A model generated the notes under the pieces. That model did not search any database, was not told the DNA's origin, and worked only from the letters and a program-made list of their open reading frames with translations. A DNA stretch of 13,465 nt. Source: Thermostichus sp. DRC_bins_24 (GTDB lineage Bacteria > Cyanobacteriota > Cyanobacteriia > Thermostichales > Thermostichaceae). The DNA lies in NCBI GenBank assembly GCA_039794845.1, contig JAUQVK010000042.1, forward strand, positions 1-13,465. Direction: 5' to 3'. The position numbers were made by a program, and so were the translations under genes. Positions 1 through 13,465 of this stretch are shown piece by piece (within the stretch, counting starts at the first letter, position 1; every line of letters begins with the position of its first letter).

Positions 1-19
1 TCATCAGTGAAGCTATACA

Positions 20-33
20 GCCAATGCTGTCTT
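20..33 (-). promoter_or_regulatory. PAM-flanked guide target overlapping the putative -35 (TTGGCT, 24-19) of the downstream promoter
   Basis: Minus strand AAG-ACAGCATTGGC is an 11/11 match to the spacer 5' end with the canonical I-E PAM AAG. The -10 would fall just outside the window. Confidence 0.75.
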
Positions 34-57
34 CCTGTATGTAATACTGGAAGCACT

Positions 58-83
58 TAATAAGAAGAGTTGAAGCTCACTCT
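58..83 (-). terminator. Possible weak intrinsic terminator after the mini-array
   Basis: Minus strand AGAGTGA-GCT-TCA(A)CTCT forms a short hairpin with one bulge, followed by TCTTATTA. Confidence 0.25.
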
Positions 84-97
84 ATTCAGATTGAAGG

Positions 98-232
98 AAG
101 GACACCCCAAGAGTTGTGGGGAATAACCGATCGCTGGCCGGACTGATGCTGAGAGACGCACCCCCACAGACGTGGGGACAAGCATTCTTCCGGCCAATGC
201 TGTCGGTTCACCCCCATAGGATATGAGGAAAC
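98..232 (-). CRISPR. Degenerate type I-E mini-array: 2 clear repeats and 1 more decayed repeat, with short spacers of 21 and ~26 nt
   Basis: Read on the minus strand: R1 232-204 GTTTCCTCATATCCTATGGGGGTGAACCG, spacer 203-183 ACAGCATTGGCCGGAAGAATG, R2 182-154 CTTGTCCCCACGTCTGTGGGGGTGCGTCT, spacer 153-128, R3 ~127-98 GTTATTCCCCACAACTCTTGGGGTGTCCTT. R1 and R2 are 29 nt. All three keep a C-rich/GGGG stem-loop. R1 ends in the I-E-type 8-nt handle GTGAACCG. Confidence 0.85.
162..211 (-). ncRNA. Predicted ~50-nt crRNA-like regulatory guide (CreA/CreR-like)
   Basis: Inferred from Cas6e-type cleavage 8 nt before each repeat end. The product would be a GUGAACCG handle, the 21-nt spacer and the R2 hairpin. 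Its seed matches two AAG-flanked sites nearby. Confidence 0.7.
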
Positions 233-269
233 TATAGACATCATAGCATGCATTTTGGCGCACTGCCAA
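233..269 (-). promoter_or_regulatory. Sigma70-type promoter for the mini-array
   Basis: Minus strand reads TTGGCA (269-264), 18 bp, then TATGAT (245-240) preceded by the extended -10 TGC. The predicted start at ~233-234 lies immediately before repeat R1 (232). Confidence 0.65.
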
Positions 270-278
270 AGCTGTCTT
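265..278 (-). promoter_or_regulatory. PAM-flanked guide target overlapping the -35 of the mini-array promoter
   Basis: Minus strand AAG-ACAGCtTTGGC against spacer ACAGCATTGGC is 10/11. The only mismatch is at position 6, which is unpaired in Cascade R-loops. Confidence 0.75.
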
Positions 279-334
279 GATGTTTATCCAGGCTGCAAAG
301 GATGATTTGCTGAAAACCATGTGCCAAGTCTCCA

Positions 335-3067
335 TTAGTTTTCTGAATCTTTCTCAATCAGCACCCCCAACAAGGGATCCAGAGTCAGCCGCCAGTCTCC
401 CACCATTGCCACTCCCTGAGCATTGACCTCTACATAGCGGCAGTTGCGCAGTAGGGCCGATGTCCAAGTGGGGGGATTGTGTTGGGCTCTCAACGTTTCC
501 ACCAGTTCCCTCTTAGACAGGCGGGTGCTATGGGCAAGAAGTTTGCGGATCAGGGTCAGGTCAGGACGGGTGTTGAGATCCACCTGTTCTTGGGTACCGG
601 GAAAAAACAGCCCGATCTCAGTGCGTTGCAAAAAGATGGTGGCTACAGAGGGTTCACCTAGGCGGGTGGCAGCAGCGATCGCACTTTCGTCGTCTTCCTT
701 TTTCAGGTAGGTAAACTGGTCGGGCTTGGTATCAGCGTGGGGCGGCGGAATTTTTACCTCATTGGCACGGGTTTGTTTGGCGGCCTCTTCTTCGACCCGG
801 TATTTCTCCAGAGAGGTGCTCCAGTCCTCGGCATGAACCGCCTCCAGTGCTTCAGGAATCGGCATTACCAAGTCATACACCGACTCGATCAGGGTATCCA
901 TCTCCTCGGGTAGTTGCACCTGGGAGCGGTGGCGGAGAGTGAGCCAACTGCGGAGCAGAATATGGCGATCGTAAACATAGCGGCTGTCGCCAAATTCGAC
1001 GGTGCCTTCAGCGGTTAGGGTTGGTTCAATGACCCACAGAGTTGGGGTTCTAAGGGGGGCCGGTCGCCCGTCACGGGTGTGGCGGTGGAGCCGTCCAGAG
1101 CGTTGCAGGAGTAGGTCGATCGGGGCTAGGTCGCTGATCATCAGGTCAAAGTCCACATCCAAACTTTGCTCAATCACCTGGGTAGCTACCAGCACAAAGC
1201 GCTGGGGGCGATGGTCGGTCCCTTTGCCAAATTTTTCTAGGCAGTCCTTTTCAATCCGCTCCCGATCTCTGAAGAGAAAGCGCCCATGAAATAATCCCAG
1301 TTCTTCAGTTGAGAAGTGAGCTTGAAGCTTTTGACAAACGGCCTGGGCACGGTTGACGGTAGAGCAGATTACCGCCACACAGCCGCCTTCGTGGCTCAAT
1401 ACCTGGTGCAGTTCGGCGGCCCATTTATCGTCGTCATTGCTGGCCCAGCGAATCTCTAGGGCGCGGCGAACGTGGTCTGAGGCGGCAAAGGTCTGGGCTA
1501 CGGCTACCCCACTGGAGAAAGCGGTAATCCGAGGATAGGAGGCCTCTGGTAAAGACGGGACGGGCTGGCTACATCCGGTCGCGTAAGCAGTCAATAAGCG
1601 CTGACGGGTAGTGGTGGGCAGTGTTGCCGAGAGGGCAATCACAGGGGATCCCAGCACAGCAGCCCATTCCAAGAAGCGCTCCAGGAGGGTGCTGGTGTAG
1701 AGGTCGTAGGCGTGGATCTCATCGAGAATGACGGTGCGCCCCGCCAGACCAAAGAGGCGCACAAATTGATGGCGCGAGCGCACTACTCCCATCAACCCCT
1801 GGTCTAGGGTGCCCACCCCATAGGGACTGAGTAATGTCCGTTTGCGGGCCGTATGCCATTCGCTGGCAAAGACACCCCGTCCCTCCTCGTCGTAAACCTG
1901 ATCCAAACGACAGACAGTTTCTTGGTACTCCCCCTTGAGGGCAGCGGCCCCGTGGCTGAGGGTGAGATTCACCACCTTGTCGGCATAACGCTTTCGCAAA
2001 AAATCCTGCACCCGCTGAAACATGGCATTGCTCGTGGCTTGGGTGGGCAAGCCAATGTAGAAGCCTCCCGCACCGGCCTGGTGCTGTAAATGATCCGCCA
2101 GGTACAGCGCTGCCTCCGTTTTGCCCTCCCCCATGGAGGCTTCCACCATCACCAGGCAGGGCGGTGTGAGGGTAGCGGTTAGATGAATCGCTGCCTCTTG
2201 CAGGGGACGAGGTGTAGTGATGAACGAAAACAAGTCCGTAAAGTTGAGGGGATTTCCGGTTTCCGGCTGGATCCAGCCCTGGGCTTTGAGGGCAGTTTGG
2301 GCCTTCTGGGTCAGCTCCTTGGCGTAGTCTGCAAAGGGCTGATCGTTGGCATAGGGAAAGCTGGCAGGATTGGAGGCAATCCAGTCAGAGACGGTGGTGA
2401 GTCCTGCCAAAATCATGGCGGCAGCGTTGTCACACTGGTTGGGTAAATCCTCAGAAGTAAGTTGTACAAAGTCCTGAAGTTGCCGAAAAATCTCTAAACT
2501 GTGTTGCCGCCATGCACTGCGCTCATCAGTGCCTGCGATCGCGCTATCCAGGTCATCAATCTCTTGCTGAGCCGGGAAAAAGCCGTGGTGCCCGCCCACA
2601 ATCATCCCCAGTTTACAGGCCAGTCGCTTGGCCTGACGCTTAGATAAATCTCGACCAACTCCAATGGTCACCAGAAAATCTGGCAACGTGGCCGCAGTCA
2701 CCAACCCGTGGGGGGCATTTCGGGGTCTGCGGCGTTCTGGGGGCAATGAAGCCCATCCATCATACAGACCCGCTCCCACCAAGGCTTTCCCCACTTCGCT
2801 CACCTGAAACTGAAAGGCAGGACTGACTTTGCCTAAGTCGTGGCTCCCGGCCATGAAGCCGCAGAAGCGCACTAGGGATCCGTCATTGGGTAATCCCAAT
2901 CCTTGGGCGAGGCGCAGGCGAGCGACCGAACTCAGGTATGTCTTGACAATCTCCATCGCCACTGCCGCTGTATCTGCCAGGTGGCAGATCACCGGATGGT
3001 AATTAGGCTGGCCATTGTCTCTGAACTGTCCCTGCCCTGTCTTGGCCCAAAATCGTGGCTGACTCAT
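335..3067 (-). CDS. cas3: CRISPR-associated nuclease/helicase Cas3 (HD + SF2 helicase), type I-E-like
   Basis: 910-aa ORF. The N-terminal HD domain shows FWAK, HLAD, HDLGK, HG, HHG and SDW motifs. The helicase shows Walker A ASMGEGKTE, LPTQATSNAM, DEIH, SAT, HGRF, TQVIEQSLDVDFD and QRSGRLHRH. AGGAG lies 8 nt upstream of the ATG, which overlaps the WYL gene stop (ATGA, 3064-3067). Confidence 0.97.
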   Translation of the reverse strand: MSQPRFWAKTGQGQFRDNGQPNYHPVICHLADTAAVAMEIVKTYLSSVARLRLAQGLGLPNDGSLVRFCGFMAGSHDLGKVSPAFQFQVSEVGKALVGAGLYDGWASLPPERRRPRNAPHGLVTAATLPDFLVTIGVGRDLSKRQAKRLACKLGMIVGGHHGFFPAQQEIDDLDSAIAGTDERSAWRQHSLEIFRQLQDFVQLTSEDLPNQCDNAAAMILAGLTTVSDWIASNPASFPYANDQPFADYAKELTQKAQTALKAQGWIQPETGNPLNFTDLFSFITTPRPLQEAAIHLTATLTPPCLVMVEASMGEGKTEAALYLADHLQHQAGAGGFYIGLPTQATSNAMFQRVQDFLRKRYADKVVNLTLSHGAAALKGEYQETVCRLDQVYDEEGRGVFASEWHTARKRTLLSPYGVGTLDQGLMGVVRSRHQFVRLFGLAGRTVILDEIHAYDLYTSTLLERFLEWAAVLGSPVIALSATLPTTTRQRLLTAYATGCSQPVPSLPEASYPRITAFSSGVAVAQTFAASDHVRRALEIRWASNDDDKWAAELHQVLSHEGGCVAVICSTVNRAQAVCQKLQAHFSTEELGLFHGRFLFRDRERIEKDCLEKFGKGTDHRPQRFVLVATQVIEQSLDVDFDLMISDLAPIDLLLQRSGRLHRHTRDGRPAPLRTPTLWVIEPTLTAEGTVEFGDSRYVYDRHILLRSWLTLRHRSQVQLPEEMDTLIESVYDLVMPIPEALEAVHAEDWSTSLEKYRVEEEAAKQTRANEVKIPPPHADTKPDQFTYLKKEDDESAIAAATRLGEPSVATIFLQRTEIGLFFPGTQEQVDLNTRPDLTLIRKLLAHSTRLSKRELVETLRAQHNPPTWTSALLRNCRYVEVNAQGVAMVGDWRLTLDPLLGVLIEKDSEN

Positions 3068-4038
3068 GGCCGTTTCTCCTGTTGATACTGGGCCTGCATT
3101 CTTCTAATCTCCTCCTTCACCATCTCCACCAACTCCGGGGGATCCAGTACCCGCGCCCCTTTGCCGTAGTACATCACCCACCGCTTCACCTCCTGCAGCC
3201 CCCGCACCACCACATGCAACCTCAGGGATCCCTCGGGAAGTTCCTCAATCACCTGCGTGGCATGCCAGTGCCGCTCCCGAATGTAGGGGGCCGTGGCCGC
3301 ATCAAACTCAATCACCACCTCCTGCGGGATCCCGCCCACCTCATGTTGAAAGGCCGACTCCAGATGGGCCTCCCGGTCAAACTTGGGATCCACCTCAAAG
3401 CGCACGTCCAGGAGCTTGATCGCCTGGATGCGATCCACCCGAAACCAGCGAGGCTCGCCCCGGAGGTGACACCAGCCCGTCACATAGGGGTTACTGCGGG
3501 AAAAATGCAGCACATAGGGATCCAACTCCCGCTCGGAGGGGGGCTTACCGGGGGTGGCATAGCGCATCCACACCCGCCGCTGCTGCTGACAGGCCTGCTC
3601 CAACACCTGCCAGATTTCCGGGTTGAGATCCAGCTCCGCCCCCACCCGAAACAGGATGTGCTCCTGGGCCAACTGCTGCAAATCCACCCAGGCTTGCTCC
3701 GGGATCCGCTGCGCCAACTGCTGGATGGCCGATTGCAACTGCGAGCGATAGGCCGAGCCGGCATAGGCCGCCAGCATTCTGGCCCCTAGGGTGAGGGCAA
3801 ACAGTTCCCCCTCGGTCAGTGGAATCGAGGGCAAGCGCCAGGCGGGATCCGTGTAGTGAAACCCCCGTGCTTTCGAAAACTGAATGGGAGCCTGGAATCG
3901 ATCCTTCAAAAACTGAATATCGGCTCTGACCGTCCGTTCGCTCACCTCCAAAGCTTCTGCCAGCAATAGGGCAGTCGGTCGGGGATGACTGCGCAGGATC
4001 TCATCCAGTTTCAAGGCCCGTTCTAATTGACGTAGCAT
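3064..4038 (-). CDS. HTH-WYL(-WCX) transcriptional regulator (YafY/PafB-like), CRISPR-associated
   Basis: 324 aa. It has an N-terminal winged HTH (LAEALEVSERTVRADIQFL) and a WYL core (ERELDPY...YVTGWCHLRGEPRWFRVDRI). The C-terminus is WCX-like (WVMYYGKGARVLDPPEL). There is a 4-nt overlap with the cas3 start. Confidence 0.93.
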   Translation of the reverse strand: MLRQLERALKLDEILRSHPRPTALLLAEALEVSERTVRADIQFLKDRFQAPIQFSKARGFHYTDPAWRLPSIPLTEGELFALTLGARMLAAYAGSAYRSQLQSAIQQLAQRIPEQAWVDLQQLAQEHILFRVGAELDLNPEIWQVLEQACQQQRRVWMRYATPGKPPSERELDPYVLHFSRSNPYVTGWCHLRGEPRWFRVDRIQAIKLLDVRFEVDPKFDREAHLESAFQHEVGGIPQEVVIEFDAATAPYIRERHWHATQVIEELPEGSLRLHVVVRGLQEVKRWVMYYGKGARVLDPPELVEMVKEEIRRMQAQYQQEKRP

Positions 4039-4063
4039 TACTTACTCTGAAGAGGATGAGAGC

Positions 4064-4085
4064 ATTCTAGGCAACTCACCCGGCA
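4064..4085 (-). promoter_or_regulatory. Putative promoter of the WYL-cas3 operon with a -26-type element
   Basis: Minus strand TGCCGG-N10-TAGAAT ends 25 nt upstream of the WYL ATG. No canonical -35 is present at 17-bp spacing (GCGTTT). Confidence 0.5.
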
Positions 4086-4169
4086 AAAACGCTTCCGACC
4101 TGCCGAAGCTTAATCTCAAAGATCAAAGATTGAAAAACGTATCTGATCATTCAGAGATCATTCAGCCCC

Positions 4170-5552
4170 ATGAGCGGGATGATCACCCCTCAGCTGGGTA
4201 AAGGGTGGGCAAATCACCCACAGACCATGATGACCAGACAGTACACTGAACGCGAGTCAACCCCCGTCGAAAGGTCTATGGATACGGATCGATCTGAATC
4301 CCCTGCTATCCTTTTTGGGCTACCCGCTTCCCAAGGCAGATGGATCCTGATTCCCCTGGGCATCCTCGTCTTGTTGTGCCTGGGAACGGTCTATTCCTGG
4401 AGCATCTTCAGGATCCCCCTCGAAGCGGAACTGGGGATCCCAGCCGGGGATAGCCTGCTGCCCTATACTTTTGCCCTGGTTTTCTACGCTGCCCTAATGC
4501 CGATCACCGGTTTTTGGATCCCCCGCTGGGGATCCCGCCGGGTGCTGGCGGTTGGGGGCTGCTTAGTGGGATTGGGCTATAGTTTGGCCAGCTTTGCCGA
4601 TTCGATTGGGTTGATGACCCTCTGCTACGGCGCCATTGCCGGCAGTGGGGTAGGGATTGCCTATGGGGTGCCGATGGTGGTGGCCGCCCGTTGGTTTCCG
4701 GAGCGCAAAGGGTTGGCGGTGGGATCCACCATTATCGGTTTTGGCTTGTCTCCATTGGTCACAGCGCCGCTGGCCAATCAATGGATCGCTTCGTTCGGGG
4801 TGAGGGCAACTTTGCTGATCTTGGGTTTGCTATTTACAGCGGTGATTGTAGCGATCTCCACCCAATTGAAATTGCCTCCACCCAACTGGATCCCGGCTCC
4901 AATTCAATCAATTCAATCAAAAGAATCTCTGGGTAAAACAGATAAAATTCCTGATGAACCTATCTCCGGTTATTCCCCCCCGCTATTCAAAAGTAAGTCT
5001 TTTTATGGGCTGTGGATCTGCTATGCCATCGGCACATTGATTGGTTTAAGTGCCATCGGTATTTCCAGCCCAGTGGGGGAAGAAATGATCCACTTGGATC
5101 CCACGGCAGCCGCTAGGAGTGTAGCCCTGTTTGCGGTTTTCAACGGGCTCAGTCGGCCTTTATTCGGTTGGTTGGCGGATCGTTTTCAACCTGCTCAGGT
5201 AACCATCGGATCCTATGGGTTGGTACTGCTGGCTTCTGGGCTGATGATTCTGTCGGGATCCCTTCTCTCCTACTGGGTGGCCTTTTCGATCCTGTGGTTT
5301 TGTCTGGGGGGCTGGCTGGCGATGGCGCCCACCTTGACCCTGCGTTTGTTTAACCCGGATCGCTACGCCCAGAACTACGGCATTGTCTTCACCGCTTATG
5401 GGGTGGGTGCCCTAACCGGAACCCTGATCACAGGTCGAATCCGGGATAGCTTTGGCAGCTACAGCTACACCTTTTACGGCATGGTCCTTCTGGCTGTTCT
5501 CGGGATCCTCGTGGCGAGGGGATTACTTAAGCCCGCAGTGACAATGGGATAG
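4170..5552 (+). CDS. MFS transporter, oxalate:formate antiporter (OFA) / lactate transporter-like
   Basis: About 12 hydrophobic segments with OFA-type motifs LGTVYSWSIF, GSGVGIAYG, RWFPERKGLAVG..IIGFG, FNGLSRPLFGWLADR and NYGIVFTAYGVG. The true start may be the ATG at 4278 (MDTDRS). Confidence 0.88.
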   Translation: MSGMITPQLGKGWANHPQTMMTRQYTERESTPVERSMDTDRSESPAILFGLPASQGRWILIPLGILVLLCLGTVYSWSIFRIPLEAELGIPAGDSLLPYTFALVFYAALMPITGFWIPRWGSRRVLAVGGCLVGLGYSLASFADSIGLMTLCYGAIAGSGVGIAYGVPMVVAARWFPERKGLAVGSTIIGFGLSPLVTAPLANQWIASFGVRATLLILGLLFTAVIVAISTQLKLPPPNWIPAPIQSIQSKESLGKTDKIPDEPISGYSPPLFKSKSFYGLWICYAIGTLIGLSAIGISSPVGEEMIHLDPTAAARSVALFAVFNGLSRPLFGWLADRFQPAQVTIGSYGLVLLASGLMILSGSLLSYWVAFSILWFCLGGWLAMAPTLTLRLFNPDRYAQNYGIVFTAYGVGALTGTLITGRIRDSFGSYSYTFYGMVLLAVLGILVARGLLKPAVTMG

Positions 5553-5680
5553 ACACAAGGTCAGTGAAAGGATCCCCGGAGCCCGTATTTGCTAACGTTG
5601 AGCTTGCCGATATGGCCGCTTCTGGGTGGACCCTAACCTGGTTCGCCTCTTGCCCTCTCTACTGAACCGCTCTCTTCACC

Positions 5681-7234
5681 ATGTCCACTCCCTCTAGCAG
5701 CAGCGAAGCTGCCCAACGTTCCGCCCGCCTGGAAAAAGCCCAACACCTGCAGGAACAAGGGATCCTTCCCTACGCCTATTCCTTTGCGGTTACCCATTTG
5801 GCTGCAGACTTACAAGAGAAATTTGCCGATCTAGAGCCCGGTGCCGAACGCGAGGATGTACAGGTGGCCGTGGCAGGGCGGATTCGGGCGCGGCGGGTTA
5901 TGGGCAAGCTGGCCTTTTTCACCCTGCAGGATCGCTCCGGCAGCATTCAGCTCTACCTGGAGAAAAAACGGCTGACGGAGCAGATGGGAGAGCTGGCTTT
6001 TAAGAACCTGGATAAATTGATCGACTCCGGCGACTGGATTGGGGCCAAGGGCTGCCTAAAGCGCACCGAAAAAGGGGAACTGTCGGTACGGGTGGACGAA
6101 TATCAGGTGCTCACCAAAGCGCTCTTGCCTTTGCCAGACAAGTGGCATGGCCTGCGGGATGTGGAGAAACGCTACCGCCAGCGCTACGTGGATTTGATCG
6201 TCAACCCCGAGGTGAAACAAACCCTGATCGATCGGGCCAAGACCATTCAGTCGCTGCGACAAACCCTGGAAGAGCAGGGGTTTGTGGAGATCGAAACACC
6301 GGTTTTGCAGGTGATCCCCGGCGGAGCCGAGGCACGGCCCTTCATCACCCATCACAATGCTTTGGATTTGGATCTGTACCTGCGCATCGCCACCGAATTG
6401 CACCTGAAGCGGTTGGTGGTGGGGGGCCTCGAGCGGGTTTACGAGATCGGGCGTATTTTCCGCAATGAAGGCATTTCCACCCGCCACAACCCGGAGTTTA
6501 CTTCGCTGGAGGTGTATCAAGCCTTCGCCGATTACCACACGATGATGGATTTGACGGAGACCCTGATCTGCAATGCTGCCCAAAGTGTGCGCGGATCCCT
6601 ACACCTAACTTATCAAGGGGAAGCCATCGACCTCACTCCCCCTTGGCGGCGAGTGACGATGCAGGATCTGGTGGAAGAGGTGACCGGGATCCGAATTGAG
6701 GTGGAAACTGAACCCACAGAAGCTCTCTTGGCCTCTTTGAAACAGTTGGGGATCCCGGATTTGGCGGCACAAGACTCGGCGGGCAAGTTGCTGGTGAAAG
6801 CCTTCGAGCACTGTTGTGAAGACCGCCTGCGCCAGCCCACCTTTGTGTTGGACTATCCGGTGGAGGTCTCTCCCCTAACCAAACCCCACCGCCGCAAGCC
6901 AGGGTTAGCAGAGCGTTTTGAGCTGTTTATCGTCGGGCGAGAGACGGCCAACGCCTATTCTGAGCTGACGGATCCGGTGGATCAGCGGCAACGGCTCGAG
7001 GCACAAGCGGCCCTGAAAGCTGCAGGTGATGAAGAAGCCCATTTTTTGGATGAAGACTTCCTCACCGCTCTGGAATACGGCCTCCCCCCCACAGGCGGCA
7101 TGGGCATGGGGATCGACCGGCTGGTGATGCTCCTCTGTGATGCCCCCAGCATTCGGGATGTGATCGCCTTTCCCCTGCTGCGGCCCGAAGCCCTGGAAGC
7201 CTCTTCCGGTCGTGCGGAGCACGATGAAACCTAA
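5681..7234 (+). CDS. lysS: Lysine--tRNA ligase (class II)
   Basis: OB-fold anticodon domain ([14 protein letters not shown]), followed by [35 protein letters not shown], motif 2 [15 protein letters not shown] and motif 3 [20 protein letters not shown]. Confidence 0.98.
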
Positions 7235-7246
7235 GCGGGATTCCTT

Positions 7247-10200
7247 TCAGCCCACCTGCCCTTCTTCCCAGAGACGGCCTTCATACCCCTGTAGCTTGAG
7301 GGCGGTCTGAAAATCCTGACAGGCTCCCTGCCAATCTCCGCCGGCAGAGCGGGCCAAAGCGCGATTGAGGTGAGCCTTGAGATGGTGGGGATCCCGTTCG
7401 ATCACCTGCGTGTAATCACGAATGGCCGACTGAAAATTCCCCTGCTGCGCCTGAGCATAGCCGCGATTGTTCAGCACCCAGAGCCTTTCCTGGGGTTCCA
7501 ACTCCAGGTGTAGCAGCTGCGTGTAATCTTCAATGGCTCTGGGAAGGTCTCCAGAGCGATCCCACAACAAAGCGCGGGAGAGCAAGGCCTGCTGCTCCTG
7601 GGGGTTCAAGATCAGAGCCTGGGTGTAGTCGGCGATGGCCAGATCGATGCTGTGGGCTTGCCGGTGCAGATCCCCCCGTTGACGGTAAGCCAGGGCCGCA
7701 TCGGCCATGCCCCAGTCGCGATTGCGGTTCAGGGCTTGGGTTAGATCCTCGAAGGCCGCCGCCCCATCCCCCAGAGCCTGTTGCACGGTCGCCCGCAGCG
7801 CAAACCCCTGCGAAGCATCCGGTTGTCGTTGGATCACCACTGTGAAATCGGTCAGCGCCCCGGGCCAATCCCCCACCTGCTGGCGAGATAGCCCCCGATA
7901 CAACAATGCCTCGGTCACCAAGGGATCCCGCTCCCCACGGTTCTCATGAATGGTCAGCTCCAGCACCCGATCCAGATCGGCCATCGCTCCGGCTGCGTTT
8001 TGGCGGAGATAGCGGGTTTGGCCCCGTTTCAGGTGCGCTTCCAAATGCTGCGGTTGCCCCTGAATCACCAGGTCAAAGTCGGTTTCTGCCTCTGCATACC
8101 GCCCCAGTTGCAACAACAGGGATCCACGGGCCAGGCGGGCCATCAGGTGCTGGGGATCCCGTTGTAGGGCGCGGCTCAGATCTTGTAGGGCCGCTTCCCC
8201 CTGGCCCAACTGTTGCAAGGCTTGCCCCCGCCGCCACAGGGCTTCGGTATGGTCGGGATCCTGCTGCAAAACCTGACTTAAATCCTCAACGCCGGAGGCC
8301 GAGTTACCCAGCTGCAAATGGGCGATGCCCCGCCCCAACCAAGCCGCCCAAGCCTGAGGTGAGCCAGGCCCTAACCCACGCGGATTCTGCTGCAAGACCC
8401 GGTCGTAATCGGCAACCGCCTCTTGCCAATGGCCCAAGCGCTGGTGCAGCTCCGCCCGCTCCAGGTAGAGATCCCACAGATCCGGTTCCAAGCACAAGGC
8501 CTGGTTCAAATCCTGCAACGCCGCTTCCAGATCCCCGGCTTGCGCCCTTGCCCGCGCCAGCTCCCGATAAAGTTGTGCTTGGGCCAGCTCCACCCCCAGC
8601 TCCAAAGCCCGGCTGTAGTCATGGGTAGCCCCCTGCACATCCCCGAGGGCGGTTCGCACCTGGCCGCGATGCAAATACGCCAGCCCCAAATTCGGATCCC
8701 GTTGCAGAGCTTGATCCAAATCCGCGAGCGCCCCCTGCCAGTCCCCCTGACGTTGCCGCGCCATCCCCCGCCGCAAATGAGCACTCACCAGCCATTCTGG
8801 CCCGCGGGGGCGGGCCAGATTCTGGCCCGTGGAGATCCCAGGCTGGGCAGCCAACTGCAGCACCCGCGAAAAATCCGCACAGGCATCGCCCCACTCTCCG
8901 TGGTCAAAATGGGCGTTGCCCCGGTTCAGGAAAAGCTGTGGATTGTCGGGATCCCGTTCTAGGGCGGCGGTGTAGTCTTGCAGGGCCGCCACCGGGTTCC
9001 CCAGAAGCAAATGCACCCGCCCACGACTGCTGTAGGCGGTGGCATCTTCGGGATCCAGAGCAATCGCTTGGCCAAAATCCGCAAGGGCCGCCTCGATATT
9101 GCCCAAATCCAGGTGGGCGATCCCCCGATTCAAAAAGGCTTTTGCCTCCTGCGGATCCCATTGAAGGGTACGGTTGAAGTCTTCTAGGGCAGCAGCTGGA
9201 TCCCCGAGCCCTTGACGAGCCAAGCCCCGGTACAGATAGGCCCGCGATAACTCCGGGTTTAAGTCGATGGCCCGTCCACAATCGGCAAGTACCGAGTCGA
9301 GGGCGTTGTTGCCCATGTGGGCGATGGCGCGATTCAGGTAGAGCTGCGCTTGACCGGCAGGATCCTGGTCACTCAGCTCGATTGCCCGAGAAAAGTCTTC
9401 TACCGCCCCCGACCAATCTCCCAGGCCCTGACGGGCCAAGCCGCGGTGGTAATAGGCCTTGCTCTGCTGGGGATCCAACCGCAGCACTTGGGTATAGTCC
9501 TCAACACCCCCCGCCAGATCCAGCAAATTCACCCGCGCCACCCCGCGGTTGAAATAGGCCTCCACATCCTGGGGATCCCGTTTGAGCACCTCCGAAAAGT
9601 CTTCCGCTGCCCCCCGCGAATCACCTAGGTTGCCCCGCACCACCCCCCGGTTGAAATAGGCGCGCGTATCCTCCGGATTCAGTTCAATCGCCCGCGAATA
9701 ATCGTCAATCGCCTGCTGCTGCTGATTCAGTTGTCGGTGGGCATTGCCACGGTTGTAATAGGCCACGGCCCATTGCGGGTTAAGGCTGAGGGCTTGGCTG
9801 TAATCGGCAACGGATCCCTCGTAGTCCTCCAGACGGTAGCGGGCGATGCCCCGGTTGAAATAGGCGCGCGCATCCCCGGCCAACTGGATCACTTGTGTGT
9901 AATCTTCGATGGCCCCCGCCAGATCTCCAATTTTGTAGCGGGCGATCCCCCGTTGGCTGTAAGCACGGCTGTCTTTGGGATCCAGCTGAATCGCCAGGGT
10001 ATAGTCGGCAATCGCCCCCATCGGATCCCCTTGGCGGGCTTTATCCTGACCACGGGCCAAAAGGCGCGTCACCAAAACCTGATCCACCCCGACATCGGGA
10101 AGGATGGATTCGTTGTGGGTGGGCAACAGAGGGCGCAACGCCTCCAGCACCTCAGCAGCCGACTGAAAGCGATCCTGCCAGCGGGGGCGAATCATGCGAT

Positions 10201-10996
10201 CGAGAATATCCGCCAGCTCATCGCTCACCTGCACCCGATCCCGCCAGAGCAATTGGCCGGTGCGAGGGTCATCGCGGATTTTGTTGGGGGTGCGCCCCGT
10301 CAGCGCTTGAATGGCCAGCACCCCAAGGGAGTAAAGATCACTGCAGGGTTGCGGTTTACCGTTCAACTGTTCTGCCGGCATGTACCCAACCGAGCCGATC
10401 ACCGTTGCCAACTGGGTTTGGCCGGGGGCATGGCTCACCAACATCCCCACTTCCTTCACCGCCCCAAAGTCGATCAACACCAACTTGCCGTCGGCATCGC
10501 GGCGCATCAGGTTGGCGGGCTTGATATCGCGGTGCACAATGTGGTGGGCATGGACATGGCGCAAAATGTCCAAAACATCTCGCAGCAGTTCCAGCACTTC
10601 CGCCTCGCTAAACGGCTTGCCTGAAACCATCTCATGGCTGAGATCATGCCCGGCAACAAACTCCTGCACCAGATAAAAGTCATGATTCTGCTCGAAGTGG
10701 GCCAACAGGCGCGGCACCCGATCATAGTGGTTGAGCTGGTTGAGAACCTTGGCTTCCCGTTCAAACAGTTTGCGAGCCGTGGCCAAGGTATAGGGATCTG
10801 TTGAAAGGGGACGCAGACGCTTGACAACACAGGGGGTATTGAACGTGTCTTGATCCACCGCCTTATAGGTCACGCCAAATCCACCCTCTCCCAAGGGATT
10901 GAGAATGCGGTAGCGCCCCCTCAGAACCGTTCCCGCTCTGACCCGGTCATCCATAGCTGAAGCCAATGCTGCTGCAAGCTGGCTCGATTTTGCCAC
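7247..10996 (-). CDS. Hanks-type (Pkn2-like) Ser/Thr protein kinase with a long C-terminal TPR array
   Basis: Kinase motifs LGEGGFGVTY, VVK, HRDIKPAN, DFG, GYMPAE and DLYSLG. These are followed by ~930 aa of 34-aa TPR units (AY.NRG.....LG....A..DY..AL.L.P). The start may be the ATG at 10954 rather than the GTG at 10996. Confidence 0.93.
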   Translation of the reverse strand: MAKSSQLAAALASAMDDRVRAGTVLRGRYRILNPLGEGGFGVTYKAVDQDTFNTPCVVKRLRPLSTDPYTLATARKLFEREAKVLNQLNHYDRVPRLLAHFEQNHDFYLVQEFVAGHDLSHEMVSGKPFSEAEVLELLRDVLDILRHVHAHHIVHRDIKPANLMRRDADGKLVLIDFGAVKEVGMLVSHAPGQTQLATVIGSVGYMPAEQLNGKPQPCSDLYSLGVLAIQALTGRTPNKIRDDPRTGQLLWRDRVQVSDELADILDRMIRPRWQDRFQSAAEVLEALRPLLPTHNESILPDVGVDQVLVTRLLARGQDKARQGDPMGAIADYTLAIQLDPKDSRAYSQRGIARYKIGDLAGAIEDYTQVIQLAGDARAYFNRGIARYRLEDYEGSVADYSQALSLNPQWAVAYYNRGNAHRQLNQQQQAIDDYSRAIELNPEDTRAYFNRGVVRGNLGDSRGAAEDFSEVLKRDPQDVEAYFNRGVARVNLLDLAGGVEDYTQVLRLDPQQSKAYYHRGLARQGLGDWSGAVEDFSRAIELSDQDPAGQAQLYLNRAIAHMGNNALDSVLADCGRAIDLNPELSRAYLYRGLARQGLGDPAAALEDFNRTLQWDPQEAKAFLNRGIAHLDLGNIEAALADFGQAIALDPEDATAYSSRGRVHLLLGNPVAALQDYTAALERDPDNPQLFLNRGNAHFDHGEWGDACADFSRVLQLAAQPGISTGQNLARPRGPEWLVSAHLRRGMARQRQGDWQGALADLDQALQRDPNLGLAYLHRGQVRTALGDVQGATHDYSRALELGVELAQAQLYRELARARAQAGDLEAALQDLNQALCLEPDLWDLYLERAELHQRLGHWQEAVADYDRVLQQNPRGLGPGSPQAWAAWLGRGIAHLQLGNSASGVEDLSQVLQQDPDHTEALWRRGQALQQLGQGEAALQDLSRALQRDPQHLMARLARGSLLLQLGRYAEAETDFDLVIQGQPQHLEAHLKRGQTRYLRQNAAGAMADLDRVLELTIHENRGERDPLVTEALLYRGLSRQQVGDWPGALTDFTVVIQRQPDASQGFALRATVQQALGDGAAAFEDLTQALNRNRDWGMADAALAYRQRGDLHRQAHSIDLAIADYTQALILNPQEQQALLSRALLWDRSGDLPRAIEDYTQLLHLELEPQERLWVLNNRGYAQAQQGNFQSAIRDYTQVIERDPHHLKAHLNRALARSAGGDWQGACQDFQTALKLQGYEGRLWEEGQVG

Positions 10997-11060
10997 AGCC
11001 TGGCCGGCTTCCGATGAGCTTCTGGACAGATTTGCGCCAGAACTTCACCAGAACTTCAGC

Positions 11061-11456
11061 TTAGTCCTGGATGTAGTCGCTGCCGTCGATCAGCGCGGCT
11101 TCGGCCCGTTGAAATTCCCGTCCCAGGTAGGCCGCATGGCTCAGTTGCGAGACCACGTTGCCTGCTTCCCCTTCGAAAAGTTGCACACACAGTTCCTTCG
11201 CCGTGCGCCCGACAAAGACCCGCTCCGGAGCCCGATGAACAGGCCCCCGCGCCGGGATCACGGCCCCCGTGTCGGGATCGGTGGCCAGCCCCTGCTCGTT
11301 GATCACGGTGCTGAAGTGCTTGGCGCAGATCAGTTGGCGCTCCCGATCCAGGTAGATGACGAAGTAGCCCGCCGGATCCAGATCCAGGGGTCGGCGGGAC
11401 AGATGCTCATCGATGCTGCGAATCTGATCGGCTAAAGGTGGGAGGGAAGTGGGCAT
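11061..11456 (-). CDS. DUF4346-like conserved cyanobacterial protein
   Basis: 131 aa with LDPAGYFVIY, GRTAKEL, HAAYLGRE and C-terminal YIQD motifs, recalled as typical of this family. Confidence 0.75.
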   Translation of the reverse strand: MPTSLPPLADQIRSIDEHLSRRPLDLDPAGYFVIYLDRERQLICAKHFSTVINEQGLATDPDTGAVIPARGPVHRAPERVFVGRTAKELCVQLFEGEAGNVVSQLSHAAYLGREFQRAEAALIDGSDYIQD

Positions 11457-11617
11457 AGCGCAGAGGGCCAGAAACAGTCGAAAGAAACGTAATCGAGATT
11501 ACTTTTCTCTGTTTTATTCTGGCAGATGAACGGATTCCTTTGCGGCTTATGTCTTGGGCTGGGTGTCTCTTTTTCCTTAGGAATAAGAAGTACCCCCTAT
11601 ATTCCCGTTGAGATCCC

Positions 11618-12250
11618 TTAGCGAGGGGCCACCCGATAGAACCGGGTGGCGGTCACCCATTGGTTGGAGGGGATCTCTTCCACAACAATGGCGCGGGCGA
11701 TCGCGTCGGCAAACTGGGATCCCTGAACCCGCACATCGGCAAACTGCCCACCCCGCTCAAAGGAGGCAATTTCTTGAATGTTCAGAGGACGGGGAGCGGC
11801 CACGGCCAGTACCTGGGCTTGGCCAAAAGGCGGGGCGATGGTCAACTGGTAGCGGGCTCCTGGCGGCGGAAAGGTACGCACTTCTCCGGCCCGCAGAAAC
11901 TCGTTCCCCCCCGACAGGCGGTTGGGCAAGATCAAATTGATGCGGCCATCCGCTTGCACGCTGAACAGGTAAACGTAGGCATCGCGGTTGGTGCTGAGGC
12001 TGATGCGAATCGGCTCACCGGCACGATAAATCGGGTTGGATCCACGCCGATCCAGCTCCAGATTCACACTTAGATCGGAAGGCACCGGGTTGACGATAAT
12101 GGAGCGGGTACCGATATCCAACTGACGGGTATCGGCGATTTGTAACCGCTGCAATGGCGGATAGATGCCCAAAGTTTGTGGAAAAACGGCTGTGGCTGGG
12201 GCCATAGACAACCCCAAGGCTAGCGGCAAGAAAAGCAGTTTGGCGTTCAT
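11618..12250 (-). CDS. Secreted DUF4384-like domain protein
   Basis: N-terminal signal-peptide-like segment and the pattern Y..GE.IRI....NRDAYVYLF....DG...LILPN...FP......PPFG...VLAVA. Confidence 0.75.
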   Translation of the reverse strand: MNAKLLFLPLALGLSMAPATAVFPQTLGIYPPLQRLQIADTRQLDIGTRSIIVNPVPSDLSVNLELDRRGSNPIYRAGEPIRISLSTNRDAYVYLFSVQADGRINLILPNRLSGGNEFLRAGEVRTFPPPGARYQLTIAPPFGQAQVLAVAAPRPLNIQEIASFERGGQFADVRVQGSQFADAIARAIVVEEIPSNQWVTATRFYRVAPR

Positions 12251-12535
12251 GGTTTACACCGGATCAATGGCTAGGTTCATCCTAGAAGGCGGCACGGGTT
12301 AGGAGGCTCTGGCTTCGCGCAATGTCAGATCGCCCGCTGCGGCAGTTTCCCATGCTGCAGATGGTAGCCCCGGTGGGGGAAAGACGCTGAACCGGCGGGA
12401 GCACTCCACCCATCGATATTGATATCGATTGATATTCAAAGGCGTGGGTCTTGAGGTCAAAACAGGTTGAGGAAGGGCTAAGCTGCAAACACAGGGGATC
12501 CTATCCGGATCCAGGCCAACCATAGACCATCGCCC

Positions 12536-12973
12536 ATGACACAGAGCAGCTACCAAGAGGGCATCGAAGCCGTTCAGGCTGGGGACTTACCGGCTGCAAT
12601 TCAAGCCTTTCGGCAGGTGCTTGCCTCCGACCCTACCCATACCGAAGCCCGTTACAAACTGGCCTGGGTGCTGGGCATGAGTGGCTATCTGGATCCCGCC
12701 TTGGCCGAACTCGAGGCGGTTTTGGCGGCGGATCCCAACCATGCCTCCGCCCATTACAACCGGGGGGCACTGCTGTTGCAAAAGGCTCAACTGGAGGCGG
12801 AAATGGATGGGCAAATGGATCTGGAGATCCTTCAGCAGGCGGAAGTGGCTTTTCAGGCGGTGATGCGTTTGGATCCCACCGACCAACGGGCCTATGCCTT
12901 TCTCAATCTGGTCAAGCGGGCCATTCGCAACCATCAGCCGCAAACGGATGCGTCTAACCGTAATAGTGGGTAA
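12536..12973 (+). CDS. Small TPR-repeat protein
   Basis: 145 aa with about 3 TPR-like units (AIQAFRQVLASDP, ARYKLA, AHYNRG, AFQAVMRLDP). Confidence 0.8.
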   Translation: MTQSSYQEGIEAVQAGDLPAAIQAFRQVLASDPTHTEARYKLAWVLGMSGYLDPALAELEAVLAADPNHASAHYNRGALLLQKAQLEAEMDGQMDLEILQQAEVAFQAVMRLDPTDQRAYAFLNLVKRAIRNHQPQTDASNRNSG

Positions 12974-13433
12974 ACCCCTGCACCAGGGCTTCTATCGGGG
13001 CAATGCTGGGATCCCCTAGCTCTGCTTCTGCTTCCTGAGAAACCTGTTGCACCACTTCGGGCGGCAATTGCAGCTTATCCACCAGCTGCTGAAAGGCCTC
13101 CAACTCTTCCAGATTCACCACAGGCTCCTCCGGGCTGCGGGCGCTGGCGGCGATCACCATATAGCCCAACTTGAGGATCATGCGCTTCTCGGCCTCATCG
13201 CTGATCTTGGGCAACACTTCATCCAACGGGATCCGCTGCACAAAGTACTCGCGGATTTGTTTGGCAAGGCTGGCCTGCTGGCCGGGATCCGGAGCAAAAT
13301 GCTGCGAGAGTTGTTGAGCCATCAATTCCACTTCCGCAACCTCCAGCGCACCATCCGACCAAGCCATGGCGGTGACAGCTCGCAACAGATTCATTTGTTT
13401 GGGGGTAATGCCGGGCGGGGGGGGAGTAGGCAT
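12954..13433 (-). CDS. TerB-family (tellurite resistance-like) protein
   Basis: 159 aa with LLRAVTAMAWSDG.L...EV and a second helical repeat. It overlaps the TPR gene convergently by 20 nt. Confidence 0.7.
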   Translation of the reverse strand: MPTPPPPGITPKQMNLLRAVTAMAWSDGALEVAEVELMAQQLSQHFAPDPGQQASLAKQIREYFVQRIPLDEVLPKISDEAEKRMILKLGYMVIAASARSPEEPVVNLEELEAFQQLVDKLQLPPEVVQQVSQEAEAELGDPSIAPIEALVQGFTHYYG

Positions 13434-13465
13434 GCATCCTCCTGGGGGATCATCTGCCAGTGTAG

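Follow-up and report, generated by a model that had tools for sequence, protein, structure and literature searches.

A putative CreR-like mini-array downstream of type I-E cas3 in a Thermostichus contig, with AAG-flanked targets that co-vary with the guide among cyanobacterial relatives

Introduction

In Salmonella enterica, the type I-E CreR RNA is described in the published passages on this system as repressing a reporter 8.6-fold in E. coli, an effect abolished by guide mutations and relieved by AcrIE8 or additional crRNA (bioRxiv 10.1101/2023.03.10.532045). According to the main text of Shmakov et al., a long spacer separates cas3 and cas8 in ~20% of I-E loci, and mini-arrays are present in ~19% of bacterial I-E loci (PMC10120712). 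Type I-E mini-arrays in the cas3-cas8 interval that target AAG-flanked promoter sites were already published in 2023, and the locus considered here is another instance of them. It lies in a stretch of 13,465 nt from Thermostichus sp. DRC_bins_24 (contig JAUQVK010000042.1, positions 1-13,465), which was analyzed in full and is referred to below as the window. The locus probably specifies a CreR-type circuit, in which the guide of a degenerate mini-array, together with I-E Cascade, would repress AAG-flanked sites that pair with the seed only, without cleavage.

Gene context

The cas3 gene of the window (335-3067, minus strand) encodes a protein of 910 aa with an HD nuclease and a helicase, in which the Pfam domains Cas3_HD (1.1e-41), Cas3-like_C_2 (1.2e-37) and Cas3_C (5.5e-13) were found, and 53 aligned sequences all share its HD residues and its GEGKT and DEIH motifs; the gene is intact and of type I-E. 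Its closest named relatives are cyanobacterial Cas3' proteins (81-83% identity), and the closest sequence overall, P0001 (92% identity), is known as a protein alone. Among the genome loci scanned, the top Cas3 identity is 82-84%, a range that includes L001 and L004, both of which break off within cas3. A gene for a WYL/HTH regulator (3064-4038, minus strand; WYL 3.4e-21, WCX 4.5e-21, HTH_11 4e-07) overlaps the start of cas3 by 4 nt, and the pairing of regulator and cas3 recurs in L080, L081 and L026; this gene is regarded as context, outside the RNA circuit. The CreR-like unit starts 57 nt past the cas3 stop codon on the same strand. A scan of positions 1-400 against Rfam found neither CRISPR-DR nor any other family, and its one match, to a snoRNA at 15.6 bits where the gathering score is 50, was discarded as sub-threshold.

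Anatomy of the mini-array

The initial annotation had placed two 29-nt repeats on the minus strand, 3′ of cas3, at 232-204 and 182-154 on either side of a spacer, and this arrangement was confirmed base for base. The first repeat, PsiR1 (204-232), is degenerate, forms a hairpin of 6-7 bp and retains an intact 8-nt 5′ handle, GTGAACCG (211-204). It is followed by PsiS (183-203), a spacer-like guide segment of 21 nt, and by PsiR2 (154-182), a degenerate repeat with a canonical CCCCAC/GTGGGG hairpin (-11.7 kcal/mol) and a decayed 3′ end. When compared with the canonical repeats of six relatives (6 of 15 loci, so that the reference repeats come from relatives rather than from the window's own genome), PsiR1 agrees at 8/8 of the last 8 nt and 4-5/12 of the first 12 nt, and PsiR2 at 10-11/12 of the first 12 nt and 4/8 of the last 8 nt. 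This asymmetry, in which PsiR1 keeps the handle and PsiR2 keeps the hairpin, is, as judged from the repeat anatomy, the CreA/CreR signature. The I-E Cas6e processing rule is established, and because it can be applied to this repeat anatomy, a CreR-like mature RNA of ~50 nt is predicted at 211-162 on the same strand, composed of the 8-nt handle, the 21-nt guide and a 21-nt 3′ hairpin.

Three features had been passed over in the initial annotation: a further hairpin at 126-98, a segment at 153-127 that is complementary to the spacer, and the position of one target in the -35 region of the mini-array's own promoter. The hairpin is PsiR3 (98-126, minus strand), the third and most degenerate repeat-like unit, with a CCCCA/TGGGG stem, a 7-nt loop and 16-18/29 positions identical to canonical repeats; its 5′ flank pairs with the region of the PsiR1 handle. 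Taken together, the three repeat-like units are identical to canonical repeats at 16-22/29 positions. The single repeat hairpins are not better than those of shuffled sequences (z -0.7, -1.8 and -0.6), and the repeats are taken as real because of their match to the canonical repeats of relatives and their conservation, not because of single-hairpin folding. A canonical CRISPR array was considered and ruled out, as the repeats are degenerate, the spacers of the unit are 21 and 27 nt long (32-33 nt in the canonical arrays of relatives), and two targets of the first spacer lie no more than 173 nt away.

Target sites and promoter

The first 11 nt of the spacer were found twice after AAG, as had been claimed, once at 275-265 with a difference at position 6 alone and once at 30-20 without any difference. 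Site A (255-278, minus strand) consists of the PAM AAG (278-276) and a protospacer (275-255) that matches spacer positions 1-5, 7-11 and 13 and is mismatched at positions 6 and 12, and site B (10-33, minus strand) consists of the PAM AAG (33-31) and a protospacer (30-10) that matches positions 1-11 and 13 and is mismatched at position 12. The accompanying statements that the spacer within the array is preceded by CCG and that position 13 is matched at both targets also proved correct. The description of the early mismatches, at positions 6 and 12, is correct for the two sites pooled and, as regards position 12, for each of them, but position 6 is matched at site B. Few spacer matches occur past position 13 at either site, and the similarity between sites A and B ends outside the PAM and positions 1-14.

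The initial annotation also described the targets as two flanking promoters. For site A this is borne out, since it overlaps a consensus promoter, P1 (240-269, minus strand), with a -35 box TTGGCA (269-264), an 18-nt spacer and a TG-extended -10 box TATGAT (245-240), which together match the consensus at 10/12 positions (1 site, vs 0.4 in shuffles). The -35 box of P1 is formed by target positions 7-12 of site A, and the -10 box ends 7 nt ahead of PsiR1; within the window, P1 is seen to drive the mini-array only. Site B, on the other hand, shows only a -35-like TTGGCT at its positions 7-12, at the edge of the window, which ends 19 nt past the site, and any -10 box would lie at or beyond position 1.

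Recurrence by chance had been called unlikely, and the shuffle controls and the comparison of 12 loci described below agree on this point. The pattern of PAM and 11-mer, with position 6 free and at most one mismatch, occurs at 2 places only in the 13,465 bases on both strands (0.04 expected), and at least two matches were obtained in 1/200 shuffles. For the bare 11-mer with at most one mismatch, 4 matches were found vs 0.35 expected, a number reached in 0/200 shuffles; the fourth of these (10962-10972) is without AAG.

Comparison with related loci

The mini-array unit is present in 11 other cyanobacterial loci, namely 8 of 26 genome loci with a readable cas3-cas8e junction, L026, and the plasmids L080 and L081. 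The set of 12 loci used below is formed by the window and these 11 relatives; the loci are kin, so locus counts overstate the number of independent events. Among the loci with the unit are a plasmid of Synechococcus elongatus IITB6 and Acaryochloris marina MBIC10699, and a plasmid of Synechococcus elongatus PCC 11802, a listed match, is a candidate carrier. A blastn search of plasmids with the 340-nt region gave one match, L080. The mini-array is absent from L003 and L028 (80-81% Cas3 identity), and the element is therefore dispensable.

AAG precedes all 14 targets of the 12 loci. AAG is the established I-E PAM for E. coli, and for the cyanobacterial clade it is these 14 targets that suggest the same role. 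The numbers of matches at spacer positions 1-21 among the 14 spacer-target pairs are 14, 14, 14, 14, 14, 3, 14, 14, 13, 14, 14, 1, 14, 7, 8, 7, 8, 3, 1, 2 and 1, so that spacer and target are mismatched at position 6 in 11/14 pairs and at position 12 in 13/14. Positions 6 and 12 of the guide are those that Cascade flips out. Covariation of spacer and target in related genomes, which had been put forward as a check, was found: nine distinct seeds co-vary with their targets, the observed score was reached in 0/20,000 reassignments of targets between loci, and no independent drift was seen in the 12 loci.

Seed positions 1-5 and 7-11 were used in the initial finding of targets; independent evidence comes only from the PAM, from positions 6, 12 and 13, and from strand and location. 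In a scan of the whole loci (12 loci, both strands), 13/13 perfect matches to the 5+5 seed lie no more than 173 nt from the spacer, on the same strand and after AAG, and among distant matches at 9 of 10 seed positions 0/11 have AAG. An unbiased 13-mer scan of 361,756 bases recovered the same local sites as the seed-based search: of its 19 sites, 14 are local and AAG-flanked, with mismatches at positions 6 and 12 only (one at 9), and the other 5 are distant, without AAG and mismatched elsewhere. The guide copy within the array follows the CCG or CCA of the crRNA handle, and the outer copies always follow AAG.

The relation of the targets to promoters is also shared. Target positions 7-12 form a -35 hexamer of the TTGnCn type in 12/14 targets, a -10-like hexamer lies 16-19 nt downstream in 11/14, and at the upstream targets the -10 box ends 6-34 nt before PsiR1. 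A promoter scan found a P1-like arrangement in L002 and L080 and made no call at the target of L020 or at the second site of L080; a separate scan for -10 boxes found none in L018 and L026. In 10/12 loci a target is found upstream, at the -35 box of the mini-array's promoter, either alone or as one of two, and in seven (L002, L011, L015, L018, L020, L021 and L022) the guide has a single target, the promoter directed through the mini-array towards cse1.

The PsiR1 hairpin has 6/6 pairs in 11/12 loci and 5/6 in one, with changes on both sides of the stem, such as C-G to T-A, and exactly 8 nt separate the stem from the spacer. These pairs were counted from a listing anchored at the spacer, as right-alignment with MAFFT misplaced the 5′ stem halves in five loci with longer loops. 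The next recognizable gene in 11/11 relatives is cse1/casA, and Cse1 (PF09481) was found at E 1e-73 to 3e-87 in 6/6 of the next-gene ORFs tested. In L080 and L081 the annotated casA is followed by casB, cas7e and cas5e, and L080 has annotated cas6e, cas1e and cas2e genes as well; the stretch covered by the window takes in neither cas6e nor a Cascade gene. Comparison of the 12 loci makes chance or decay untenable.

The anti-guide stem

The second spacer-like segment of the unit (127-153, minus strand) is complementary to the handle and the 3′ part of PsiS, as seen from the inverted repeat and from folding, and is termed the anti-guide here. The whole 146-nt fold has a free energy of -59.7 kcal/mol (z -3.98, 0/200 shuffles), and the duplex of anti-guide and guide -41.8 kcal/mol (z -4.7, 0/300 shuffles). 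Significance of the stem is confined to the three loci in which a second site lies downstream (window, z -4.7; L009, z -6.1; L080, z -2.0), and z ranges from -1.4 to +0.9 in the remaining nine. The three loci represent two independent lineages, as the second-site regions of L009 and L080 are homologous. Use of the anti-guide as a second guide was considered and rejected: the minus-strand reading has no other seed match in the window, and the plus-strand reading has 2 matches vs 1.78 expected.

It is an unlikely, though conceivable, extension of the circuit, with a wiring unlike that of the published cases, that in one branch of cyanobacterial I-E systems, to which the window would belong, the guide represses its own promoter and binds a second site before the Cascade genes, with handle and guide locked, in the primary transcript, in a stem of ~25-30 bp with the cis-encoded anti-guide immediately downstream of PsiR2. 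If functional, the stem could insulate the guide unit from the effector unit or terminate transcription between them, or, alternatively, as a gate that ties maturation of the guide to the availability of Cas6e and Cascade. A functionless, hairpin-mediated inverted duplication is an equally simple origin of the stem. In the published abstracts and passages considered here on CreR/CreA and related mini-arrays, no such layer is mentioned.

Proposed mechanism

Transcription from P1 would yield an RNA containing PsiR1, PsiS and PsiR2, which Cas6e would cut at the base of both hairpins to release the ~50-nt RNA with its 8-nt 5′ handle, 21-nt guide and 3′ hairpin. Cascade loaded with this RNA would recognize AAG, and guide positions 1-5, 7-11 and 13 would pair with two sites on the same strand, one covering the -35 box of P1 itself (site A) and the other (site B, 33-10) situated past the mini-array and ahead of the next gene. 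Pairing of no more than 11-13 bases would leave the R-loop incomplete, so that Cascade would sit as a repressor and Cas3 would not be licensed; repression would probably occur by occlusion of the promoter at site A and by occlusion or a roadblock at site B. The result would be negative feedback, in which more free Cascade leads to less guide and less Cascade, and titration of Cascade by ordinary crRNAs or by anti-CRISPRs would relieve repression. That a crRNA-like guide directs repression by Cascade, in the manner of CreA/CreR, was the central proposal of the initial annotation, and it gains support from AAG at 14/14 targets, the co-variation, the mismatches at positions 6 and 12, the asymmetry of the repeats and cse1 as the next gene in relatives.

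Alternative explanations

The most serious competitor is a CreTA-type addiction module, in which a small toxin gene, for an RNA or a protein, lies past the edge of the window under the control of site B, the mini-array acts as the antitoxin (CreA), loss of Cascade is lethal, and regulation of cas8e is optional. Such a module can be accommodated by the location of the gene downstream of site B outside the window, by the 346-360 nt that separate the second site from cse1 in the two-site relatives L009 and L080, and by a 104-aa ORF in this stretch of L009 with a weak HTH-like match below the Pfam cut-offs; moreover, CreA RNAs are described, in the passages on these RNAs, as able to do both jobs (bioRxiv 10.1101/2023.03.10.532045). 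However, the L009 ORF is broken in L080, no toxin candidate was found in positions 1-153 of the window (including 34-97), which ends just past site B, cse1/casA is the next recognizable gene in all relatives, and the only target in seven of them is the promoter towards cse1. An addiction module is accordingly considered improbable. The sites might also be bound by a protein, such as the WYL/HTH regulator, with the three copies of the 11-mer as operators and the hairpins as incidental features. Conservation of the regulator gene beside cas3 would fit such binding, and direct repeats that overlap a -35 box are typical of operators, but a protein operator leaves unexplained the mismatches at position 6 (11/14) and position 12 (13/14) and the AAG before the outer copies vs CCG or CCA before the middle one, which in every case lies between a handle and a Cas6e-type hairpin; this explanation is very improbable.

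Equally improbable is a non-functional relic, that is, a decaying array fragment with a spacer that resembles its neighbors by chance, for instance through local duplication of 14 nt. Degeneracy of the repeats (16-22/29 identical to canonical), the existence of close relatives without the element and the lack of significance of individual hairpins are all compatible with decay, but the decay is asymmetric exactly as function predicts, the similarity of sites A and B is confined to the PAM and positions 1-14, and a relic would not account for AAG at every target, periodic mismatches and nine seeds that co-vary with their targets. The least credible explanation is a small protein encoded by an ORF at 57-335 (minus strand, 92 aa), with an ATG that shares bases with the cas3 stop codon (TAATG). 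In this frame 98 codons are free of stops in the window and 97 in L002, and a tblastn comparison of these two gave 36% identity over 89 residues (E 2.5e-4); yet the frame closes after 11-42 codons in 7/12 loci, including L080, the stretches of peptide that look conserved correspond to the target, the -10 box, the handle and seed, and PsiR2, the other tblastn matches are translated CRISPR repeats, and no Pfam family was found. A coding function of this ORF was rejected after these checks of frame, tblastn and Pfam. The CreR-type circuit remains the preferred explanation.

Significance

No new class of mechanism is opened by this locus. A CreR-type circuit in these loci would extend RNA-guided self-repression of I-E Cascade from enterobacteria to cyanobacteria, and the related loci appear to carry an evolutionary footprint of the binding rules of Cascade, in which the PAM is invariant, the paired guide positions co-vary with their targets, and the flipped-out positions 6 and 12 drift freely. 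Anyone working with endogenous I-E systems of this kind, or measuring them, should be prepared for Cascade levels under feedback control, and anti-CRISPRs or heavy expression of crRNA should de-repress the operon.

Comparison with known systems

The closest likeness is to Salmonella CreR, which, in the passages that describe it, is likewise a degenerate mini-CRISPR within a I-E cas locus, with a PsiR1 that keeps the 8-nt 5′ handle and a PsiR2 that keeps the 3′-handle part, and the guide of which partly matches an AAG-flanked site, there in the region of the casA promoter; Cascade acts as the repressor there and is predicted to do so here (bioRxiv 10.1101/2023.03.10.532045). Unlike Salmonella CreR, which pairs over 15 consecutive nt (same source), the cyanobacterial unit has a 21-nt guide with 11 contiguous nt (5+5+1 effective), and it targets its own promoter and a second, downstream site, with a third hairpin and an anti-guide stem, all of which are known from sequence alone.

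The mini-arrays described in the main text of Shmakov et al. share with the present unit the location between cas3 and cas8, the canonical AAG PAM and a partial match weighted towards the seed, theirs in the cas8 promoter region (PMC10120712). In their E. coli example the target is downstream of the mini-array, whereas an upstream target is found in 10/12 cyanobacterial loci. The string "cyanobacter" is absent from the main text of that paper, the supplementary tables of which may already list these loci. By eye, a single element resembling a repeat, in antisense, can be made out in the cas3-casA spacer of E. coli K-12, close to the cas3 end.

Haloarchaeal I-B CreTA, as portrayed in the passages on it, resembles the unit in having, between two divergent repeats, a guide with a partial match to a promoter close by, repressed there by Cascade without cleavage and predicted to be so here, and differs in that CreA acts on the promoter of a neighboring toxin RNA gene in a I-B system; here the system is I-E, no toxin is visible, and cse1 lies downstream in relatives (bioRxiv 10.1101/2023.03.10.532045; PMC10120712). 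Finally, type II-A tracr-L, as outlined in the main text of the same paper, is also a natural guide that forms a short duplex (11 bp) with the promoter of its own effector, resulting in autorepression of cas9 (PMC10120712). It belongs to a class 2 system with a single effector and derives its guide from tracrRNA without a mini-array, whereas in the cyanobacterial loci the predicted guide is supplied by the mini-array itself.

Organization of the mini-array downstream of cas3

The leftmost 334 bases of the window form the downstream flank of an intact cas3 gene of type I-E (335-3067, minus strand; Pfam Cas3_HD 1.1e-41, Cas3-like_C_2 1.2e-37, Cas3_C 5.5e-13), whose closest named relatives are cyanobacterial (Phormidium and Parathermosynechococcus, 81-83% identity). 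On the same strand, site A consists of AAG (278-276) and an 11-mer (275-265) containing the -35 box TTGGCA (269-264) of the sigma-70-type promoter P1, and the TG-extended -10 box TATGAT is located at 245-240. The degenerate repeats PsiR1 (232-204) and PsiR2 (182-154) frame a 21-nt spacer (203-183) and are followed by 27 nt (153-127), by PsiR3 (126-98), a third hairpin that is repeat-like but weaker, and by site B, in which AAG (33-31) precedes 11 nt (30-20) identical to spacer positions 1-11, all on the minus strand; the window ends 19 nt past this site. P1 agrees with the consensus at 10 of 12 positions and is the sole promoter-like site in 1-400, where no terminator-like site was found. The initial annotation, according to which the guide of this mini-array targets two flanking promoters, was correct in all its coordinates and letters when the minus strand was re-read.

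The combination of PAM and 11-mer occurs at only two places in the window (0.04 expected; at least two in 1 of 200 shuffles). The bare 11-mer, with one mismatch allowed, has four matches against 0.35 expected, namely the spacer, sites A and B, and a fourth (10962-10972) that lacks AAG. Each of the three hairpins alone is no better than shuffled sequence, and they are credible because they are alike to real repeats. Compared with the canonical 29-nt repeats of six relatives, PsiR1 is identical at 8/8 of the last 8 nt, 4-5/12 of the first 12 nt and 18-20/29 overall, PsiR2 at 4/8, 10-11/12 and 20-22/29, and PsiR3 at 4/8, 7-9/12 and 16-18/29. By this pattern, the crRNA 5′ handle is kept by PsiR1 and the hairpin half by PsiR2.

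Distribution among related loci

Scanning of genome contigs with a 53-sequence Cas3 alignment yielded 79 loci (the window's own genome not among them), 34 of which are from cyanobacteria or close kin. Where the junction between cas3 and the next gene is readable (26 loci), the mini-array is present in eight (L002, L009, L011, L015, L018, L020, L021 and L022) and absent from the other 18, including the close relatives L003 and L028, in which cse1 starts 14-35 nt after cas3. Two annotated plasmids were added: L080 (Acaryochloris marina pREC1) carries a regulator, cas3, a 598-nt gap, casA, casB, cas7e, cas5e, cas6e, cas1e and cas2e, and L081 (Synechococcus elongatus IITB6 pIITB6_3) carries WYL, cas3, a 349-nt gap, casA, casB, cas7e and cas5e, where the stretch ends. 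In L026, a Gloeobacteraceae MAG, the mini-array (~9455-9647, minus strand) is in the opposite orientation and upstream of cas3, between a WYL gene (8406-9428) and cas3 (from 9992), which is directly followed by cse1; its AAG-flanked target, 121 nt upstream of the spacer, mismatches it at positions 6 and 12. The ORF behind the mini-array is Cse1 in all six genome loci tested (L009 and L015 left out), and that of L009 resembles the annotated casA of L080. In L015 (~3087-3270) the cse1 frame seems to end after ~60 codons, with more ORFs downstream; cas8e may be disrupted in this MAG, or the contig misassembled.

A gene for a WYL/WCX/HTH regulator (3064-4038, minus strand) shares 4 nt with the start of cas3 in the window, an overlap that suggests a regulator-cas3 operon. 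Because regulator and cas3 are also paired in L080, L081 and L026, cas3 may be under protein control in this clade and Cascade under RNA-guided control. In L020 (2634-3166; BrnT_toxin 4e-26) and L022 (6534-7033; 2.5e-26), cas3 and the mini-array are separated by an inserted toxin-antitoxin pair of the brnT/brnA type, antisense to cas3, BrnA/CopG antitoxin matches being found in L022 only; by eye, such an insertion or remnants of the antitoxin start are also visible in L018, L021, L030, L032, L005 and L007.

Co-variation of guide and target

The window and its 11 relatives carrying the unit were scanned in full, on both strands, for matches to the spacer seed. All 13 sites that match spacer positions 1-5 and 7-11 are within 173 nt of the spacer, on the same strand and after AAG. 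A 14th target, a 9/10 site in L080, is 158 nt from the spacer and likewise follows AAG, which precedes none of the 11 distant 9/10 matches in the 12 loci. When 361,756 bases were scanned without the seed mask (at least 11 of 13 matches), 19 sites were obtained, 14 of which are the same local AAG targets, whose mismatches are confined to positions 6 and 12, except for one at 9; the remaining five are distant, differ in their flanks and mismatch elsewhere. CCG or CCA precedes the spacer in the arrays. Among the 14 pairs, the matches at positions 1-21 number 14, 14, 14, 14, 14, 3, 14, 14, 13, 14, 14, 1, 14, 7, 8, 7, 8, 3, 1, 2 and 1, positions 1-5 and 7-11 having served to find the sites. Nine distinct seeds occur in the 12 loci, each matched by its own target, and shuffling of targets among these loci, which are related to one another, reached the observed score in 0 of 20,000 trials. 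Cascade flips out every sixth guide base, and selection for Cascade-guide pairing would be expected to leave positions 6 and 12 free to drift and to hold the others in strict co-variation, as observed.

The element in the window is probably a CreR-type regulator. A protein operator or a decaying array would predict neither the drift at 6 and 12 nor the co-variation elsewhere, and both protein operators and a relic array, each of which we consider very unlikely, leave the PAM, the periodic mismatches and the asymmetric decay unexplained. Least credible of all is that the 92-aa ORF at 57-335 is a coding region: it is open in the window and aligns with L002, but its frame closes within 11-42 codons in 7 of the 12 loci, and its conserved "peptides" correspond to the nucleic-acid elements themselves. 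The gene downstream of site B, outside the window, is most likely cse1; a CreTA-type toxin beyond the window edge is improbable, if somewhat less so than these other alternatives.

Promoter context of the targets

In 12 of the 14 targets, positions 7-12 are a hexamer of the type TTGnCn, and 11 of the 14 are followed, at 16-19 nt, by a hexamer whose positions 2 and 6 are A and T; at upstream targets, the -10 box ends 6-34 nt ahead of PsiR1. At the targets, an automated scan calls promoters in the window, L002 and L080 and none in L020 or at the second L080 site. Because PsiR2 ends only ~35 nt before the cse1 start in L020, and because the antisense brnT/brnA pair parts cas3 from the mini-array in L020 and L022, the targeted promoter of these two loci, judged from gene layout, must drive the Cascade operon, the leader of which contains the mini-array. 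A target is upstream of the mini-array in 10 of the 12 loci, so that the guide is predicted to repress its own promoter there. In L081 the sole target is downstream of the mini-array, as reported for E. coli (PMC10120712), and in L026 the one target is upstream of a mini-array in antisense orientation.

In L002 (5436-5463) the PsiR2 hairpin and a subsequent T-rich run are flagged as terminator-like, and read-through from the mini-array into cse1 may be attenuated. The third repeat-like hairpin of L081 (~9930-9955) comes after the targeted promoter, in what is presumably the casA leader, unlike that of the window, which is upstream of site B.

Predicted RNA features and the anti-guide stem

In 11 of the 12 loci the 6-bp stem of PsiR1 stops exactly 8 nt short of the spacer, and in one 5 of 6 pairs form; the stem varies by wobble pairs and by changes of both partners, such as C-G to T-A at the innermost pair and the third. 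PsiR2 has the canonical CCCCAC/GTGGGG stem in 10 of 12. The guide is 20-23 nt long in eight loci and 32-33 nt in four, the length of 22 in L002 being set by eye where the listing gave an alternative stem. Since E. coli Cascade is described as assembling on shortened crRNAs, and spacers of >20 nt as still able to drive interference (PMC5159557), the chromosome is most likely protected by the short match, not by a short guide. R-loop locking is stated to need wild-type-sized R-loops (PMC6859484).

The 146-nt transcript 235-90 is predicted to form a single long stem tipped by PsiR2 (-59.7 kcal/mol, z -3.98, 0/200 shuffles), in which 153-116 pairs with the PsiR1 handle and the guide; this stem was absent from the initial annotation. 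The duplex of handle and guide with the 70 nt after PsiR2 has z -4.7 in the window, -6.1 in L009 and -2.0 in L080, the loci with a second, downstream AAG site, and is not significant in the nine others (z -1.4 to +0.9). Because the second-site region has a common ancestry in L009 and L080, stem and second site represent two lineages, not three; the second L080 site mismatches at positions 9 and 12, and the homologous L009 site is degenerate. Such a stem may insulate the guide unit from the effector unit, terminate transcription between them or gate guide maturation, or it may simply have been left by an inverted duplication mediated by a hairpin.

L009 (13076-13390) and L080 (~12100-12240) share a conserved stretch (77% DNA identity) that separates the second AAG site from cse1; in L009 it is a 104-aa ORF whose HTH_17/Xre-like matches are weak and fall below Pfam cut-offs, and in L080 the frame lacks a usable start. 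The stretch may be a small regulator or a remnant, and hints at the sequence beyond the window edge.

Model and comparison with known systems

In the model that we propose, the mini-array would be transcribed from P1 and a ~50-nt RNA (211-162) freed by Cas6e. Cascade loaded with this RNA would bind site A and site B, both flanked by AAG, through a pairing of 11-13 bp, occluding the -35 box of P1 at the former and, at the latter, either occluding a second promoter or blocking read-through into the downstream gene, probably without recruitment of Cas3.

In two Limosilactobacillus I-E loci, just upstream of cas3 (L072, ~9680-9760; L073, ~7310-7390), a solitary repeat-like handle precedes a spacer, and a copy of spacer positions 1-5 and 7-11, mismatched at position 6, follows AAC 49-50 nt upstream; this looks like a CreR-like unit ahead of cas3 in lactobacilli. 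By eye, one antisense repeat-like element lies near the cas3 stop codon in the cas3-casA spacer of E. coli K-12 (L082, ~8480-8510).

Full-text literature searches found nothing on cyanobacterial I-E mini-arrays, and "cyanobacter" has 0 occurrences in the main text of three reports on such systems (10.1101/2023.03.10.532045; PMC10120712; 10.1101/2024.10.29.618823). According to these reports, about 19% of bacterial I-E loci have a mini-array that lies between cas3 and cas8 and targets AAG-flanked sites in the cas8 promoter region, and an I-F1 mini-array has been demonstrated to act as a regulatory guide (PMC10120712); the same design has experimental support in Salmonella and E. coli I-E, where an I-E CreR was tested (bioRxiv 10.1101/2023.03.10.532045), and a later preprint takes I-E CreR as established (10.1101/2024.10.29.618823). 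The complementary decay of two repeats described there for CreA and CreR (bioRxiv 10.1101/2023.03.10.532045) is exactly that of PsiR1 and PsiR2 in the window. The element therefore belongs to a kind already known, with two modest twists, the targeting of its own promoter and the anti-guide stem.

Follow-up and report, generated by a model that had tools for sequence, protein, structure and literature searches.

A candidate CRISPR-derived regulatory cassette with a self-guide, two targets and a small cargo gene at the start of cyanobacterial type I-E Cascade operons

The region behind cas3

The window, by which we mean the whole 13,465-nt stretch of Thermostichus sp. DRC_bins_24 analysed here, is the entire contig C42 of a 3.5-Mb assembly in 115 contigs, the shortest of which has 2.5 kb. 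The relatives of its DNA are cyanobacteria, and near-identical DNA is present in a hot-spring metagenome run (X1). On the minus strand, an HTH-WYL-WCX regulator is followed by a type I-E-like cas3, and in close relatives of this cas3 the gene that comes next is cse1. The contig ends at window base 1, beside a mini-array of degenerate CRISPR repeats, and the finding reported here is confined to these last 334 bases. The features are:

3064..4038, minus strand: HTH-WYL-WCX regulator overlapping the start of cas3 (domain assignment)
335..3067, minus strand: cas3, type I-E-like (HD plus helicase), 910 aa (profiles cas3_core and cas3_HD over cut-off)
57..320, minus strand: leader reading frame of 87 codons, with ribosome binding site and ATG just behind cas3, open through T1, both repeats and the anti-guide (ORF analysis)
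263..278, minus strand: target 1 (T1), AAG PAM (278-276) plus protospacer, matching spacer positions 1-5, 7-11 and 13 (sequence match; in 8/8 type I-E cassettes)
240..269, minus strand: predicted promoter P1 of the mini-array, -35 TTGGCA (269-264, inside T1), 18 nt, extended -10 TGcTATGAT (promoter search)
204..232, minus strand: degenerate repeat R1, 8-nt 5′ handle and hairpin kept (comparison with the genome's own type I-E repeat)
183..203, minus strand: spacer (guide), 21 nt (sequence inspection)
154..182, minus strand: degenerate repeat R2, hairpin (3′ handle) kept (comparison with the genome's own type I-E repeat)
162..211, minus strand: predicted mature guide, 50 nt (8 + 21 + 21; inferred from repeat anatomy)
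125..148, minus strand: anti-guide, a stretch complementary both to the spacer, with a core at 144-132 opposite spacer positions 17-5, and to the R1 end (pairing analysis)
99..127, minus strand: faint third repeat-like hairpin, which alternatively pairs with the 3′ half of R1 (sequence and folding)
18..33, minus strand: target 2 (T2), AAG PAM (33-31) plus protospacer, matching spacer positions 1-11 and 13 (sequence match; in 5/8 cassettes)
1..9, minus strand: contig end departing from the near-identical X1 strain, an insertion junction or end artefact (comparison with X1)

Elsewhere in the window, a Ser/Thr kinase of 1249 aa that carries an extended array of TPRs is encoded at 7247-10996; proteins of this kind are ordinary in cyanobacteria.

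The repeats, the spacer and the AAG-flanked targets that a first-pass annotation had placed on the minus strand were all confirmed at their coordinates. The canonical repeat, which it had proposed to look for, was found in the genome's own type I-E array; this array begins at the first bases of contig C13, where 11 repeats were found. Relative to the canonical repeat, R1 is identical at 21/29 positions, with the 5′ handle complete (8/8) and the hairpin re-paired, and R2 at 23/29 positions (19/21 over the first 21 nt and 4/8 in the handle), with the canonical hairpin intact. The same trend, a 5′ handle kept in R1 and a hairpin kept in R2, is seen across 7 loci; in genome G039 the R1 handle is 2 bases off its cognate repeat. 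The spacer is short, with 21 nt versus 31-35 nt for canonical spacers (n=173). With the cut site placed as is established for Cas6e, the repeat anatomy supports the CreR/CreA-like guide of ~50 nt (211-162) predicted at first pass. The third repeat-like hairpin was missed by a fuzzy repeat search allowing up to 8 mismatches.

P1 is the only sigma70-like promoter in positions 1-420 (1 match; mean of 0.4 in shuffles). We infer that transcription from it would start at ~232, the first base of R1, and a TGnTAnnnT extended -10 lies upstream of R1 in 7/7 loci, and also in L139. The predicted start is ~46 nt from the T1 PAM, which places it within the 37-46 bp given for CRISIS targets in the consulted part of that report (10.1101/2024.12.27.630466).

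We screened 41 loci with cse1 (36 distinct junctions; 4 loci without cas3 in view) and found the cassette in 6 of them. A similarity search added a seventh, which lies before a complete casA-cas2 operon on the Acaryochloris marina MBIC10699 plasmid pREC1; a regulator similar to the HTH-WYL-WCX type precedes cas3 on this plasmid too. With the window, the total is 8 cyanobacterial type I-E loci. All 7 orthologous cassettes are followed by cse1, with the full Cascade operon in NZ_AP026076.1 and G039. Three loci (L033, L047 and L064) have T1 alone, with no T2 and no cargo; L064 also has other genes between cas3 and the cassette, and in L033 (5150-5220) a duplicated partial repeat in the R1 region brings the distance between T1 and spacer to 120 nt, with the frame kept. 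Among genomes of the same genus that carry cse1, 0/5 have the cassette, which is thus dispensable.

An Rfam search returned one chance match, far below the gathering score, and an exact search of metagenome contigs for the repeat-spacer junction gave 0 matches. With a degenerate junction, 4 matches were obtained in viral contigs, all in coding sequence without a cas gene or a second repeat, and 12 in 400 genomes, namely 4 cassettes already known and 8 non-cassettes (7 apparently coding, 1 canonical array). In E. coli K-12 (L138 8140-8553), the cas3-casA gap has no open leader frame and a single degenerate repeat, which is in antisense orientation close to the end of cas3 and 19/29 identical to the array repeat. 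In L064 and L100, the gap behind cas3 contains a small pair of toxin and antitoxin genes, encoded on the opposite strand, which we take to be BrnT/BrnA-like, and remnants of such a pair occur in L042, L050, L058 and L063, in both I-E and I-B loci.

Two putative targets of one predicted guide

Spacer and targets differ at positions 6, 12 and 14-16 in T1 (278-265), and at positions 12, 14, 16 and 17 in T2 (33-20). According to the first-pass annotation, the first 11 spacer nucleotides recur twice directly after AAG; this is exact for the downstream site (11/11), and one base short for the upstream site (10/11). Its judgment that the recurrence is very unlikely to be due to chance is borne out. 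Across both strands of the 3.5-Mb assembly, AAG followed by spacer positions 1-5 and 7-11 occurs at 2 places, T1 and T2, and in 20,000 sets of dinucleotide-shuffled flanks one match was seen in 1 and two matches in 0. AAG is given as the type I-E PAM in the consulted parts of two reports (10.1101/2023.03.10.532045; 10.1101/2023.03.03.530964). A search for true protospacers from which to read the PAM of this clade found none for 173 spacers in their own genome, and one array compared with phages and plasmids gave no usable match.

The mismatch pattern extends to the relatives. We picked targets as AAG followed by a match to spacer positions 1-5 and 7-11 in which up to 3 mismatches were allowed, making no use of positions 6, 12 and 13, and obtained 13 targets in the 8 loci, which are kin and not independent. 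Matches number 12-13/13 at each of positions 1-5, 5/13 at position 6, 11-13/13 at positions 7-11, 2/13 at position 12 and 13/13 at position 13; the periodicity of 6 and 12 noted in the window is thus supported in the relatives. The spacers differ from locus to locus, and the targets follow their own spacers: in 7 loci, 118/121 core positions match the spacer of the same locus versus 551/726 for the spacers of other loci, and the spacer-target co-variation that had been suggested as a check is therefore found. Below base 640, the differences between X1 and the window, among those listed (16 of the 18 on the contig), are three, at T1 positions 6, 15 and 16.

It had been proposed that the guide targets two flanking promoters. 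This agrees with T1, which overlaps the predicted P1. At T2, no sigma70 -10 at the T1 spacing is conserved in the orthologues, and T2 may thus serve as a roadblock or work through a different kind of promoter. A short conserved dyad (ACTC...RAGT) lies 25-45 nt ahead of T2, at window positions 75-55 (minus strand) and also in L053 and L034; it is a possible operator or small hairpin.

Cargo gene, contig end, anti-guide and leader frame

In the relatives, an HTH gene, which we call the cargo, is found 88-104 nt downstream from T2. Four loci (L034, L053, L065 and L139) have this small HTH ORF and then cse1, and the P0002 protein is 74% identical to the small ORF of L053; the longest contig carrying P0002 has the length of the X1 contig (14,281). 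The X1 contig extends 629 bases past window base 10, and its loose end resembles L053 behind T2; thus the window cassette very probably runs into a small HTH ORF, then cse1. The first-pass annotation, which did not include the cargo family, the anti-guide or the open frame, had left the choice for the downstream gene between cse1 and a toxin; in the relatives a small HTH gene and cse1 are both there, in that order. The state of T2 goes with that of the cargo across the 8 related loci. Loci with an intact cargo (L053, L034 and window/X1, where the window's cargo is inferred through X1 and P0002) have a T2 seed free of mismatches, those with a damaged cargo (a stop and a frameshift in L139, a missing homologous ATG in L065) have seed mismatches, and the three loci with no cargo have no T2.

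The cargo encodes 78-86 aa without a named family and is weakly HTH_17-like. Searched against Pfam to E 1, the L034 cargo matches weak HTH families only and has no KilAC domain; one member of the family carries PF12728. The structural model is a winged HTH (pLDDT 76) with weak likeness to BldC (best Z 4.1, rmsd 2.2, 42 aligned) and Xis (3.8), and a Foldseek search with it returned nothing at E<0.001. The protein starts with QL(S/N/D)L(F/L), the QL being invariant in 17 aligned members. This resembles the beta-clamp motif, whose consensus is given as QL[SD]LF in the consulted part of PMC12867686. The consensus is exact in 6/21 short members and approached in 13/21, and a near-consensus motif within the first 12 residues occurs in 0/6697 background ORFs; the cargo of type I-E loci reads mostly QLNLL, two positions off QL[SD]LF. 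Our leading guess is that the cargo binds DNA and occupies the beta sliding clamp through this N-terminal motif, and clamp binding is put forward tentatively.

Homologues of the cargo occur in 11/400 class-wide genomes and in 4/173 genomes of one family, and none was found in viral contigs, phage records or this assembly. In six genomes, the 2-3 kb in view around a homologue contain no cas gene. Outside cas loci, L093-L098 hold homologues with exact or near QLSLF starts, adjoining toxin-antitoxin-like genes or facing a larger HTH gene.

The cargo is also found behind other types of guide. In L100 and L107, which are of type I-B (Myxan), a homologue is flanked by cas3 and cmx8 and preceded by a mini-array made of the I-B repeat. 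The targets of these mini-arrays have an ATG PAM and are mismatched at positions 6 and 12; the PAM of this I-B subtype has been reported to be A-Y-G. The arrays of both loci are also crossed by an open frame. In L108, a distant homologue (E 4.7e-5) sits between cas3 and a cas5d-like gene (named by reading of the sequence), with a repeat that has a TTC-flanked, bulged match (2/5000 shuffles); this cassette is probably of type I-C. In L099/L103, the array, the target and the cargo N-terminus have been lost together.

These observations bear on whether the cargo is a toxin at all. The cassette could be a plain CreR, in which both sites only tune Cascade expression and the HTH gene either regulates the operon or is carried along without harm, and we regard this as a serious possibility, if a little below even odds. 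The three cassettes with T1 and no cargo are as expected for it, as are the guessed Xis/BldC/MerR-like fold (Z ~4), the homologues outside cas loci, and the dyad ahead of T2, which could be the cargo's own operator. Against it, T2 decays exactly where the cargo is broken, I-B and I-C-like loci carry the same family behind guides that are unrelated, and in L103 loss of the guide accompanies loss of the cargo start.

In the strain itself, the cargo gene and the Cascade operon would lie past window base 1. Absence of Cascade and cas6e from the genome had been named at first pass as evidence against the circuit; cse1, cse2, cas7, cas5, cas6e and the type I-E cas1 and cas2 are indeed found in none of the 115 contigs, yet the contig ends at this very site. 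Both cas3 (C42) and the type I-E array (C13) face contig ends, and an assembly gap between C42 and C13 is thus likely. Whether the circuit still runs in this strain depends on the Cascade genes absent from the assembly. The cassette might instead be a relic here while real in relatives, Cascade and cargo having been deleted or interrupted at window base 9; the missing Cascade genes fit this, as does the fact that bases 1-9 depart from X1, whose loose end differs from them. A search for an insertion sequence end at bases 1-9 found neither a matching contig end nor an IS family. There is precedent for such decay: in L038 (~3215-3500), from a related population, cse1 stops after ~95 codons and is joined straight to a CRISPR array, a natural deletion of the Cascade operon; within the genus, cas3 of G004 (L030) is frameshifted and in pieces, and G005 (L025) has a stop near the cse1 start. 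We nevertheless consider a relic unlikely, given the fragmentation into 115 contigs, the position of cas3 and array at ends facing the gap, and the intact cas3, seeds and promoter.

The region 810-1410 of contig C13 (L023) contains an MNT-HEPN-like pair, so named by reading of the sequence: a nucleotidyltransferase-like gene and a partner that is interrupted by an in-frame stop. The pair is flanked by the last canonical repeat on one side and a degenerate repeat (1378-1406) on the other, and a nitrogen-fixation cluster comes next. No AAG-plus-seed target was found in the assembly for the degenerate repeat or for either trailing sequence.

Behind R2, the anti-guide can pair with the spacer. The duplex was reached by few dinucleotide shuffles out of 1000 in the window (1), L034 (0), L053 (1) and L065 (0). 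In L139 the count was 32, and the single-target loci gave 44, 69 and 430. Its best register lies 14-20 nt behind the R2 cut in 8/8 loci. Pairs were counted by a scripted register search, a MAFFT alignment being out of register. Among the window, L034, L053 and L065, spacer positions 7-15 pair in 4/4, two alternative Watson-Crick pairs are seen at each of six positions, and G-U pairs are present. The window fold (232-95) has a z of -3.75. In predicted folding, adding the anti-guide does not lower seed accessibility in the window (0.28 to 0.38) and removes the R1 hairpin (0.97 to 0.01); in L034, L053, L065 and L064 the seed becomes paired. The pairing is seen in the sequences, and a role in gating the guide is in our view an even bet. 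Alternatively, the anti-guide could be the neutral by-product of an inverted duplication, kept alike by template switching and without function as RNA. Its weakness in single-target loci, the failure to find it in the I-B or I-C-like cassettes and a folding effect that varies between loci would suit such an origin, but the shared offset behind the R2 cut, the compensatory pairs at six positions and the G-U wobbles make it rather improbable.

The leader frame is open in 6/8 type I-E loci, with 87-110 codons, the exceptions being L064 and L139. Its peptide is poorly conserved, and the probability of an open frame by chance is 0.01-0.18 per locus. The ribosome binding site and ATG are apparently the old start of cse1. 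We can only guess at a role: ribosome traffic might shield the read-through mRNA from Cas6, or be coupled to cse1 (L033, L047). Spacer positions 6 and 12 are third-codon positions of this frame, as are 3 and 9. A rival view takes the two sites for operators of a protein, either the WYL regulator or the cargo itself, or for fragments of a promoter that were duplicated, with the spacer just a third copy. It would draw on these third-codon positions, on the partly palindromic T2 (ACAGC...GCTGT) and on the need for TTGGC as a -35 in any case. This view is very improbable: apart from positions 6, 12 and those past 13, the AAG-flanked copies hardly deviate from the spacer, positions 3 and 9 match in 12/13 and 11/13 targets, T2 has the same pattern outside the frame, and the I-B and I-C-like versions use PAMs of their own.

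A proposed Cascade-supervised cassette and its known counterparts

We suggest, with a probability of roughly 0.8, that the whole is explained as a CRISPR-derived regulatory cassette at the start of the Cascade operon, made of a self-guide, two targets and a cargo. Transcription would start at R1 from P1, a predicted but conserved promoter. Cas6e would cut behind both hairpins, leaving the 50-nt guide with its short spacer, and Cascade loaded with it would bind the two AAG-flanked sites through ~11-13 paired bases, too few for Cas3, as in CreR and CreA. Cascade at T1 would cover the -35 of P1, a geometry that is evident in the window, and may thereby place the guide and the read-through genes under negative feedback reporting free Cascade. 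At T2 it would hold down the winged-HTH cargo together with the cse1 that follows, either by occluding a promoter or by acting as a roadblock, the link to the cargo coming from the correlation described above. If Cascade were lost or blocked, the cargo would be released, probably at a cost to the cell, as in CrePA and CRISIS; that it is toxic on release, on which the correlations above bear only indirectly, is given a little less than an even chance. The anti-guide would fold back on the spacer in the precursor and damp or gate loading, so that guide is made mainly when Cas6e and Cas7 capture the nascent RNA. Processing, binding without cutting, repression and release on anti-CRISPR attack are all modelled on CreR, CrePA and CRISIS.

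A broader version of the proposal is a portable, Cascade-supervised safeguard, in which 80-aa winged-HTH clamp poisons were recruited independently behind I-E, I-B and I-C guides, the I-E guide being self-repressing, gated by its anti-guide and shielded by ribosomes, so that the cassette acts as a switch-like sensor releasing a toxin on anti-CRISPR attack. We consider this version quite unlikely as a whole. If the cassette works as proposed, CRISPR-supervised toxins would reach into type I-E and into cyanobacteria through a cargo family that is new, and a regulatory guide would prove able to carry its own brake in the form of an anti-guide, a target on its own promoter and translation through the array. 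This bears on the question of what keeps a regulatory guide weak enough for immune crRNAs to out-compete it, and a CRISPRi guide gated by an anti-guide could be a design principle. The proposal is testable in the cultured Acaryochloris marina MBIC10699, with pREC1 and its complete operon, and in three loci with intact cargo.

The known systems are compared here as described in the consulted parts of the cited sources. CreR of Salmonella enterica type I-E is a degenerate two-repeat mini-CRISPR before casA, whose autorepression senses crRNA load and anti-CRISPRs (10.1101/2023.03.10.532045). It shares with the window the 5′ handle in R1, the 3′ handle in R2, the AAG PAM and a partial match, but has one target ~140 bp before casA and no cargo there, whereas the cassette described here has two tandem targets, one of them on the guide's own promoter, together with a protein cargo, anti-guide and open frame. 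Mini-arrays between cas3 and cas8 were reported in ~19% of bacterial type I-E loci, with a mismatch at position 6 and AAG (Shmakov et al.; 10.1101/2023.03.03.530964). They occupy the same position as that of the window, which differs in being co-oriented and in having two targets. CreTA of Haloarcula hispanica type I-B uses one guide to repress both a toxin and cas8 (10.1101/2023.03.10.532045); its single site lies between divergent promoters and its toxin is an RNA, in contrast to the two separate tandem sites of the window.

For T2, the counterparts are systems with cargo genes. In CrePA of Acinetobacter baylyi type I-F, the order is cas3, creA, target, a small protein gene and the first Cascade gene, and the cargo is freed when the effector is blocked (10.1101/2024.01.05.574328). 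The layout is alike, but CreP is a KilAC-domain division inhibitor, while the cargo described here is an unrelated winged HTH in cyanobacterial I-E, I-B and probably I-C loci. In CRISIS, of type I-C, a crlRNA of ~50 nt supervises defence genes that form a cargo within the cas operon; mismatches fall at positions 6 and 12, and target and start site of the cargo genes are 37-46 bp apart (10.1101/2024.12.27.630466). It resembles the window in the short guide, the 6/12 mismatches and the distance from target to start. It differs in that the repeat unit follows the cargo and there is one target, and no lone 80-aa HTH is among the eight cargos described in the consulted part of the report. For the possible action of the cargo only, we liken it to phage Mu C, a small DNA-binding protein with an N-terminal clamp-binding motif, of which an excess is lethal by soaking up clamps (PMC12867686).

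By these analogies, the cassette would work like CreR at T1 and like CrePA or CRISIS at T2, and its cargo is not a CreP. The consulted parts of the literature (including 10.1101/2024.10.29.618823, PMC10097628, 10.64898/2026.06.02.729485 and PMC11096372) describe neither the two-site layout nor the cargo family, and mention no anti-guide or open frame; the supplements of preprints may list these loci. Regulatory guides of the CreR and CreA kind were thus already known, and what the cyanobacterial cassettes add to them is a second target, a cargo family, an anti-guide and an open reading frame.

Follow-up and report, generated by a model that had tools for sequence, protein, structure and literature searches.

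Regulatory mini-arrays are a recently recognised route by which CRISPR-Cas systems sense their own effector pool and respond to anti-CRISPRs. In class 2 systems the non-canonical guide tracr-L is said to rely on a partial match to convert Cas9 into a repressor that acts on the promoter of the cas operon, much as we propose here for a type I-E guide; tracr-L reportedly differs in its RNA architecture and in having the cas9 promoter, not its own, as its target.

The closest type I-E counterpart is CreR of Salmonella enterica (Liu et al., 10.1101/2023.03.10.532045). As far as the available preprint text describes it, CreR is a degenerate mini-CRISPR that adjoins the Cascade genes; the 5′ handle survives in its pseudo-repeat 1 and the 3′ handle in its pseudo-repeat 2. 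[quoted passage not shown] All of these properties are seen or predicted in the module described here. The mini-arrays of Escherichia coli type I-E and Pseudomonas aeruginosa type I-F1 (Shmakov et al., 10.1101/2023.03.03.530964 / PMC10120712) are, in the available text, likewise intergenic beside cas3 and cas8, with two repeat-like units, a canonical PAM and a seed match that tolerates a sixth-position mismatch, and they too are predicted to autoregulate effector genes. The CreA guide of Haloarcula hispanica type I-B controls more than one transcription unit from a single guide-binding site (10.1101/2023.03.10.532045). That system differs from the present one in being archaeal and of type I-B and in having an RNA toxin as the controlled partner, and the guide's own promoter is not described as a target in the available text of that preprint.

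We analysed a stretch of 13 465 nucleotides from the cyanobacterium Thermostichus sp. DRC_bins_24, referred to here as the window. Two genes on the minus strand define the setting.

3064–4038, minus strand, HTH-WYL-WCX transcription regulator, the end of which overlaps the start of cas3 by 4 nt
335–3067 (stop codon 337–335), minus strand, cas3, with HD nuclease, helicase and Cas3 C-terminal domains (Pfam)

The regulator matches the Pfam families WYL (3.4e-21), WCX (4.5e-21) and HTH_11 (4e-07), while cas3 matches Cas3_HD (1.1e-41), Cas3-like_C_2 (1.2e-37) and Cas3_C (5.5e-13). Cas3 relatives at 53–84% identity are followed by casA, casB and cas7e annotated as type I-E; the best match in a search of genome contigs is 84% identical. 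The cas3–cas8e junction is readable in 14 loci of this genome scan, and three of these (L003, L011 and L012) contain a mini-array homologous to the one described below. Two of 205 matching plasmid records were inspected (L017 and L018) and both carry it; in both, the genes following cas3 are annotated as type I-E and the regulator is found at the same position. No Cascade genes, cas6e or canonical array lie within the window. The Cas3 domains are present in the window itself and the 29 nt repeat type and the Cascade genes are known via the relatives, from which an intact type I-E system at this locus is assumed.

Directly 3′ of cas3, inside the cas locus, two repeat-like units (233–204 and 182–154) flank one spacer-like unit (203–183) on the minus strand, followed by more degenerate material.

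204–233 (start at 233 or 232), minus strand, pseudo-repeat 1, with a degenerate hairpin and a final 8 nt (GTGAACCG) equal to the canonical repeat end
183–203, minus strand, 21 nt pseudo-spacer psiS, the putative guide (ACAGCATTGGCCGGAAGAATG)
154–182, minus strand, pseudo-repeat 2, with the hairpin CCCCAC-GTCT-GTGGGG intact and the final 8 nt degenerate
128–153, minus strand, second spacer-like stretch, in which 150–133 is an imperfect inverted copy of psiS (anti-psiS)
97–127, orientation ambiguous, pseudo-repeat 3, strongly degenerate, with 21 identities on the minus strand versus 19 on the plus strand

Pseudo-repeats 1 and 2 each share 24 identities with the 29 nt canonical repeat of eight related arrays. 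Compared with that repeat, the handle is kept by pseudo-repeat 1 and the hairpin half by pseudo-repeat 2, the hairpin of which is also predicted in the fold. The canonical arrays of the relatives have a period of ∼61–64 nt and therefore spacers of ∼32–35 nt. psiS has 21 nt; for viruses, the literature text available to us reports type I-E regulatory guides with lengths of 24 and 21 nt. psiS and anti-psiS are predicted to fold together with a z-score of −3.45, and the same arrangement is seen in L003 and L017. A decayed copy of the 5′ end of cas8e is also seen in the module. Neither an AAG-flanked nor a seed-matching site was found for the second spacer-like unit or for a plus-strand guide, in either reading. 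A 92-amino-acid ORF (57–335) runs across the mini-array and is treated as spurious, because the relatives have non-coding sequence or other reading frames there and the ORF has no Pfam match. Rfam returned no family at gathering score for the whole window. A search of phage records with the 206 nt module in distant mode gave no match, so no viral mimic was detected in those records. On the whole, the region 233–97 probably represents a degenerate regulatory mini-CRISPR belonging to a cyanobacterial type I-E system, one of the elements that the literature calls CreR, regulatory mini-arrays or crRNA-like RNAs, and works by the mechanism proposed below.

Two places in the window are candidate targets of psiS.

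276–278, minus strand, AAG PAM of site A
255–275, minus strand, site A, protospacer-like target of psiS, matching positions 1–5, 7–11 and 13, with mismatches at 6 and 12 and at most of the positions after 13
18–33, minus strand, site B, with AAG at 33–31 and a match to psiS at positions 1–11 and 13

Positions 275–263 of site A read ACAGCTTTGGCAG. A seed match beside the subtype PAM, the arrangement found in CreR, is thus present at both 278–263 and 33–18; AAG is the canonical type I-E PAM in the available texts of both preprints (10.1101/2023.03.10.532045; 10.1101/2023.03.03.530964 / PMC10120712). In an unmasked search of both strands, the best two non-self matches to psiS 1–13 are site B (30–18; 12 of 13) and site A (275–263; 11 of 13). 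Five further places in the window match at 10 of 13 positions and none of them has AAG. The sequence AAGACAGCNTTGGC is present twice against 0.04 expected, a number reached by one of 200 shuffles, and only 3.4e-6 AAG sites matching all 11 paired positions are expected within ±200 nt. The match between guide and site is not a chance event and goes well beyond one. Among matches with at most one mismatch at the ten masked seed positions there is no other AAG-flanked psiS target, including upstream of the WYL gene and of cas3. The gene preceded by site B lies beyond the end of the window, which is 17 nt past the site. The preliminary description of the feedback loop leaves site B out of account.

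Site A coincides with a promoter-like element directed towards the mini-array.

264–269, minus strand, −35-like hexamer TTGGCA, equal to protospacer positions 7–12
240–248, minus strand, extended −10 TGC-TATGAT (TG at 248–247, TATGAT at 245–240) from the consensus scan
233–234, minus strand, predicted transcription start, 6–7 nt past the −10 hexamer
254–270, no strand, inverted repeat TTTGGC-N5-GCCAAA, overlapping the −35 and probably incidental

The element was called with σ70-type criteria (hexamers 16–18 nt apart, an optional TG extension and a start 6–8 nt downstream), which register a consensus match only. TTGGCA-18-TATGAT has ten of 12 consensus matches plus the TG extension and is the sole promoter-like match in 1–4300 on both strands. 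By itself the consensus occurs at chance frequency (one found versus a shuffle mean of 1.9); only the position of the promoter-like element is informative. TATGAT ends 7 nt before pseudo-repeat 1, which puts the predicted start 0–2 nt before the repeat. This agrees with the preliminary description, which had placed an AAG-flanked site over a TTGGCA −35 that lies 18 nt from an extended −10, with a start 1–2 nt before the first repeat and a nearly leaderless transcript.

The target site is retained among the relatives. Four of the five, all four cyanobacterial (L003, L011, L012 and L017), have one AAG site 71–87 nt 5′ of psiS, and AAG flanks all eight guide-matching sites in six loci. Guide and site co-change at all six variable paired positions (1, 2, 4, 5, 9 and 10) across the window and these four relatives; a cognate pair matches at 11 of 11 paired positions and non-cognate pairs at 6–10. 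Within positions 1–13 of the eight sites, 12 of the 13 mismatches fall at position 6 or 12. The paired positions agree in 87 of 88 cases, positions 6 and 12 in four of 16; since the five modules are homologous, these sites are not independent samples, and a binomial estimate based on them overstates the significance. In the available text on type I-F1, every sixth position is stated to make no contribution to pairing (10.1101/2023.03.03.530964 / PMC10120712).

The relation of the site to the promoter-like element varies between loci. In three loci (the window, L003 and L017) the scan calls a match on the array strand, with 6–7 nt between its end and pseudo-repeat 1. L017 has the same TTGGCA hexamer and 18 nt spacing as the window, and its −35 again equals protospacer positions 7–12. 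In L003 the 21 nt protospacer stops 2 nt upstream of the −35. The earlier placement of the site on the −35 thus holds for the window and L017 but is not universal. No forward-strand promoter is called by the scan in L011 and L012, where the elements TTGACT-18-TAAGTT and TGC-TAATCT are seen by eye only. TGCTA followed by a T three bases on can be seen by eye in all four aligned loci; the MAFFT alignment did not put the L003 copy of the −10 in register. The predicted leader is ∼0–6 nt in the window, L003, L011, L012 and L017. Downstream, L017 has a homologous second AAG site that, as in the window, lies between the mini-array and the downstream genes. Two sites arranged in this way are carried by pREC1 of Acaryochloris marina MBIC10699. 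L018 has its sole AAG site downstream of the mini-array, which means that targeting of its own promoter is not required among these homologous mini-arrays.

From the sequence we infer the following mechanism. The promoter-like element (269–240) would start an RNA at ∼233–234, at the first base of pseudo-repeat 1. Cas6e would then cleave each of the two repeat hairpins at its base and release a guide of ∼50 nt that consists of the 8 nt handle GUGAACCG, the 21 nt psiS and the hairpin of pseudo-repeat 2. Loaded into Cascade, this guide would recognise AAG and two 5 nt segments at site A (278–263) and site B (33–18). The complex is predicted to bind as a repressor and not to license cleavage by Cas3, because complementarity ends at position 13 of a short 21 nt guide. 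Bound at site A, it would lie over the guide promoter from −42 to −22, where it would occlude the −35 and also block any read-through from cas3. The guide, together with anything co-transcribed with it, would come under negative feedback, and site B would bring the downstream gene or genes, probably those of the Cascade operon, under the same control. Through site A, which would act on the guide plus any read-through, and through site B the window may control more than one transcription unit, as CreA does.

Negative feedback on guide production is the most natural reading, because the AAG, the seed match, the covariation, the position of the site on or next to a promoter-like element and the leader of ∼0–6 nt would all fit it. 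The preliminary description had proposed such a loop as a buffer of the guide level. The AAG, the seed match, the covariation and the site at the promoter speak for its feedback part, whereas a loop that concerns the guide level alone is unlikely, as the targeted promoter is the sole visible one for cas8e in L011 and L012.

Several aspects set the module apart from the described systems. The S. enterica target lies ∼140 bp upstream of casA, on a casA promoter fragment, while the conserved site here is 5′ of the guide gene. In the available account of the S. enterica experiments CreR is made from a separate promoter, whereas here the site is on the promoter-like element predicted to make the guide. 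The match comprises 15 consecutive nucleotides in S. enterica and 5+5+1 nucleotides here, with mismatches at 6 and 12; the present module further differs in its cyanobacterial host and in the two sites of the window. For Shmakov et al. the predicted target is in the cas8 promoter, downstream of the mini-array (10.1101/2023.03.03.530964 / PMC10120712), in contrast to the 5′ position here, and according to the available text there are no additional targets in the cases that they examined, compared with two sites in the window (PMC10120712). Their main text does not contain the terms ‘upstream of the mini-array’, ‘mini-array promoter’ or ‘feedback’, and cyanobacterial names are absent both there and from the available part of the supplement text (PMC10120712). 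Our literature search found no type I regulatory guide that targets its own promoter; CreR Figs S6–S8, the supplementary tables of Shmakov et al. and the journal versions could list cases. Nor did this search, which covered preprint texts, turn up any account of a cyanobacterial type I-E mini-array. The module is best read as a regulatory mini-array of the CreR type. Its new feature would be the place of the operator, on the promoter immediately 5′ of the guide gene; in the type I-E cases published so far it is downstream, in the casA or cas8 promoter region.

The strongest competing explanation, which we consider possible but would not favour, is that the targeted promoter is that of the Cascade (cas8e) operon, with the mini-array as a passenger in its 5′ leader and guide buffering as a by-product. 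In the window, site A overlaps the mini-array's own promoter-like element. In L011 and L012 the site lies upstream of cas8e, the ATG of which follows the end of pseudo-repeat 2 by ∼160 nt and 35 nt, respectively, and there is no other forward promoter-like match. Furthermore, the window mini-array has no terminator-like site 3′ of it, and the CreR targets in the available preprint text are in or next to effector-gene promoters (10.1101/2023.03.10.532045). On the other hand, the window and L017 have a second AAG site ahead of the downstream genes, which suggests that these have a control point of their own, and the long stem of psiS and anti-psiS after pseudo-repeat 2 in the window, L003 and L017 could limit read-through. 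For L011 and L012, guide and Cascade would be repressed together, as in Cas autorepression of the CreR type where the guide is part of the operon leader, because the targeted promoter appears to be the only visible one for the Cascade operon.

More tentatively, guide feedback could form part of a layered dosage controller that combines a self-limiting guide with a conserved operator, site B for the downstream genes and pairing of anti-psiS with the guide. Such a controller might stop immune crRNAs from being outcompeted for Cascade by the regulatory guide and yet let the guide report Cascade availability, although this too is a conjecture that we hold loosely. Here anti-psiS would pair with psiS around the hairpin of pseudo-repeat 2. 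The mismatch pattern of site B differs from that of site A. No self-limiting layered design is described for CreR or regulatory mini-arrays in the portions of the preprint texts compared.

It is unlikely that the promoter-like element is inactive and that cas3 read-through makes the mini-array, with site A as a roadblock that meters transcription into the mini-array and the Cascade genes. The absence of a terminator-like site between the cas3 stop codon (337–335) and 278 and the chance frequency of the promoter consensus would allow this, and bound Cascade should attenuate read-through as well, going by the available preprint text (10.1101/2023.03.10.532045). However, a promoter-like match stands 6–7 nt before pseudo-repeat 1 in three loci. 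In L011 and L012 a divergent brnTA pair, encoded on the opposite strand, lies between cas3 and the module. The site and a −10-like element are kept there even though brnTA rules out cas3 read-through, which argues that the promoter itself is targeted.

The same brnTA pair raises the question of a CreTA-type safeguard, in which the guide would repress a toxin gene and site A or B would be the toxin promoter. The CreA site of H. hispanica lies between the toxin promoter and the cas8 promoter in the available text (10.1101/2023.03.10.532045), and the site in L011 and L012 is ∼50–65 nt from the start of the divergent brnT toxin gene, so that these two loci may resemble CreA in using one site for the divergent brnTA and the mini-array. 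We nevertheless give this explanation little chance for the module as a whole. No brnTA or toxin-like gene adjoins the module in the window, L003 or L017, where only a weak, partly broken HTH-like ORF is seen, and the predicted transcript of the site A promoter is the mini-array itself. No toxin-like ORF is seen in 1–335, where the 92-amino-acid ORF has no Pfam match, although the gene after site B lies outside the window; lack of a coupled toxin gene is what separates CreR from CreA.

Slightly less credible still is that the inverted repeat at 254–270 serves as the operator and is recognised by a protein, for example the WYL regulator encoded nearby, with the guide match being secondary. The repeat is present as the preliminary description had it and overlaps the −35, and an HTH-WYL regulator adjoins cas3 in the window, L017 and L018. 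However, the window contains 31 equally good repeats (perfect 6 nt arms, loops of 3–8 nt), the equivalent regions of L003, L011, L012 and L017 (four of four relatives) lack it, and no copy of the motif is seen by eye in 4038–4170 upstream of the regulator gene. The inverted repeat was rejected as a conserved operator, being specific to the window and of ordinary frequency. Finally, a functionless relic of duplication or of spacer self-acquisition hardly deserves consideration as the origin of the psiS/site similarity, since the duplicated-looking parts of the module (the inverted psiS copy and the decayed copy of the cas8e 5′ end) are outweighed by covariation at six of six variable paired positions, free drift at positions 6 and 12 and an AAG kept at eight of eight sites.

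If the guide does repress its own promoter, simple repression would become a doubly closed loop in which guide and effector rise and fall together and the regulator is capped. Predictions of how the system responds to crRNA competition and anti-CRISPR attack would change accordingly. The covariation across five loci, together with the free drift at positions 6 and 12, provides a clean natural readout of the 5+1 pairing rule of Cascade. A match of 5+5+1 nucleotides plus a PAM would then be the minimal match used by evolution for the binding without cleavage that we propose here, and such a minimal match may be useful for the design of type I CRISPR-interference guides.

The cas3 gene of this type I-E-like locus is followed on the minus strand by a degenerate mini-array, arranged as follows.

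4038–3064, minus: HTH-WYL-WCX regulator gene (Pfam), overlapping the start of cas3
3067–335, minus: cas3 (Pfam)
233–204, minus: pseudo-repeat 1, first unit of a decayed CRISPR-like array 3' of cas3
203–183, minus: psiS, a 21 nt pseudo-spacer (the guide) between pseudo-repeats 1 and 2
182–154, minus: pseudo-repeat 2
153–128, minus: second spacer-like stretch, 26 nt
about 127–97, minus: third repeat, very degenerate

The canonical arrays of eight related cyanobacterial loci are long and have a 29 nt repeat, GTTGTCCCCAC-N4-GTGGGGGTGAACCG, with a period of ∼61–64 nt. The hairpin of pseudo-repeat 1 is degenerate and its final eight bases, GTGAACCG, are those of the canonical repeat end; pseudo-repeat 2 has kept the hairpin and lost the last eight bases. 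The CreR preprint (10.1101/2023.03.10.532045) reports the same split of conservation across two repeats. No Rfam family matches anywhere in the window. The third repeat resembles the canonical repeat about equally on either strand (21 versus 19 identities); in plus-strand reading, a handle-like AATAACCG (122–129) forms its end, and a search for targets of the plus-strand spacer beside it found none. The WYL-type HTH regulator directly 5' of cas3 (4 nt overlap in the window) is conserved in position in both annotated relatives, the plasmid loci L017 (1991–2962) and L018 (2024–2989).

When psiS positions 1–13 were scanned unmasked against both strands of the window, the top two non-self matches were both AAG-flanked and both adjoin the mini-array: site B, downstream (30–18), scores 12/13 and site A, upstream (275–263), scores 11/13. 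Five further places in the window score 10/13, none of them with an AAG. The pattern AAGACAGCNTTGGC occurs twice against 0.04 expected, and the expected number of AAG-flanked matches to all 11 paired positions (psiS 1–5, 7–11 and 13) within ±200 nt is 3.4e-6. The match between psiS and its sites is not due to chance.

Site A lies on the −35 of a promoter-like element, as the preliminary description had claimed: the AAG (278–276), ACAGCTTTGGCAG (275–263) and TTGGCA (269–264) are all present, and the proposed 18 nt spacing to an extended −10 is borne out by TG at 248–247 and TATGAT at 245–240. A consensus scan returned the same element (10/12 matches, TG present) as the sole promoter-like site in 1–4300 on both strands; such a match alone is unremarkable, as shuffles of the region average 1.9, and only its position is informative. 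TATGAT ends 7 nt short of pseudo-repeat 1, so the start is predicted at 233–234, just before this repeat as previously suggested, and the transcript would be essentially leaderless. The inverted repeat TTTGGC-N5-GCCAAA, also pointed out earlier, is found at 254–270. This repeat is ordinary: the window holds 31 perfect inverted repeats with 6 nt arms and 3–8 nt loops, and the corresponding region of the four relatives lacks one in every case (0/4). The many families of direct repeats spaced by 102 nt in the window are due to the TPR repeats of a 1249-aa protein (7247–10996, minus) with an N-terminal Ser/Thr protein kinase domain and a long TPR run, which is unrelated to the mini-array finding.

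A scan of genome contigs with Cas3 gave 16 loci, with a readable cas3–cas8e junction in 14 (L006 and L007 end inside cas3). At 11/14 junctions cas8e follows cas3 directly, after a short gap or after a brnA-like gene, and no repeat-like hairpin was found at these 11; a homologous mini-array is present at 3/14 (L003, L011 and L012). BrnA-like starts after cas3 also occur in L001, L010 and L014. Two of the 205 matching records from a plasmid protein search were examined and both carry a mini-array, L017 being Acaryochloris marina pREC1 and L018 a Synechococcus elongatus plasmid. The modules of the window, L003, L011 and L012 can be aligned from the PAM to the end of pseudo-repeat 2 and therefore share ancestry, and L017 has, by eye, the same layout as the window. 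Right after the cas3 stop, the window (335–285, minus) and L003 (12735–12780) contain a look-alike of a decayed cas8e 5' end (M.F....WI versus MSFNL....WIPVV in relatives), although the resemblance is weak. The module may have been inserted just inside cas8e, duplicating the cas8e start.

Self excluded, the local psiS of L003, L011, L012 and L017 likewise finds its best match in an AAG-flanked site, 71–87 nt 5' of psiS. Guide positions 1–5/7–11 in the five loci read ACAGC/TTGGC, GCAGC/TTCGC, GTAGC/TTGCC, GTAAT/TTGAC and GTAGC/TTGGC, and each site tracks its own guide, with covariation at all six variable paired positions (6/6). Cognate guide/site pairs agree at 11/11 paired positions and non-cognate pairs at 6–10/11; tracking is altogether absent at positions 6 and 12. 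Across eight AAG sites in six loci, 12 of the 13 mismatches within positions 1–13 fall at 6 or 12; matches are found at 87/88 paired positions and at 4/16 of positions 6 and 12. A binomial figure of 2e-9 for this pattern overstates independence, the sites being homologous. The pattern is the one that pairing in 5 nt segments would be expected to leave; for type I-F1, Shmakov et al. (10.1101/2023.03.03.530964 / PMC10120712) describe each sixth position as making no contribution. We regard this as strong evidence that the sites are selected for binding by guide-loaded Cascade.

The sites are placed relative to the promoter-like elements as follows.

Window: TTGGCA-18-TATGAT with TG (consensus scan); −35 hexamer at protospacer positions 7–12
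L017: TTGGCA-18-TATCGT with TG (consensus scan); −35 hexamer at protospacer positions 7–12
L012: TTGACT-18-TAAGTT (by eye, under the scan threshold); site placed as in the window
L011: TGC-TAATCT, 5 nt nearer the site (by eye, no scan match); −35 region at about protospacer positions 3–8
L003: TTGTCA-18-TAGAGT with TG (consensus scan); 21 nt protospacer stops 2 nt upstream of the −35

A site on the −35 hexamer itself is thus seen strictly in the window and L017 and by eye in L012, but not in L003. A −10-like hexamer lies 6–13 nt 5' of pseudo-repeat 1 in 5/5 loci, and the predicted leaders are therefore ∼0–6 nt. What holds clade-wide is a target on or against a putative promoter directly 5' of the mini-array.

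From the anatomy, PAM, covariation and 6/12 pattern, which are observed directly, we infer every biochemical step of the following scheme. The promoter (269–240) would initiate transcription at ∼233, and Cas6e cleavage at both hairpin bases would release a guide of ∼50 nt (8 nt handle, 21 nt psiS and 21 nt hairpin end). Guide-loaded Cascade would bind the AAG and two 5 nt segments and, with a guide this short and complementary only up to position 13, it should not trigger Cas3. Bound at site A, the complex would span about −42 to −22 of the promoter and additionally stop any read-through from cas3, as no terminator-like site was found between cas3 and 278.

The proposal that this loop buffers the guide level agrees with the site on the guide's own promoter but is too narrow, and the earlier interpretation is only partly supported, although the observation behind it is confirmed. 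The cas8e start codon follows the end of pseudo-repeat 2 by 35 nt in L012 and ∼160 nt in L011. The consensus scan found no other forward promoter-like match in these two loci, and a divergent brnT/brnA pair between cas3 and the module excludes read-through from cas3 there. In both, then, the Cascade operon has no visible promoter other than the targeted one. The mini-array would thus lie in the operon leader, with guide and Cascade repressed jointly. The brnT/brnA pair (Pfam BrnT_toxin 2.3e-28, BrnA_antitoxin 3.8e-09) is on the minus strand of the loci (L011 8817–9319, L012 2634–3166), transcribed away from the mini-array, with the brnT start ∼50–65 nt from the guide target site. This target could also affect the brnT promoter.

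The window and L017 differ in that a second such site, again with AAG, lies downstream of the mini-array.

Window 33–18, minus: site B, matching psiS positions 1–11 and 13
L017, protospacer from 5964, AAG 5961–5963: second site, matching positions 1–8, 10, 11 and 13–17

L003 has a degraded homologous copy (5 mismatches in 18, by eye). The arrangement fits a separate control point for downstream genes, with site A left to the guide's promoter. The window stops 17 nt past site B, and the gene controlled would lie outside it; site B has a TTGGCT hexamer at protospacer positions 7–12, and any −10 element would be beyond the window end. In L003 (13076–13390) and L017 (∼6100–6230) the stretch from the downstream site to cas8e contains a small HTH-like frame. 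All its Pfam HTH matches are under the curated cut-offs, it has no ATG start in L003 and, in our reading, it is absent from the listed ORFs of L017. In the window, an inverted but imperfect version of psiS (anti-psiS) at 150–133 (minus) is predicted to pair with psiS (200–181) in a stem surrounding the pseudo-repeat 2 hairpin. The stem z-scores are −3.45 in the window, −6.3 in L003 (12906–12980) and −2.1 in L017 (5806–5875), and the pairing is absent from L011 and L012. The loci with anti-psiS are those with the second downstream site, degraded in L003. The stem could limit read-through or alter processing.

The module belongs to the CreR kind of regulatory mini-array. According to the CreR preprint (10.1101/2023.03.10.532045), the S. 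enterica I-E CreR target, ∼140 bp upstream of casA, has an AAG and 15 consecutive matching nucleotides, the tests expressed CreR from a separate promoter, and in Haloarcula two divergent promoters flank one CreA site. The target in E. coli I-E and in P. aeruginosa I-F1 is downstream of the mini-array, within the cas8 promoter, according to 10.1101/2023.03.03.530964 / PMC10120712. L018, with a downstream site only, shares this published layout. What sets the window's clade apart from the S. enterica, E. coli and P. aeruginosa cases is a conserved operator located 5' of the gene for the guide and on that gene's own promoter-like element; the two-site version and the cyanobacterial host are further differences from published cases. 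Full-text literature searches, which covered supplementary figures and tables only partly, found no description of an own-promoter-targeting, two-site, cyanobacterial mini-array, and our claim of novelty is limited to the readable literature. To the specialist, the covariation and the self-targeted promoter are a neat case, which extends an established principle and does not depart from it.
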